64,000 bases of DNA from Magnetococcales bacterium (GCA_015232825.1 JADFYY010000001.1:20978-84977), one strand, 5' to 3'. Shown: positions 1 through 64,000, counted from the stretch's first letter. Numbers and translations are program-made. Notes: generated by a model from the sequence alone, not told the origin.

Positions 1-2
1 TT

Positions 3-1688
3 TATCTGAAAAATCGGACAGCCGGAAATATCCACTCAAGCACGTTACGACAGGCCTATTGTGAAAAGGATCAAATGTTTCTGCCTGATCGCTTCATTCG
101 CGGCACCTGTCCGGCCTGTGGAGCCGAAGATCAATATGGCGATGCGTGCGAATCCTGTTCAAAAAACTACGCACCGTTGGATTTAAAAAACGCCAAGTGC
201 GCCTTGTGTGGCACCAAACCAGTGGAAAAGAATTCTGAACACCTCTTTTTCAAACTGACCCATTTTGAAGCGTTTCTCAAGACCTGGATCCACTCTGGTG
301 CCTTGCAACCAGAAATGGCCAATAAACTCGATGAATGGTTCTTATCCGGTTTACAAGATTGGGATATCTCCAGAGATGGCCCTTATTTCGGCTTTGAAAT
401 CCCAGACGCGCCTGGAAAATATTTCTATGTCTGGCTGGATGCCCCGGTCGGTTATATGGCCTCCTGCCTGGAATGGTGCAAACGCCATAATCGGGATTTC
501 GCTGAATTTTGGCGACGCGACGATCTGGTGGAAGTCTATCATTTTATTGGCAAGGATATTCTTTATTTTCATACCCTTTTTTGGCCAGCCATGCTTAAAG
601 GCGCAGGTCTGCGTTCACCAACATCGGTATTCACGCATGGATTTCTGACGGTCAATGGACAAAAAATGTCTAAGTCCAGAGGAACATTCATCACTGCTCG
701 CCAATACCTGGAGACCTTGGATCCAGAATATCTGCGTTATTATTATGCAGCCAAATTGACCGCACGGGTCGATGACCTGGATCTGCAACTGGATGATTTT
801 ATGTTGCGGGTCAATAGCGACTTAGTAGGAAAAGTCGTCAATATCGCCTCTCGTACCGCTGGCTTTCTTCACAAGTCCTTTCAAGGCCGTCTGACCGCTA
901 CCTATCCAGAAGATGGCGGTCTGCATCAACAGTTTGTCACGGCGGGAGATGAAATCGCGGAATGGTACGAATCCCGTGAATTTTCTAAAGCCATGCGAAC
1001 CATCATGGCACTGGCCGATTCCGCCAATCGTTTTGTAGAAACCAAGGCACCCTGGACGCTGGCCAAACATCCCGAACAGGCTAAAGAGCTTCACGAAACC
1101 TGTACGATTGCCATCAACCTGTTTCGGTTGCTGATGATCTATCTGCAACCCGTGCTACCGGTTATGGCAGAAAAGACCAGAAAATTCTTACAGTTGCCGC
1201 CCTACTCCTGGGATGGACGTCTGCAACCTTTGTGTGACCAAACCATTCAGGAATTTTCTCATCTTATGGTGCGCGTGGATCCCAAAAAAGTGGAGGCACT
1301 CTTGAATACGACCACCCCCCCGACTCAACCGATTCAACCCCCTGCCCTATCGCCTGACAAAATTATTGATATTGAAGCTTTTTCTCAAGTCGAGCTGCGG
1401 GTGGCCAAAATTCTTCAAGCGGAACCGGTTGAAGGGGCTGACAAGCTGTTGCGTTTGACCCTGGATGTGGGTGAATTGGGTCAAAAAAATGTTTTTGCTG
1501 GCATTCGGGAAGCCTATCGACCCGATGAGATTGTCGGACGTTTGACAGTTCTGGTGGCCAATCTTCAACCACGTAAAATGCGTTTCGGGATCTCCGAAGG
1601 GATGATTCTGGCTGCTGGACCTGGGGGCAAAGAGCTGTTTTTGTTGTCACCAGATCAGGGGGCCAAACCTGGTATGCGTATTCGTTAA
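3..1688 (+). CDS. metG: Methionyl-tRNA synthetase, 5'-truncated by the window edge
   Basis: The frame is open from position 3 (YLKNRTAG...QMFLPDRF). It has Zn-knuckle CxxC motifs, WDISRD, YVWLDAP, the KMSKS motif and a C-terminal tRNA-binding (EMAP/Trbp111-like) domain. Confidence 0.97.
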
Positions 1689-1711
1689 CCCCTAGAAAAA
1701 AGCAGAATCTT

Positions 1712-3433
1712 ATGGAAACTCAGCAAAAAAAAGTTTTATTATTGACAGATTCTGGTACAGTCAACCTGATGTTGAAGGGGTCTTTGCAAGGTCAAGGTTA
1801 TGCGGTGACGGTATTACAATCGATCCATGCCGATTTTTTTAATACCATTGTCACGGCCCAACCTGACATGATTTTTTTACGTACCGAACTCACACATGCC
1901 AACGGATTGGAAGTGTGTGATCGCATCAAAAAAGAACCACTCCTTGCCAAGACACGGATTGTGTTTCTCTCCTCCAATCCCACGGTGAGGGAGCAAGCCA
2001 TTGAGCATCGCGCCGATCATTTTTTGACATTGCCTTTCTCGACTTCCGATGTTCTGGCTACTGCGGCGTTGTTCACGGTTTCCAAGCCGGTTATTCTCTA
2101 TGTAGACGATAGTGATTTAATGCATGCCACTGTCGTTCCCCATCTCAAGGAGGAAGGATTTGAACTCCTGGAAGCTTGGGATGGTCGGGAGGCCATGGAG
2201 ATCATCGATGAACGTAATCGTCAAATCGATCTCATTCTTTCCGATGTTGAAATGCCTGTGATGGATGGCATTATGTTTTGCAAAACGGTGCGTTCTTCGC
2301 CCATTTCGGATGTCCCATTTGTGCTGCTGACCTCACTGGATTCCGACGATGCCGTGACAAGGGGATTTGATGCTGGAGCGGACGATTATCTGACCAAACC
2401 TGTGGTGATTCATGAACTTGTCTCACGAATCAAACGGTTGCTCAAAGCTGGACATCAGGAGGCTACCCGTCCCGAACGCATCTTGCTAGTAGACGACTCT
2501 CCAGTGATTCGCGGTATGATGCTCAAGGCCTTGCGTTCTCACGGCTTCCAGGCCGATGCCGTTGAGCATGGTGTGGCCGCTCTTGCCAAACTCCATGAGC
2601 AAAAATTTCATCTCATGGTGACCGATTACGATATGCCCCATATGAACGGGTTGGACTTGTGCATTAAAATTCGTCAGGAACCCTCGACTTGGAAGCAAAT
2701 TCCCATCATTTTCATGACGGCCAGAGAGGCCAAAGCCGATGAGATTCGCGTTAGGTCTGTTGGGGTGCAATCCTTCATTAACAAACCGTTTAATGCTGAC
2801 CGTTTTCTAGCGGAAACCGAACGGGTGTTGGCGGAGTGCCGTTTGGAGAAACAAAATCGTTTACTCTCCCATTATTTTTCTGATCAGGCCGTCCGGGCTG
2901 GGGATCAATTCAGGACGATTTTGTGTATCGGGGTGGCGAATTTTCGTTCCCTGACCAAAACTCATGATGCCAAAAAATTAATTTCCATGTTGAACCATTA
3001 TTATATCTGCTTGCATGAAATTCTGGATCGATGCAGCGTGATGGTGGACAACATTCAGGAAAACCAACTGTTTGTTTCCTTTGGCAATCAGGATCAAGGG
3101 GCCATGCTGGCCATCGAATGCGCCAAAAGTGTACACAAGGCGATTCCTGAATTACAGCGTCGCGCCGGTGTGGATTTGCAAGTGCAAACCGGAATTCACT
3201 CTGGGAGGCTTATTTTCGGTATTCTGGATGGATTTTTTCTTCAACAACAGACCATCACGCTAATCGGTGAAAGTTTGGAGCTTGCCAAACGGGTGCAAGA
3301 TCAAGCCAATCCCGGTGATGTCATTCTTTCGGAAACCACCTTTGCCTTGGTGCAAAGTTTGGTTCGTACCAAAGCCAAAGGCACTGTAAAAACCAAAGAT
3401 GGGGTCATGCAGGTGTTTCAGGTGAGTGATTGA
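1712..3433 (+). CDS. Multi-receiver response regulator (3 REC-like domains) with a degenerate C-terminal class III cyclase-like domain
   Basis: REC motifs YVDDS...SDVEMPVMDG...KP and LVDDS...TDYDMPHMNG...KP, plus a degenerate N-terminal REC. The C-terminus has a cyclase-like GIHSG segment. Confidence 0.8.
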   Translation: METQQKKVLLLTDSGTVNLMLKGSLQGQGYAVTVLQSIHADFFNTIVTAQPDMIFLRTELTHANGLEVCDRIKKEPLLAKTRIVFLSSNPTVREQAIEHRADHFLTLPFSTSDVLATAALFTVSKPVILYVDDSDLMHATVVPHLKEEGFELLEAWDGREAMEIIDERNRQIDLILSDVEMPVMDGIMFCKTVRSSPISDVPFVLLTSLDSDDAVTRGFDAGADDYLTKPVVIHELVSRIKRLLKAGHQEATRPERILLVDDSPVIRGMMLKALRSHGFQADAVEHGVAALAKLHEQKFHLMVTDYDMPHMNGLDLCIKIRQEPSTWKQIPIIFMTAREAKADEIRVRSVGVQSFINKPFNADRFLAETERVLAECRLEKQNRLLSHYFSDQAVRAGDQFRTILCIGVANFRSLTKTHDAKKLISMLNHYYICLHEILDRCSVMVDNIQENQLFVSFGNQDQGAMLAIECAKSVHKAIPELQRRAGVDLQVQTGIHSGRLIFGILDGFFLQQQTITLIGESLELAKRVQDQANPGDVILSETTFALVQSLVRTKAKGTVKTKDGVMQVFQVSD

Positions 3434-3616
3434 TTCACAAACCGATTTTTCTCAATAGCATACGAAAAAATTGTTGCACAACCATCACCATTGCATTGCG
3501 CCCTGATGGACTCAATCCAATATGGATGTTCTGTTTTCGCAATACATAATAAATGATGGCCAGAATGATGGCCAATAAACCCAAAAATCTGAACATGGTT
3601 TGTTTTGCATTCTCTA

Positions 3617-3651
3617 GATAAAATGCGCCCCCCTTTTTCAGGGGGGGCGCA
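3617..3651 (-). terminator. Rho-independent terminator downstream of korB
   Basis: Stem TGCGCCCCCC/GGGGGGCGCA followed on the minus strand by TTTTAT, about 25 nt after the korB stop. Confidence 0.75.
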
Positions 3652-3675
3652 CATGAAACTTAAGCGAAGCAAGAT

Positions 3676-4557
3676 CTATGGACGGAACAAGTCGATGATC
3701 TTGTTTTGATCGTAATCGGGATGTCCCCCGACCATTTTCACAATATTGGCCAAACGCTCATCCAGTGTTTCCCGGTCTTCCTTGTAGAGCAAACCCATGG
3801 GACGTCGGCCTTCCGCATCTCCACGAGCCAATTCCATGGCTGCTCCCAAATTGGAGGTATCATGACCTTCTGGCACATCAATCATCAGATCACGATAATA
3901 CTGAATGGTGTCGATCCGGTTGTAGGTGACGCATTGAGAATAGATATGAACATAAGAGAAACCCTTATGCTCAATCGCACCTTTAATCAAATCTGCGCAC
4001 ACCTTGGGTTTGCCAGCAAAGGCCTGGGCCACATAGGTGGCTCCATAGGTCAATTGATACAGCAAGGGATTCAAGGGATCGTCAGGACCGCCATACGGAG
4101 TCGTATAGGCTTTCAGTTCCCGACGGGAGGTGGGAGAATATTGTCCCTTGGTCAACCCATAAATGCCGTTGTCAAACAGGATGTAGGTCAGGTTGACATT
4201 GCGGCGCGCCATGTGGGGCAAATGACCGCCACCAATGGCATAACCATCGCCATCTCCACCCGTGACCACCACCAACTGGTCAGGACGAGCGAGTTGCACG
4301 CCTGTAGCCACCGGTCCAGCGCGACCATGCAGGGTGTGCATTTTGTAGGACTGAACAAAATAGGGTGTCCGCGAGGAGCAACCAATACCCGACACGTTGA
4401 TCATGTTGGTCGGATCCACCCCAGCTTCTGAGAAGGCACGCAAAATGCCATTCAGAATACCATGATGTCCGCAACCAGGACACCACACGACACTCACGTC
4501 AGACTTGTACTCCTTGGGAGCCATCTCTTTTTGATGCAAAGCGGCGGTAGACATCAA
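3676..4557 (-). CDS. korB: 2-oxoacid (2-oxoglutarate):ferredoxin oxidoreductase beta subunit
   Basis: WCPGCG, SGIGCS, HTLHGRA, the GDGD TPP-binding motif and YGLTKGQYSPT. Overlaps the korA stop. Confidence 0.9.
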   Translation of the reverse strand: MMSTAALHQKEMAPKEYKSDVSVVWCPGCGHHGILNGILRAFSEAGVDPTNMINVSGIGCSSRTPYFVQSYKMHTLHGRAGPVATGVQLARPDQLVVVTGGDGDGYAIGGGHLPHMARRNVNLTYILFDNGIYGLTKGQYSPTSRRELKAYTTPYGGPDDPLNPLLYQLTYGATYVAQAFAGKPKVCADLIKGAIEHKGFSYVHIYSQCVTYNRIDTIQYYRDLMIDVPEGHDTSNLGAAMELARGDAEGRRPMGLLYKEDRETLDERLANIVKMVGGHPDYDQNKIIDLFRP

Positions 4558-6272
4558 AGCACCTCCTTGACTTTGTTCACGATCATTGAGGGGTTAAACG
4601 GCAACCCGCCACAAATGGTATAGGAAATTGGACGAATGGAGGTCTCAGCCCGAATGAAATGGGCCAATTGTCCCTGGAAATTTACTTCAGGTACGAGGAT
4701 CTTTTTGCAGGTGGCCGCAAAGGCTTCGTACTGAGCGACAGGCATGGGCCACATCAGCTTGGGATAGAATCCCTTGGCTTTGATCCCCTCTTCCCGCAAT
4801 CTGGCAACAGCCTCACGAACCACACCAATGGTGCTGCCCCAGGCGATAATACCGATATCGGCCTCACCCGTGCCATCGACTTCTGTGGGCTTGTAGGTAT
4901 TGACCAGACCCGCATATTTACCAGTCCGTTTAGCCTGCATGGCCTCATGATTGGCCGGTGCCCACAAAGGAGCCCCATTAGGACCATGTTCCAGACCTGT
5001 GGCGATGTGTTCTCCGCCTGGGGTGCCTGGGTCGGCCATGGGAGAGATCAAGTCATCGGTCATGGCATAGCGAAAATACTTACCAACCCCATCCCACCGC
5101 TTGCGCTTCACCAGCGTATAGTTTTCCGGTTTAGGCGCGGGAACGGTCTGCGTAGAGAAGGCCAAAGATCCATCCGACAACAAAATAACCGGGCATTGGA
5201 ACTGCTCAGCCATGTTGAGGGCGTCCACGGTCATGTCAATGCAGTCCTTCACGTCTTCCACAGACAAAACAATGCGTGGGGCATCGCCGTGGGTGCCGTG
5301 AATGGCCAGGAACAGGTCAGATTGCTCGTGTTTGGTTGGCAGTCCCGTGGAGGGGCCACCCCGTTGCACGTCCACCAGCATGCAGGGAATTTCACCCATG
5401 AAGGCCATGCCAAGCAGTTCGCTCATCAGAGAGAGTCCAGGACCAGATGTGGCAGTCATGGATTTTTTGCCAGCATAGGATGCGCCCAGAACTTGACCAA
5501 TCGAAGAGATTTCGTCTTCAGCCTGTACCAAGGTTCCGCCTTTTTTAGGCAGATGGGTGGCGACAAATTTGGCAATTTCGGTGGCGGGGGTGATCGGATA
5601 GGCAGAGAAAAATTCCAACCCACCCAGCACCGCACCCATTCCAATGGCGTCGTTGCCAGAGATAATGATGACATCCTTGGAGGCTACCGCATCGGCCACA
5701 CGCCGGGAATCGACCTTTTTATGAGCAAGTCCCAACTCTTTGCCTTTTTCAAACGCCTTGAGGTTGAAATCCAGGATTTCTTCGCCCTTTTTCTTGAATT
5801 TCTTGGTCAAGACCTGTTTCACAGTATCTTCGTTGATATTGAACAGGGCAGAAAGAGCCCCCATGGCCACCATGTTTTTGGAACGATAAGAACCCAGTTC
5901 CTTGGCAGCCTGCGACATGGGGATGGGATAGGCCGTGACCCCTTCTGGGATGGCTTCCGGTTCAAAATCTCCACCTGGATAATCATACACAAAGACCGTA
6001 CCCGGTTTCAGGAGATGTTTGTTCAACTCATAGGCTTCGCCATTGTAGGCGCAAAAGACATCAAAGGTGTCTCCCTGGTTGAAAATTCTCTCGGAACTGA
6101 CCCGAATTTGATACATGCAATAGCCGCCTTTGACTTCAGCCGGAAAGGTCTTAAAAGTATAGACCTCCAACCCCGCTCTGGCGCACGCCGCCGCGATGAA
6201 ATCCCCGGTGGAGACGACACCTTCGCCCCCTTCCCCGGCGACCCGGATAATCAGATCATTTTCTTTTGACAT
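4554..6272 (-). CDS. korA: 2-oxoacid (2-oxoglutarate):ferredoxin oxidoreductase alpha subunit (gamma-alpha fusion)
   Basis: AGEGGEGV, YPITPATE, QAEDEI, TATSGPG and QRGGPSTGLPT motifs. Confidence 0.9.
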   Translation of the reverse strand: MSKENDLIIRVAGEGGEGVVSTGDFIAAACARAGLEVYTFKTFPAEVKGGYCMYQIRVSSERIFNQGDTFDVFCAYNGEAYELNKHLLKPGTVFVYDYPGGDFEPEAIPEGVTAYPIPMSQAAKELGSYRSKNMVAMGALSALFNINEDTVKQVLTKKFKKKGEEILDFNLKAFEKGKELGLAHKKVDSRRVADAVASKDVIIISGNDAIGMGAVLGGLEFFSAYPITPATEIAKFVATHLPKKGGTLVQAEDEISSIGQVLGASYAGKKSMTATSGPGLSLMSELLGMAFMGEIPCMLVDVQRGGPSTGLPTKHEQSDLFLAIHGTHGDAPRIVLSVEDVKDCIDMTVDALNMAEQFQCPVILLSDGSLAFSTQTVPAPKPENYTLVKRKRWDGVGKYFRYAMTDDLISPMADPGTPGGEHIATGLEHGPNGAPLWAPANHEAMQAKRTGKYAGLVNTYKPTEVDGTGEADIGIIAWGSTIGVVREAVARLREEGIKAKGFYPKLMWPMPVAQYEAFAATCKKILVPEVNFQGQLAHFIRAETSIRPISYTICGGLPFNPSMIVNKVKEVL

Positions 6273-6315
6273 TGAGTATTCCTTATTACAGAAGTGTAGA
6301 AACGATTCCCTTATT

Positions 6316-7188
6316 CTAGCCTTTCAGTGAGCGTTTGATTACAATGCCCATTTCTGCTGGAGACCGGGCGATATGGACTCCAGCCTGCTCCAGTGCTTCA
6401 AACTTTTCGGCGGCAGTTCCCTTACCACCAGAGATAATAGCACCGGCATGTCCCATCCGTTTGCCCTTAGGCGCGGTGGCTCCAGCGATAAACGCCGTTA
6501 CCGGTTTGGTCATGTGGGCCTTGATCCAGGCTGCGGCCTCTTCTTCGGCGGTACCGCCGATTTCACCGATCATGATGACCGCTTCGGTTTGAGGATCGTT
6601 TTGGAACATGGAAAGACAGTCAATAAAATTGGTGCCATTGATCGGGTCGCCACCCAGGCCAACGCAGGTGGTTTGTCCCAAGCCCACGGCTGTGGTTTGG
6701 GCCACGGCTTCATAAGTCAATGTGCCAGATCTGGAAACCACACCAATACTGCCCACTTTATGGATATGTCCCGGCATGATACCGATCTTGCAGGCCCCAG
6801 GGGTGATAACTCCCGGACAGTTCGGACCCACCAGACGGGTGGCACGGCCAGTCAAGAACCGTTTGACCTTGACCATATCCAGAACCGGAATCCCTTCGGT
6901 GATACAGACCACCAATTTCACGCCCGCATCGGCGGCTTCCATGATGGCATCAGCGGCAAAGGGAGGCGGGACAAAAATGACCGATGCATCCGCGCCGGTC
7001 TCCCGGACGGCTTCGGCCACGGTGTTGAAAACCGGTCTGTCAAGGTGTCTGCTCCCACCTTTGCCAGGAGTCACGCCCCCGACCAGTTGGGTGCCGTATG
7101 CGATGGCTTGTTCGGAATGAAACGTTCCGTTTGCCCCAGTGAATCCCTGGCAAATTACCCGGGTGTTCTTGTCAACCAAAATGCTCAT
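6316..7188 (-). CDS. sucD: Succinyl-CoA synthetase alpha subunit
   Basis: MSILV...[20 protein letters not shown] and the RMGHAGA phospho-His motif. Confidence 0.97.
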
Positions 7189-7202
7189 GGAACAACCCTC
7201 CC

Positions 7203-8363
7203 TTATTGAATGGATGCCACAACTTTGGTGGCGGCGTCGTCAAGATCATCAGCAGGAATAATGGCTAGACCCGACTGACGCAGAATTTCCTTACCCCGAT
7301 CCACATTGGTTCCTTCAAGACGCACCACCAGAGGCACCTTGACGTCAACCTGCCGTGCGGCGGCTACAACACCATCTGCGATGACATCGCAACGCATGAT
7401 GCCACCAAAGATATTGATCAAAACCGCCTTAACATTTGGATCGGACAAGATCAATTGCAAAGCAGCCGTCACCGACTCCGTGGTGGCTCCACCGCCAACA
7501 TCCAAGAAATTGGCAGGACTTCCACCCTTGATCTTGATGATATCCATGGTGGCCATAGCCAGACCGGCTCCATTGACCATACAACCAATGCTGCCGTCTA
7601 AGGAGATGTAATTGAGATCATGCTTGGAGGCGGCTACTTCGCGGGGGTTTTCTTCGTCAAGATCGCGCAATTCCAGGATATCCTTGTGACGATACAAGGC
7701 ATTGCCGTCAAAATTCATTTTGGCATCCAGGGCCATCACATCCCCTTCCTTGGTGACCACCAGGGGATTGATTTCAACCAAAGAGGCATCAGTCGAAATA
7801 AAGGCGTTGTACAATGCGGTCATGAACTGCACGCCCTTGCCCACTTGTCCCCCTTCAAGACCCAATCCAAAGGCCAGATTACGGGCCTGAAAGGCCTGAA
7901 AACCAACGGCGGGATCAATGGCTTCCTTGAGGATTTTTTCAGGAGTTCTTGCGGCGACCTCTTCGATCTCCATGCCCCCTTCGGTGGAGGCCATCATCGT
8001 GACACGACCTGTGGCTCGGTCGATGACCATGCCCAGATAGAGTTCACGGGCGATGTTACACCCCTCCTCCACATAAATCCGCTTGACTTCCTTGCCTTGT
8101 GGACCTGTTTGCTTGGTAATCAGGGTCATACCAAGCATCCGTTTGGCTTCCTCGCGGACCTCGTCAATGGATTTGACCACCTTGACCCCACCGCCTTTAC
8201 CCCGTCCCCCGGCGTGTATTTGTGATTTGACCACAAACACGGCGGATCCCAACTCTTTTGCTCCGGTTTCGGCTTCCGCTGGGGTGTATGCTACCTGCCC
8301 CCTAGGAACTTTGATCCCAAACCCGGCCAGAATTTTTTTTGCTTGATATTCATGAATGTTCAT
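7203..8363 (-). CDS. sucC: Succinyl-CoA synthetase beta subunit
   Basis: [43 protein letters not shown] and RLEGTN. Confidence 0.97.
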
Positions 8364-8385
8364 ATTTTCTCACCAGTTTTGCTCC

Positions 8386-8417
8386 GTTTCAATCCACGTC
8401 CCCGCACGGGGGGCGAC
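8386..8417 (-). repeat. Solitary type I-C-like CRISPR repeat, copy 1 (frdA-sucC intergenic)
   Basis: The minus strand reads GTCGCCCCCCGTGCGGGGACGTGGATTGAAAC: 32 nt with a GC hairpin and the 3' GTGGATTGAAAC end typical of I-C repeats. It is 30/32 identical to the copy at 9794-9825. No neighbouring repeat-spacer units. Confidence 0.85.
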
Positions 8418-8430
8418 TTAAATGCACACA

Positions 8431-10128
8431 TCAAACCGGTTGAACTGTCCCATACGTCGGTAACAATCGGGGAGCAGTGATTCCAGGTTGAATGCCTGCA
8501 GACTCCAGTTGTTCCAAAAAGGCCTCCAAATGACCAAGTCCTGGATCCTGGACATGCCTGGAGGTTGCGGCAAACTCGGCGGCACTCAAACCCGCCCGAC
8601 GACCAAACACCATGATTTCCAACAAGGCATTCCCCATGAGTCGATTGCGACCATGTACCCCGCCCGTCACCTCACCGGCTGCAAAGAGTCCTGGCATATC
8701 GGTTCCGCCATTTGGCCAGATGACCACCCCGCCATTTTGATAATGGAGCGTGGGAAAAGCCAACAGCGGCACCTGACGAAGATCCAGACCCATGGCATGA
8801 TATTCTTTATAACGGCCAGGAAATTCCCGTTCAATGGTTCCTCGACCGTGGATAAAATCGATCATGGGAATATCCAGCCACACCCCTACCCCGCCGCCAG
8901 GAACCGTAACCCCGTTGCCAAATTCGGTGCATTCACGAATGATGGCGGCTGTGGTTACATCGCGCGGCTCTAAGCTGAAAACAAACTCTTCGCCATGACG
9001 ATTGAGAATCTGGGCACCCAGCCCCCGAAATTTTTCAGTAAGCAACAATCCCGTCAATTTTTCAGGAAACATCACTCCCGTTGGATGATACTGGCAATTT
9101 TGCAAGTCCCGCAATGGAACACCTGCTCGATAGGCCAAAACCAATCCATCTGCTGTGGCTCCAGGGTGGTTGGAGGTCGGAAAACCTTGAAAATGGAGAC
9201 GTCCGAATCCACCCGTAGCCAATATCACGGCTTTGGCTTGGACGACAATCACCTTTCCGGTGGTGATTTGTTCCAATACGGCCCCAACGGCCCGACCGTT
9301 TTCGTCGGTCAGCAATTCAACCGCTGGAGAGAACTGTAATACGGAGATCTCCTCCTGACAGTTCATACGATCCTTGAGAACACGCATCATTTCCAATCCG
9401 GTGACATCGCCTGCGGCATGGACCCGCTTACGGGATGTCCCACCCCCATGACGCACCTTCATGCGACCTGTGGGATATTTGTCAAACAGCATGCCCAACT
9501 CTTCGAGCCAGCGCAGGATTGCGGGAGCTTCCGTCACCATTGCCTCAACCAGATCGGCATTGCTGCTGAAGTGTCCGCCACCCATGATATCCAGAAAATG
9601 CTGGGCTGGGGAGTCGCACTCGTGATCTGCAACCTGCATCCCCCCTTCGGCCATCCTGGTATTGGAGTCGCCGTGCCGCAATTTAGTGGCCAGTACCACC
9701 TTGGCTCCTTTTTCAGCCGCGACAATGGCCGCTGCGGTACCGGCTCCGCCACCACCAATCACCAATACATCCGTGATGATATCCGGTGTGAGTGTTTCAA
9801 TCCACGCCCCCGCACGGGAGGCGACTTGGGAGTCCCCCTGCTCCTTGAGCAACCGCATGATCGATGGACGAGGCCATGATTCCAATAGGTTGGCCAGTTC
9901 GCAGGGCATCTCACTTCCTTTTGACGTGCCAACGACCAAGGCCCTGCGACCGCCCTCTCGGTAATCCGGGTGCGCTTCAGCCAACAGGGCGCGACGATCC
10001 GAAAGCGAGAGGGATTCAATGCGTATTCCCCGTTGTCGATTAGAAAGTCGTGCCTCACGGGATCTTTGCACCAGACGGGCGGACTCTCGCAAAGCTTCAG
10101 GAAAAACACTTAAATAGTTTGTTGACAT
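8431..10128 (-). CDS. Fumarate reductase/succinate dehydrogenase-family flavoprotein (soluble, TfrA-like)
   Basis: FAD-binding DVLVIGGGGAG, HGGGTSRKR, QYHPTG, LLLTEKFRG, HYQNGG and HGRNRLMGNAL. Lies in an operon with sucCD-korAB. Confidence 0.85.
   Translation of the reverse strand: MSTNYLSVFPEALRESARLVQRSREARLSNRQRGIRIESLSLSDRRALLAEAHPDYREGGRRALVVGTSKGSEMPCELANLLESWPRPSIMRLLKEQGDSQVASRAGAWIETLTPDIITDVLVIGGGGAGTAAAIVAAEKGAKVVLATKLRHGDSNTRMAEGGMQVADHECDSPAQHFLDIMGGGHFSSNADLVEAMVTEAPAILRWLEELGMLFDKYPTGRMKVRHGGGTSRKRVHAAGDVTGLEMMRVLKDRMNCQEEISVLQFSPAVELLTDENGRAVGAVLEQITTGKVIVVQAKAVILATGGFGRLHFQGFPTSNHPGATADGLVLAYRAGVPLRDLQNCQYHPTGVMFPEKLTGLLLTEKFRGLGAQILNRHGEEFVFSLEPRDVTTAAIIRECTEFGNGVTVPGGGVGVWLDIPMIDFIHGRGTIEREFPGRYKEYHAMGLDLRQVPLLAFPTLHYQNGGVVIWPNGGTDMPGLFAAGEVTGGVHGRNRLMGNALLEIMVFGRRAGLSAAEFAATSRHVQDPGLGHLEAFLEQLESAGIQPGITAPRLLPTYGTVQPV
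9794..9825 (-). repeat. Solitary type I-C-like CRISPR repeat, copy 2 (in frame inside the flavoprotein CDS)
   Basis: The minus strand reads GTCGCCTCCCGTGCGGGGGCGTGGATTGAAAC. It translates as VASRAGAWIET just before the FAD-binding motif. Confidence 0.85.
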
Positions 10129-10136
10129 AACCGAAC

Positions 10137-10943
10137 CTACAACAATCTCTGGTCGTCAGGTAACCAAGTTCCAGGAGGAGAATCATCCGGTTCGTACTCC
10201 CGGCGCAAATAGAGTGCTTGAAACTCCATGTGATCCATATGCCGCATCCAACGAAAAATGGGGGCAAAATGGTTTGTTTCAATTTTTTCAACCATTTTAG
10301 TCAGATGTTCGGCTTGTGGTTGCTGAAAGCGGCCATACCAACGTCGAGCGGCCAAGGCCGCATTGGGTTGAGAGATGCTGGAGGGACAGCGCAACACGCA
10401 GATTTGGCATCCGATACAGGTAAAGGATTCCTGGGCGGCCCCTTTAAGGTCGCCCCGTTTGATCATACCCACATACCCCATGACGTCGATATCTTTGGGG
10501 CAGACTCGAACACACTCGCCGCACATGATGCAGTTGTTAACCTCTGGGTAGAGGCGCAAAACATGATAGCCCGGCGTTTCTCCCTCCAGGAGATTCAGAC
10601 AATGGGGAACCTTAGTCTGTGGGACATAGGGCAATGGTAAAATCTCCATCCCCTCTTGCACATTCTCCTGACACATAAGTGCGGCAGATAGCGCATGAGA
10701 TTTGGCTGGTATGCGATACAACACGGCACACGCACCACAAATGCCACCACGACACCCTACTCCCCGGACAAAACCGATTCCAGACGCTTCCAGTGCGGTC
10801 AGGATTGTTTTGCCCGCAGGGACATCCATCCATGTTTCGTCGTAACGAATGGAAACGGTGGAGGCGGTTTGAGTAGCATTATTCAATGATAAACCATAGC
10901 CTAAGGTTGCAGTTGGTCCATAAGCCCAATGAATCGAGAACAA
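10137..10943 (-). CDS. Fumarate reductase iron-sulfur subunit (2Fe-2S + 2x4Fe-4S); true start uncertain, probably downstream of 10943
   Basis: CRGGICGAC...C (2Fe-2S), CIMCGECVRVCP and CIGCQICVLRCP. Directly upstream of the flavoprotein gene. Confidence 0.8.
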   Translation of the reverse strand: MFSIHWAYGPTATLGYGLSLNNATQTASTVSIRYDETWMDVPAGKTILTALEASGIGFVRGVGCRGGICGACAVLYRIPAKSHALSAALMCQENVQEGMEILPLPYVPQTKVPHCLNLLEGETPGYHVLRLYPEVNNCIMCGECVRVCPKDIDVMGYVGMIKRGDLKGAAQESFTCIGCQICVLRCPSSISQPNAALAARRWYGRFQQPQAEHLTKMVEKIETNHFAPIFRWMRHMDHMEFQALYLRREYEPDDSPPGTWLPDDQRLL

Positions 10944-10963
10944 AGAAATTCAATAAGCTTTCC

Positions 10964-11009
10964 AAGAATGCCATGGACTGCAACAAGGATCAAGGTCTGA
11001 TGGAACATT
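10964..11009 (-). promoter_or_regulatory. Repeated promoter-like element, copy A (diverged), upstream of the frdB-like operon
   Basis: 38/46 identical to 16533-16578. Minus strand TTGATC-N17-CATTCT with an extended TG. Confidence 0.55.
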
Positions 11010-11029
11010 AATAGACTATGGACAAAAGG

Positions 11030-11515
11030 TTACGGCGTCGTTTGCGGGGTTGCAGGTCGGGTGGTCGCGGGAACTTTGCCAAGATTCTGCTCAAGAGCGG
11101 GTAACGGGTGATTGGAGATAACAATAGGCTGAGTTGGAGGAAAGTAGCGCAGAGCAGTAAAGAGCATCCCGGCCACAGCCACAAGCATCAGACCTACTTG
11201 AATAGTCATCCGGTACTCAAGCTCTTTGATGTCACGCTTGAATTCGATTTTATTCATCTCGATTTTGCTGTCCAGATCTTTGATATCCCGCTTCAGTTCA
11301 TCCTTGGTTTCCTTTAGATCCTGTCTGGTTACCAAACCACTCATCTGTTCTTCTGACTGTTTGTCGCGTCGATCAATCCGTTCGTCAATACGGTCTTCCG
11401 TCTGCTTCATGACGGTCACCAATGCCTTGACATGACCCTTGGCATGTTCATCAGAAATGCCAACAGCCCTGAGCTGTTCAGTGAATTCCAATGTATCAAA
11501 CGTGATCGCATGCAT
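11030..11515 (-). CDS. DUF1640/CCDC90-like coiled-coil membrane-anchored protein
   Basis: N-terminal MHAITFDTLEFTEQLRAVG, central coiled coil (LVTRQDL...KRDIKELE) and a C-terminal TM helix. ATG at 11515 is preferred over the ORF-track start, which runs through the repeat element. Confidence 0.75.
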   Translation of the reverse strand: MHAITFDTLEFTEQLRAVGISDEHAKGHVKALVTVMKQTEDRIDERIDRRDKQSEEQMSGLVTRQDLKETKDELKRDIKDLDSKIEMNKIEFKRDIKELEYRMTIQVGLMLVAVAGMLFTALRYFPPTQPIVISNHPLPALEQNLGKVPATTRPATPQTTP

Positions 11516-11558
11516 GGAATTTGTCCATTGTGCTTGGTTGAATGAGATCAAACTAAGT

Positions 11559-11616
11559 TTATGAGTAAAATCAACTGATTTAATAATACCATTGGTTACA
11601 ACAAGGATCAAGGCCT
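11559..11616 (-). promoter_or_regulatory. Repeated promoter-like element, copy B
   Basis: 54/58 identical to 16510-16567. Minus strand -35 TTGATC (11606-11611), 17-nt spacer, extended -10 TGgTATTAT (11583-11588). Confidence 0.7.
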
Positions 11617-11957
11617 CCTCTTTGCTGCCCATGCACTGTTACAACTCCTGACCATCTTGGGTGGCGATCAAATCAGACAACTGGCCAACCTCACACCTTG
11701 GCGCGTTAATCGAACTGTTACTGCTGGCTTGATACGAACCGGACTCCAGAAACATTTCTCGCACATCCTGGTTCGCGACTGGTGGGACTCAAAGTCCCGG
11801 AAATTCATGCCATCAAACGGCATCCTACTGACCAGTTTAGCTTCCACCTGACACAACACGGTCCAAAATCAATCTTTTCTCGCCCGTTTTCCACGAATCC
11901 AACGATCTTGGGCAGGAGGGGTGCGAGTCTAAAGTCCAGTTAAAACAAATAATGCGA

Positions 11958-14900
11958 TTAAAAATATTCTGCCTTTTGCAACCACTCATCCGTTTTATAA
12001 ATCCCCATTTGCAGAAATCTGTCTTGCAAGGCGACAATACGGTGCATAAGCTTTTCATCGTTGGTTTCGTCCGCTTCACGCAAAATAGAGGTCCATGCAA
12101 CAAAAAGATCGTCCGTATCCCAAATGTGACTGAGACATTTCAGGCTGCTCAAGTGTTCTACCAACTGCTCACATAGTTCCAGAGCGCGTAAAGAATCCTG
12201 TTCGGCAAGGAACGCTATCCACTCGAAGAAAAAACCCAAATTACAACGGACACCTGTTGACGCAATATGATTGATGAACTGCTGCCCCAACTGCACGGGA
12301 ATGTATGGGTGAAGCTTCTTGTTGCTAAACATCTGTATTAATTCCGAAAACAGGACATCAGACAGAGTGTCCCACCGCATAATTTCTTCCAGACCAGAAA
12401 CACAAAGTGCCTTGTGTTTGTCCAAATTTGCCCGAAAAACCTGAACAGCTCCTTTCCAAGCATGGTCACTATTTTTGACACGCAAATGCTCAAAAAGCGT
12501 TTCAAGGGTCATGTGCCCAGTCAAGGTGGCGAGAGCGGCAATACGGGACCAACTGTCTGCTGATTCGTCCTGCACTTCCTGGAACATCCTCTCCAATCGC
12601 GGTTCCACCCAGCTATAATGTGAATGATAGTTATAATAAAAAACTTGTTCCGAGGCATCCCAAAGAGAACCTTGTTGCTCTTGAAAAATAATATCAAACA
12701 GATGTCGTCCCAATTCCTGTTGAAAATGAATAATGACTGGAAGATTATCCAGCAAACCAATACGCACAGCAGGAATCGGATCACCGGCGAAGCGTTTTAA
12801 TAGTGGGACGAGTTCCACGGGTAAGGTTTGACCGGCTTCCAGAAGTTTCGCCGCCAAGCGGGCCGCTGCTCCAGCCGCAATTCCTCGTGCAGAGTTGATG
12901 CTTTGACTCCGTAGTCCAGCATCATCCAGCTCCTCCATAGGATCAGGATTTTGGATAGATGCGACAAGCTGTGCCGTCAATCGCTCCACATCCTCAGACA
13001 TCATCAATACGTTTGCACACGCCTCCATGACTCGCGTGCCGGTCGTACCATTCATCAACCACTCTTTGTTTTGCTCCAACAGATCCAGCAGATGGCGCGC
13101 CAAGGGTTCACCATCTGGCAACGGTTTTACGGGCTTCCAATCGTTTGAGCTTAAATTGCCAAAACGGTATTGTATGTGTGCGGCAACTCCATCGACTATG
13201 GATTGCACATACCCCTTTTCAAGACCTTCCTCTGACAGAAATGGCAGATAACGCATAGGATTATTGGATGTCGCATTGCTTAAAACTTCTATCATCTTCT
13301 CCTTGCCACCAATCAGAAAATCTCTGTCAAAGACAGATTGGCGTTTAATATTTTCATAGTAGCGCAAAAGTTGGATCTGACTATAAAAAGAGAGTGTCTC
13401 GAATGTTTCCAGGTCAACCGGTGGACGGACACAACCACCCCAGGAAAAAATTTCAGGATCTGGCAGGATATGTCCGATGAAGGTGACATGTTGATCAAGG
13501 AAGGTTTGAACCTCAGGGATCCGAAAAATACAGGGAATCCAAATAAGTCGATTATAATAGCTACGTATTCCCCATGCATTACAACTACTTTGATCATCTT
13601 CTTTATCAAGCAGTTCCAATATGGCCTGTTGATATGCACTCATGACATCATTTTCTACACAATGAGAACTAACATTTACCAACTGTCCTAGTTCATAAAA
13701 TATTGTTGAAATATTCATCAATTCTTCGTCCATCAATTGACAGGCAATGCCGACTCCATAACGCTCTGGCTGACGGACATAAGCCAAAATTAAAAAATAA
13801 CGTAAAGCCAGATTGCGGCATGTCCGTAAACGAACCTCGTTGACTTGCCACCATGGAGTATTGCTATCCGCATGAAAAAACAGAGCATTTTCTAAACTAT
13901 CCAATAAAATGGACCGATCACTGATGTGGGAGGTATCGTTTTCTTCATGCTGGTTGCGCCAAGAAGTCTCCTTTACATCCCCAATGCTATCGGCCAAATG
14001 GCCAGTCCCTTCTTCCAAGGTATTAATAACCATGTCCATCAGGAGTTCGGAATTAATCAAACGGTTTTTCAAAAAATCCTGGTCATGAAAATGGTGAGGC
14101 TGACATTTTATACCTTTTTTAATACTATAACTACTAAAATTTTTCACATTATTATAAATGAACGCCCATAATAGGTCATCCCCCTGGTTAGTTGCTGTCA
14201 CATAGCGACTAATGGCTGTACCGGCTACGTAATCCTGGGATCCTTTAAGATTCATGAGCCTCTCCAGAAGAGTTCGGCAGCCTTGTGTATGCCATTGGGT
14301 GAAGCGGTCCAGACTGTGAGAAAGATTCATCACCAACCAGGAGCCATCAGACTCCCGATCCAACATCTTCAGCCACAACGCTACGCACTCAGAGGGAAAA
14401 TGATTCATCCATACATCCAGGCGACTACTTAACTTCGACTGCCATAGATCATGATCATTTCTTTCCGCAAGCGACGGCAACAGGTTATCATACAACATGC
14501 GGAACCATGCATCATTGCGGGTTTTTTGAAACATCCAGTCAAAAAGTTCCGGCTGATTTTTGCATAACCGATTAATCCATGGCCAATCTGTCGATCCAGG
14601 TTCAATTTCCGCCAAGGTTTCGGCAATCAGTCGGCGGACATGATAGGGCAAGCTTTGATCATTCAGCACCTTGGTCACGTGCCGCCCCAAGCCGGATGAA
14701 TGCACAGTCGCCAAATGTAAAACATAAGCCCGAATGGCTGGACGCACAAAAGGCAACGGAGGCAAGCCACTGACAAATGCGTCCAAGTCAGTTCCTTGTT
14801 TCAGGGCACCACGCACCAACAGATTATCACGCAGGGTCTGATGGGTGAAAGCAAGGGTTTCCGCACCAGCATCACAGAGGATACCCTTGGATATTAGCCG

Positions 14901-16472
14901 TTGTTTGGCATCATGCGATCCCTGCCATAAGGCCATTACCAGCCTTTTTTCCCGTTGAGCCATCATCCCATGAGCCATATTTTGCAAAGCGGTCATGGCG
15001 TCATCTTCCAGAGCCGGATCTTCGATCACCAAATGGCGCAGAAACAGATCATTCAATTGATAGGCACTACGAATGACCGATACGGCGGCCACTTGTGCCA
15101 ATGGATGAAAAAGTCGTAGATTTTGCGGTACGAGAAGCAGATCACGCAGCTCCAATGGCAGAGTTTCTGGATCTACATTCCATTTTATAAGCATTGGTAC
15201 GACTTCTTCTTGCCAATTCAGCTTGCCGATAGTAATGGTTTTATCCCATTTGCGATCCCGCAATCTGGGATGATATACTAGGTCGAAGAGTCGGCAGGCG
15301 GTCACCACGCTCAACTTGGGAATCCGCTTCAGTCGATCCATCAAGCCCAAAAAGAGGGTTAACGCCCCATGGTCTCTTTGCAGGGAGAGTACATCCAGGG
15401 AATCAATGATCACCACCACTTGCCGATTCTCTGCCAAGCGCGCACAACGCCCAACGATGTCATCAGGCAGACCTCGCTCTTTTAGATCGTTCTCCGTGCG
15501 TGCGGCCTCGAACGCATCCCCCCGAATGAAGAGCAAATGTATCGTTGCTTCCTGCTCCAACAGTTCTACCAAGTCCAGCAACACGCACGTCTTGCCAGAA
15601 CCTGGTCCATCCGTTAACAATATAATCTTTGTGTTATTTTTAATGGCCTCATGCAAGTCAGCCACGGCTTGACGCTGAAAACTATGCCCATCTACGTCAC
15701 GATGCCACTGCCTACCGATCAGAGAAGCACTGTTGAAAAGGTTCAAGCTCTCCTGCTCGTTCCAATGAGCGGTGAAATAGATCCCCTCTTGCCCCAACTT
15801 GTCCAGCACATCTTGACGGTAGATGGTGTGCTTGGCGTCACGTATTTTGGACTGATGATTTGTAAGCATTTCTCTAAGAATGCGCATAGCATCAGGAGCG
15901 CGTGGAACCAGTCGAGCAAGATCATCCATATTAATTATGTCCCACTGGACCATACTTCGAGGAATGGCATATTTCAAACTGTGCGCCAAACTAAAGGCCA
16001 ATTGTGAATCTAGCTGCCAAAGTGTGTAGAGTTCTGAAAAAGTTTTTTTTAGGGTGGTGGCTGGCGCTTTTAGATCAAAATTGGCATGGTCTGGATACAT
16101 GGGGATGCCTTCAGCCAATTTATTCAATTCACCAAACGGTGACTGGGAATAGAACTCGACAGATGCCAAAGAATCACTCTGCAATTGATCTCGTGCTTTG
16201 CATAATTCTTTCTGCATAACAGCATCCGATATCCGCCATTCCAGATGATCTGGCTGATTCTTTTTTGCTTGAACATAAAGTTTCCGCTGATCCTGGTAGA
16301 CTACGACCACGTCATCCACAACAACGGCATCCTTCTGACCGGGTATACCGTTGGAGTCCGCTTGTATGAAGTCAATTTTCTCCTCTCCCCGCAACAAACG
16401 GATGATCCAGTGCAAGGCGATACAGATTTGATATTCATCCCCTCGGTGGGAGTAGGTGGCGGGAGTACTCAT
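11958..16472 (-). CDS. AVAST/Avs-like (probably Avs2-type) anti-phage STAND NTPase with an N-terminal PD-(D/E)xK nuclease
   Basis: About 1500 aa. N-terminal RGDEYQ...DDVVV...QAKK nuclease motif, Walker A GPGSGKT, Walker B VVIIDSLD and a long helical C-terminus. SD AGAGGA precedes the ATG at 16472. Confidence 0.75.
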   Translation of the reverse strand: MSTPATYSHRGDEYQICIALHWIIRLLRGEEKIDFIQADSNGIPGQKDAVVVDDVVVVYQDQRKLYVQAKKNQPDHLEWRISDAVMQKELCKARDQLQSDSLASVEFYSQSPFGELNKLAEGIPMYPDHANFDLKAPATTLKKTFSELYTLWQLDSQLAFSLAHSLKYAIPRSMVQWDIINMDDLARLVPRAPDAMRILREMLTNHQSKIRDAKHTIYRQDVLDKLGQEGIYFTAHWNEQESLNLFNSASLIGRQWHRDVDGHSFQRQAVADLHEAIKNNTKIILLTDGPGSGKTCVLLDLVELLEQEATIHLLFIRGDAFEAARTENDLKERGLPDDIVGRCARLAENRQVVVIIDSLDVLSLQRDHGALTLFLGLMDRLKRIPKLSVVTACRLFDLVYHPRLRDRKWDKTITIGKLNWQEEVVPMLIKWNVDPETLPLELRDLLLVPQNLRLFHPLAQVAAVSVIRSAYQLNDLFLRHLVIEDPALEDDAMTALQNMAHGMMAQREKRLVMALWQGSHDAKQRLISKGILCDAGAETLAFTHQTLRDNLLVRGALKQGTDLDAFVSGLPPLPFVRPAIRAYVLHLATVHSSGLGRHVTKVLNDQSLPYHVRRLIAETLAEIEPGSTDWPWINRLCKNQPELFDWMFQKTRNDAWFRMLYDNLLPSLAERNDHDLWQSKLSSRLDVWMNHFPSECVALWLKMLDRESDGSWLVMNLSHSLDRFTQWHTQGCRTLLERLMNLKGSQDYVAGTAISRYVTATNQGDDLLWAFIYNNVKNFSSYSIKKGIKCQPHHFHDQDFLKNRLINSELLMDMVINTLEEGTGHLADSIGDVKETSWRNQHEENDTSHISDRSILLDSLENALFFHADSNTPWWQVNEVRLRTCRNLALRYFLILAYVRQPERYGVGIACQLMDEELMNISTIFYELGQLVNVSSHCVENDVMSAYQQAILELLDKEDDQSSCNAWGIRSYYNRLIWIPCIFRIPEVQTFLDQHVTFIGHILPDPEIFSWGGCVRPPVDLETFETLSFYSQIQLLRYYENIKRQSVFDRDFLIGGKEKMIEVLSNATSNNPMRYLPFLSEEGLEKGYVQSIVDGVAAHIQYRFGNLSSNDWKPVKPLPDGEPLARHLLDLLEQNKEWLMNGTTGTRVMEACANVLMMSEDVERLTAQLVASIQNPDPMEELDDAGLRSQSINSARGIAAGAAARLAAKLLEAGQTLPVELVPLLKRFAGDPIPAVRIGLLDNLPVIIHFQQELGRHLFDIIFQEQQGSLWDASEQVFYYNYHSHYSWVEPRLERMFQEVQDESADSWSRIAALATLTGHMTLETLFEHLRVKNSDHAWKGAVQVFRANLDKHKALCVSGLEEIMRWDTLSDVLFSELIQMFSNKKLHPYIPVQLGQQFINHIASTGVRCNLGFFFEWIAFLAEQDSLRALELCEQLVEHLSSLKCLSHIWDTDDLFVAWTSILREADETNDEKLMHRIVALQDRFLQMGIYKTDEWLQKAEYF

Positions 16473-16509
16473 ATCACAAGGTTCCTCTGTGGCGAACAAT
16501 TATTGAAGA

Positions 16510-16578
16510 TTATGCGTAAAATCAACAGATTTAATAATACCATTGGTTACAACAAGGATCGAGGTCTAATGGAACATT
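16510..16578 (-). promoter_or_regulatory. Repeated promoter-like element, copy C, upstream of the Avs-like gene
   Basis: Minus strand TCGATC-N17-TATTAT. Shares its low-coordinate arm with copy B and its high-coordinate arm with copy A. Confidence 0.7.
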
Positions 16579-16580
16579 CT

Positions 16581-17153
16581 CTATGGACCTTCAACATGTA
16601 CCATATGCATCCCCCGTCGTCCTTTGAGATGCACTCCGCTCTGGTGCGATTGTTCTAAACGCTCCAATGGGGAGGCTTCGCCAAGAATACAGTTCACCAT
16701 GGCTTGCCGATTTTTGATATTTTTATCCACAAAGCGTGTTCCAGCTTGATAGACCCATTGTCCGCGAATCTCTTGAGTGGTCGTGGGGTCTAGTACCAGA
16801 GAGGTTGATGGATGTTTTTTGTCGGCTTGGAGGAAAAAATGTTCGTACATCAAGGGTTCACTGGCATCGGTCATCTGACAGACCTCGGTGCCATTCTCAA
16901 TGATCAATCCTGGCAAAAAACGCAAATTAACCGTCACAGAAAAAGGCTCTTGATTGTGAATGCGAAAGCAAAACGGCAACTCCTGATTTTGAGTCTGCGC
17001 GTTTAGATGTTGGTCGCGCACCATTCCCGCCGATTCTGGCTCGCAATATCCCATTTCTACTCGTAAAGCTCTGCCTGGACCATGGGCCTGAAGCTCTCCG
17101 GCCCCAAACAACAGGCCAAGAATTCCCACCAGGAGGATCAATAAGTCATGCAT
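16581..17153 (-). CDS. Hypothetical exported protein
   Basis: Signal-peptide-like start MHDLLILLVGILGLLFGAGELQA and four Cys in the mature part. No family recognised. Confidence 0.55.
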   Translation of the reverse strand: MHDLLILLVGILGLLFGAGELQAHGPGRALRVEMGYCEPESAGMVRDQHLNAQTQNQELPFCFRIHNQEPFSVTVNLRFLPGLIIENGTEVCQMTDASEPLMYEHFFLQADKKHPSTSLVLDPTTTQEIRGQWVYQAGTRFVDKNIKNRQAMVNCILGEASPLERLEQSHQSGVHLKGRRGMHMVHVEGP

Positions 17154-17263
17154 CGATCTCTTTTTCCTTGCATCAACAGTAGTCAACGAAGCTCTTTGTA
17201 TGCAATAATCACTCAACGATTTCAACCCTTATTCAATTCGACATCTAGCGGACCAGAAAAAAC

Positions 17264-18235
17264 ATGTCTCAAACCTTTCTCGAATTTGAACGCCCCATCG
17301 GGGAGTTGATGTCCAAAATCGACGATCTGCGTCTTTTATCGAACAGTTCGGATATTAATATCTCCCAAGATATCAAACGTTTGGAACAGGAAACCATCAA
17401 CCTGACCGAACGAATTTTTGCCAAACTGACTCCTTGGCAAAAAACCCTCCTCTCTCGTCACCCAGATCGACCTTTTACCTCCGACTATCTGGAGACCGTA
17501 TTTGGTGATTTCAAGGAGTTACACGGCGACCGTGTTTTTGGTGACGATGAATCCATCATCGGCGGTCTGGCCGTTCTGGACAAAATCGATGTCATGGTGA
17601 TTGGTCAAGAAAAAGGTCGTGGCACCAAAGAGAAAGTCCGCCGTAATTTCGGCATGTCGCGCCCAGAAGGATATCGCAAGGCGTTACGCTTGATGAAACT
17701 GGCCGAGAAATTCAAATTGCCGGTTATTTGTCTTATTGACACACCCGGTGCCTATCCTGGCAAAGGGGCTGAAGAACGGGGACAAGCCGAAGCCATTGCC
17801 CGTAACCTCAAAGAGATGGCTGCCCTCAAGGTGCCGATTCTCTCTGTGGTTATTGGTGAAGGGGGTTCGGGTGGTGCCTTGGCATTGGGCATGGGCAATC
17901 GCGTTTTGATGATGCAGTACGCAACCTATTCGGTCATCTCACCGGAAGGGTGCGCATCCATTCTCTGGAAAGACTCTTCCAAGGCTGAATTGGCTTCAGA
18001 GGCCCTACGCTTGACTGCCCAGGATATCTTGGAACTCAAGGTGATCGATGAAATCATTCCAGAACCCATTGGTGGTGCCCACCGCAATCCATTGGAAGCA
18101 GCCACCATTCTGCAACGACGACTGGTTCACCATTTACAGGAGTTACGCAAAAAATCTCCCAAAGTTTTGGTCAAGGAACGTTTTGATAAATTCATGTCCA
18201 TGGGGGTGGTCCTAGATGGAGGCGCAACCCTGTAG
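17264..18235 (+). CDS. accA: Acetyl-CoA carboxylase carboxyltransferase alpha subunit
   Basis: LEFERPI, RNFGM.RPEGYRKALR, IDTPGAYPG, GEGGSGGAL and YSVISPEGCASILW. Confidence 0.97.
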   Translation: MSQTFLEFERPIGELMSKIDDLRLLSNSSDINISQDIKRLEQETINLTERIFAKLTPWQKTLLSRHPDRPFTSDYLETVFGDFKELHGDRVFGDDESIIGGLAVLDKIDVMVIGQEKGRGTKEKVRRNFGMSRPEGYRKALRLMKLAEKFKLPVICLIDTPGAYPGKGAEERGQAEAIARNLKEMAALKVPILSVVIGEGGSGGALALGMGNRVLMMQYATYSVISPEGCASILWKDSSKAELASEALRLTAQDILELKVIDEIIPEPIGGAHRNPLEAATILQRRLVHHLQELRKKSPKVLVKERFDKFMSMGVVLDGGATL

Positions 18236-19009
18236 ATCTTGTTCCAGGGTTTTTTGCATCAGAAGCAGATCCTCCCAGACCATGCGCTTGCTGGACGGTG
18301 TACGGAGACAATAGACCGGGTGATAACTGGCGACCACAGCCACACCCCGCCAAAAGTGAACTTTTCCCCTGGCCTGCCCCACCTGTTTGACCGGGCCCAA
18401 CAAGCAATCAATGGCAACCTTCCCCATGACAAAAATCGCTTTAGGTCGAATCAACTCCAATTGCCGGAACAAAAAAGGCTGACAATGGAGGATCTCATCG
18501 GGTTTTGGCGTTCGGTCTCCAGGAGGACGACATTTGATAATATTGGTCAAATAAACCGCATTGCGATCCAATCCGACGGCCCTCACCATCCCTTGAAAAA
18601 TGGCTCGCGCTTCACCGGCAAACGGTTCTCCAGTGCGTTCTTCTTCCTCTTGTGGCGCATCTCCAATCCACACCACAGGGGCGTCTAGTGCGCCAACTCC
18701 CATAACAGTCTGATTGCGAGTTTGCGAGAGTCGGCACTGTTGACAACTAGATATCTCCTGTGCCAAGCCTGCAATCCAGGATTCTCGCGCCACAAGGGGA
18801 ACGGGTTCAGAAATCAAACGTTCCAACGAAGGGGGTGGAGGCGTTGGTATCGGTATTGGTACCGTTGCTTTTGGTTCCACCACGGGGGCAAATCCAAACT
18901 GCTCTCCTGTAAGACGATCAATCCCACAAACTCGCCAGTAGCGCAGCGTGGCCAGCAAGTCGGAGGCAGTCCATGATTGTGTTCTGTCTGCCACGTCACT
19001 GTTATTCAA
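18212..19009 (-). CDS. Uracil-DNA glycosylase family 4
   Basis: CQQCRL Fe-S motif, GDAP, TNIIKCRPP and YHP motifs. Confidence 0.9.
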   Translation of the reverse strand: MNNSDVADRTQSWTASDLLATLRYWRVCGIDRLTGEQFGFAPVVEPKATVPIPIPTPPPPSLERLISEPVPLVARESWIAGLAQEISSCQQCRLSQTRNQTVMGVGALDAPVVWIGDAPQEEEERTGEPFAGEARAIFQGMVRAVGLDRNAVYLTNIIKCRPPGDRTPKPDEILHCQPFLFRQLELIRPKAIFVMGKVAIDCLLGPVKQVGQARGKVHFWRGVAVVASYHPVYCLRTPSSKRMVWEDLLLMQKTLEQDLQGCASI

Positions 19010-19200
19010 TGCATGGTTGCTGTACGATGGTGGGTTGGACGCATGGAATAGGTGGCGGCATCTTGCTTTAACCGCATTAACTTTCTTTGCAAAATAAGAG
19101 CTGTTTGATAGGTTTCAATACCTTTTACTATAGTCATTTTTTCTGCTGTATCATAAATCTCATAATCATTTTTTTTAGAAATAATTCTCAAGGTTTCCAT
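19006..19200 (-). CDS. Small hypothetical protein (64 aa)
   Basis: ATG with a GGGAG SD upstream; its stop overlaps the UDG start (ATGA). Confidence 0.5.
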   Translation of the reverse strand: METLRIISKKNDYEIYDTAEKMTIVKGIETYQTALILQRKLMRLKQDAATYSMRPTHHRTATMH

Positions 19201-19331
19201 AACGAACTCCCAAAGGCAAAGGTTGAGCTATACTGGTATAGAGATAGCATTTTCCCTGCCAATAAAATTATGTCTTATTTTTAATAGAGTTAGATAGGAA
19301 AAAGGCCAATTTTTCAGTTAAAGAGAGCGTC

Positions 19332-19400
19332 AAAAAAAGGGGGGGTGATTTTTGACTGACTCGGTGTCAAATTTGTTTTCTCCCCCTCCCCCTTTTTTTT
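19332..19400. terminator. Long imperfect hairpin, probable terminator after the LTA-synthase gene
   Basis: A7G7...C5TC5T8 outer stem with an inner TTTGAC/GTCAAA stem; T-runs on both strands. Confidence 0.5.
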
Positions 19401-19403
19401 CGC

Positions 19404-21062
19404 TTATTGAATCGAAGCCAACCCCATGATGATGCGATAATCATCTCGTAGCGTCTCTTTGTCAATTGGATATTTGAAGTCGCATGATCTGGTTTTACAA
19501 TACTCTTGGTTAGTAATATAATCTAAAATTAGGCGATAAATATTGAAATGGTAAAAATTTTCATGTTTTTCCATTTTGCCTTCCCGAAACACTAGAAAAC
19601 GATTCCGGTAAAATCGATCTTCCAGGTCGGGCTTCGGATAGCCGAATTTGCCATAGGTTTCAAATCCCCCTTCCAAAGGGGGGAGATGATCGGCGACCAG
19701 CACGATCAAGGCGTTTGGATCCATAGCCAGAAGCTTCTTTAAATAATCGGCCAATGCCTTGGTGCGGTAGTAATGCTGATTGATGATGCGCTCCAAATCC
19801 CAGGGTACCCCCTCCATCTTGAACAAGGGAGGACCGACACGCGCATCATATTCAAAAGGAAAATGGCCGTATACAGTCAAGACATAATTGAAAAACGGCT
19901 TTTTATCCTCCAGGCGTTGTTTCACAAAGGCAAGGTTTTGGGTATACAGGTCACCATCAAAAAAATATTTATTATCCTTTTCTTCCCCCTTGGTCAGATA
20001 GGTCTCCATGGTTGGCGTATATTCTTTAGCAAAATACATCGCATCAAATCCAATACCGCGATAAGCTGGAATGGTGTTAAAAAAATCCGGCTTGAAACCA
20101 TTAGATGCCATAGTGTGATAGCCAAAACGATGCAAAATGCGTGGTAAACAGTAGGTTTCCGACCCGGTAAAAATATTGAACTCGATTTCATCAAACTCCT
20201 GAAAGGCTGGAACCCCACAAAGAACCTCAAACTCGGCCTGAGAGGTGTAGCCACCAAAAACAGGGGAAACCGAAAATCCCTGATTAGCTCCAACCAGCGC
20301 GGTAAAATCAGGATGAACGGGATTGATTTTACTTGGCAAATTTGTCAATAAAGTGGGATCCAGAAACCCCTCTAGCACGATCATGTGAACGTTTTTGCCA
20401 TTGGCCCTAGCTGGCGTTTCCATCTCTGCAGGAAGCCTCATCGCCAGTTTATTGATATCACGGTAGCTTGAGATATTGTTAAATGTTTCCTGTCGTTTGG
20501 CTTCGTTATAAAGGGCCGTGGCCAATCGACCATTGTACTCCACATTGACCACAGCGGCATAATGGATCACTTCAATGGAACGTTGAGAAAAAATATCGAT
20601 ATAAATCTGTGGATAAAAATAAGGGGTCGCAAAGACGATCACGCCGGGAATGGCCAGGACAAACGCCTTGAAGGACAAACGCATGAACGAAACAAATAGG
20701 GAAAACAAAAGCACTACAAATCCGGCTAGGCACAAATTCCCCCATATACCCAACACCCCGATCAACTCTGGTAGCTGCTCAAAATCAATTATTTTTGGAA
20801 TGCGAAAAAAACGTAAAAAATAATAATCATGAACAAGATAAATGACTAAAAGTGGAGTTGCCGCCACATAAGGTCGCCATTTTGACTCTTTAGTGATTGC
20901 ATTAAAATAAAAATAAAGATAAAGAAGGAGCGGCACCTCCATCCTCATCACGCCTTTGGTCAATTCAATGAGATGATCGGTCAGCAAAAGATAAAGGTAC
21001 AACCCTGCAAGAAAGAGGGTATAACGATTCAACAAAATTCGCCTGATAATAGTTACTATCAC
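19404..21062 (-). CDS. LTA synthase/sulfatase-family membrane protein (phosphoglycerol/phosphoethanolamine transferase-like)
   Basis: N-terminal TM helices; NVHMIVLEGF, GGYTSQAEFEVL, GHFPF and ADHLP motifs. Confidence 0.85.
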   Translation of the reverse strand: MIVTIIRRILLNRYTLFLAGLYLYLLLTDHLIELTKGVMRMEVPLLLYLYFYFNAITKESKWRPYVAATPLLVIYLVHDYYFLRFFRIPKIIDFEQLPELIGVLGIWGNLCLAGFVVLLFSLFVSFMRLSFKAFVLAIPGVIVFATPYFYPQIYIDIFSQRSIEVIHYAAVVNVEYNGRLATALYNEAKRQETFNNISSYRDINKLAMRLPAEMETPARANGKNVHMIVLEGFLDPTLLTNLPSKINPVHPDFTALVGANQGFSVSPVFGGYTSQAEFEVLCGVPAFQEFDEIEFNIFTGSETYCLPRILHRFGYHTMASNGFKPDFFNTIPAYRGIGFDAMYFAKEYTPTMETYLTKGEEKDNKYFFDGDLYTQNLAFVKQRLEDKKPFFNYVLTVYGHFPFEYDARVGPPLFKMEGVPWDLERIINQHYYRTKALADYLKKLLAMDPNALIVLVADHLPPLEGGFETYGKFGYPKPDLEDRFYRNRFLVFREGKMEKHENFYHFNIYRLILDYITNQEYCKTRSCDFKYPIDKETLRDDYRIIMGLASIQ

Positions 21063-23659
21063 TTTTTTTCCTCAACTAAAACGGCGAGAACGGGCGGACG
21101 GGAAGTTGGCAAACCACTGATCGCCGCCATGATCAGACTGATGGCATACGGCATAGATTGGACGAGCAATACACCCACCCAGACTCGTGTATCAAAAAAA
21201 TCAAACCCCACGCGAACTTTCACTCCCCAGGCTGCCAGCCAAAAGGAGACCATGAGAATGGTCTCGGTGCGAGCGGCTGCTAGGGCGTGCCAGAAACGAT
21301 GACCATCGGCCTGCTTTGGTGTGCGGAAAAAGGGTTTTTCTCCGCCGAAAAAGCCCTGCATAATGGCCATAGAGACCGTATGGGTCAAGGAGAGTCCAGC
21401 CACAGCGGCGGCTAAGGATTGCATGGGCTTGATGCCGACATTGGTATAATAGAGATGTAGATGCTTGAGAATTTTAAAGGCGAATAGAATCAAAGGAAGA
21501 ACACTAAAGACCACAGAGGGCGAATCGGCGTATTGTGGTCCCACGATCATGGCCACTGACCAGCACAAGGCGATGACGTTAAACAACACATTCAAACCAT
21601 CCGCCAGCCATGGCATCCAGCCAGCCAAGAAATGATACCGTTGTCCCCAAGTCAAACTGGAGGCACGCCAACCAAAGAGTTCCCCAAAATGGGCACGCAT
21701 GATGCGAACAGCACCATAGGCCCAACGAAAACGTTGCTTTTTGTAATCGATAAAGGTGTCTGGCATCACCCCTCGACCATAACTGCGTGGGATATAGGAG
21801 GCCTGGAAGCCTCGTTCAAAAATACGCAATCCCAATTCCGCATCCTCGGTGATGCACCACTCGGCCCAACCTCCCACCTCTTCCAGGACTTGTCGGCGCA
21901 CCATGGTCATGGTGCCATGTTGGATGATGGCGTTGCGCTCATTGCGAGTGACCATGCCGATATAGAAAAATCCTCGATATTCCGCATAACACATGGATTT
22001 GAAAGTACTTTCATCCTGATCATAATAATCTTGCGGAGCCTGCACAATGGCGATTTCTGGTTTTTGAAACTGCGGGATCAAGTCACGGAGCCAGTTAGAA
22101 TCCACAAGATAATCACTATCAATGACGGCGATTACCTCGGCACGGGGATCTGTCTGTTTTAAAGAGAAGTTCAAGGCCCCAGCCTTAAAACCCGCAAGAG
22201 GATCAACATGGAAAAAGCGGAAGCGTTCCCCCAATTTGGCGCAATGATCTCGCACCGGTTCCCAGATGGCTGGGTCTTTGGTATTGTTGTCTATCACCAG
22301 GATTTCAAAGTGGGGATAATTCAGGCGTGCCAAAGAGTCGAGGGTGCGAATCATCATGTCTGGGGGTTCGTTGTAGGCCGGAACATGGACCGACACCCAA
22401 GGTAATTGATCTTCATCGAGCAAAAGAGTGGGTTCGAGTGCGCGTCGTCGCGCTTGAACCCAAGCGGCCTCTGCCCACTCATGGGCTTCGGCGAACAGTA
22501 CCACAATTACGCCGATCATGCCGATTCCAAGCAAAAAACCAAACAGCATTGCTCCACGAGTTAAATATTGCTGGCTGTAGTTATAAACCACATAAACCGC
22601 CAGCGAAGCCACGCCATAGGCCAAAATGGCAAGAAAGAAACGTCCACGTTTTCGCATCGAATGGCTGTCAAGAAACAGCAATGTGATGGTGAGCAATCCA
22701 ACAACCAATGAGGCCGCAGCCAAAACATACCATTGTGGAATATTGACAATGGGGGCGTGAAAAGGAAATTTCGCCACCCGGTCGGCATTATAAACCCCCC
22801 AGTAAGAACCAACGCCCCGTTCCAAGGAGTTACTTTTCCACGGTTGATCAAAGGCTTCGATCACGTAGTAAACATATTTTTCCTGATTGGCCCGTGCCAG
22901 AAAACGGCGCAAGAAGGTTGCCTGTTCGGCCAATCCCGCCTTGGCATTGATGCGGGTACGTCCATCGCTTGGCCAACCAACCTCGCCAATAATGATGGTT
23001 TTGTCGGGATAAGCGGCCCGCAATTCGTTCATACGAAAGACAACGTAATCCACAGCCCCTTCTTGATCGATTCCTTCCCAGTATGGCAGCATATGAACGG
23101 TGATGAAGTCTGTATGTTTCACCAATTGTGGATATTTCAACCAGATGTGCCAAGGTTCGGCGGTACTGACTGGGGCATTGACCGATGAACGAACACGATC
23201 CAGGTATTGAATCAATTTTTCCACGGGTACGCGATCATGGAGCAAAACTTCGTTCCCCACGATCACCCGCACAACGTTTTGGGCATTGGCATTGACGGTC
23301 TTGATCAGGCGTTTAATTTCCAGATCGTTTTTGGTCTCCTCGGTGTCGATCCATCCGCCCACCATGACATTGATGCCAAACTTGCGCGCCAGTCGTGGGA
23401 TCTCCGCCAGCACACCTTCTACGGTATAGGTTCGTACTGCGTAGGTTTTTCCTGACAACAGGGCAAGATCTTCATTGATCTGTTCCTCGCTGGGATGTAA
23501 TCCTTTTTGCGGATCTTGATCTGCGCGATAAGGAGCAAAGGCAAACCCCATCACACGATCCGGCCATAAAGGCTCTTCTAGAGGGCGATTGAACCAGGCC
23601 CATAAGCTGAGTGTGATTAGCGAGACAGCACCAACAACCATCCAGTGACTAGGTTTCAT
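21059..23659 (-). CDS. GH17-GT2 fusion beta-(1,3)-glucan glycosyltransferase (NdvB-like)
   Basis: N-terminal GH17 (VGNEVL, GEVGWPS, EAFDQPWK) and a GT2 domain (HVPAYNEPP, FKAGALN, DSD, TED, QRFRW). Confidence 0.88.
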   Translation of the reverse strand: MKPSHWMVVGAVSLITLSLWAWFNRPLEEPLWPDRVMGFAFAPYRADQDPQKGLHPSEEQINEDLALLSGKTYAVRTYTVEGVLAEIPRLARKFGINVMVGGWIDTEETKNDLEIKRLIKTVNANAQNVVRVIVGNEVLLHDRVPVEKLIQYLDRVRSSVNAPVSTAEPWHIWLKYPQLVKHTDFITVHMLPYWEGIDQEGAVDYVVFRMNELRAAYPDKTIIIGEVGWPSDGRTRINAKAGLAEQATFLRRFLARANQEKYVYYVIEAFDQPWKSNSLERGVGSYWGVYNADRVAKFPFHAPIVNIPQWYVLAAASLVVGLLTITLLFLDSHSMRKRGRFFLAILAYGVASLAVYVVYNYSQQYLTRGAMLFGFLLGIGMIGVIVVLFAEAHEWAEAAWVQARRRALEPTLLLDEDQLPWVSVHVPAYNEPPDMMIRTLDSLARLNYPHFEILVIDNNTKDPAIWEPVRDHCAKLGERFRFFHVDPLAGFKAGALNFSLKQTDPRAEVIAVIDSDYLVDSNWLRDLIPQFQKPEIAIVQAPQDYYDQDESTFKSMCYAEYRGFFYIGMVTRNERNAIIQHGTMTMVRRQVLEEVGGWAEWCITEDAELGLRIFERGFQASYIPRSYGRGVMPDTFIDYKKQRFRWAYGAVRIMRAHFGELFGWRASSLTWGQRYHFLAGWMPWLADGLNVLFNVIALCWSVAMIVGPQYADSPSVVFSVLPLILFAFKILKHLHLYYTNVGIKPMQSLAAAVAGLSLTHTVSMAIMQGFFGGEKPFFRTPKQADGHRFWHALAAARTETILMVSFWLAAWGVKVRVGFDFFDTRVWVGVLLVQSMPYAISLIMAAISGLPTSRPPVLAVLVEEKK

Positions 23660-23909
23660 GGGAATTTCGATCCGCGAGAATACAAAGAAGTCATGAGATC
23701 AAACCAAAATGGGAACCATTTCATCCGGTCCAAACAATCTCAAAGCTTATACCACAAAAAAACACATTTTACAAAGTGACCTCTTTTGGGGCCATCACGA
23801 GAATTGCCATTCCCTCTTGATAAAGCATATGCAAAAATAGACAATTGGTTTATAGTATGAGCAATCAAAATAGATTCATCTCCACCGTTTTTTTTGTACG
23901 GGAGTCCCC

Positions 23910-25568
23910 ATGGATCCACAAATATCCATAACCGCCAAAGACGACGATGATGTTGCCGATCATTTTTTACGGCATATCGAACGCCTGAATGATATCGGCA
24001 TTGCCCTCTCTTCTGAACCGAACCTCAATCGGTTGTTGGAAATTATCCTCATGGGGGCAAAGGAGCTGACCAATGCGGATGCTGGAACCATGTACAGTGT
24101 CACGGAAAGACAGACCCTGAAGTTTGAAATTTTGCGTACCGATTCCTTAGGGATCGCCATGGGAGGCACAACGGGCATTCCCATCAATTTTCCTGAACTG
24201 CCTCTTTACAAAGACGGCGTGCCGAATTTACAAATGATTGCGGCCTTTTCAACCTTGAAACAGACCACCGTCAATATCCCTGACGCCTACGAAGCCGAAG
24301 GTTTCGATTTCTCTGGTACGCGAGCCTTTGACAAAAGAACCCATTATCGCTCGAAATCCTTTTTGACCGTGCCGCTGAAAAACCACGAAAACGAAATCAT
24401 CGGCGTCTTGCAACTCATCAATGCCAAAGATGCAAAAACACAAGAAATTATAACATTTTCAAAAGAATACCAAAAACTTGCCGAATCCCTTGCCTCACAG
24501 GCGGCCATTGCTCTTACCAACCAGAAACTGATCTCTGATCTCAAGGCCCTGTTTGAATCTTTCATTCAAGCCATCGCCTCCGCCATTGACGATAAATCAC
24601 CCTATACCGGTGGACACTGCCACCGGGTGCCGGTTCTGGCGGAAATGCTGGGTCGGGCTGTCAGCGACAGTCAAGAAGGTGCCTTGAAAGATATCAACTT
24701 CTCTGATGATGAGATGTATGAACTAAAAATTGCCTCCTGGTTACATGACTGCGGCAAAGTGGTGACTCCGACAGAGGTGGTGGACAAAGGAACCAAACTA
24801 GAAAGCATTTTTGACCGCATTCATTTGGTTGATACTCGTTTTGAGGTTCTGAAACGCGATTTGGAAATCTCTTTCCTCAAAAAAAAGATGGCCTCCCTGG
24901 AAGCAGGAGAAAAGCTCGATTTCACCAGTCAGGAAATGGCGTTGCAGCAGGAACTTCAACAAATCGATGCGGATCGCAAATTTGTTCGCGAGGCCAATAT
25001 TGGTGGTGAATTCATGTCTTCCCAATATCAAGACCGAATTCACGCCATTGCCAAACGCCGATGGATCGATTCCGATGGTCTGGAGAAAACGTTTCTTACT
25101 GACAACGAAGTGTATAACTTAAATATTCCAAAAGGAACCATCACTCCTGAAGAGAGAGAAATCATCAACAATCACGTTGTGGCCACCATCAAAATGCTGG
25201 ATGCCATTCCTTTTCCCAAGCATCTCAAACGAGTCCCAGAAATCGCGGGTGGTCATCACGAACAGATGAATGGCAAAGGGTATCCCAAAGGACTCACTGG
25301 AGAAAAGATGTCCATACAGGCGCGCATGGTGGCCATTGCCGATGTTTTCGAGGCACTTACCGCACGGGATCGTCCTTACAAAAAAGGCAAACCGCTCTCC
25401 GCATCTTTGCAAATTCTAGGTTTCATGAAAAAGGATGGACATATTGATCCAGACCTGTTCAAACTGTTTATCGACAAAAAAATCTATCTCGATTATGCGC
25501 AAGAGTATTTGGCACCAGAACAAATCGATCCCGTGTATCTGGAAAAAATTCCGGGGTATACCCCATGA
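23910..25568 (+). CDS. GAF + HD-GYP c-di-GMP phosphodiesterase
   Basis: GAF domain, HDCGK, HHEQMNGKGYP and ADVFEALT..RPYK. Confidence 0.9.
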   Translation: MDPQISITAKDDDDVADHFLRHIERLNDIGIALSSEPNLNRLLEIILMGAKELTNADAGTMYSVTERQTLKFEILRTDSLGIAMGGTTGIPINFPELPLYKDGVPNLQMIAAFSTLKQTTVNIPDAYEAEGFDFSGTRAFDKRTHYRSKSFLTVPLKNHENEIIGVLQLINAKDAKTQEIITFSKEYQKLAESLASQAAIALTNQKLISDLKALFESFIQAIASAIDDKSPYTGGHCHRVPVLAEMLGRAVSDSQEGALKDINFSDDEMYELKIASWLHDCGKVVTPTEVVDKGTKLESIFDRIHLVDTRFEVLKRDLEISFLKKKMASLEAGEKLDFTSQEMALQQELQQIDADRKFVREANIGGEFMSSQYQDRIHAIAKRRWIDSDGLEKTFLTDNEVYNLNIPKGTITPEEREIINNHVVATIKMLDAIPFPKHLKRVPEIAGGHHEQMNGKGYPKGLTGEKMSIQARMVAIADVFEALTARDRPYKKGKPLSASLQILGFMKKDGHIDPDLFKLFIDKKIYLDYAQEYLAPEQIDPVYLEKIPGYTP

Positions 25569-25631
25569 CTTCACTGCCCAATTCATGAAAATTATCAGCT
25601 CAATCGTCGGACAAAGCTAAAGGCTTCGCCA

Positions 25632-27860
25632 GTGTCCCGTCCTCAATTCATACGCCTTCTGATCAGCCTTGCTCTACTCGTGCTGTTCGTGTTGCACGCC
25701 TTCAATATCATTGAATTACCTGCGCTAAAAAAACTTGAAAATTTTGCTTATGATACTCAAGTAAGATTATCTTTGAAAGGGAATACAGACAAACGAATCG
25801 TCATTATTGATTTGGATGAAAAAAGTCTGGCCAAAATTGGGCGTTGGCCATGGGGACGGCATCAATTGGCCAAGTTGACAGAAACTTTGTTTGATCATTA
25901 CCGAATTTTGGTGCTTGGCTTTGACGTGGTCTTCTCGGAACAAGATGAAAGCTCTGGTCTGCCGGTATTGGATCGACTGGCCTCTGGCCTGCTGAAAGAT
26001 CAACCTGGATTTTTATTATCCCTCAACAAACTACGTCCCTCCCTGGAACGGGATGCCCGTTTTGCCAGAACCCTACGGGGACGACATGTTTTGTTGGGAT
26101 ATTATTTCAAGTCCAAGGTTGATCCAAAATTTGCGGTTTCCGGTGCCTTACCCGATCCGGTCATTAGTTTGCAGGAGCTGGGACGCTCCAATATTCCGTT
26201 TGTCAAGGCTGCAGGGTTTGGAGCCAATTTACCGATATTGCAAAGTGCTGCGCAAAATGGTGGTTTTTTTGACAATCCATTGCTGGAGTCCGATGGGGTT
26301 AATCGCCGTATTCCCTTGTTGCAGGAGTATCAGGGCAAACTTTATCAATCCCTCTCTTTGGGTCTGGTCCGAACCATCCTAGGGGATCCGCCGGTCACCA
26401 TGGGAATCACCCCGGTCGCCAAAAATCCCAAGGATATCGAAACCGGGCTGGAATGGGTCGGACTAGGGCCTCACCATATTCCGGTGGATGAACGTGCCTC
26501 AATTTTGATCCCATATCGGGGCCGTCCTGGAAGTTTTCCCTATATTTCAGCCAGCGATGTGCTTGACCAGACCGCGAATTCAGATCTTTTGAATGACGCG
26601 ATTGTTTTGGTTGGTTCGACTGCCCCCGGATTGATGGATCTGCGTGTTACCCCGATACAAAATGCCTTTCCTGGAGTGGAAATCCACGCCAATATTATCA
26701 GTGGTATTTTAGACGCATCTATAAAACGGCGTCCATCACACAGTTTGGTTTTTGAATTATTTTATTATTTTTTAATCGCGCTTGCCATGATCCTGCTGAT
26801 GACACGATTAACTCCTATTTGGGGTTTTTATCTCACCCTGTTGATCCTGCTCTTGATTGTTTGGAGCCATCTGTTTTTTTGGCGGCGAGTCGATATTTTG
26901 ATCCCGATTGCCTCGCCAGTGGTTCTGACGCTGCTGCTTTTTATGCTGAACAATATTTTTGAGATATTGATTCACTCCCGCAGCAAATCGCATATTTCGA
27001 GTTTATTTGGACACTATTTGCCCCAGGAACAGGTGGAAGCGATACACTCAAGCGGAAAAACAATTGAGACCAAAGGTGAACGACGGGATATGACGGTCAT
27101 GTTTGTTAATATTCAAGACTTTACCACCATTGCAGAACAACGCAAGCCAGAAGAACTGACCCACATCATGAACACCTATCTCACCAAAATGACGACCGTG
27201 ATTCACGAAAATCAGGGTGCAATTGATAAATATATGGGTGATGTCATCATGGCTTATTGGGGGGCCCCACTGGAAAATTCGCGTCATGCCCGTAACGCCA
27301 TGAAAGCTGCCATGCGCATGATCGAATCCTTGAACCAACAAGAAGATGAATTTCGCACGCAGGGATGGCCAGAATTCTCCATTGGTATTGGCTTGAACTC
27401 TGGATCGGTGAACGTCGGCATTATGGGATCCGATTTTCGTAAGGCTTATACCGTGTGGGGAGCAACGGTCAAACAGGCTTTGAAGCTGGAATCATGCACC
27501 AAACAATACGGTGCAACCATCATTGCAGGAGCGGAAACCAGAAAGAATTTACCAGAAGTCATTTTCCGCGAATTGGACCGGATCCGAATCCAAGGAAAGA
27601 GCCTTCCAGTCTCGATATTTGAACCCGTTGGTTTTGTTGATGAGGTCAGCGGGGATACACGCACAGAAGTGGACGCATACCATAAAGCCCTTGCGCTATA
27701 CCGGGGCCGCCGATGGAAGGAGGCGCAACACCGTTTTCATCTGCTTCATCAACGCGACCCAGAACGATTAATCTATGAGGTTTATCTCTCGCGCATCCAG
27801 CATTTTATGCAACATCCGCCTGATTCAGATTGGGACGGCGTGTTTCCGAAGGGGCTGTGA
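25632..27860 (+). CDS. CHASE2-domain membrane adenylate/guanylate cyclase-family protein (catalytic residues partly degenerate)
   Basis: CHASE2 (IDLDEKSL..GRWPW, PGVEIHAN), 3 TM helices, and a cyclase domain with DKYMGD and GIGLNSG. Confidence 0.87.
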   Translation: MSRPQFIRLLISLALLVLFVLHAFNIIELPALKKLENFAYDTQVRLSLKGNTDKRIVIIDLDEKSLAKIGRWPWGRHQLAKLTETLFDHYRILVLGFDVVFSEQDESSGLPVLDRLASGLLKDQPGFLLSLNKLRPSLERDARFARTLRGRHVLLGYYFKSKVDPKFAVSGALPDPVISLQELGRSNIPFVKAAGFGANLPILQSAAQNGGFFDNPLLESDGVNRRIPLLQEYQGKLYQSLSLGLVRTILGDPPVTMGITPVAKNPKDIETGLEWVGLGPHHIPVDERASILIPYRGRPGSFPYISASDVLDQTANSDLLNDAIVLVGSTAPGLMDLRVTPIQNAFPGVEIHANIISGILDASIKRRPSHSLVFELFYYFLIALAMILLMTRLTPIWGFYLTLLILLLIVWSHLFFWRRVDILIPIASPVVLTLLLFMLNNIFEILIHSRSKSHISSLFGHYLPQEQVEAIHSSGKTIETKGERRDMTVMFVNIQDFTTIAEQRKPEELTHIMNTYLTKMTTVIHENQGAIDKYMGDVIMAYWGAPLENSRHARNAMKAAMRMIESLNQQEDEFRTQGWPEFSIGIGLNSGSVNVGIMGSDFRKAYTVWGATVKQALKLESCTKQYGATIIAGAETRKNLPEVIFRELDRIRIQGKSLPVSIFEPVGFVDEVSGDTRTEVDAYHKALALYRGRRWKEAQHRFHLLHQRDPERLIYEVYLSRIQHFMQHPPDSDWDGVFPKGL

Positions 27861-28636
27861 AGAGCGTGTCTCTTGAGCATAAAGCGGATCTCGTCGTAGC
27901 TGCCATTGAAACAGAACAGGTTTCTTATGCTCGACAATTGGCTGTGGAACTGGAACTCCCTTGGATGGATTGGGAGCAGTGTGCAAACCATACGGTATTG
28001 ACTGTGACCCCTGAGCGATTGGAGTTGCGTGAACGAATTAAAGGGTACAGTCAACCGGCCTATGTGGATTTTTCGACGATTATTGCCCGTCTCCGGCGTC
28101 AGGAGGGTCTGAAGCAACCTTTGGCACGGGCTGCTGGACTGAAAAACGGGATCCGTCCAAACATTTTGGACGCTACCCCAGGATTGGGACGGGATGCCTT
28201 TGTTTTGGCGGCCTTGGGGAGTGTGATCACAATGGTGGAGCGTTCACGGGTGACGTTTGCTTTGCTTGCCGATGGTATGCGTCGTGCCTCGGAGGCGGGA
28301 CTCCCAGAAGCAGGCCGAATGACCCTCTGCCAAGGGGATTCCGTGGATTTCATGGCCAAGATTGAGACCAATCAACGCCCTGACGTGATTTATCTCGATC
28401 CCATGCATCCCGAACGAACCAAATCCGCCCTCGTTAAAAAAGAGATGCGTTTGTTGCGGGAGGTGGTGGGGGATGATCCTGATGGGGATTCTCTTCTGAA
28501 AACGGCTCTGGCTCTGGCAACTCAACGGGTTGTGGTCAAACGCCCCCGTTTGGGTGCGCCATTGGCTGGAATGACCCCACATGCCGTAGTCACTGGGAAG
28601 AGTGTACGTTACGATCTTTACTTTACTTTTAAATAG
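27857..28636 (+). CDS. rsmJ: 16S rRNA m2G1516 methyltransferase
   Basis: ILDATPGLGRDAFVLA, DVIYLDPM, ALVKKEM and RVVVKRP. GTG start overlaps the upstream TGA. Confidence 0.88.
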   Translation: MKSVSLEHKADLVVAAIETEQVSYARQLAVELELPWMDWEQCANHTVLTVTPERLELRERIKGYSQPAYVDFSTIIARLRRQEGLKQPLARAAGLKNGIRPNILDATPGLGRDAFVLAALGSVITMVERSRVTFALLADGMRRASEAGLPEAGRMTLCQGDSVDFMAKIETNQRPDVIYLDPMHPERTKSALVKKEMRLLREVVGDDPDGDSLLKTALALATQRVVVKRPRLGAPLAGMTPHAVVTGKSVRYDLYFTFK

Positions 28637-31600
28637 TTATCAAATATTGGGGAACAGTTTGACCAAATTGTTAAAAATGGACCCGATTGCCCGTTGCATG
28701 ATCCGGGACCGCCACTCATTACGCCAACGACTTAAAAAACTGATCACAACTCCAGATCCCGTTTTGCAGGCAAAACTGGCAGAAGAGATCGCTCGATCAC
28801 AAACCGAACGGGATAATCGTCTCGCATCCATTCCTAAACTAAACTTTCCAGACGATCTTCCTGTGGCAGAACACCGCCAAGAGATCGCGCTGGCCATTTC
28901 CAAACATCCCGTGACCATTGTGTGCGGGGCGACAGGTTCTGGCAAAACAACACAATTGCCCAAAATTTGCCTGGAACTGGGATTGGGCAGTGCGGGCATG
29001 GTGGGTGTGACCCAACCCCGACGAATCGCAGCCCGCTCTATAGCAAACTATTTGCGCCAGGATCTCATCTCGCCCATCGAACGGTTGGTGGGGCACAAGA
29101 TCCGCTTTAACGATCATACCGCCCCTGAAACCCTGATCAAAGTCATGACCGATGGTATTCTGTTAGCGGAAATCCAAAAAGATCGTTTTCTAAACCGCTA
29201 CGAGACAATCCTCGTGGATGAGGCCCACGAACGCAGTCTCAACATTGATTTTCTGCTTGGATGTCTCAAACAGATTCTTCCCAGACGGCCTGAATTCAAG
29301 GTAATCATCAGCTCAGCCACCCTCGATGCGGAAAAATTCTCCCGTCACTTTCACAACGCCCCCGTGATCGAGGTTTCGGGACGAACCTATCCCGTAGAAA
29401 CCCGCTATCGACCTCTGATGATCGAGAATGACAGCGAAGAAAACGATCTGGAAGAGGTCGAAGAGCAAAGCATGGAAACCGCCATTATCGCAGCCGTAGA
29501 GGAACTCTCCAAACCGGGCATGCATGGCGATATTCTGGTATTTCTACCAGGAGAACAACAGATTCGCGAGATTGGTGAGACGTTGCAAAAACGGATGGGC
29601 GTTGGGACAGAACTCTTGCCTCTCTATGCCCGACTGCCGGGTGCGGAACAACAACGTATCTTTCACCCTGGCCCGCTTCGTCGTGTAATCCTGGCCACCA
29701 ATGTGGCAGAAACCTCCATCACCGTTCCCGGCGTACACTATGTGATTGATACAGGATTGGTACGGATCAGTCGTATCAGCGACCGCATGCGCATTCAGCG
29801 TTTGCCAGTTGAAAAGACCTCCCAATCCTCTGCGGATCAGCGGCAAGGACGATGCGGTCGATTGGCTGAAGGGATCTGTATTCGACTCTATTCCGAGGAG
29901 GATTATCAAGCTCGTCCCCGATTTACCGATCCAGAAATTTTACGAACCCCTCTGGATGCGGTCATTTTGCAAATGAAATCCATGCAACTTGGAGAGATTG
30001 CCCGATTTCCATTTGTAGACCCCCCGACCCTGCCAGCCATACGCTATGGCACACGTTTTCTGGAAGAGTTGGGAGCCCTTACCGAAAACGGTGAGCTGAC
30101 AACAGTGGGCAAGCAACTTGCTCGCTTCCCCCTGCCCCCTGGATTGGGAAGAATCCTGTTGGAGGGTGGGAAATTTGGACGCCTGAAAGAGATTCTGGTT
30201 TTGGTTGCAGCCATGTGTGTCCCGGATCCTCGGGAGGAACCCAGGGAGAGACGGGATACCGCCCGTCAAGCCCATGCCCGCCATGCCGATGCGCAATCCG
30301 ATTTTATTGCCACCTTAAATTTATGGAAATTCATTCAACAAGGTCGCGAAAGCAACCCGAGCAATAATGGATTGCGTCGATTCCTTAAAGAGAATTTTCT
30401 CTCACGCATGCGGGTGCGGGAGTGGATGGATATTCACGCCCAGCTTGAAGAAATGTGTCTAGAGATGGGTATGCGTCCCAATGAAACCGAGGCCACTTAT
30501 GCGGAAATTCATCAGGCTGTGCTGCCAGGATTGCTTGGAAATGCGGGTTGCAAAAACGATGGCAAAGAGTATACCGGGGTACGAGACTCTCATTTTTGGG
30601 TTCATCCGAGTTCTGGGTTATACAAAAAGCCGCCAGCCTGGATCGTGGCCGGTGAGTTGGTGGAGACCAGCCGACTTTATGCCCGAATGTGTGCCAAAAT
30701 CGAACCGGAATGGCTGGAGGCCGCCGCCGGGACGTTATGCCGTCGCAGTTATTCACAGGCTCACTGGGAAAAGCATCAAGGCCAAGTCATGGCTTTGGAG
30801 CGGGTCACCTTGATGGGATTGCTGTTAATTGCCAATCGCAAGGTCCATTTTGGTCCGATAAACCCAGTCGAATCCCGACAAATTTTTATTCAAACGGCCT
30901 TGGTGGAAGGCCATTTTCATTCCAGTGCGCCATTTTTTCTGCATAACCAAGCCATGATCGCAGAGGTCCGGGAGTTGGAGCATAAATTTCGGCGTCGAGA
31001 TTTGTTAACCCATGATGCAGATCGTTACGCCTTCTACGACGCCCAACTGCCAGAGAGGATTTACACCGCACGACAATTCCATGAATGGTACGCCCACGCG
31101 CGAAAAAAGGATTTGCGTCTTTTGTATTTCGACCGGGAAGATGTCTTGGGGATTGATGGCGAAGCCGCCTCTGGGGAACAATTTCCCGGACATCTGGTGA
31201 TCGATGGACAGGAGTTTCCCCTGGAGTACACCTTTGATCCAGGAGGAAGCAATGACGGGGTGAATGTCCGCATTCCAATTTCTCTACTAAACCAGCTATC
31301 CCCTCTTCCTTTCGAGTGGCTGGTCCCTGGACTTCTGCAAAACAAGATTCTGGCACTCTTAAAAGCTTTGCCCAAGACCTTACGACGCCCTCTAGTCCCC
31401 CTTCCCCAGACAGCGGAATGGTGTATTAGCCAATTAACGAAACATACAGGATCATTAAAGGTTACGTTAAGCAAATTATTGAAACTCAGAGAAGGGGTTG
31501 ATATCCCCCTAGACCATTGGAAAACCGAATCCTTGCTGAATCACCTGCGGATGAATTTTTTGATTGTTGATGATGCGGATACGCGCATATTGGGTCAGGG

Positions 31601-32564
31601 CCGCGACCTAGAGGAGCTGAAAAGCCTTCATTGCCCGGATGCCCGTCAACGCTTTTTGAAGGCTCCTAAAGCCGGATGGGAGCGACAAGGAATTCTGCGT
31701 TGGGATTTTGGACCTTTGCCAGAACAGCTTGTATTAGAAAACGACGGGGTAAGGATCCAGGGTACGCCGGTATTGCAAGACGATGGAAGCAGTGTTTCTT
31801 TACGGCTATTAGATGATCCCATCGCGGCCAGAGAGGTCACTCGTCAGGGGTTGAAGCGACTGTTCATGTTACAGATCTCTCCAACGATCAACGCCCTCAA
31901 GCGGCAACTGGTTTTCTCCTCGGAAGCCAACATGGCCTACTTGACCTTAAAGATGCAAAAGCAAAAAAACTGCGCCTCGCTCACGGATCAAATCCTGTCT
32001 CGCACCGCTTTGCAGGTTTTCCTGCCCATCGATGATGAAAGGATTCACGATCAGGAAGGGTTTCAAGCTCGTCTACAGGCTGGACAAAAACAGTTCACGA
32101 AAGAGGCACAAACCCTGTTTGCTTTGACTCAATCCATATTAAGCGAGTATGTCCGGGTACGCAAAGGGATCAGTCAGGCGCAACCTTCGGTATTAAAAGA
32201 GTGCGTGCCAGACATTCAAGAGCAACTCGCTTTTCTTCTGCCACCTGATTTTGTTCAGGTAATCCCCAATCCATGGCTGGAGCGCGTTCCGATTTATCTG
32301 CAAGCCATTCGCATCCGTTTGGAGCGGTGTTCCATGGATCCCATCAAGGATGCCCGCAAGGCCGATGAGCCCCGTTTTTTTTGGCAGGAGTACCATAAAC
32401 GTCTTCAGCGTCATGCCAAAGAAAAATTGCACGACCCTGAACTGGAAATATTGCGGTGGATGGTGGAGGAGTTTCGGATCTCTTTGTTTGCCCAGGAACT
32501 AAAAACCATCCAGCCTGTTTCGATCAAACGGTTGACAGCACAACTGCAGAAAACAATTGGGTAA
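28602..32564 (+). CDS. hrpA: ATP-dependent RNA helicase HrpA (true start probably 28.66-28.68 kb)
   Basis: GATGSGKTTQLP, TQPRRIAA, DEAH, SAT, QRQGRCGR and the C-terminal DUF3418-like EEFRISLFAQEL. Confidence 0.95.
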   Translation: MYVTIFTLLLNSYQILGNSLTKLLKMDPIARCMIRDRHSLRQRLKKLITTPDPVLQAKLAEEIARSQTERDNRLASIPKLNFPDDLPVAEHRQEIALAISKHPVTIVCGATGSGKTTQLPKICLELGLGSAGMVGVTQPRRIAARSIANYLRQDLISPIERLVGHKIRFNDHTAPETLIKVMTDGILLAEIQKDRFLNRYETILVDEAHERSLNIDFLLGCLKQILPRRPEFKVIISSATLDAEKFSRHFHNAPVIEVSGRTYPVETRYRPLMIENDSEENDLEEVEEQSMETAIIAAVEELSKPGMHGDILVFLPGEQQIREIGETLQKRMGVGTELLPLYARLPGAEQQRIFHPGPLRRVILATNVAETSITVPGVHYVIDTGLVRISRISDRMRIQRLPVEKTSQSSADQRQGRCGRLAEGICIRLYSEEDYQARPRFTDPEILRTPLDAVILQMKSMQLGEIARFPFVDPPTLPAIRYGTRFLEELGALTENGELTTVGKQLARFPLPPGLGRILLEGGKFGRLKEILVLVAAMCVPDPREEPRERRDTARQAHARHADAQSDFIATLNLWKFIQQGRESNPSNNGLRRFLKENFLSRMRVREWMDIHAQLEEMCLEMGMRPNETEATYAEIHQAVLPGLLGNAGCKNDGKEYTGVRDSHFWVHPSSGLYKKPPAWIVAGELVETSRLYARMCAKIEPEWLEAAAGTLCRRSYSQAHWEKHQGQVMALERVTLMGLLLIANRKVHFGPINPVESRQIFIQTALVEGHFHSSAPFFLHNQAMIAEVRELEHKFRRRDLLTHDADRYAFYDAQLPERIYTARQFHEWYAHARKKDLRLLYFDREDVLGIDGEAASGEQFPGHLVIDGQEFPLEYTFDPGGSNDGVNVRIPISLLNQLSPLPFEWLVPGLLQNKILALLKALPKTLRRPLVPLPQTAEWCISQLTKHTGSLKVTLSKLLKLREGVDIPLDHWKTESLLNHLRMNFLIVDDADTRILGQGRDLEELKSLHCPDARQRFLKAPKAGWERQGILRWDFGPLPEQLVLENDGVRIQGTPVLQDDGSSVSLRLLDDPIAAREVTRQGLKRLFMLQISPTINALKRQLVFSSEANMAYLTLKMQKQKNCASLTDQILSRTALQVFLPIDDERIHDQEGFQARLQAGQKQFTKEAQTLFALTQSILSEYVRVRKGISQAQPSVLKECVPDIQEQLAFLLPPDFVQVIPNPWLERVPIYLQAIRIRLERCSMDPIKDARKADEPRFFWQEYHKRLQRHAKEKLHDPELEILRWMVEEFRISLFAQELKTIQPVSIKRLTAQLQKTIG

Positions 32565-32636
32565 CTTGAAAGCAGCCTCCAGTGTCAGGATGATGTCGCC
32601 TCTATAATGAGGTTTGATAAGAACCTAGCCCACCGA

Positions 32637-33017
32637 TGTACGTTTTCCGGGCAGCACCAAAAGTTGGACATAAAATCCTGACGGTAGGCGGAAAAGCGGT
32701 ATGATTGCATAATGAGGCTTCATGTTTAAGGTTTGCCCGTTTGTAACTATTCAGCACCCCGCCTTACGAAAAATCCTTGACACGGTTTTTTGTGATTTTT
32801 TAAAAAATTGAGTGCGGATCCGAATGCCGCCTGATTTGGCCATTTGCAGACCCTCTGCAGTGGATTCTGTCGAGCCAAAAATCACCATCATCCTCAGCCA
32901 CATGGTATTGCACTATCTTCGATCCTTGGTGGCATTGTGGGGCAAAATTTTCGTCTGAAAAAGTCGTGTTATACTTCTCGCGTCAACCTGATTCGAGGAG
33001 ATTCGTAGTTCGTAAGG
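32637..33017. mobile_element. Cluster of putative IS/MITE terminal remnants, no transposase
   Basis: TG...CAAAAGTTGGACA (32637-32670) resembles IS3-family inverted repeats. A 9-bp inverted repeat CCTTACGAA (32762-32770)/TTCGTAAGG (33009-33017) brackets about 256 bp of non-coding DNA. Confidence 0.35.
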
Positions 33018-33030
33018 AATAACAGAAATT

Positions 33031-34074
33031 TTAGTCAAATCTCTGCCAACACCCAGGGTCACGAGCAAAGGGATCCCCAAGGATAGCCGCCGACATACAT
33101 CGCGCACCGCCGCGACACAAACAGGCGTAGAAACAGCTCCGACAGTTATCTGGAATCGTTGCTGGATGACGCAAACGACGCAGGAGATCTTGTTCCTCGT
33201 AAATTCGTTTGAGTCCTCCATTGTCAAATACCTGCCCGACCGGCCTAGGCAAACGACGACAGGGAAACACAGTGCCATCTGGCATCAGGGCCAGCAAACG
33301 GTCTCCAGCCAGACAACGGTATGGTTGACCGCCTCCAACCAAAAACTGCAAGGCGCGGTTCATCACAATTTCGCCATGGGGTAGCAGACGTCTCCACCAC
33401 ACCTCCTTGGCCCGACGTACTGTGGCAAAAAAAAGTGCTGTTTCGGATGGGGTAAAATTCTCCCCTTGCCAGCGGGAAGCCGCTCCAAGGGGCAGCAACC
33501 GATCCGTCCACAGCCGGTCCACTCCATTGCGCCACGCCCAGCGTGCTACCTTGGTAAAATCATTCGCATTGCTAGGGTGAGCGGTAAAAGATACCAAGGT
33601 GTTCACACCAGCCTGCTTGAGTTCTTTGACCGCGCGTTCCACACGGACAAAGTCGTTCCTACCGCGCAGCGCGTCATGGTGTTGAGGGGTGCCATCCACG
33701 CTCACTTGCACAAAGCGCGGGTTAAGCCGGGCGAGATGACGGGCCGCAGCACGATCAATTCCCCCGCCATTGCACAAAACGGCAAAGGAACAACTCTCCC
33801 GTGATGCGGCTAACAACTCCAAAAAACGGGGAAAATCCTCCCGGAGATAGGGTTCCCCGCCAGTAACCGTAATCTGGGCCGAGAAATGATTCCGTTGGCG
33901 TCGCCACTGTCCCACCATAGCCTTGAACTGGTTCAACACATCCAGAAGTTGCGACCACTCCATCTCTTGTGATGGGTTTTGATCCTGATAACAATGGGCG
34001 CATCTCCGGTCACACCTTTCGGTCAAGTGCCATTGAAGTAAAAATGAGTGGGGCGGAGTCGTCTCATACGTCAC
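33031..34074 (-). CDS. Radical SAM/SPASM-domain protein (peptide-maturase type)
   Basis: CDRRCAHC (CxxxCxxC), TGGEP, SVDG and SPASM cysteines C-LAG...PC...CRSC...CRGGARC...C. Confidence 0.9.
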   Translation of the reverse strand: MTYETTPPHSFLLQWHLTERCDRRCAHCYQDQNPSQEMEWSQLLDVLNQFKAMVGQWRRQRNHFSAQITVTGGEPYLREDFPRFLELLAASRESCSFAVLCNGGGIDRAAARHLARLNPRFVQVSVDGTPQHHDALRGRNDFVRVERAVKELKQAGVNTLVSFTAHPSNANDFTKVARWAWRNGVDRLWTDRLLPLGAASRWQGENFTPSETALFFATVRRAKEVWWRRLLPHGEIVMNRALQFLVGGGQPYRCLAGDRLLALMPDGTVFPCRRLPRPVGQVFDNGGLKRIYEEQDLLRRLRHPATIPDNCRSCFYACLCRGGARCMSAAILGDPFARDPGCWQRFD

Positions 34075-34077
34075 GAC

Positions 34078-34965
34078 TTAATCTCCGCCGCCACAACCGC
34101 CACAACCGCCACAACCTCCCCCTCCGTCGCCACTACTTCCGCTGAAATCACTCCCTCCATCCGAACTCCACCCACCATCCAAGGTATTGCCTGCCCTAGG
34201 TTGATACATCCCGAACGCATCACCAGCACTTGGAAAGTTCTGCCAGAAAACCAACCCAAACAACGCCGCACCCAAAGCCAGATCAATACCTGAATCCGTG
34301 AGCGTATCCGAATGCTGGCTACGCAACCACGCAAAATGGTCGCGTGTTTGTTTTAAAAATTTTCGCCCCAAAGTAGTTCGAACACCCATACTATTAATAA
34401 TTAAAATTATTAATAACTGTGTAATAATCAACAATAAAAAAATAAAAATAATTGGTTTATGATTAATTATGCCAAGGATAAACTTGGTGCCACCGATGCC
34501 CCACAACGGCAGAGCTGTCAATGCAGCAAATGTTCGGCGTCGTTTTCGTTCTCCATCATGAAACAATAGTCCAGCGGACTCCAATCGTCGCGCCAAAGGG
34601 GTCGTTTGGGGTTGCAACAGCCCAGCAATCGTTCGCACATTTTTCTGCGTTGGCATATTACCAGCCAGCCCCTGCAGCGTCGTTTGATCAATCAACGACA
34701 AAGGCTCGGTCAATGGCGTAGTAGACACCTTGCCCAGAAGGTTGTATCGCCAAAGACGAAAAATGCTCGTGCGTACCACATGCTGATTCCCGCCCACCAG
34801 ATAGGCCAAGGTGTCGGCATCGAAGGTGTTGGGAGAAGGCGACATCCGAATCCAACTTCTGTCCATACGGGTTAAATACCAGGATATTATCACTAAAAAT
34901 ATAGATAAAATAAAAAAATAAAATAAAAAATCTTGACCTGGAATTTGTTCAAACATCTTGATCAT
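34078..34965 (-). CDS. TIGR04222-like integral membrane protein with a Gly/Ser/Cys low-complexity C-terminus
   Basis: Starts MIKMFEQIPGQDFL after a GGAG SD. Has LAYLVGG, TM helices, RTTLGR and the tail SSDGGSDFSGSSGDGGGGCGGCGGCGGGD. Confidence 0.75.
   Translation of the reverse strand: MIKMFEQIPGQDFLFYFFILSIFLVIISWYLTRMDRSWIRMSPSPNTFDADTLAYLVGGNQHVVRTSIFRLWRYNLLGKVSTTPLTEPLSLIDQTTLQGLAGNMPTQKNVRTIAGLLQPQTTPLARRLESAGLLFHDGERKRRRTFAALTALPLWGIGGTKFILGIINHKPIIFIFLLLIITQLLIILIINSMGVRTTLGRKFLKQTRDHFAWLRSQHSDTLTDSGIDLALGAALFGLVFWQNFPSAGDAFGMYQPRAGNTLDGGWSSDGGSDFSGSSGDGGGGCGGCGGCGGGD
34088..34114. repeat. 3 x 9-bp tandem repeat (CCGCCACAA) encoding the Gly-Gly-Cys tail
   Basis: Three exact consecutive copies are visible. 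Confidence 0.9.
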
Positions 34966-35000
34966 AAGTATCACTCCAAGAGCATTACTCGATTGAAACG

Positions 35001-35433
35001 CATGGCGAAAAAGCTCTCGTCTCCCACCTTCTACCGCAGGTTTTGCGCATCGTGAAAGAGTCCTTCCGCCAGATAGACCCCCGGTGTCCCGGCATTGGGA
35101 TGGAGCTTGCGCACATAATGGACGTAGCCGCCCAGGATAGCGGACTCCATGCTTTTGGCCCCGATCATGTGATAGGGAACCATGAACAATTTTTTGCCGG
35201 TCAGCCAAGCATCGTGTTTGACCACCATGTGGGCCAGTTCGGTGATGGCCCGCGCATCCAGGTTATGTTGCAACAACAAATGCAGCACGGCCATAAAGTG
35301 ACTTTTGCCGCTACCAAAACTGCCGTGCAGGTAGGCCGCCTTGCTGGAGCGACTTTCAAACGCACTTTTGAAGCACAAAATCGCCTTTGTGGACTCTTTC
35401 AGGGATGTCGATGAGGTCTTTGATCAGGGTCAT
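35001..35433 (-). pseudogene. pglY: 5' remnant of the BREX type 2 (Pgl) ATPase PglY
   Basis: Starts MTLIKDLIDIPERVHKGDFVL, then a frameshift/internal deletion, then KSAFESRSSKAAYLHGSFGSGKSHFMAVL. An in-frame TAG at 35031-35033 is followed by KVGDESFFA before similarity stops. Confidence 0.75.
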
Positions 35434-37286
35434 GAACGGGATTCCCAAGGTTGGTTCGAAGATGAAGAGACAAGATCCATGCTCTGCAGATAGGGCGAGG
35501 GACGGGAATGCCAGACTTCTCCCCAAGGCATCTTGCGTGTTTTTGGGTAGGTCAAATAAAGCAATCTTTTGGATCGGGTGACTGCGACAAAGGCACTTCT
35601 TTGCTCTTCAAGAGCCGCATTAGGATTATTCTTTGCACGATAATCTGGAAAAACCCCATCCACCATCCCAATCATGAACACCACATCAAACTCCAGACCT
35701 TTGGAGGCATGCACACTCAACAAACCCACGCCGTCCGCCTGCGTTTGTCGGGTTGTGCCAAGTGCCATGCTGCTCATGAAGCCAGCAATGGTTTTTGAGG
35801 AGGATCCACTCCCAGAACGCAGATAGTGGTCCCACTGTTGCAGAAGCACTTGGGTATCATTATAGATGGCGCGACGTTCTTCATTGTCTTCCAGTTTATC
35901 GGCATAAGCCTGTAACATTTGAATACAAGGACGCAGATCAACAAGTCGGGAAAGATGGTTTAAGGCGGTCTTGATGGCAAAATGGCGTGGATTGCCCGTT
36001 TGTTCAACAACCTGACCCAGTTGTACCAGCTCAGAGGGGTCAATCTCCCAGGCACGAGCCAGTGCATTCAGATGCAACTGATCTCGTGGGTTGGCAAAGA
36101 TGCGCAAAGCCAATTGAAACTCTCTGACTACGGGTGAATCATATTCTTCAAGCGAGGAAAAACGTTTGTAAAACGGGATGCCCCGCACCTGCAATTCATT
36201 TTCCACAGCCATTAAAAGATATTGATTTCGACCCAAGATCGCGCATTGATGAGGCGTGTGGCCCTGTGTGAATAGTTTTTCGAGTTGTTTGCAAACGATT
36301 TGCGCCTCATGGGTTTCATCTGTTCCGACAAAGAGCTTGACCGCTCCCTGGATGGGCAAACGGTCATCTTCCAGGGTGGCAATAAGATATTGAGGATTTA
36401 ATTTTTTGGCAACGTCGATCACGGCTTGCGATGAACGGAAATTTTCATTTAATTTTATAACTCTTGCATTGAGTTCTTTATAAAACTTCCTCATATATTC
36501 CGGGCTAGCGTTATTGAATCCATAAATAGATTGTTTTGGATCGCCGACCATCATCACATTGCGAAAGCTATCCCCGCACAACGCCAGCAGGACGGCATAT
36601 TGAGCCTCGTTGAGATCCTGGGCTTCGTCGATGCAAATATATCCATAGATGCGACGGTATAGGTCCGCCACTTTTGGAAAATCGATCAATAATTGGTATG
36701 CCAGTAGCAAAAGATCATCGAAATCATAAGCCCCACACGCACGTAGTCCAGCATCATAAGCTTCGACCACATGCCTAGCCAGAGGTTCTTCCCTGCCCAG
36801 ATGGGTCAAAGGATGCGTCTTAATTTTGGCAATGTGATCAAGCCATTGACGCAGCAGTTTGGGACGTTCCTGCTTCTCATCCGCCTGTTTCAACAGATCC
36901 ACCAGAAAGGGATCCTGCATGGCGGCTTCCAACAGTATCTGTTGGCGGTCTTCAGCCCGTTCAAAAATTTGCGGTTCACCGATAACGCCAATGCGCTCTC
37001 CTCGATCCCTTAGCAATTCAAGACAAAATCCGTGCATGGTGCTGATGGTGACTCGTTTTTGCGCCATTCCCAAGTCGGAGAGCCGTTCGGTCATTTCGTT
37101 GGCCGCTTTATTGGTGAAGGTCAAAGCAAGTACATAGAAATGACCGGGAACTTCTGTTACGAGTCGTCGTATCCGCTCCGTCAGTACCCGCGTTTTGCCA
37201 GAACCGGGACCAGCCACGACCACAAGAGGCCCATCGCCATGATTGACCACCATTTGTTGATCGGGTGTCAGTCGAAATTGACTCAA
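35430..37286 (-). CDS. UvrD/Rep-family helicase, Gabija GajB-like
   Basis: AGPGSGKT, LTFTNKAA, DEAQD, VGDPKQSIY, NFRS, HASKGLEF and VAVTRSK. Overlaps the upstream OLD nuclease stop. Confidence 0.85.
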   Translation of the reverse strand: MSQFRLTPDQQMVVNHGDGPLVVVAGPGSGKTRVLTERIRRLVTEVPGHFYVLALTFTNKAANEMTERLSDLGMAQKRVTISTMHGFCLELLRDRGERIGVIGEPQIFERAEDRQQILLEAAMQDPFLVDLLKQADEKQERPKLLRQWLDHIAKIKTHPLTHLGREEPLARHVVEAYDAGLRACGAYDFDDLLLLAYQLLIDFPKVADLYRRIYGYICIDEAQDLNEAQYAVLLALCGDSFRNVMMVGDPKQSIYGFNNASPEYMRKFYKELNARVIKLNENFRSSQAVIDVAKKLNPQYLIATLEDDRLPIQGAVKLFVGTDETHEAQIVCKQLEKLFTQGHTPHQCAILGRNQYLLMAVENELQVRGIPFYKRFSSLEEYDSPVVREFQLALRIFANPRDQLHLNALARAWEIDPSELVQLGQVVEQTGNPRHFAIKTALNHLSRLVDLRPCIQMLQAYADKLEDNEERRAIYNDTQVLLQQWDHYLRSGSGSSSKTIAGFMSSMALGTTRQTQADGVGLLSVHASKGLEFDVVFMIGMVDGVFPDYRAKNNPNAALEEQRSAFVAVTRSKRLLYLTYPKTRKMPWGEVWHSRPSPYLQSMDLVSSSSNQPWESRS

Positions 37287-39055
37287 GATGCGCCTCCTAC
37301 CTTTTTAAGGCCAAAATCTGTAGAAATTTTTTCAAACAGTTCTGCAATGGCCTGCGGGAAACGTCGCGTGAGGTCGTCTGTAGCAATGATGGCGTTGGTG
37401 ACAGGAATGGCCAACCGTGTTTTATTGCTTTTAATTTTAAATTTGGTTTTGATTGTTTCTTCGCTTGCAGGATTTTGTTGATTGCTTTGCAAATCACCAA
37501 TATTAATCATCGCCTGTTCAATTTCAGGTAAGTATTTCTGATCAATTAAATAGTCTTCGATACTCTGACCGTTTGGAAGAATAAAAACATTATCACGTGT
37601 CGATGCGTTACCTCCTTCCGCCTTTTCAAGACTCTTATTCAGTTTGATTTTTGGTGTTTCTTCTCCATCAGAAAAAATATACCATTTAATATTCAAATAT
37701 TTAGCCAGCCAAACAAAAGGATAATAAGTGGAACCGCCAACCGATATAAAATTAAATCCAAGCTCATGGATATTCATACCCCAATAGGCTTCTGCATAAA
37801 CTGGCAAAGCCAATTCCTCTGTTTGTCCCTCAAACAAAATGAGTGCCCGGCAAAAGAGAATATCGCCACGAGTCAAGATAACCAGATTTTTTAAATTTTT
37901 TATTTCGTCAGGCTTCAGGTTCGAGATGTCCAGACGCGACACTTCTGAACTGCTACCCTTTTTTTGAAACAACCGTAACGCTTCCAGCTTTGCCTGTCCG
38001 GCAAAATAGGGTGAGTGGGTACTAAGAATGCGCTGCCCTTTGATCTCCTTGATTTGATGAAATAGTGCGCGTTGTGCCTGGGGATGTAAATGCGCTTCCG
38101 GTTCTTCAAGACCCAACAAGGTATGAATTTGTGTCTGGTTGCTTGAGGCCTGCAAGGCCTTCCAGGATGCAAAAGCACGAAACACCAAGATGGAAGCAAG
38201 ACTGCGTGTTCCCATGCCATGCTTTGCCAACGGAAAGGATTGTGCCCCAGAGGTGGCAAATTGAATATCCATCCCTTTGGCAAGGTCGCGCAGGTGTCGG
38301 GACACGGGGGTAATTTCCGTCTGTTCAGTTGTGACCACATTATTCATCTTCATCAAGGATTTTTGAATATGCTTAAGAACTGAACTTTCTTCAACCATCC
38401 GGGCATTCAAAGTACTCAAAGCCTGTTCGATTTCTAGTACGGACTCTTCCGGCAGTCCCAAATCATTGACGAGACGTTGCCAGAACGAACCAGAAGTATG
38501 CAAATCCTCCTTAATATCTCTTTGAGCATTCATATAGTACAACAGAATAGGCTCTAATTGCTCTATTGAAATTCCATTTGTTGTATTAGCCGTGAGCCAA
38601 TCGCCGGTGAGTTTCCATTGTTTTAAAAACTTGCGCTCCAGGCGATATTCGCTTTGCGTTTCGTTCCAGGCCAATTCAGTACGGATTCCAATAAAATCAT
38701 TATCGTATTGATCCTGGACAATATTTTTCCCCCAGAGTCCGATCCAGAAACTGCCAAGGGGAAACAAATCAATAATTTGTTCATTAAAGGGCTGTACACG
38801 AATATCCACAACCGCCTTACGTTCAATTGGAACGCTGGTTTCACCAGACTTAAGGTGAATATCTTCCTTGCCAAACAGCCGACGACCAGCCCCAATGGCG
38901 GCAAACATAGCCTCCAGGAAACTGGTCTTGCCTGAATTATTGGCACCAACCAGGACAGTCAGATCATCCAGATCCACCTCAATGTTTTCCAAAGAACGAA
39001 AATTGGCTACTCGAACTTGGGTAATTCTAACACCGCAATCTGATGCAGCAAACAT
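37283..39055 (-). CDS. OLD-family ABC ATPase-TOPRIM nuclease, Gabija GajA-like
   Basis: NFRSL, GANNSGKT, GMG signature, LEEPEAHLHP, STHSP and the TOPRIM motifs FEGQTE, SVGG, SDGE. Confidence 0.85.
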   Translation of the reverse strand: MFAASDCGVRITQVRVANFRSLENIEVDLDDLTVLVGANNSGKTSFLEAMFAAIGAGRRLFGKEDIHLKSGETSVPIERKAVVDIRVQPFNEQIIDLFPLGSFWIGLWGKNIVQDQYDNDFIGIRTELAWNETQSEYRLERKFLKQWKLTGDWLTANTTNGISIEQLEPILLYYMNAQRDIKEDLHTSGSFWQRLVNDLGLPEESVLEIEQALSTLNARMVEESSVLKHIQKSLMKMNNVVTTEQTEITPVSRHLRDLAKGMDIQFATSGAQSFPLAKHGMGTRSLASILVFRAFASWKALQASSNQTQIHTLLGLEEPEAHLHPQAQRALFHQIKEIKGQRILSTHSPYFAGQAKLEALRLFQKKGSSSEVSRLDISNLKPDEIKNLKNLVILTRGDILFCRALILFEGQTEELALPVYAEAYWGMNIHELGFNFISVGGSTYYPFVWLAKYLNIKWYIFSDGEETPKIKLNKSLEKAEGGNASTRDNVFILPNGQSIEDYLIDQKYLPEIEQAMINIGDLQSNQQNPASEETIKTKFKIKSNKTRLAIPVTNAIIATDDLTRRFPQAIAELFEKISTDFGLKKVGGAS

Positions 39056-39222
39056 TATAAAGTTCCTTCCAAATAAATAATCTGGCCTTCGCGGCGCACG
39101 ATGTCGATCAAGGGGATGCGATCATCCTCTTCCCATTGGCGCAGACCCACGCCGACCGGTTCGATGCGCACATCCGATTTCAGGTGTTGTTTTTCTTCTG
39201 ATTGAGATTCAGAAAGAACCAT
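39055..39222 (-). pseudogene. Short ORF (55 aa), probable 3' remnant of a minimal nucleotidyltransferase (MNT) gene
   Basis: My translation: MVLSESQSEEKQHLKSDVRIEPVGVGLRQWEEDDRIPLIDIVRREGQIIYLEGTL. The RIEP...WEEDD...I.RREG end resembles MNT C-termini; the catalytic N-terminus is absent. Its TAA overlaps the gajA-like ATG. Confidence 0.5.
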
Positions 39223-39485
39223 TATCCAATATTATATAAATCATTGTTTTTTGTGTACGGAGGGCGAACGGATAGGATTCTTAGAGCATCTTGCAATAAA
39301 AAATTGTAGTAGCCACAGGGCAATACTAAGCCTTGCATTAGGCTTTCATCGCAGTTCCTTTTCATTCCTCCAGGAGTGATGCTGATATCGATGGCTTATT
39401 TAATATGACTCCATATCTATGTGGTCGGGTTGTTTAGTTTGATGGTATGAAATCAAATTTTTGAAACACTACCCAAAAAAACCGG

Positions 39486-39803
39486 TCAAGCGAACTTGAA
39501 CAACCGATCAAAATGGGCCGCGCCAAAAATTCTTTTCAAGTTGGTATTGCAACCAACAATGGTAACATTGGAATCCACCCCGCCAGCTTTCTCCCGCAAC
39601 ATCAAAAGCATTCCCAGTGCCGCACTGTCAACGTGCTGCACAAGAGAACAATTGATGATGATCGGCATGGATTTCAGATCGTCGCGGTTTTTGAATATCG
39701 TTAAAAATTCTCGATTGACCTCGTAGTCGAAGGTGCCACTTAAGTCAATCATCAATACACATTCGGACTCCGGTTCCTGCACCTCACGAACGGTTATCCC
39801 CAT
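39486..39803 (-). CDS. STAS-domain anti-sigma factor antagonist
   Basis: LSGTFD...VDSAALGMLL motif; GGGGAG SD before the ATG at 39803. Confidence 0.85.
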   Translation of the reverse strand: MGITVREVQEPESECVLMIDLSGTFDYEVNREFLTIFKNRDDLKSMPIIINCSLVQHVDSAALGMLLMLREKAGGVDSNVTIVGCNTNLKRIFGAAHFDRLFKFA

Positions 39804-39828
39804 CTTTACTCCCCCATTATCAATCCAT

Positions 39829-40704
39829 TCAACCCGCTTCCGGTGCAACATAACAGGGACAAGGGACTTGAATCAAGGGTTTGCCAGGATGATCCAGACG
39901 AACCGCTGTCAATTGTCCACCATAAACACATCCAGAATCCAATCCCAGAAAACGTCCCTTGGCATTTAATCCTGCAGCAGCCCAATGCCCATAAACCACC
40001 TGCAAACCTTCTGGCCATTTTACCAACTCATACCACGGGCGCAAAGGCAACAGATCAGACTTTGCAGAAGTCAATGCTGGATTGGACCAAACCAACCGGC
40101 CCTTTTCCTCACAAAGACGAATTCTGGTCATGACCGAAAAGGCAAAACGTAAACAATTCGTTGCATTTTTTAAATCTGCATTGGAAAAATTCAAACAAGC
40201 TGTGGCGTCTTCTTCCACTGCCGAAAATATTTTTTCAGCGTCTGAAAAAAAAGGACCGATTTGCTCGTCATCTTCCAAAATCTCATGCAATTTTTCGGCC
40301 CGTTGTTTGGCGTCTTCAAGGGTCCAGTCGGGATGAACTCCCGCATGAACCATGACGGTCTCCAATTCTGGATCGTGATGCAGCAAAGGCAAACCCCGCA
40401 ACCACGTATACCACTCCTCGACGTCTGGAGCTTGGGTCAAAAATCCCATCTGAGAGTCAAACAAAGGATCCCCATGACCACTCAGCCCCATCAAAGCCCT
40501 TGCCTCATGATTGCCCATCAGGGTGATGGCACGATCCCCAAGGTCACGAATAAACCGCAACGTTCCCAACGAATCTGGTCCACGGTTGATCACATCCCCA
40601 ACAAACCACAACCGATCACGACTGGCGCGAAAACCAATGGCTGTCAGCAAAGATTTTAGTTCAGGAAGAGATCCATGAACATCTCCAACAGCGTAAACGG
40701 CCAC
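39829..40704 (-). CDS. apaH: Symmetrical bis(5'-nucleosyl)-tetraphosphatase
   Basis: GDVHG, GDVINRGPDS, GNHE, VHAG, GHWAA and LDSGCVYGG. GTG start at 40704. Confidence 0.9.
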   Translation of the reverse strand: MAVYAVGDVHGSLPELKSLLTAIGFRASRDRLWFVGDVINRGPDSLGTLRFIRDLGDRAITLMGNHEARALMGLSGHGDPLFDSQMGFLTQAPDVEEWYTWLRGLPLLHHDPELETVMVHAGVHPDWTLEDAKQRAEKLHEILEDDEQIGPFFSDAEKIFSAVEEDATACLNFSNADLKNATNCLRFAFSVMTRIRLCEEKGRLVWSNPALTSAKSDLLPLRPWYELVKWPEGLQVVYGHWAAAGLNAKGRFLGLDSGCVYGGQLTAVRLDHPGKPLIQVPCPCYVAPEAG

Positions 40705-40708
40705 TTTG

Positions 40709-41182
40709 TTACGCCTTTCCCCAAAGAGAAAATGGGGTATGAACCAGATTTGCATTAAAATATCGAGAATCACTAGAAACTTCCTGCCCCACCCAGGTCG
40801 GGAGATCCACGACCTGATTTTCATCCGTCAACTCCACTTCGGCCACGAGCAATCCCTGATTCGCTCCCCGAAACTCATCCACTTCCCACACCAAATCACC
40901 TATGGGAATCCGATAACGGGTTTTTTCGATCCAAGGACGTTCGCACAAGGTATTTAGCATGATTTGGGCATCGGCCTTAGGAATAACATATTCAAATTCC
41001 AGTCTAGATAACCCTTCCATCACACCCTTGATGGTCAAAGTCGCCTTGTCTCCAGCAATGCGAACCCGAACCACCCGTTCTTTGACTGTCGAGAGAAAGC
41101 CTTGCTGATAATCCATACCACTCCCAAGAGAACGCCACTCATCCCCTTGCACCAAAAAACGCCGTTCAATCTCTTTACCCAT
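40709..41182 (-). CDS. CYTH-domain (triphosphate tunnel) protein
   Basis: EIERRFLV, RVRI...LTIKG, EKTRY, WEVDEF and AEVEL. Confidence 0.9.
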   Translation of the reverse strand: MGKEIERRFLVQGDEWRSLGSGMDYQQGFLSTVKERVVRVRIAGDKATLTIKGVMEGLSRLEFEYVIPKADAQIMLNTLCERPWIEKTRYRIPIGDLVWEVDEFRGANQGLLVAEVELTDENQVVDLPTWVGQEVSSDSRYFNANLVHTPFSLWGKA

Positions 41183-41197
41183 GATTATGTGCCACCT

Positions 41198-41947
41198 TTA
41201 TAGAATCAAGTCTTCTGTCCAAGGATCATCTATCCCTGTAAGTGGAGAGTCGTTACGCAACACGGATGCTAAGGCCAGCATGGCCTTGCGGGCACTGCCG
41301 ATGGGATAGTAATTGGCATCCCAGTTGTCATGGCCTTCGCCATCATGTAGGTGAATGACGTGATCGAACTTCCACGCTTCCCGCATTTCCGTAAGGGCGT
41401 TGGCACTTCGTTTTTCAATGTCTTCCAGATCCCGTAATGACAAATGGCTCTTTTGCCGCATCACCCGATGCAACAGCTTGCGACGTTGCACTTCAGAGAC
41501 AAATTTATTCAAGTCTACGCCGAACGGCACAGACTTGAGATAAAGAATCTCCTCCCTGGAAAGGGGGGAGAGAAATACCGAAACCGTTGGAAACTGTTCA
41601 AACAGACCGGCTTCACGCAATTTTCCAGGAACAAAAGGATTCCCTTCAAAGAAGGGAATCTGTCCCGCCGCAAAAATCCGTTGAATCTGGGCGACTTCCA
41701 AAGCCTGCAGGTCTCCGCGCACGTCGGCAACAATAAAACCGTCTTTGCCTCGTAACGCCTCAATTTCGCCACGTGGGCGAAAAAAGCTGTCTACGCCCTC
41801 TTCTTCACCTGGACTCGGTGTACGATCATTAAACAGCACAAGCTGTTTGAAGTTCGCCATTAATTCAGGATAAAACATCCGCATGATGCGGACCAACGGT
41901 CTCTTGCCAACGCAGGATGGACCGGCCAGGAAAACAATTCGCTGCAT
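41198..41947 (-). CDS. Guanylate-kinase-like P-loop protein
   Basis: LAGPSCVGK P-loop, R.P.PGEEEGVD..F and VFLSPLS. Divergent from canonical Gmk. Confidence 0.6.
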   Translation of the reverse strand: MQRIVFLAGPSCVGKRPLVRIMRMFYPELMANFKQLVLFNDRTPSPGEEEGVDSFFRPRGEIEALRGKDGFIVADVRGDLQALEVAQIQRIFAAGQIPFFEGNPFVPGKLREAGLFEQFPTVSVFLSPLSREEILYLKSVPFGVDLNKFVSEVQRRKLLHRVMRQKSHLSLRDLEDIEKRSANALTEMREAWKFDHVIHLHDGEGHDNWDANYYPIGSARKAMLALASVLRNDSPLTGIDDPWTEDLIL

Positions 41948-41948
41948 G

Positions 41949-42407
41949 TTAAAGAGCCAATTCCCGTTTGAAAATAGCCTTATGGATATCCCCCAGACTG
42001 ACGATACCCACCAGCTTATCTCCATTCTCCACCACAGGAATACGGCGGAAACGATGTAAATCCATCTGTGAGGCCGCCATCATGATCGGATCTTCCGGGG
42101 AGACGGAAAAAACACGACTGGTCATGAGATCTTCTACCTTGCGGGAGAGAATCTCTTGATAGACGTTCTCCATCGCCTCGAAATCCAAGGTGATTTTTGG
42201 ATTGTGAAGAAAGGAACGATAGCCGGGGAGCAATCCGTTCAGGATATCCTTTTCGGAAATCATCCCGACCAACTTATCCGTCCCTTCAACAACAGGTAAT
42301 CCGCTGATTTTGTTGGTACAAATAATTAAGGCAACGGAACGAACAGACGCATCCCTGGTTGTGGTGCGTATACTTTTGACCATCACATCTTTGATAAGCA
42401 TGGGCAT
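41949..42407 (-). CDS. CBS-pair protein
   Basis: ISGLPVV...LVGMISEKD and RRIPVV...LVGIVSLGD. Confidence 0.9.
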   Translation of the reverse strand: MPMLIKDVMVKSIRTTTRDASVRSVALIICTNKISGLPVVEGTDKLVGMISEKDILNGLLPGYRSFLHNPKITLDFEAMENVYQEILSRKVEDLMTSRVFSVSPEDPIMMAASQMDLHRFRRIPVVENGDKLVGIVSLGDIHKAIFKRELAL

Positions 42408-42479
42408 TATCCTTTATTGAATGTGCCATGAAAAGCACGTACTGAGAAACAATTATGATTCACTCATAATCCAACTTTG

Positions 42480-42968
42480 TCAATCAAGAAAAATTTTAAG
42501 CACACCATCTTCCTCTTCAGAATGGATCTGCAAAGCCATGACCAAGGCATCTTCTTGGCCGGATGGTCCCTGTCGATAATAACCTTTCCTTAAAGAAAGC
42601 TCAACAAATCCAAGCTTTTGATAAAGTAAATGTGCGCCATAGTTTGAAACCCTCACCTCCAACACGATGCCACGACTTTTACTTGCTAAAGCTTCTTGAA
42701 TGAGCCCTTGCACCAAGTACCCACCCAACCCTTGCCGACGAAAAGGCAATGCTACTCCGAGCGTCAGTAGATGCCACTCGTCAAATTGCAGACGGGCAAC
42801 AACGTATCCCACCACCCCACCCGCTTCGTCTAGCACCACCCTTTGCCAGGAACCAAGACGGATTTCCTCATAGAACATCTCGGCGTTCCAAGGTTCAATG
42901 GCAATCAGTTGCTCCAACGCCACCACTTCTGCAATATGAATGGGTTGCAAAGGTTGCAATGGGTTCAT
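42480..42968 (-). CDS. rimI: Ribosomal protein S18 N-acetyltransferase
   Basis: GNAT motif RRQGLG, LEVRVSN and RKGYY...EDALVM; follows tsaB. Confidence 0.88.
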   Translation of the reverse strand: MNPLQPLQPIHIAEVVALEQLIAIEPWNAEMFYEEIRLGSWQRVVLDEAGGVVGYVVARLQFDEWHLLTLGVALPFRRQGLGGYLVQGLIQEALASKSRGIVLEVRVSNYGAHLLYQKLGFVELSLRKGYYRQGPSGQEDALVMALQIHSEEEDGVLKIFLD

Positions 42969-43687
42969 GGGGGCGCGAACCGGATAGCCACCGCTTCTTT
43001 GGCATCGGCCCGTCGCAGATACATGGGTTCTAGCATTGCAATAGTCTCTGCATTAGAAGTGCCAACTCGCTGTTGGGCCATGAGGCCCAAACGTTTGAGA
43101 TCAAACTGCCATAAAGCGGGATCTGCCACTTCGCAGCCGGTTTTGAGGACTGCATGAAACAGCGGGGCATATTCAATCAATCCATTGCCGATCAACACCA
43201 TTTTTTCCGCAGTACCTTTTAGGAACCCAACCAATTCTTGAGCAAAGTCAGCCGGATCCCAAAGTGCGGGCGGCAGCAGTGAAACTGGATTGATACCCTT
43301 TTGCATCTGATATAAGCCAGCATACACCTCTTTGCGCCTCGCGTCGAGAAGTGCTGCAACGTTTCTTCCGTTGACACCAAGCCCAGCCACCAGCAACTCC
43401 AGCGTCGAAATACCGACAACCGGCGTACCCAAGGCGGCAGAAAATCCTTTGGCCACTCCCAAGGCAATGCGCGACCCGGAAAACGAACCCGGTCCAATGG
43501 TGACTGCGAGCAGATCCAGATCATGGCCTTGCCAACCCATCTCGTTCATAAGGCGGTTGATCTCTTGAGGCAGACGGGCCACATGTCCTTCCGCTCCCTC
43601 AAAGTGACTCATGGCCGCCACCTGATCCCCTTCCAGCAAAGCGACGCCGCCTTGCGCAAAGGTCGTATCCATAGCAAGAACTCTCAT
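42965..43687 (-). CDS. tsaB: tRNA threonylcarbamoyladenosine biosynthesis protein TsaB
   Basis: LAMDT, GPGSFSGSRI, DARRKEVY and EPMYLR. Confidence 0.92.
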   Translation of the reverse strand: MRVLAMDTTFAQGGVALLEGDQVAAMSHFEGAEGHVARLPQEINRLMNEMGWQGHDLDLLAVTIGPGSFSGSRIALGVAKGFSAALGTPVVGISTLELLVAGLGVNGRNVAALLDARRKEVYAGLYQMQKGINPVSLLPPALWDPADFAQELVGFLKGTAEKMVLIGNGLIEYAPLFHAVLKTGCEVADPALWQFDLKRLGLMAQQRVGTSNAETIAMLEPMYLRRADAKEAVAIRFAPP

Positions 43688-45621
43688 GCGAAAAATCGGC
43701 GTACCGCCTCTAGGTCAGAAGTTACCGGGGCTGAAGGCAGCCCAACCATAAAATCCCGTCCATACCCTTTGGTAGAGAGACGAACATCCAAAACCGCCAT
43801 GACTCCCCGATCATCTGTCTTGCGCAACAGTCGCCCCAACCCCTGCTTCAAGGAGAGAATCGCTTGAGGCAAAAACATCTCGCGAAAGGAGTTGCGTCGG
43901 TTCATCTCCATCCATCGCCGTCGGGCCGCAGCCATGGGTTCTGTCGGGGAGACAAACGGCAGACGATCTACGATTACCAAAGAGAGGGTCTCACCGGGTG
44001 CGTCCACCCCTTCCCAAAAACTGGAAACACCCAACAAAACAGACGACGTTTCATTTTTGAACGCCTCCAGCAAAGCCCCTTTGGAGGCCTCGCCCTGGGT
44101 GAAAATACGATATGGAATTTTGCCTTCAATCCCGGTCCGCACCAGTTGCAACATACGAAAACTGGTGAACAGGCACAAAGCGCGACCCGAACTGATGGTT
44201 AATAAGGCAATAATTTCCGCAATCGCCGCATTCGAAAAACTGGGATCTCCTGGTTCAGGCAGATGTCTGGGCAAATAGAGCAGACTGCGCGTTGGATAAT
44301 CAAATACTGGCGGAAGTTGACATACCGTTACTTCAGTCGGAGCCAATCCCAATTGCTCTTGAAAAAAGTTAAAACCAACGGGGGCTGGACCCGAAGTTAA
44401 AGTGGCTGAGGTAAAAATCACTGTTTTGGTGCGAGGATGGAGCAACTCCCGCATGATTGGACCGGTCTCCAAAGGGGCCGCCGATAGATAAATCCCCCGT
44501 CCACGAGTTTCGTACCAATAGACTTGCGAGGGGTCATTCAACGCTCGAATTTTGGCCATGCCCTCTTGCATCTCTTCTGTACGACGACCGCAAGCAGCCA
44601 GACCCGCCGAACGGACCCGATGGGGTTCCAAGGCATCCTTGAATCCATACAATGCCCATTCCACGGCATTAATGGCGGTTCCAGGGTCACGTTTTAACTC
44701 TTCTGGTGTCAAACTGAGCCGTTGATCCTCTTGAGGAAAGGCGTTACGCAACTGGAATGCCGCCTCCTCTAAGCCGACCAATGCGGCCAGCACGCCATCA
44801 TCTCCTCCACCCACCTCATCGAACTCCCGCCGCGAGTCGCCAATCAAATCGCGAATCTTGTGATTGCTGATTTCTGTGGCAAAAAAACGGGTGGCCACAT
44901 CAGGAATGCGATGGGCCTCATCAAACACCACGGCATCGTATTCAGGCAAAATCTCGCCGAATCCCCCTTCCTTGACTGCCAAGTCCGCAAAAAACAGGTG
45001 GTGATTGACCACCACCAGATTGACCGCACGGGCACGCTCCCTGGCCCGATTCAAAAAACATCGATCAAAATCCGCACACTTGCGCCCCAGGCAATGATCC
45101 CCCCCTGCATTGATCCCGGCCCACAAGGAGAGCCATTCTGGCATATTTTTGAATTCGTCTCGTTCCCCGGTTTCGGTGGTGGTGGACCAACTCTCCAATC
45201 GCAAGGCCCACTCGCGCTCACGCTCCAATACGGGCAGACCCGATTGACAAAAAGCCCGATAGCGATACAAACAGAGATAGTTGCTACGCCCTTTAAGAGC
45301 CGCCGCCGAAAAAGGGTGTTGGGCCGCCTGCCTTACCAGCATCAGATCCTTGTCCATGATCTGATCCTGCAACGCCTTGGTGGCGGTGGATACGATCACC
45401 CGACGCCCCAGGGTCAATAAAGGCAGGAGATAAGCTAGGGTTTTGCCGGTTCCGGTTGGGGCTTCCACCAGAAGCGTTCCATCCTTTTGGGAGGCCTCAA
45501 TAACCATTTGGGCCATCTGGGTTTGCACAGGACGTGCCTCATAACCAGTCAGGGTTTTGGCCAAACGGCTTGCCGGACCAAACAGCTCGGTCACCAATAT
45601 TTGAACATCAAGGGTTGTCAT
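43684..45621 (-). CDS. DinG/YoaA-family ATP-dependent DNA helicase
   Basis: EAPTGTGKT, Fe-S cysteines, DEAH, TSAT, FWEGVD and QGLGRLLR. Start taken at MTTLDVQ. Confidence 0.9.
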   Translation of the reverse strand: MTTLDVQILVTELFGPASRLAKTLTGYEARPVQTQMAQMVIEASQKDGTLLVEAPTGTGKTLAYLLPLLTLGRRVIVSTATKALQDQIMDKDLMLVRQAAQHPFSAAALKGRSNYLCLYRYRAFCQSGLPVLEREREWALRLESWSTTTETGERDEFKNMPEWLSLWAGINAGGDHCLGRKCADFDRCFLNRARERARAVNLVVVNHHLFFADLAVKEGGFGEILPEYDAVVFDEAHRIPDVATRFFATEISNHKIRDLIGDSRREFDEVGGGDDGVLAALVGLEEAAFQLRNAFPQEDQRLSLTPEELKRDPGTAINAVEWALYGFKDALEPHRVRSAGLAACGRRTEEMQEGMAKIRALNDPSQVYWYETRGRGIYLSAAPLETGPIMRELLHPRTKTVIFTSATLTSGPAPVGFNFFQEQLGLAPTEVTVCQLPPVFDYPTRSLLYLPRHLPEPGDPSFSNAAIAEIIALLTISSGRALCLFTSFRMLQLVRTGIEGKIPYRIFTQGEASKGALLEAFKNETSSVLLGVSSFWEGVDAPGETLSLVIVDRLPFVSPTEPMAAARRRWMEMNRRNSFREMFLPQAILSLKQGLGRLLRKTDDRGVMAVLDVRLSTKGYGRDFMVGLPSAPVTSDLEAVRRFFA

Positions 45622-45728
45622 GCGGATCCTGTCATCGTTATGAATGGTGCAAAAAAAACAGGGTAAACCTGTCCGAGTCAAGCTGCAAGCATTGATCCAG
45701 TCCATCCTTTTTTGTTACCATCCAAAAC

Positions 45729-46160
45729 ATGAAAATCGCTCGTTCGTTCACCTTTGATGCTGCCCACCAACTCGACCACCACGACGGCAAATGCCGGCGC
45801 ATGCATGGTCACGGCTACCGCCTGGAGCTGGTTTTCTCAGGCCTTCCCCGTCTCCCAAAGCCAGATGAACCCCAATCTGGATTTCTAGTGGATTTCGGCA
45901 TCCTGGATCGATTGGTGCGCACCGAATTAATCCAACCCAAACTGGACCATTTTGTTTTGAACGAATCCCTTCCTGACCTGCCTTATCACTCAGCCGAATA
46001 TTTGGCGGCCTGGATCATGGGATGGTGCATGCGTCATCTGGATGGTCGTGCGGAGTTGGGAACTACCCGTATCCTCTCCGTCTGTCTCTGGGAGAGTGAC
46101 CACTCTTGGGCCCAAGCCAGTCGTGAAGATGCCATCGAATTGGGATTTGTCGTCTCATGA
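45729..46160 (+). CDS. queD: 6-carboxytetrahydropterin synthase
   Basis: FDAAH, C.RMHGH, LVDFG, LDH and WES motifs. Confidence 0.88.
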   Translation: MKIARSFTFDAAHQLDHHDGKCRRMHGHGYRLELVFSGLPRLPKPDEPQSGFLVDFGILDRLVRTELIQPKLDHFVLNESLPDLPYHSAEYLAAWIMGWCMRHLDGRAELGTTRILSVCLWESDHSWAQASREDAIELGFVVS

Positions 46161-46786
46161 TTGGGGATGCCCCCCAACGCTTTCCCATATGCGAGATTTT
46201 CGCCTCCATTCAAGGTGAAGGGAGCTGGACCGGACGACCGATGATTTTTGTCCGCGTGTGGGGATGTCCCCTCTCCTGCCCTTGGTGCGACGAACCGCGT
46301 CATCGCGACCCAAAGACCAGACAACTCCTCACCCTGCCAGAAATTCTGGCAACCATGACCCAAATCGCTCCCACGATCCCTTTCGCTGTTCTGACTGGCG
46401 GAGAACCCCTGGCCGTCGAGGGACTTTCCGAACTGATTCGCGCCTTGAAGCAACAGGGCTACTGGGTTGCCATGGAGACCAGTGGTCAAGGCGGACCCCT
46501 CCCCGATGAACCCCCAGACTGGTTGACCCTGTCACCAAAATCCCCCTTACCTGAGAATGTTCTGCAATCCGCCAATGAAATAAAATTCATCTTAAGCCCC
46601 AAGGCGGATTCAACCGATACCATTCTTGCATGCGCCAGCCAACATTCCAATGTCTGGGTTCAACCCCGCGCTCATGGGAGTCAACCCGATCCCCTCGCTG
46701 TGGCCCGTTGTGTGACCCTGACCATGGAGTCCAAAGGGCGTGTGCGACTCTCTTTACAAACGCACAAGTATATCGGAATACGATAG
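46157..46786 (+). CDS. queE: 7-carboxy-7-deazaguanine synthase
   Basis: EIFASIQGEG, CPLSCPWCD, TGGEP, ETSG, LSPK and SLQTHK. Confidence 0.9.
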   Translation: MIGDAPQRFPICEIFASIQGEGSWTGRPMIFVRVWGCPLSCPWCDEPRHRDPKTRQLLTLPEILATMTQIAPTIPFAVLTGGEPLAVEGLSELIRALKQQGYWVAMETSGQGGPLPDEPPDWLTLSPKSPLPENVLQSANEIKFILSPKADSTDTILACASQHSNVWVQPRAHGSQPDPLAVARCVTLTMESKGRVRLSLQTHKYIGIR

Positions 46787-46958
46787 TCTATTGGTTTCGA
46801 TAACAGGATTAATTATTAACTGGCATCCATTGTGCAAATTGGATTGAGTTCACCCATGCATTGTCAGATTTTCTATACCAAAATTTATAGAAAAATTGGC
46901 ATATAAGGTAAAAATAGAATCCATTTAATCTTAACATGATGTCATATATAAACCGAGC

Positions 46959-48284
46959 ATGAAACTTTTCCCCAAAAATCCGACACCCTTTCACATCCGC
47001 CCATTGGAAATCATGGGAAATGATCAGGATGCGGCTGCACCGAGTTTGATTCGTGGCACGTGGCGAGTTGTCATGTTCAGTTTTATTCCATTAATTGCTT
47101 GGTCTTTTCTGACCAACCTTCAAGAGGTGGCTCACGCCCCTGGTCAAGTCATGCCCAGTGGTTCCGTGCATACCATTCAGCATCTTGAAGGAGGGGTTGT
47201 TGCAGAAGTATTGGTCCAAAACAATAGCATCGTTGAAGTCAATCAAGTGCTGTTTCGCATGGATGGCACGCAAAACAATGCGGAACTGGAACAAATAGAT
47301 GCCAATATTGCTGGATTGAATGCCCGCATTATCCGTACCCGCGCTTTTGCCATGGATCAAAAACCTGATTTTTCCAGCATCCCGGCTCGTTTTAAAAATC
47401 TGGCAGATACGCAGCAAAAAATATACGATGAGCAGGTTCTTTCGCTAGAAACCAACAAGGCCGTCATTCGAGCCCAAACAGCTCAACGCCAATCCGAATT
47501 GCAATCCTTGAACAATGCCTTGAAAACGGCTCGTGATCAGGTCGTTTTAACCACCAATATGTTGGGAATTCGTAAAACCCTGATGGATAAAGAGGCGATC
47601 ACCCGTCTGGTCTACTTGGAAACCCAAAAAGCCAACGAAACCGCACTCGGCGAAGTCAAACGTCTCAACAAGCAGATTGAAAATATCCAAGGGGCCATTG
47701 ATGAATCCAATAGTCGCATCAAACAATTGTCCGCCGATGCCCAACGTGCGGCCAACGACGAATTGACCCTTGCCACCAATGAATTGGCCCAAGTCAATGA
47801 ACAACGTATCGCCGCAGCGGATCGTGTCGCACGTCTAGAAGTCCGTTCACCCGTCCATGGTATCGCGCAGGAGGTAAACATCACCTCCAATGTCATTCCA
47901 CCGGGCGGAATTCTCGCCAAAATTGTCCCAACAAACGACAAATTGCAGGTTGAAGTCCATATCTCCCCACAAGATGTTGGACGAATCCGTTTTGAAAGCC
48001 CGGCGACCATTAAACTGACCAGTTACACCAATCGTTTCTTTGATCGTGTCTTTGGGGTCTTGACCTCGGTATCCCCAAGCACTCTGCTCGACGAGAAGCA
48101 GCAAGCCTATTTCAAGGGAATTGTCACACTGGAGAAAAACTATCTTGGAAATTCACCTGGAATGAGTCCTATTCTTCCAGGAATGTTGGCGCAGGTTGAT
48201 ATTACGTTAGACGAACGTCGGGTGATCGACTTAATTTGGCAACCTGTATACAATATTATTCACGACGCCTTTAAAGAACATTAA
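46959..48284 (+). CDS. HlyD-family type I secretion membrane fusion protein
   Basis: N-terminal TM, IQHLEGGVV, long coiled coil, RSPVHG and ILPGM. Confidence 0.9.
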   Translation: MKLFPKNPTPFHIRPLEIMGNDQDAAAPSLIRGTWRVVMFSFIPLIAWSFLTNLQEVAHAPGQVMPSGSVHTIQHLEGGVVAEVLVQNNSIVEVNQVLFRMDGTQNNAELEQIDANIAGLNARIIRTRAFAMDQKPDFSSIPARFKNLADTQQKIYDEQVLSLETNKAVIRAQTAQRQSELQSLNNALKTARDQVVLTTNMLGIRKTLMDKEAITRLVYLETQKANETALGEVKRLNKQIENIQGAIDESNSRIKQLSADAQRAANDELTLATNELAQVNEQRIAAADRVARLEVRSPVHGIAQEVNITSNVIPPGGILAKIVPTNDKLQVEVHISPQDVGRIRFESPATIKLTSYTNRFFDRVFGVLTSVSPSTLLDEKQQAYFKGIVTLEKNYLGNSPGMSPILPGMLAQVDITLDERRVIDLIWQPVYNIIHDAFKEH

Positions 48285-48294
48285 TGGAAATTCA

Positions 48295-51200
48295 ATGCCA
48301 AAGGATATCCGCAGTCTTCCTGAAGGAGTTGGACAAGTCAGCACCGTGGTGGTGTTGGGATTAACTTCCCTGCTCATTAACGTGCTGGGATTGCTTATGC
48401 CCCTGCTCATGATGCAGATCTTCAATCGCATCATTCCGAATCAATCCTTAAGCACCCTCTCGATGCTGGTGACTGCTGTATTGGCCTCACTGGTGGTAGA
48501 AAACGCGCTTCAAACCTTACGTACCCATGCCATCGGTTGGATTGGGGCCAGATTCGTTCATAAAGGCAGTTGCCGACTTTTACGCCGTTTGCTATTCGCC
48601 GAACCCCGTGAATTTGAACGGGTGGATGGTGCCAAATATTTGGAACAGATGAACGCCATTCACACCATTGGCGATCTCTACTCTGGCCAAGCCATGCTGA
48701 CGTTGTTCGACTTTCCGTTTTTATTGATGTTTTTGGTTATTCTTTATAGCTTGGGTGGGTATTTGGTGATCGTTCCCCTAGTCACACTCACTTTCATCAC
48801 CCTTTTTTCCACAATTATGGGAGAAAAACTCCATAAGACTCTGAACAAAGATATGGAGGTGAGTCAGCGGCGTTTCAGCTTTATTACCGAAACCTTGGGA
48901 CGAATTCATGCCGTCAAATCCATGGCGATGGAAGCCCTGATGCTACGTCGTTATGAAATGTTGCAACTAACCAGTCTGCGACACACCTATGACATCATTT
49001 TTACAGGCAGCATTATCCCGACATTTTCTGCGTTTGCCAGTTATGCCAATACCGCCCTCATTGTTAGTCTGGGAGCCACCCAAGTGATTGAGGGGGAGAT
49101 GACCATGGGTGGATTGGCGGCCTGCACCATGCTAGCGGGTCGAACCTTGCAACCCTTACAAACCTTGGTGCGTGGTTGGACCCGCCTGCAATCCTCCCGC
49201 ATGGCCCAACAACAGATCAACGCCCTTTTCACCATTCCACAACGGGTTGAACCTGTTGACTCCCTAAAACAGGTTGTCATCGAGGGAGCCTTGGATCTCC
49301 AGAATGTCACCTGCCAATTCGACAAAGATCCGCCGATCTTGAAAAATCTCTCCCTCTCGGTCAAACCAACAGAGTGTATCGGCTTGATCGGAAAAAGTGG
49401 TGATGGCAAGACAACCTTGCTCAAACTTATCTCTGGGGCTGTGATGCCCTCGCAAGGGGCTGTACTGGTGGATGGCAACAATCGGAATACACTGCCACCC
49501 CATTTGCATTCCAGCATCGGCTATATTCCACAGACCGGAATTTTGTTCAATGCCACCATTTTAGAAAATCTGACCATGTTTGATGAGTCCCGCAATGATA
49601 TCGCGATTAATATCTCGACAGAATTGGGACTAGACGCCATTGTTTCACGCATGCCAAAAGGGTATCAAACCTCCATCGGTGAAGGGGTTTCCGACATTCT
49701 GCCTGCCGGGGTGATTCAACGTGTCGCCATCATTCGCATCCTGACCATGCAGCCAAAAATTCTTTTGTTCGACGAGGCCAACACCGCCATCGACTCGGCT
49801 GGCGATATCTTGTTGCGCAACTATCTTGAAAAATTAAAAGGAAGCTGCACCATTGTTCTGGTGTCGCAACGTCCCTCGTTGCTACGGATTACAGATCGTT
49901 GTTTTCAGTTCAAGGATGGCGCACTGGAGCCTCTGGTCCATTTCATGGATGCCCTAACTGCAATGCCAGCTCAACCAACAGCGGTTCAGGCCGAACAAAC
50001 CAAAGTCTCTCCGGTTGTCAACATCCAAGAAGAGTATATCCCGTCGGATATTCAGGCCGCCCAGGTGGCCAATACTGTCAACTGGCAGGAATATCTGCAA
50101 CAGTTGAAAGAACAAAATCAATTTACTTGGTGTCTGAAGGGTCTCCTAGAAGGGTTGCAATGGCACGGCACCGGGCGGCAACTGGCGGAAGCCATTCCCC
50201 ATCTGTTGGGCAAACTGGACTTGACCGATCTGTGCAACGTCATGGCCAACCTTAACTTTTACCATAAAGTGGATGAAGGGTTGGTTGAAAATGTCGATAC
50301 CCGCCTTCCCCCCTTTCTCTTTGTCTTCAATAACGGTCGAGCCGTGGTGATTTTGAAGAAACTCAACAATTCTGAAATGCTCATCGTGGATGGTGACAAC
50401 GGCAAGCAATACCAAACCCGATTGCAGGGCAAGGGGACCGCTTACTTTTTCTCCCCGCAAAAACAAAACGTCGGTCAATCCAACTGGGTACAATCCCAAC
50501 TGCTCCGTTTCCGTTCTTTGATCTGGAATATCATAGGAATCACCATCCTTGGCAGCATTATGTCTGTCGCCATGCCGCTTTTTGTGAGGGCTGTTTATGA
50601 CAGAGTCATTCCAACCGGCTCTATTTCAACTGGCGTTGTCCTGCTGATCGGCACAATACTCGCTCTGACGATTGATGCCATCTTGCGTGTGCGCCGCATT
50701 CACCTTCTGGCCTACATTGGAACCAAAATTGAACGCTCTTTGGGCAGCATCATTTTAAACCAAATCATGGGACTGCCCGCGAGCTTGACAGAACAGGTCT
50801 CTGCTGGCAATCAAGTCTCTCGCATCCGCTCCCTGGAAGTGGTACGCGAAATATTGACTGGACCTTTGGCCTTATTGGCCTATGACATCCCAATCACTTT
50901 GTTATTTCTTTTTGTGCTATTTATTATCAATCCAAGCGTCATTATTATGATTTTGATCTTGATTGTAACCATGAGTGTGCTGGCTGTGGTCATGCTGCCT
51001 GCCATCAAGTACCATTCAAATATTGCCTCGCAATACAACTCTCAACAGCAGGCCTTTTTGACCGAGGCGTTGAGCCGTATTCAAACCATCCAAAGCACCC
51101 ATGCGGAGGAACTCTGGTTTGATCGTTTCCGGGAGATCTCTGGCAAGGCGACACGCGCCAGTTTTCGTCTCGCCATGATGTCTGGCTATTTGACAACTCT

Positions 51201-52173
51201 GGCACGATTCCTAACCATGGCTTGCGGCATTCTTGTCATCAACGATACCGCCCGCACCGTGATGACCTCTACGGAAGTCGGTAGCGGAGCGATTGTTGCG
51301 GCCATGCTTTTGACGTGGCGTATTCTATCTCCCTTACAAACCCTCTTTTTGGGTATCACGAAAATCGTTGGTATTTTCAACAGCGTCACTCAGCTCAACC
51401 GTTTAATGGATCTCAAAGGTGAACGGGGCTTTGGTGTGATTCCCATGGCCAGAAAACAGTTCAAGGGAGAAATCGCCTTTGCTCGCGTCTCCTTTCGTTA
51501 TTCCAGCGACACGGAACCGGCTTTGGTGGGTGTCACGTTTCGTGTCGCGCCCGGTTCTGTGGTGGCGGTGATCGGTGCCAACGGCTCTGGCAAATCTACT
51601 CTGATGAAGATGATTCTTGGCTTGTATGATCCCCAAGCTGGCAGTGTCCTCATCGACAACAACGACATCCGCCAGATCAATGCCATTCAGTTACGTCAAT
51701 CCATCAGCTATTTGCCGCAGCAATGCGACATCTTTTTTGGCTCTGTTGCCCAGAATCTGCGCTTGGTCAAGCCCGATGCCAGCGATGAAGAGTTAAGGGA
51801 GGCTGCCCAACAAGCTGGCCTGCTCGAAGATATTCTCCAATTGCCCAAAGGATTCGACTCCCGTCTGCAAGACAGTCGTAGCGACCAGCTCTCTGCTGGG
51901 TTCAAGCAACGCCTCTCTTTGGCTCGCGCTTTATTGAAAAAGAGTTCAATCATCCTGTTTGACGAGCCTGCCAATAACATGGATGCCAGTAGTGAAGCTC
52001 TTTTCCGCCAAGCGGTCGAAAGATTACGTGGCACCACCACGATCTTTATTGTCACCCATCGACCCAGCCATCTGCAACTGGCTGATTATGTTCTTTATCT
52101 GGACCGGGGTTATCTGCGTGCTGCAGCCCCCCCCAAGGAAGTCGAAAAATTGCTTCCAAGATCATTTGTCTAG
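48295..52173 (+). CDS. Tandem-fused T1SS ABC transporter (TMD-NBD-C39-like linker-TMD-NBD)
   Basis: Two TMDs and two NBDs: GKSGDGKT/LPAG/FDEAN and GANGSGKS/LSAG/FDEPA/THR. Confidence 0.88.
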   Translation: MPKDIRSLPEGVGQVSTVVVLGLTSLLINVLGLLMPLLMMQIFNRIIPNQSLSTLSMLVTAVLASLVVENALQTLRTHAIGWIGARFVHKGSCRLLRRLLFAEPREFERVDGAKYLEQMNAIHTIGDLYSGQAMLTLFDFPFLLMFLVILYSLGGYLVIVPLVTLTFITLFSTIMGEKLHKTLNKDMEVSQRRFSFITETLGRIHAVKSMAMEALMLRRYEMLQLTSLRHTYDIIFTGSIIPTFSAFASYANTALIVSLGATQVIEGEMTMGGLAACTMLAGRTLQPLQTLVRGWTRLQSSRMAQQQINALFTIPQRVEPVDSLKQVVIEGALDLQNVTCQFDKDPPILKNLSLSVKPTECIGLIGKSGDGKTTLLKLISGAVMPSQGAVLVDGNNRNTLPPHLHSSIGYIPQTGILFNATILENLTMFDESRNDIAINISTELGLDAIVSRMPKGYQTSIGEGVSDILPAGVIQRVAIIRILTMQPKILLFDEANTAIDSAGDILLRNYLEKLKGSCTIVLVSQRPSLLRITDRCFQFKDGALEPLVHFMDALTAMPAQPTAVQAEQTKVSPVVNIQEEYIPSDIQAAQVANTVNWQEYLQQLKEQNQFTWCLKGLLEGLQWHGTGRQLAEAIPHLLGKLDLTDLCNVMANLNFYHKVDEGLVENVDTRLPPFLFVFNNGRAVVILKKLNNSEMLIVDGDNGKQYQTRLQGKGTAYFFSPQKQNVGQSNWVQSQLLRFRSLIWNIIGITILGSIMSVAMPLFVRAVYDRVIPTGSISTGVVLLIGTILALTIDAILRVRRIHLLAYIGTKIERSLGSIILNQIMGLPASLTEQVSAGNQVSRIRSLEVVREILTGPLALLAYDIPITLLFLFVLFIINPSVIIMILILIVTMSVLAVVMLPAIKYHSNIASQYNSQQQAFLTEALSRIQTIQSTHAEELWFDRFREISGKATRASFRLAMMSGYLTTLARFLTMACGILVINDTARTVMTSTEVGSGAIVAAMLLTWRILSPLQTLFLGITKIVGIFNSVTQLNRLMDLKGERGFGVIPMARKQFKGEIAFARVSFRYSSDTEPALVGVTFRVAPGSVVAVIGANGSGKSTLMKMILGLYDPQAGSVLIDNNDIRQINAIQLRQSISYLPQQCDIFFGSVAQNLRLVKPDASDEELREAAQQAGLLEDILQLPKGFDSRLQDSRSDQLSAGFKQRLSLARALLKKSSIILFDEPANNMDASSEALFRQAVERLRGTTTIFIVTHRPSHLQLADYVLYLDRGYLRAAAPPKEVEKLLPRSFV

Positions 52174-52203
52174 ACTTTTTTGTTGCCAAGGAGCCGGTTG
52201 TTT

Positions 52204-53502
52204 ATGTTTCAAAACCGATTTTCCCGACATCTTTCCGATGCGCAAATTCTGGAAGAGACAGGCGTTTCATGGCTGGTGAAACTGTTTCTGGCCGAAACCA
52301 TTTTACTGACCCTCTTTTTTCTTTGGCTGTTCGCCTATATCAATACGGATGAAGCGGTCAAGGCAACGGGTGAATTTTTGCCTATACAAGGTGTTCAACT
52401 GGTTCACTCTGCGGAAGGCGGAATTGTCACGGAAATCATTGCAAAAAATGATCAACTCGTTGAAAAAGGATCCCTTTTGCTTCGTTTGAGCAATGCTGTC
52501 ATCAATTCGGAACAGCAACAAGTAGAGGCGCGTCTCATGGGTTTGATGGCTCGTGCCATTCGTCAGGAGGCCTTCTTGCAAGGAAGCAAACCCAATTTTG
52601 AATCCATTCCAGACAAATATGCGGCTGTGGTTCGGGAGCAAATTGCTTTGCTTGACACCCAAAACCAAGTACGTCAAAAAGGTTTGGAGGTTTTTGACGC
52701 ACAAATCAAACAAAAGCAGTCTGAAATCGACCTTTCTACACAAAACCTATTAACTGTCAACAAAAGCTTGGCGATTAATACAGATCTGTTGGTATTGCAA
52801 GAAAATCTTGGCAAAAAAAAGCTGGTTTCCCACCTTTCTCAACTAGAAGCCAAACGGGTCTACCTAGAAAGTGAAGGCAAAAGCAAAACCCTGTCGAGCC
52901 AAATCAAACAGAACCAATCGGCCCTTCAGGAAGTAAAAGAGAAGAAAACTCTTTTTGAAAAAGATCTCCAAAATCAGGCCAAGCAGGAACTTGGAGCGAT
53001 CAACAACGAAATTTCTCAAGTGAAGACGCTTCTGGAGCGGGTGACCGACCGGAAAAACAATCAAGACGTCCTTTCCCCCATTCAAGGCCGGGTGCAAAAT
53101 TCGCGAGTTAAAACTTTGGGTTCGGTTTTCAACCCAAGCGACATACTTATGGAGATTGTTCCAGAAAATTCAGAGCTACAACTGACCGTACAAATTACAC
53201 CAAAGGATATCGGTTATGTATCTCCTGGTCAAAAAGTTTCTATTCAGGTCAGCAGTTACGATTACAATCGCTTTGGCGGGGCCAAGGGTGAATTGATTTC
53301 CATCTCTCCATTTACCCAAATGGATGCTGAAAAAAAGGCTTTTTACAAAGGAATCGTCAAACTGGAATCGCCCTTTGTCGGTGACCCCAAGTTTAAACAT
53401 GCCATTTTGTCTGGAATGAAGGCAAATGCGGATATTATTTCTGGCAACCGCTCCATTTTGTCATACATTCTCAATCCATTGACGCATGCGGGACGACCCT
53501 AA
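52204..53502 (+). CDS. Second HlyD-family membrane fusion protein
   Basis: TM helix, VHSAEGGIV, coiled coil, SPIQGRV and KDIGYV..GQ. Confidence 0.88.
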   Translation: MFQNRFSRHLSDAQILEETGVSWLVKLFLAETILLTLFFLWLFAYINTDEAVKATGEFLPIQGVQLVHSAEGGIVTEIIAKNDQLVEKGSLLLRLSNAVINSEQQQVEARLMGLMARAIRQEAFLQGSKPNFESIPDKYAAVVREQIALLDTQNQVRQKGLEVFDAQIKQKQSEIDLSTQNLLTVNKSLAINTDLLVLQENLGKKKLVSHLSQLEAKRVYLESEGKSKTLSSQIKQNQSALQEVKEKKTLFEKDLQNQAKQELGAINNEISQVKTLLERVTDRKNNQDVLSPIQGRVQNSRVKTLGSVFNPSDILMEIVPENSELQLTVQITPKDIGYVSPGQKVSIQVSSYDYNRFGGAKGELISISPFTQMDAEKKAFYKGIVKLESPFVGDPKFKHAILSGMKANADIISGNRSILSYILNPLTHAGRP

Positions 53503-53594
53503 AACAATTTGGAACCATTTATTAAATTGATATTGTCCGGCGATGACCGTATGATGTATCAATACTCTAATCAAGCAATCGTCAAGGAAATCTC

Positions 53595-55541
53595 ATGGAA
53601 CCGCACTCTTCCAATTTGCCTTTGACTAAACGTCAAAATGAGATATTGAAACTCGTTCAATCTGGCCTCAGCAACAAAGAGGTGGCTAGAATTCTAGATA
53701 TCAGTGATGGGACAGTCAAACAGCACCTTGTAGAAGTCTATCGCCGCTTGAAAGTCAACAACCGGACGAAAGCGGCACAAATGAGTTCTACGGATCAATC
53801 CGTCTTCCTCTCTCCAGAAAAAAAAGAGAGTGTCAGTAGAGGGCAGACCAAAACCATCACATTTTCTGCGGCATTGCAACCTTTGCATTGTGTGAAAATT
53901 CACCTATGCAATCCATACGCCTTACTACATAAACTGGGAAATAAAACTTTTACTCAATTAAATCACAATCTTAAAACGGCCTGTGAACAATCAGCACGCC
54001 GGTTTGATGGGGTGGTTCAAGGAAGTATCGAAGGGCCTCTGGTGTTGTTTGGTGCCACGATTATTCGTGAAGACGACTCCTTGCGTGCGGTCTGTTGTGC
54101 AGGAATGGTAATGGAAATCATGGAGAAACATTTAGCTCCAATGATGCTCCCAGCTCCAGCCATCCAGATTGTTGTTTATTCCGTGAATGTTATCTCCTGC
54201 ACCGATGGACAAACCACGACCATTCAAGGGGAATTGCTGACGCAAATCAGCGAGGAGGGCAGACCATCCAACCACCGCCATACAGTGATCGTTCTTTCCC
54301 CAGACACCCAACGAGCGGTAAGTCGTTTACGAGCGCGGTATGGTCCACTTTCGCCCCTTTTTCCGGGTAGTACCGCGTGTCCTTTATCGGTCAGAGATTC
54401 TTTCTCGGCCCCTGCCCCATTGACTCCTTTTGTCGGACGAGAAGCAGAACTGGCCGAGTTGCATCAGCAGTTAGCATTGGCTAGACAGGGCAACAGTAAA
54501 GCCTTGCTGGTGGTTGGCGAAGCTGGATTTGGCATGACTCGATTGGTACAACAGTTCAGAGAGGAAATTTCTAGCCAACCGGATGTGCTGTGGTTGCATA
54601 GCCATTGCCATTCGGTTTTCCGCATGGTGCCATTACACCCCTTTTTGACAATTTTGGAGCTTCTTGCTGGATGTGAGAAAGTCGCTCCAATTGCACAACG
54701 CTGGGAGCAACTGACCCATTGGGTAACAAACCTATCTCCGCCTTTGGCCAAAAGTGGACGGATGGTACTCTCTTTACTGAAAGAGACCGCCGTACCCGCT
54801 TCTCAGCCTCAAACAATACGGCAGGACGACATCATTTTTGACGAATTGGCCCATTTCATTGGAGCGGTTCTTCCGTCGAATCCAGCCGTGATCGTTTTAT
54901 CTTTGGATAATCTGCAGTGGATGGATCACTATTCGCGATTACTGCTTTCCCATTTGGCCAACCGATTGAATGGCACCCGCATTTGGCTGCTTGGGGCTGG
55001 CAGAAAAGCCGAGTTGCGGACTGTCCTCACCCACTCCTCTTTGCAGGTACTCTCCTTGTCCCGTTTGGCCAATCGGGAGATTCAGGGCATGCTGAAACAA
55101 ATGCCTGTCGCCACACAATTCGACTTAGAACAAACCGATCTTTTGCTCAAATGGAGCCGTGGCGTTCCCTTGTTTGCCGTAGAAATCGCCCAACATCTAG
55201 TCCAGCTTAAAGAATCGGTTCTCCTTGAAACGATTCAGGCGCACAATCTGTTTCCAGATTCTTTGCTGAGCATGGTTTTGGAACGGCTTCAAGCCATATC
55301 TGGCATGGATTGGAAGATGATTCGCGCCTTGGCGGCCAGTAGCGAGGAGGTCAGCATGTCCCATTTGCTCTCTTGGAATCTGCATGGGGATGCGCAAGCC
55401 ACAGAGGCGGTCACAACCCATCTTTTTCAAGCCGGTCTCCTACAAATTACGAGTCAAGGCCAACAAAAAATCATCTCTTTTAGCAACGAGATGGTACGCG
55501 CCGCAATTCGCAAAACCCTGTCGGAAATCGATTTGGTTTGA
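53595..55541 (+). CDS. N-terminal LuxR HTH + degenerate cyclase-like + AAA/STAND-like regulator
   Basis: LTKRQ.EIL...GLSNKEVA..L.IS.GTVK.H; LVLFGA....EDD..RAV; FVGREAEL; GEAGFGMT; LDNLQWMD; GVPLF. Confidence 0.75.
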   Translation: MEPHSSNLPLTKRQNEILKLVQSGLSNKEVARILDISDGTVKQHLVEVYRRLKVNNRTKAAQMSSTDQSVFLSPEKKESVSRGQTKTITFSAALQPLHCVKIHLCNPYALLHKLGNKTFTQLNHNLKTACEQSARRFDGVVQGSIEGPLVLFGATIIREDDSLRAVCCAGMVMEIMEKHLAPMMLPAPAIQIVVYSVNVISCTDGQTTTIQGELLTQISEEGRPSNHRHTVIVLSPDTQRAVSRLRARYGPLSPLFPGSTACPLSVRDSFSAPAPLTPFVGREAELAELHQQLALARQGNSKALLVVGEAGFGMTRLVQQFREEISSQPDVLWLHSHCHSVFRMVPLHPFLTILELLAGCEKVAPIAQRWEQLTHWVTNLSPPLAKSGRMVLSLLKETAVPASQPQTIRQDDIIFDELAHFIGAVLPSNPAVIVLSLDNLQWMDHYSRLLLSHLANRLNGTRIWLLGAGRKAELRTVLTHSSLQVLSLSRLANREIQGMLKQMPVATQFDLEQTDLLLKWSRGVPLFAVEIAQHLVQLKESVLLETIQAHNLFPDSLLSMVLERLQAISGMDWKMIRALAASSEEVSMSHLLSWNLHGDAQATEAVTTHLFQAGLLQITSQGQQKIISFSNEMVRAAIRKTLSEIDLV

Positions 55542-55545
55542 TTTT

Positions 55546-57531
55546 TTACTCACCCTCACGGTTGGATCGCAACACCACTCCATCCTGATTACCCTCTTTT
55601 GTCGAGACGGAAATCCGTGCGGCAATACCAGCAATCGGAATCCATCCCACATCTTTGCCGGTACGTTTATTGATCATCGACATGGCCTCCAGGAGTTCAG
55701 CTTGGGAGGAAAACGGACCCACCAGCACACGGGTCAATATTTTGTCGTCTGGGGATTTAATTTTCTCCGACCAGCTCGGAATTCCGACATCTGCCAAATT
55801 TCTGACCCTATTACCCAACAGATCTGCGTCCACAAACGTTCCGACATGCACCATGAACCACCCCTCATCCAGGATCAAGGGAAACGGCTTAGGCAAAGCA
55901 TTTTGGGTTTTGTTGGCCAGCAGCACGGAACTAGCCGATTGTGCTGGATCACGCTTTGACCAATCCTTGTCGGTCAATTCTTTCAAGGGTCGAATTTGAT
56001 CGGCAATCAGAGGTGCGGGTTGACTCTGTTCCAGAACATTCAATCTGGCTTGCAGTCCCTCCTCGATTTTTTGGGAATCTTTGGTTGGATTGGCTTTGAC
56101 CTCTGCAATGGCCTGTTTCAACCGTTGGGAAGCGGCTTTGGTCACCTCATCTCGGCCAGCCTCGGCCACTTTTACAGACTCTTCATGCAGGTCTGGTCGG
56201 GACGGAGAAGAGGGAGAAATGAAACGACCCAGAGCCTTCCAGAGACGGATTAAGGCCAATTGAGCTTGATAACGATGACGGACCAAGTTGGTACGCAAGG
56301 TATGGACTTCGTATTGAGCATTCAGCACATCCGTCAAAGTACGAATTTTGGCGCGAAAGCTCTCCTCCATTCCTGCCGTTGCCTTTTCGCTGAAACTCAA
56401 AGCTTGTTCCAGATCTGCGATGGCATTTTTATGATTTTTTAGGTCGTAGCGGGCCTCTTCCACCTCTCGTTTGGCTAGGTTGCGCAAGCGATCCAGATCG
56501 GTCATGGAGGCCTCTTTCATGGCCACAGCTTCACGAGTTCTGCTGACGGTCTCCATGCCTTTAAAGATGGGGACATTCAGCACCAACTGCACGGTATGGG
56601 AATTTTCCTTGCCGGAATAAGGAGATACGATTGTGCCAAATTCTTTATCCCAGGAGTGGCTGGCCGTGTAATTAAAATCGACCGTAGGCAGATGAGCGGC
56701 GCGTTCCATATCCTCGGACATCAAACTTTCCTTCATCCGAGCCCGTGCAGCCCAGATCTCCGGTCGATCTTCGATCCATCTCCAGATATTTTCTTTCAGG
56801 TCAGAGGGTTCATCCCAAGAATAGACCGGCAAGGAAAGGGAGTCATCGGGATCTTCCCCAACCACCTCACGGAACAAAGCGGCCTCTTTTTCCAAGGTGT
56901 TCAGTGCGTCCTGGTAGCTGGCATCGGCCTGTTTGAGACGGGAGGCCGCCTGATGCACATCAATTTCGATGGACTCACCAGCATCCAGACGCAAGGTATT
57001 TTCTTCGAGTTGATGCTTGGAGACTTTTTGAAATTTGACAGCCAACTCCAAAACCTCTTTGGCTTCAAGCCAATTGGAGGTTACGGTTCCCACGCGCAAG
57101 GCAATTTCTTGACGCATGGCGATCAAATCGGCATAAGCCGCTTCGATCACGACTCCGCTTTGGGCATGATCAATCCAGAAAGGGGCATTGATCACCCGTT
57201 GATCCACGCTCAAGGTAAGGCTTTTAGGAGAGGAGTGTGGTTCAGGTTTGTATGAATTATGAGTCCCTTCGCGCAAGACATCCAAGCCGCGCACATTGAC
57301 GTTGGGCAACAGTTTAGAAAAGGTCTTGGGGTCATCCTCGCGTGCGGCGCGAAGTAGGGCCTCAGAGCGATGAATTTGTGGATTTTTGGCTTGTGCAGTA
57401 TCGACTGCCTTCCAAAACGCCATGACATCGGCTTCACTCTGAGTAGGATACAACCATCCACAAAAAGAGAGTACTCCTCCAACCAATAAAGATCGGGCGA
57501 GGACAGAAGCGGAATTGCTAAGTTGAGTCAC
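55546..57531 (-). CDS. TolC-family outer membrane protein with a C-terminal SPOR-like domain
   Basis: Signal peptide, OEP repeats (LLPNV, HLPTVD, LNVPIFKG, RTLTDVLNAQ) and the C-terminal VHVGTF...RVLVGPFSS. Confidence 0.85.
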   Translation of the reverse strand: MTQLSNSASVLARSLLVGGVLSFCGWLYPTQSEADVMAFWKAVDTAQAKNPQIHRSEALLRAAREDDPKTFSKLLPNVNVRGLDVLREGTHNSYKPEPHSSPKSLTLSVDQRVINAPFWIDHAQSGVVIEAAYADLIAMRQEIALRVGTVTSNWLEAKEVLELAVKFQKVSKHQLEENTLRLDAGESIEIDVHQAASRLKQADASYQDALNTLEKEAALFREVVGEDPDDSLSLPVYSWDEPSDLKENIWRWIEDRPEIWAARARMKESLMSEDMERAAHLPTVDFNYTASHSWDKEFGTIVSPYSGKENSHTVQLVLNVPIFKGMETVSRTREAVAMKEASMTDLDRLRNLAKREVEEARYDLKNHKNAIADLEQALSFSEKATAGMEESFRAKIRTLTDVLNAQYEVHTLRTNLVRHRYQAQLALIRLWKALGRFISPSSPSRPDLHEESVKVAEAGRDEVTKAASQRLKQAIAEVKANPTKDSQKIEEGLQARLNVLEQSQPAPLIADQIRPLKELTDKDWSKRDPAQSASSVLLANKTQNALPKPFPLILDEGWFMVHVGTFVDADLLGNRVRNLADVGIPSWSEKIKSPDDKILTRVLVGPFSSQAELLEAMSMINKRTGKDVGWIPIAGIAARISVSTKEGNQDGVVLRSNREGE

Positions 57532-57674
57532 GGCAGCATCCTTGACAAATAAATTAACCTTATTTCAACATTTTACAAAACATCCGCAACACAGTTTTCC
57601 TGGTTAACAAGTGTCTTGTACATTACAAACCGTTATCAAACAGATAAAAAATCTCGCCATTGTTTGGCATAGAC

Positions 57675-57704
57675 TTGCAACCCTGACAACCCATTTGATA
57701 TACT
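57675..57704 (+). promoter_or_regulatory. Sigma70-like promoter for tRNA-Thr
   Basis: TTGCAA-N18-TATACT with an extended TG, 50 nt upstream of the tRNA. Confidence 0.5.
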
Positions 57705-57754
57705 TGCTACTCTGTTCTGGCTGACATGTAATAAGCGGAACTCGCAAAAATCAT

Positions 57755-57830
57755 GCCGACGTAGCTCAATTGGCAGAGCAACGGATTTGTAATCCGTAGG
57801 TTCGGGGTTCGATTCCCCGCGTCGGCTCCA
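57755..57830 (+). tRNA. tRNA-Thr (UGU)
   Basis: 76 nt. GCCGACG/CGTCGGC acceptor stem, anticodon arm ACGGA-TT-TGT-AA-TCCGT, GTTCGATTC T-loop and encoded CCA. Confidence 0.98.
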
Positions 57831-57969
57831 AAAAAAATCAAATTTATAGATGATTAAAAAGAGGGTCAGGCGTTGTTTGTTCTCACCGTTCTCAAGATGT
57901 TTCCCTCCTAATAGAAGCTTATTTCACACCTTATCTCAGACAGACTTACAAAGAAAGTACAGAGAAATT

Positions 57970-58809
57970 ATGAAAAATATTCATAAAAAATACATAATTC
58001 ACGGATGGTTAGCAATTTTTTTCCTATGGATCGGATCACCGTCCTGGGCTGCAGAACCGATTCGCATCAGTGGAACCGGTGCCGCCATTTCTGCCATAAA
58101 ACAAGTAACCGAGCTTTATCGCCAACGCCAACCAGAGATTCAAGTACAATTTTATCTACCACCAATGGGCAGTAGTGGTGCCATCAAGGCTCTGACCACC
58201 CACACCTTAGATATGGCCTTAAGTGGCCGTCCCCTGAAAAAAGAAGAGGAAACGGCTGGCTTGATGCAGGAATGGATTGGTCGTTCCCCCTTTCTTTTTG
58301 TCGTTCACGAAAAATTACTGGCACCCAATGTCACCCTCGCGCAATTAGTCGAGATCTTTTCAGGTCGCCAAAAAACTTGGCCGGATGGCTCACGGGTCCG
58401 TGTCATCCTGCGTCCGCAAGCCGATGCGGATACCGTACTTCTCAAAGCGATTTCTCCTGCCATGGATGAGGCCATCACTACGGCCCATGCCAATCGCGCT
58501 TCTGGTTCCGCTTTGGCGGATACGGATATTGACCTTGCCAACATGGTCGAACGTGTGCCGGGAGGAGTCGGAGCGGTCGCATTGACCCTGATTCTCGCAG
58601 AACAACGCCCTCTCAAGGGGTTAACTCTAGACGGGGTGGAACCAACTGTTCCAGCACTTGAAAAAAATAATTATCCATATTATAAACCATTTTTTTTGAT
58701 TACCAGGACGGATGCTCCAGCCCCTGTGCGTGCATTGGCCGATTTTCTTCTCACAGATGAAAGCAAGGCATTATTGTTGAAACTCGGCATCTCTGCTACC
58801 AAACCATAG
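57970..58809 (+). CDS. Periplasmic substrate-binding protein (PstS/PBP_2-like)
   Basis: Signal peptide, [29 protein letters not shown]....W and YPYYKP. Confidence 0.82.
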
Positions 58810-58810
58810 T

Positions 58811-60496
58811 ATGCAAAAATCAACTTTTAGTTTAAAAAAAATTATTACGATCATAGCAGGCGCGGTGGCTAGTGTGGTATTTCTGCTACCGCCCATTATC
58901 CATCTTCTATTAAGTCTGGATAATGCGGACAAGCAACTGAGAGCAGAACTCAGAATCAGTACGGTACATTTAAATAAATTTATTAGCAACAATCCAGTCA
59001 CCTGGACTTCCCAAGCCATTCGTTTGCAAGCCGTTTTGGAGGATATCCATGCGCCAGGGACATCCATACGCATCCTCTCGCTCTCCAATGGCCGATTAAA
59101 CGAAATCAGACAAATTCTTGAACCTCTCGATTTTCCGCGTTTGACTCGCCAGGAAAAGCTTTATGACTATGGAGAGGTTGTCGGTGAGGTGGAGATCACC
59201 CTATCGCTGCGCCCCTTGCTGATTCCCATCTTGTTGACTTTGTTCCTCAGTACTATAATTTCTTTAATTATTTTTTTCCCCTTAAGAAATATCCCCCTGC
59301 GTGCCTTGATTCAAGCCACTTCCGCCTTGCTCGCTGCCAAAAATGTGGCTGAGGCGGCCAGTCGTGCTAAGTCTGATTTTCTTGCCAATATGAGTCATGA
59401 GATTCGTACCCCGATGAATGGCGTGATGGGTATGATCGATTTGGCCTTGGATACTGAGATTCCTCCTAAAACCAAAGATTACCTTTTAAAGGCCAAAAAC
59501 TCCTCTCGCATCTTGTTGCGAGTGATCAACGACATCCTTGATTTCTCCAAGATCGAGGGTGGCAAGATGACCCTAGAGCTTTTGGAATTTCGCCTGAATG
59601 CGTTATTGAATGATTCCATCGAATTGTTCAAACCAGACACCAATAATGTTGCGTTAATTATTAAAGCTCCGCCAGATGGGATTGGCTGGCTGATTGGTGA
59701 CCCATTACGCCTGCAACAAGTGTTGCTCAACCTCATCAGCAACGCCATCAAGTTTACCAAGCATGGGGAGATTATCATTCAGGTCGTTCCAGTTGAGTTG
59801 ACGGATGACACCGCACGACTCCATTTTTCGGTCAAGGACACAGGTCTTGGCATCCCTAAGGAAAAACAGGCCACTCTCTTCACCTCTTTTACCCAGGCCG
59901 ATGAGAGCATCACGCGGAAATTCGGTGGCTCAGGTTTGGGATTGGCCATTTGTAAACGCTTGGTGGAAATGATGAACGGTGAAATCTGGCTGGAAAGTGA
60001 AGTCGGTCAGGGAAGCACTTTTCATTTTACTGTCACTCTGGGTCGCAAACTGAAATCCTCAGATTTTAACAATAAAGATAAAATTTCAAAAACTAAAGAC
60101 ATAAAGCAACTCTCACAACTCTTGAGTGGTGCCAAAGTTTTGTTAGCAGAGGATAACATCATCAACCAAATGATCGCCAAAAATATCCTCAATAATGTTG
60201 GCATCTTGGTGGATGTGGCGCAAAATGGGTTGGAAGCCGTGCGCATGGTAGCAACTGGCGATTATGATCTGGTATTGATGGATATCCAGATGCCAGAAAT
60301 GGATGGATATTCCGCCACTCGCGCCATTCGATCCGAGTCTCACGGCCAAGAATTGCCCATTCTGGCTATGACGGCCCACGCCCTAGCGGAGGACTATGAC
60401 AAAAGCCTGGAGGCTGGCATGAATGGCCATATTACGAAGCCGATTGATCGTCAACAATTGTTTGACACCTTGATTCAATGGATCAAACCAAGATAA
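58811..60496 (+). CDS. Hybrid sensor histidine kinase/response regulator
   Basis: 2 TM helices, [35 protein letters not shown] and REC motifs AEDN...MDIQMP...KP. Confidence 0.95.
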
Positions 60497-60505
60497 ATAA
60501 TTGAT

Positions 60506-63500
60506 ATGAAAAAAGAAGACATTCAACAGATTCATGCCATGACCCCCATGCAAGAGGGAATGCTTTTTCATGCCTTGCATGACCTCTCATCCAATCCCTA
60601 TTTTGAACAGTGCCAGTTTCGCTTGCGTGGCCACCTGGATATAACACGGTTTGAAGCCGCTTGGAATGAGGTGATGCAACGCCACGAGCCATTAAGAACA
60701 CGTTTTGCTTACAAAAATGTCGCGCAACCACGACAAGTCGTCTTGAAACAGCAAAAAATTGTTTTCTCGTTTCATGATTTGCGCTCACTACCGCCAGACC
60801 AACACCCATTATTTATTGAAAACTATAAAAAAGAGGATTGGACAAAAGGGTTTGATCTAAGCCGGGATGTGCTGATGCGCATGGCCGTTTTTCAGGTGGA
60901 AACAGACCGCTTTGAGGTGGTTCACAGCTTTCACCATATCATTTTGGATGGCTGGAGTGTGGGCATCATTCACGAAGAGGCCTTTCAGATCTATGCGGCG
61001 ATGCAACGTGGAGAACCCCACCGCCTGCCAAAACCCGTGTCGTTTGGCAGCTATATTCAATGGCTCAATCAACAAGACCAAAAGGCGGCGCAACGGTACT
61101 GGCAGCGTTATCTTTCCGGTTATCACCGAGCGGCCCTGCTTCCAGGTTGCGACCGACAAAACACGAGCCCATTTCAAGCCGAAGAGCGTCATTACACCCT
61201 TTCCAAAACCCTAACAGCCGATTTAAAGCAACTGGCGGCCCGCCATCGAGTGACGCAAAACTGTCTCATTCAAACCGTTTGGGCCATTCTGCTTGGACGA
61301 TATAATCAGGCCCATGATGTGGTATTCGCGGCCACGGTTTCAGGCCGTCCCCCAGAGATTCCAGGGGTGGAGCGGATGGTTGGCCTGTTCATCAACGCCA
61401 TACCAGTACGAATCCGTCCAGAACCCAACACCCCCTTTCATCGACTGCTGCGCCAGGTGCAAAACGAATCAACCCTTTCCCAAGAGTTTCACCATTACGC
61501 CTTGGCCGATATTCAGGCCAACAGCGACTTAAAACAGGAACTCTTGGACCATATCCTGGTGTTCGAAAACTACGCCGCCGCCGATATGGCCCACTTTTCC
61601 ATCGCCGCTGGACAAGAGGAATCCCTAGTGGTGGAACACTATAAACAGGTGGACCACTCCAACTACCCCCTCACCGTGCAAGTCGTACCCGGTGAGCAGT
61701 TGGGATTCAACATGATCATCAATCACTCTGCCTTAGATCCGGCCCAGGTGGATGAGATGGTCGCCAATCTACAAGCCATCCTGACCCAACTGGTCGCCAA
61801 TGACGCCTTGACCATAGAGGCCATCACCCTGCCAGCCTTAACCTCGGTTCGCACGGTTGAGAAAAAAACCAAAAGCGCGAATGACCCCAAAAGAGTCGAA
61901 CTGGCCGTGGCGGCCACCTTTACCGCCGAACCTCTCGCCCCCCACATCCGTTGGTGGGGAGCGGCGTTTGGTCTGACCATTGATCCCATTTTTGCTCCTT
62001 ATAACCAGATTTTCCAGGAATTATTAAATCCCGATAGCCTGCTCTCCACCCATTCTGGCACGACCCTGCTGTTGATCCGCTTTGAAGATTGGATTCGTGA
62101 CCTGTCCTCTTCGGATCGTCAAGCGTGTCAGGCCCATTTGGAGGCCTACTATCAACAACTGCTGCACGCCCTTGCCAGTCGAGTCAACCAAGCCCCTCTG
62201 CTGATGGGTCTACTGCCGCCCTCCCAGCATCTACCAGAAATCGATGGCGCAGTAGAGATGATTCAGGAGTTGTATCAACGTTTTCGCACCCATTTCCACG
62301 ATTGGCCTCTGCTGGATCTGGCCAATCTGGCCTCTTTGCATGGCATCGATGACGTTTTTGACCTGCATCAGGATCAAACCGGACATATCCCTTTTTCCGA
62401 TGGCTATTACGCGGCCATGGGGCTATGGATTGCCCGGAGGATGGTTGCCAGTCTGACCTCGCCGTTTAAAGTCATTGTCTTAGATTGCGACAACACCTTG
62501 TGGCAAGGGGTGTGCGGGGAAGGTGGCAGTGGTGGCCTGCTCATCACTCCCGGCCATCAGGCCTTGCAGCGGTTCATGCTGGAGCGTCTTAATGCCGGAT
62601 TTTTATTGGCTCTCAACAGCAAAAACAACCCGGAAGATGTCTGGGAGGTGTTTGCCAATCATCCTGACATGGTGTTGCAACGGAATCATATTGTTGCCCA
62701 TCGCATCAACTGGTTGCCCAAATCTGACAATATGCGGGAGTTGGCTAAGGCGTTGAATCTTGGCTTGGAGAGCTTTGTCTTTCTGGACGACTCTGGGATG
62801 GAATGCGCGGAGATGATGACCAACCGTCCCGAAGTATTGACCTTGCAACTGCCACAAAATCATCAGGATTTTGATCTTTTCTTGCGTCATATCTGGGCGT
62901 TTGACCGCTTTGCCGTCACCGAGGAAGATCAAAAACGGGCGGTCATGTACCAAGAGGAGCAACAACGCCGCCTCCACCAAGAAGATGCCAGCTCGTTGGA
63001 GAATTTTTTGCAAACCCTGGAGATTCAGGTTTTCATGGAGCCCTTGCGTCAGGAGCATTGCCCCCGTGTTGCGCAACTCACCCAACGGACCAATCAATTC
63101 AATCTCAGCACCATTCGCCGCACCGAAGCCGAAATCACCGCCTTGATCAGCCATGCAGATTGGCGCGGCTGGACCATTCACGTTTTGGATCGTTTCGGCG
63201 ATTATGGGTTGGTGGGCGTGGTGCTTGCCCGGAAGGAAGAAAACCGTTTATTCACAGACACCTTCTTATTAAGCTGTCGCGTGCTTGGGCGTGGGGTTGA
63301 AACCGCAATCTTGCATGGTTTGCGCCGCTATTGCCAGGAACAAGGGATTGAACATCTGCTGGCCGAATATCGCGCCACTGCCAAAAACAGCCCAATCTTG
63401 ACCTTTCTGACCAACTCGCCGCTGCAACAGGAGGGAACCACGGCTGGCGGCTTGCTGTTTGGTGCCCCGTGCCACGCCTTGCCAGAAGAGACCGGACACA

Positions 63501-64000
63501 TCCGTTTTGTTTACAACGGTTCACCGCCGGTCACTGTAAAAAAATCTGTGATGACGGTTTCAGCAATACCAACCATCCCCCAAAAAACGGAAAAAATCTT
63601 ACGTTGGTCTCCCGATATAAACCATACAGATTCTTTGCTGCACAAGGCCCATTACCTGCCATTGATCCACAACCATTACACAGATTTGCTCAATCTGCCG
63701 GTAGAGGGTCCAGGCAATCGGGAGCGCGTCACCACGCCATTTCTCCCCCCGCAAGGTGAAGAGCAACACCAAATGGCCCTCATCTGGCAGGAGGTATTGG
63801 GGTGTGGTCCGGTGGGACGTCACGACTCTTTTTTTGAACTAGGCGGCCACAGCCTAAAAGCGGTGCGCATGGTCTCGCGCATTCAAAAACAGTTTGGTGT
63901 GACGATCCAGTTGAGCGAACTGTTCGCCCATCCCACCATCGCGACACTTTGCGCCTGGATACGCAACCGGTCGGCCACCACCCAGCAATCCATTCAACCG
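60506..64000 (+). CDS. NRPS-like multidomain protein (condensation - FkbH/HAD-IIIC - carrier), 3'-truncated by the window; absent from the ORF track
   Basis: Frame from ATG 60506 (MKKEDIQQIHAMTPMQEGMLFH). In the same frame: HHIILDG (60932), DCDNT (62483), QRTNQFN, DRFGDYG, SCRVLGRG and FFELGGHSL (GGHS at 63842). Confidence 0.9.
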   Translation, partial: MKKEDIQQIHAMTPMQEGMLFHALHDLSSNPYFEQCQFRLRGHLDITRFEAAWNEVMQRHEPLRTRFAYKNVAQPRQVVLKQQKIVFSFHDLRSLPPDQHPLFIENYKKEDWTKGFDLSRDVLMRMAVFQVETDRFEVVHSFHHIILDGWSVGIIHEEAFQIYAAMQRGEPHRLPKPVSFGSYIQWLNQQDQKAAQRYWQRYLSGYHRAALLPGCDRQNTSPFQAEERHYTLSKTLTADLKQLAARHRVTQNCLIQTVWAILLGRYNQAHDVVFAATVSGRPPEIPGVERMVGLFINAIPVRIRPEPNTPFHRLLRQVQNESTLSQEFHHYALADIQANSDLKQELLDHILVFENYAAADMAHFSIAAGQEESLVVEHYKQVDHSNYPLTVQVVPGEQLGFNMIINHSALDPAQVDEMVANLQAILTQLVANDALTIEAITLPALTSVRTVEKKTKSANDPKRVELAVAATFTAEPLAPHIRWWGAAFGLTIDPIFAPYNQIFQELLNPDSLLSTHSGTTLLLIRFEDWIRDLSSSDRQACQAHLEAYYQQLLHALASRVNQAPLLMGLLPPSQHLPEIDGAVEMIQELYQRFRTHFHDWPLLDLANLASLHGIDDVFDLHQDQTGHIPFSDGYYAAMGLWIARRMVASLTSPFKVIVLDCDNTLWQGVCGEGGSGGLLITPGHQALQRFMLERLNAGFLLALNSKNNPEDVWEVFANHPDMVLQRNHIVAHRINWLPKSDNMRELAKALNLGLESFVFLDDSGMECAEMMTNRPEVLTLQLPQNHQDFDLFLRHIWAFDRFAVTEEDQKRAVMYQEEQQRRLHQEDASSLENFLQTLEIQVFMEPLRQEHCPRVAQLTQRTNQFNLSTIRRTEAEITALISHADWRGWTIHVLDRFGDYGLVGVVLARKEENRLFTDTFLLSCRVLGRGVETAILHGLRRYCQEQGIEHLLAEYRATAKNSPILTFLTNSPLQQEGTTAGGLLFGAPCHALPEETGHIRFVYNGSPPVTVKKSVMTVSAIPTIPQKTEKILRWSPDINHTDSLLHKAHYLPLIHNHYTDLLNLPVEGPGNRERVTTPFLPPQGEEQHQMALIWQEVLGCGPVGRHDSFFELGGHSLKAVRMVSRIQKQFGVTIQLSELFAHPTIATLCAWIRNRSATTQQSIQP

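Follow-up and report, generated by a model that had tools for sequence, protein, structure and literature searches.

Lone type I-C CRISPR repeats in a housekeeping operon of a Magnetococcales bacterium and their possible origin from self-targeting

In a conserved chromosomal operon of a Magnetococcales bacterium, two type I-C CRISPR repeats are inserted singly and in sense orientation, one in frame within an frdA-like gene and the other in the spacer between this gene and sucC. Both are absent from the corresponding loci of relatives, and insertions of the same kind recur in other lineages. With chances that we put at about even, the repeats are inert scars of self-targeting by a type I-C system not found in the assembly, repaired by copying a repeat over the protospacer-adjacent motif (PAM), and the link to carbon fixation is probably incidental.

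Two lone repeats in the frd-suc-kor operon

The window, i.e., the whole stretch of 64,000 nucleotides that was analysed, is part of a metagenome-assembled genome (3.03 Mb, 270 contigs, 77% complete), and the names of homologues put the organism in the Magnetococcales. The operon comprises the following features.

3676..4557, minus strand: korB-like gene, 2-oxoacid:ferredoxin oxidoreductase beta subunit (Pfam/NCBIfam)
4554..6272, minus strand: korA-like gene, 2-oxoacid:ferredoxin oxidoreductase alpha subunit (Pfam/NCBIfam)
6316..7188, minus strand: sucD, succinate-CoA ligase alpha subunit (Pfam/NCBIfam)
7203..8363, minus strand: sucC, succinate-CoA ligase beta subunit (Pfam/NCBIfam)
8386..8417, minus strand: copy B, intergenic type I-C repeat with a C5/A19 stem mismatch, replacing the 5′ part of the ancestral intergenic region
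8431..10128, minus strand: frdA-like flavoprotein gene (TfrA/SdhA-like), intact 565-aa frame, FAD_binding_2 at residues 120-502
9794..9825, minus strand: copy A, type I-C repeat in frame in frdA, codons 102-112 (VASRAGAWIET)
9826..9829, minus strand: 4-nt tail 5′ of copy A, probably part of a 36-nt (12-codon) insertion
10137..10943, minus strand: frdB-like gene, iron-sulfur subunit (Fer2 + Fer4, domain match)

Pfam and NCBIfam matches support the gene order frdB-frdA-sucC-sucD-korA-korB, with gaps of 8, 67, 14, 43, and -4 nt, and thereby the placement of both repeats on the transcribed strand in the preliminary description. The frd names are given by resemblance only, since the frdA product scores 332 bits and thus below the TfrA cut-off of 718 bits. 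By sucC, the operon is found in 10 of the 13 same-genus genomes, and carbon fixation via the reverse TCA cycle has been reported for Magnetococcales (available text of PMC6783814). The sole Rfam match in the window is a tRNA, and scanning for promoters and terminators gave counts near chance (13 versus 7.9 and 14 versus 9.7). Directly upstream of the operon, on the same strand, lie a CCDC90-like coiled-coil gene (11030-11632) and a 1513-aa ORF (11958-16499), the latter with weak NTPase matches only and no match in PADLOC or NCBIfam, possibly representing an uncharacterised defence or mobile gene.

Re-examination reproduced the two 32-nt copies at 30/32 identity, with starts 1408 bp apart, differences at positions 7 (T/C) and 19 (G/A), and AA directly preceding both. 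They enclose 1376 nt of native frdA, and repeat matches were obtained in none of 100 shuffled sequences. Both copies keep the 3′ GTGGATTGAAAC, and their assignment to type I-C is corroborated by array repeats only 1-3 mismatches away in 5 of 22 family relatives as well as by Cas5d matches in 9 of the 12 genomes of the order that carry repeats, among the matches listed. As had been proposed, no array accompanies them: the genome-wide repeat scan finds none of the I-C type, and the copies have neither the 30-40 nt spacers of a CRISPR array nor another copy nearby. They are thus solitary and full-length, as in the definition of the RNA anti-CRISPRs (Racr) and viral solitary repeat units (SRU). 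Of the GC hairpin formerly ascribed to both, copy A folded alone gives the canonical structure (positions 3-9 with 15-21, 7-bp stem including one G-U pair, -12.1 kcal/mol). Copy B, however, refolds owing to the mismatch in its canonical stem, and with 25-nt flanks the minimum free energy structure contains the canonical hairpin of neither copy.

Insertion sites in this genome

The preliminary description had overlooked that copy A is not merely situated in the mRNA but is coding, starting at frdA codon 102 and read in frame within the linker between the N-terminal and the FAD domain. Since the linkers align residue for residue after removal of 12 codons, the insertion would amount to 36 nt, comprising the repeat and 4 nt on its 5′ side, and FrdA has 565 residues here versus 553 in the closest orthologue. 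None of 29 orthologous frdA loci bears the repeat at up to nine mismatches. The linker varies in length (26-52 residues where measurable, 58/68 homologues), and an alignment-based model with a pLDDT of 50 at residues 101-110, between helix 88-106 and strand 117-124, places the insert in a predicted low-confidence loop before the first Rossmann strand. Protein searches returned no close FrdA relative, the next match being 71-74% identical over residues 1-200, and scanning metagenomes with the frdA N-terminus gave two distant loci only. The idea of a gene cassette, with the FAD domain of frdA as a foreign giant spacer, was discarded because neither composition nor identity changes across copy A (GC3 of 0.535 and 75-77% DNA identity to the closest relative on either side). 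Homologue P0028 (1 of 67), which matched a loose repeat-peptide pattern, was likewise set aside, its linker length being normal. A second genus of the family (L014, L018, L020-L022, L024, L025) carries an unrelated extension of about 13-17 residues in the same linker, so this loop has taken insertions more than once.

Copy B is located 13 nt past the frdA stop codon and 22 nt ahead of the sucC ATG. Same-genus relatives retain the motif following it but differ upstream, which argues for a replacement of sequence by the repeat. When the relatives' frdA-sucC spacers were considered as decayed repeats, no convincing similarity emerged (2 of 24 at p<0.05, uncorrected).

Tabulating copies and orientation genome-wide with a position weight matrix (PWM) extended the earlier count, as a third lone repeat, a 33-nt variant, was found on contig C80 (L074) between pilT and a lipoprotein gene; all three are in sense orientation. 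It is separated by 10 nt from the pilT stop upstream and by 2 nt from the following ATG, and occupies the place of the ancestral ribosome-binding region, whereas five relatives possess a plain spacer of 26-31 nt at this site. The three copies score 47, 47, and 42, as compared with at most 18.3 for anything else in 3.0 Mb and nothing above 17 in the reversed genome. Weak matches on contigs C265, C11, C205, and C215 (17.8-18.3) are inside long ORFs and were not counted. The one at C265:2152 (minus strand, score 18.3) is a repeat-like hairpin and could be an old decayed insertion or a chance match.

REP and RPE elements are short palindromes found in frame in surface loops of conserved enzymes or just behind stop codons. 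Of the dispersed REP/RPE-like alternative that had been considered for the repeats, the RPE-like character of copy A stands, as it is a palindromic in-frame insertion in an exposed, variable loop, and the position just past a stop codon also resembles such elements. However, the element here is a CRISPR repeat with only three clear copies in the genome, which represent two array-like variants and not a family, and, among the matches listed, the 43 genomes of the order that fail to match the repeat pattern have no lone copy either. A family derived from the I-C repeat and spreading by its own mobility is hence extremely unlikely.

For a metagenome-assembled genome, it also has to be considered that array repeats were spliced into the contigs by the assembler, particularly since no reads span the locus. 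In three public groundwater runs (best share 0.13), no piece extends across either repeat over positions 7200-11000, where the read joints are arrays of other organisms; moreover, one case from the survey described below (L122) lies at a contig junction and another has a scaffold gap inside the repeat. Nevertheless, such an artefact appears highly improbable, as the three copies differ from each other (by 2 nt and in the 33-nt variant), the bin has no I-C array, copy A leaves the reading frame intact and is flanked on either side by native sequence, and independently assembled species share insertions of this type.

The type I-C PAM is TTC (available text of PMC6546366 and PMC7049708), which makes up 1.7% of the triplets in this genome. 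At the junctions, relatives show GTT (eight) and ATT (one) for copy B and TCC, ACT, ACT, GTT, and GAC for the pilT site, while a CTC triplet would have preceded the insertion in frdA. Two of the three sites are consequently devoid of a PAM signature, in a comparison with relatives that are only about 75-82% identical.

Cas genes and lone repeats in other genomes

The preliminary description had considered the possibility of a type I-C Cascade in the host (cas5c/cas8c/cas7 and an array of the same repeat), none of which was found in the 77%-complete assembly. No family matches to cas5d, cas8c, cas7, or cas4 were obtained, and tblastn with the whole I-C operon of G036, another genome of the order, hit only cas1 and cas2 on contig C108. 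The latter contig (L031) bears the only cas locus found, a type III-like one at the contig end with csx1/CARF-HEPN, cas1, cas2, two 39-nt repeats, and, by eye, a cas6-like gene. Its repeat differs from the lone I-C repeats and is confined to its own array. The order-wide Cas5d search and the tblastn served as positive controls, and the cas8c and Cas5d family searches gave no match in 14 control genomes. Across the order, 15 of 56 genomes gave a Cas5d match, yet four genomes with arrays escaped this search (G006, G018, G037, G086). Because of these misses, the incompleteness of the assembly, and the frequent failure of arrays to bin, a hidden I-C system is possible and its absence not proven. 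Among 552 spacers from arrays of relatives, none matches the lone-repeat sites of this genome. Likewise, a search for trans targets of the three 35-nt downstream guides gave nothing beyond chance (best E 0.21; short seeds may escape).

Cas5c cuts its repeat RNA so that an 11-nt 3′ handle remains. Had it processed the frd-suc-kor transcript, as suggested previously, a regulatory link between CRISPR and reverse-TCA carbon fixation would result, and the sense orientation of both copies, their intact 3′ ends, the reported occurrence of this pathway in the order, and the Cas5d found in some of its genomes would be in line with it. However, this processing is unsupported because neither I-C effector genes nor an I-C array were found in the assembly, only the type III-like locus. 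The repeat is not conserved at the orthologous frdA loci even where Cas5d and arrays are found (G001, G007, G017), cutting at copy A would hit an ORF, the stem of copy B is broken, and in their flanks neither copy is predicted to adopt the canonical hairpin. The third copy and the cases from other genomes are situated in unrelated operons. We regard this link as very unlikely.

A relaxed repeat pattern matches at least 13 of the 56 genomes of the order. The order-wide filter, which removes array-internal copies and sees about 70% of lone ones, retained 18 matches, i.e., the three of this genome, two lone copies in G036, and 13 in arrays or at array ends. The G036 copies (contig C45, L067; 6276-6307 and 11249-11280) are 5 kb apart, both sense, and identical to its array repeat. 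Site A of G036 is an overlapping stop/start junction into which 93 nt have been inserted without loss of the frame and with a duplication of 6 nt around the start codon; no PAM is present there in relatives. The 291 spacers of G036 do not match its own lone-repeat flanks.

Filtering the GTDB collection, restricted to this one repeat family and of lower sensitivity than the order-wide filter, gave 42 loci, of which 14 are array-linked and 28 were taken to Pfam. After excluding five beside cas genes, L135 with a decayed second repeat, and L115, situated 1.1 kb from an array (it would count as antisense to queA), and after merging L098 with L108, 20 events remained. Seven have no annotated neighbour within 350 nt and one lies in a convergent pair, leaving 12 with orientation, ten sense (grpE-dnaK, tatD-ychJ, pgk, cyclase, GH3, NHL, methyltransferase, thioredoxin-Fic, AAA, zeta) and two antisense (p=0.039). 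With G036 and C80 added, 13 of 15 independent cases are sense (p=0.007), the cut-off and the exclusions having been set after the data were seen. Four more lone copies were seen in viral contigs. At six sites, the 5′ end of the repeat is 0-14 nt past a stop codon (copy B 13, pilT 10, G036 site B 9, tatD 9, pgk 0, and the NHL gene 14 nt). Cas5d was detected in only 2 of the 13 other lone-repeat hosts of the survey, many of them incomplete, plus G036.

As separate observations, L121 is a lone repeat between cas3 and cas5d, antisense to both and a candidate crRNA-like regulator of the I-C operon, and G086, a cable bacterium, has lone or near-lone I-C repeats (L200 at C31:398-429 and L195 on C3), one of which, by eye, is just before a cas4-like ORF.

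Between grpE and dnaK of cable bacteria (L098, L108, L152, L214), an identical repeat occurs in three species, one of them possessing an array whose repeat differs, and the fourth shows the 5′ part before a scaffold gap. It is letter-perfect although the flanking genes are 88-92% identical across the three species, hinting at selection or recent spread. Where the repeat stands, the closest empty allele has 6 nt ending in TTC, and a second one has TTT at the junction. Filled and empty alleles do not form separate groups in the dnaK tree, where filled L151 groups with the two empties (support 90) and filled L152 lies outside; the grpE tree is not resolved (supports 53-54). At tatD-ychJ, the repeat is present in two species, with the loss of 1 nt in one tatD copy, and absent in eight; three of the eight empty alleles align at the junction by eye, showing TTC, TTC, and TTT. 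At both sites, the PAM (TTC, or TTT) in the closest empty alleles is thus found exactly at the repeat's 3′ junction. At the repeat's site, the empty tatD-ychJ alleles L185 and L188 carry a terminator-like hairpin that somewhat resembles the repeat stem. At pgk (L129, L194), the repeat starts directly after the stop codon, and a sister species keeps the hairpin without the 3′ handle, which suggests reuse as an mRNA 3′ hairpin. For L111, empty alleles were found in none of 60 other genomes, and for L122 in 3 of 17, with a junction that is not homologous.

The sense bias would also be expected from an active repeat. Cas5c would then cut the mRNA, and the next ~34 nt could guide the complex to the repeat's own site (homing), so that a filled allele without PAM is safe, an empty PAM-bearing allele is destroyed, and the repeat spreads; alternatively, the cut RNA could be a Racr-type decoy, a host-encoded RNA damping autoimmunity. 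In line with this, PAMs are present at the empty-allele junctions of the two outside sites, alleles are interleaved in the dnaK tree, the grpE-dnaK repeat recurs unaltered in three species and is also found in a fourth, and lone I-C repeats in bicistronic RNAs inhibit I-C systems, as with RacrIC1 (available text of PMC10651486). On the other hand, an I-C effector was not found in this assembly and Cas5d was rarely found in the other hosts, the grpE tree lacks resolution, ordinary recombination explains the patchiness, a cut at copy A would truncate the frdA mRNA, and decayed 3′ handles occur. Activity of this kind is accordingly unlikely, albeit not negligible. Its most far-reaching form, a single repeat as minimal selfish element that is sense, guides itself against empty PAM-bearing alleles, and spreads through core operons and protein loops, is decidedly on the unlikely side.

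Origin and significance of the lone repeats

For repeats left behind by self-targeting, we infer the following course of events. A former I-C system would have taken up spacers from its own chromosome, several of them from one neighbourhood as in primed acquisition, whereupon Cascade-Cas3 would have broken the locus on the PAM side. The surviving end may have annealed to the array at its own spacer, acquired by copying the repeat that lies immediately 5′ of this spacer, and rejoined the upstream chromosome end, such that the repeat replaced the PAM together with a few to a few dozen bases and the patched site would no longer be a target. Only patches sparing coding capacity would survive, either between genes, where the upstream stop codon sets the limit, or in frame within a loop that tolerates them. 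The sense bias could then arise because, with the repeat in sense orientation, the deletion removes a dispensable stretch behind the stop and not the start of the next gene.

This scar repair is favoured because the precise 3′ junction at the PAM boundary, the variable 5′ loss or tail, the local clustering, and the tolerant places fit it. The insertions are lineage-specific with native sequence on both sides, the frdA linker is tolerant, being variable in length and of low pLDDT, and lone copies cluster, at distances of 1.4 kb here and 5 kb in G036. The stem mismatch of copy B, the 1-nt loss in tatD, and the decayed 3′ end at pgk are consistent with inertness, as is the failure to find I-C genes in the assembly. 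In contrast, this genome shows only a weak PAM signature, the spacer searches gave no match for any of the sites, the pilT repeat over a ribosome-binding region is not predicted by the argument for the sense bias, and the letter-perfect grpE-dnaK repeat hints at selection or recent spread.

The same scar could result from an integrase accident not requiring a self-spacer, in which Cas4-Cas1-Cas2 would bind broken ends, trim one at the PAM, and join both to a repeat, with resolution leaving a single repeat at the break. Cas4 trims prespacers at the PAM in type I-C (available text of PMC6546366), and the 3′ junctions at the PAM boundary of grpE-dnaK and tatD-ychJ are predicted by this route as well, which would also dispense with the matching spacer that was not found. 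By itself, however, it accounts neither for the tails of 4 and 55 nt found 5′ of some repeats nor for the local clustering, and the literature search gave no precedent for it, so that we consider it quite improbable.

Several known systems resemble the scars postulated here in part. CreTA is reportedly a crRNA-like regulator with repeats outside arrays. Compared with such crRNA-like regulators, mini-arrays, and CreA, the present copies lie away from any cas locus found and have no partner repeat at spacer distance, and the search for a trans target gave none. Standalone repeats surveyed in and near cas loci guide to promoters in trans, and repeat-like sequences are depleted in the rest of the genome (available text of bioRxiv 10.1101/2023.03.03.530964). 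With Racr and SRU, exemplified by RacrIC1, which lies 11 nt behind acrIC5, they share the single full-length repeat, the lack of nearby cas genes, and the sense position in a longer RNA (PMC10651486, available text). According to the same part of that source, the search for Racrs covered prophages, viruses, and plasmids and masked ORFs. In contrast to the phage, prophage, or plasmid setting of Racrs, the repeats described here belong to a conserved chromosomal housekeeping operon, one copy is in a coding frame, and the matching subtype was not found in the assembly. Escape from self-targeting resembles the proposed cause in that CRISPR autoimmunity is ended by removal of the PAM or target; however, the routes named in the available text of PMC6990116 are mutation or deletion of target, PAM, spacer, or cas genes, and a repeat replacing the PAM is not among them. 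Prophage integration into CRISPR repeats likewise moves repeat sequence around by repeat recombination (available text of bioRxiv 10.1101/2020.10.09.333658), but here no foreign DNA, integrase, or att-like context is found, and native frdA lies between the repeats. In the openly accessible literature, we found no account of lone repeats that lie on chromosomes within housekeeping operons or in frame in proteins.

Solitary repeats are known from mobile elements and cas loci, and the present ones add housekeeping operons on the chromosomes of several unrelated lineages. Were they nothing but scars, they would still document a way of outliving CRISPR autoimmunity that also gives rise to new peptide loops and mRNA hairpins, and the filled and empty grpE-dnaK alleles of cable bacteria provide a direct test bed for distinguishing a scar from an active guide.
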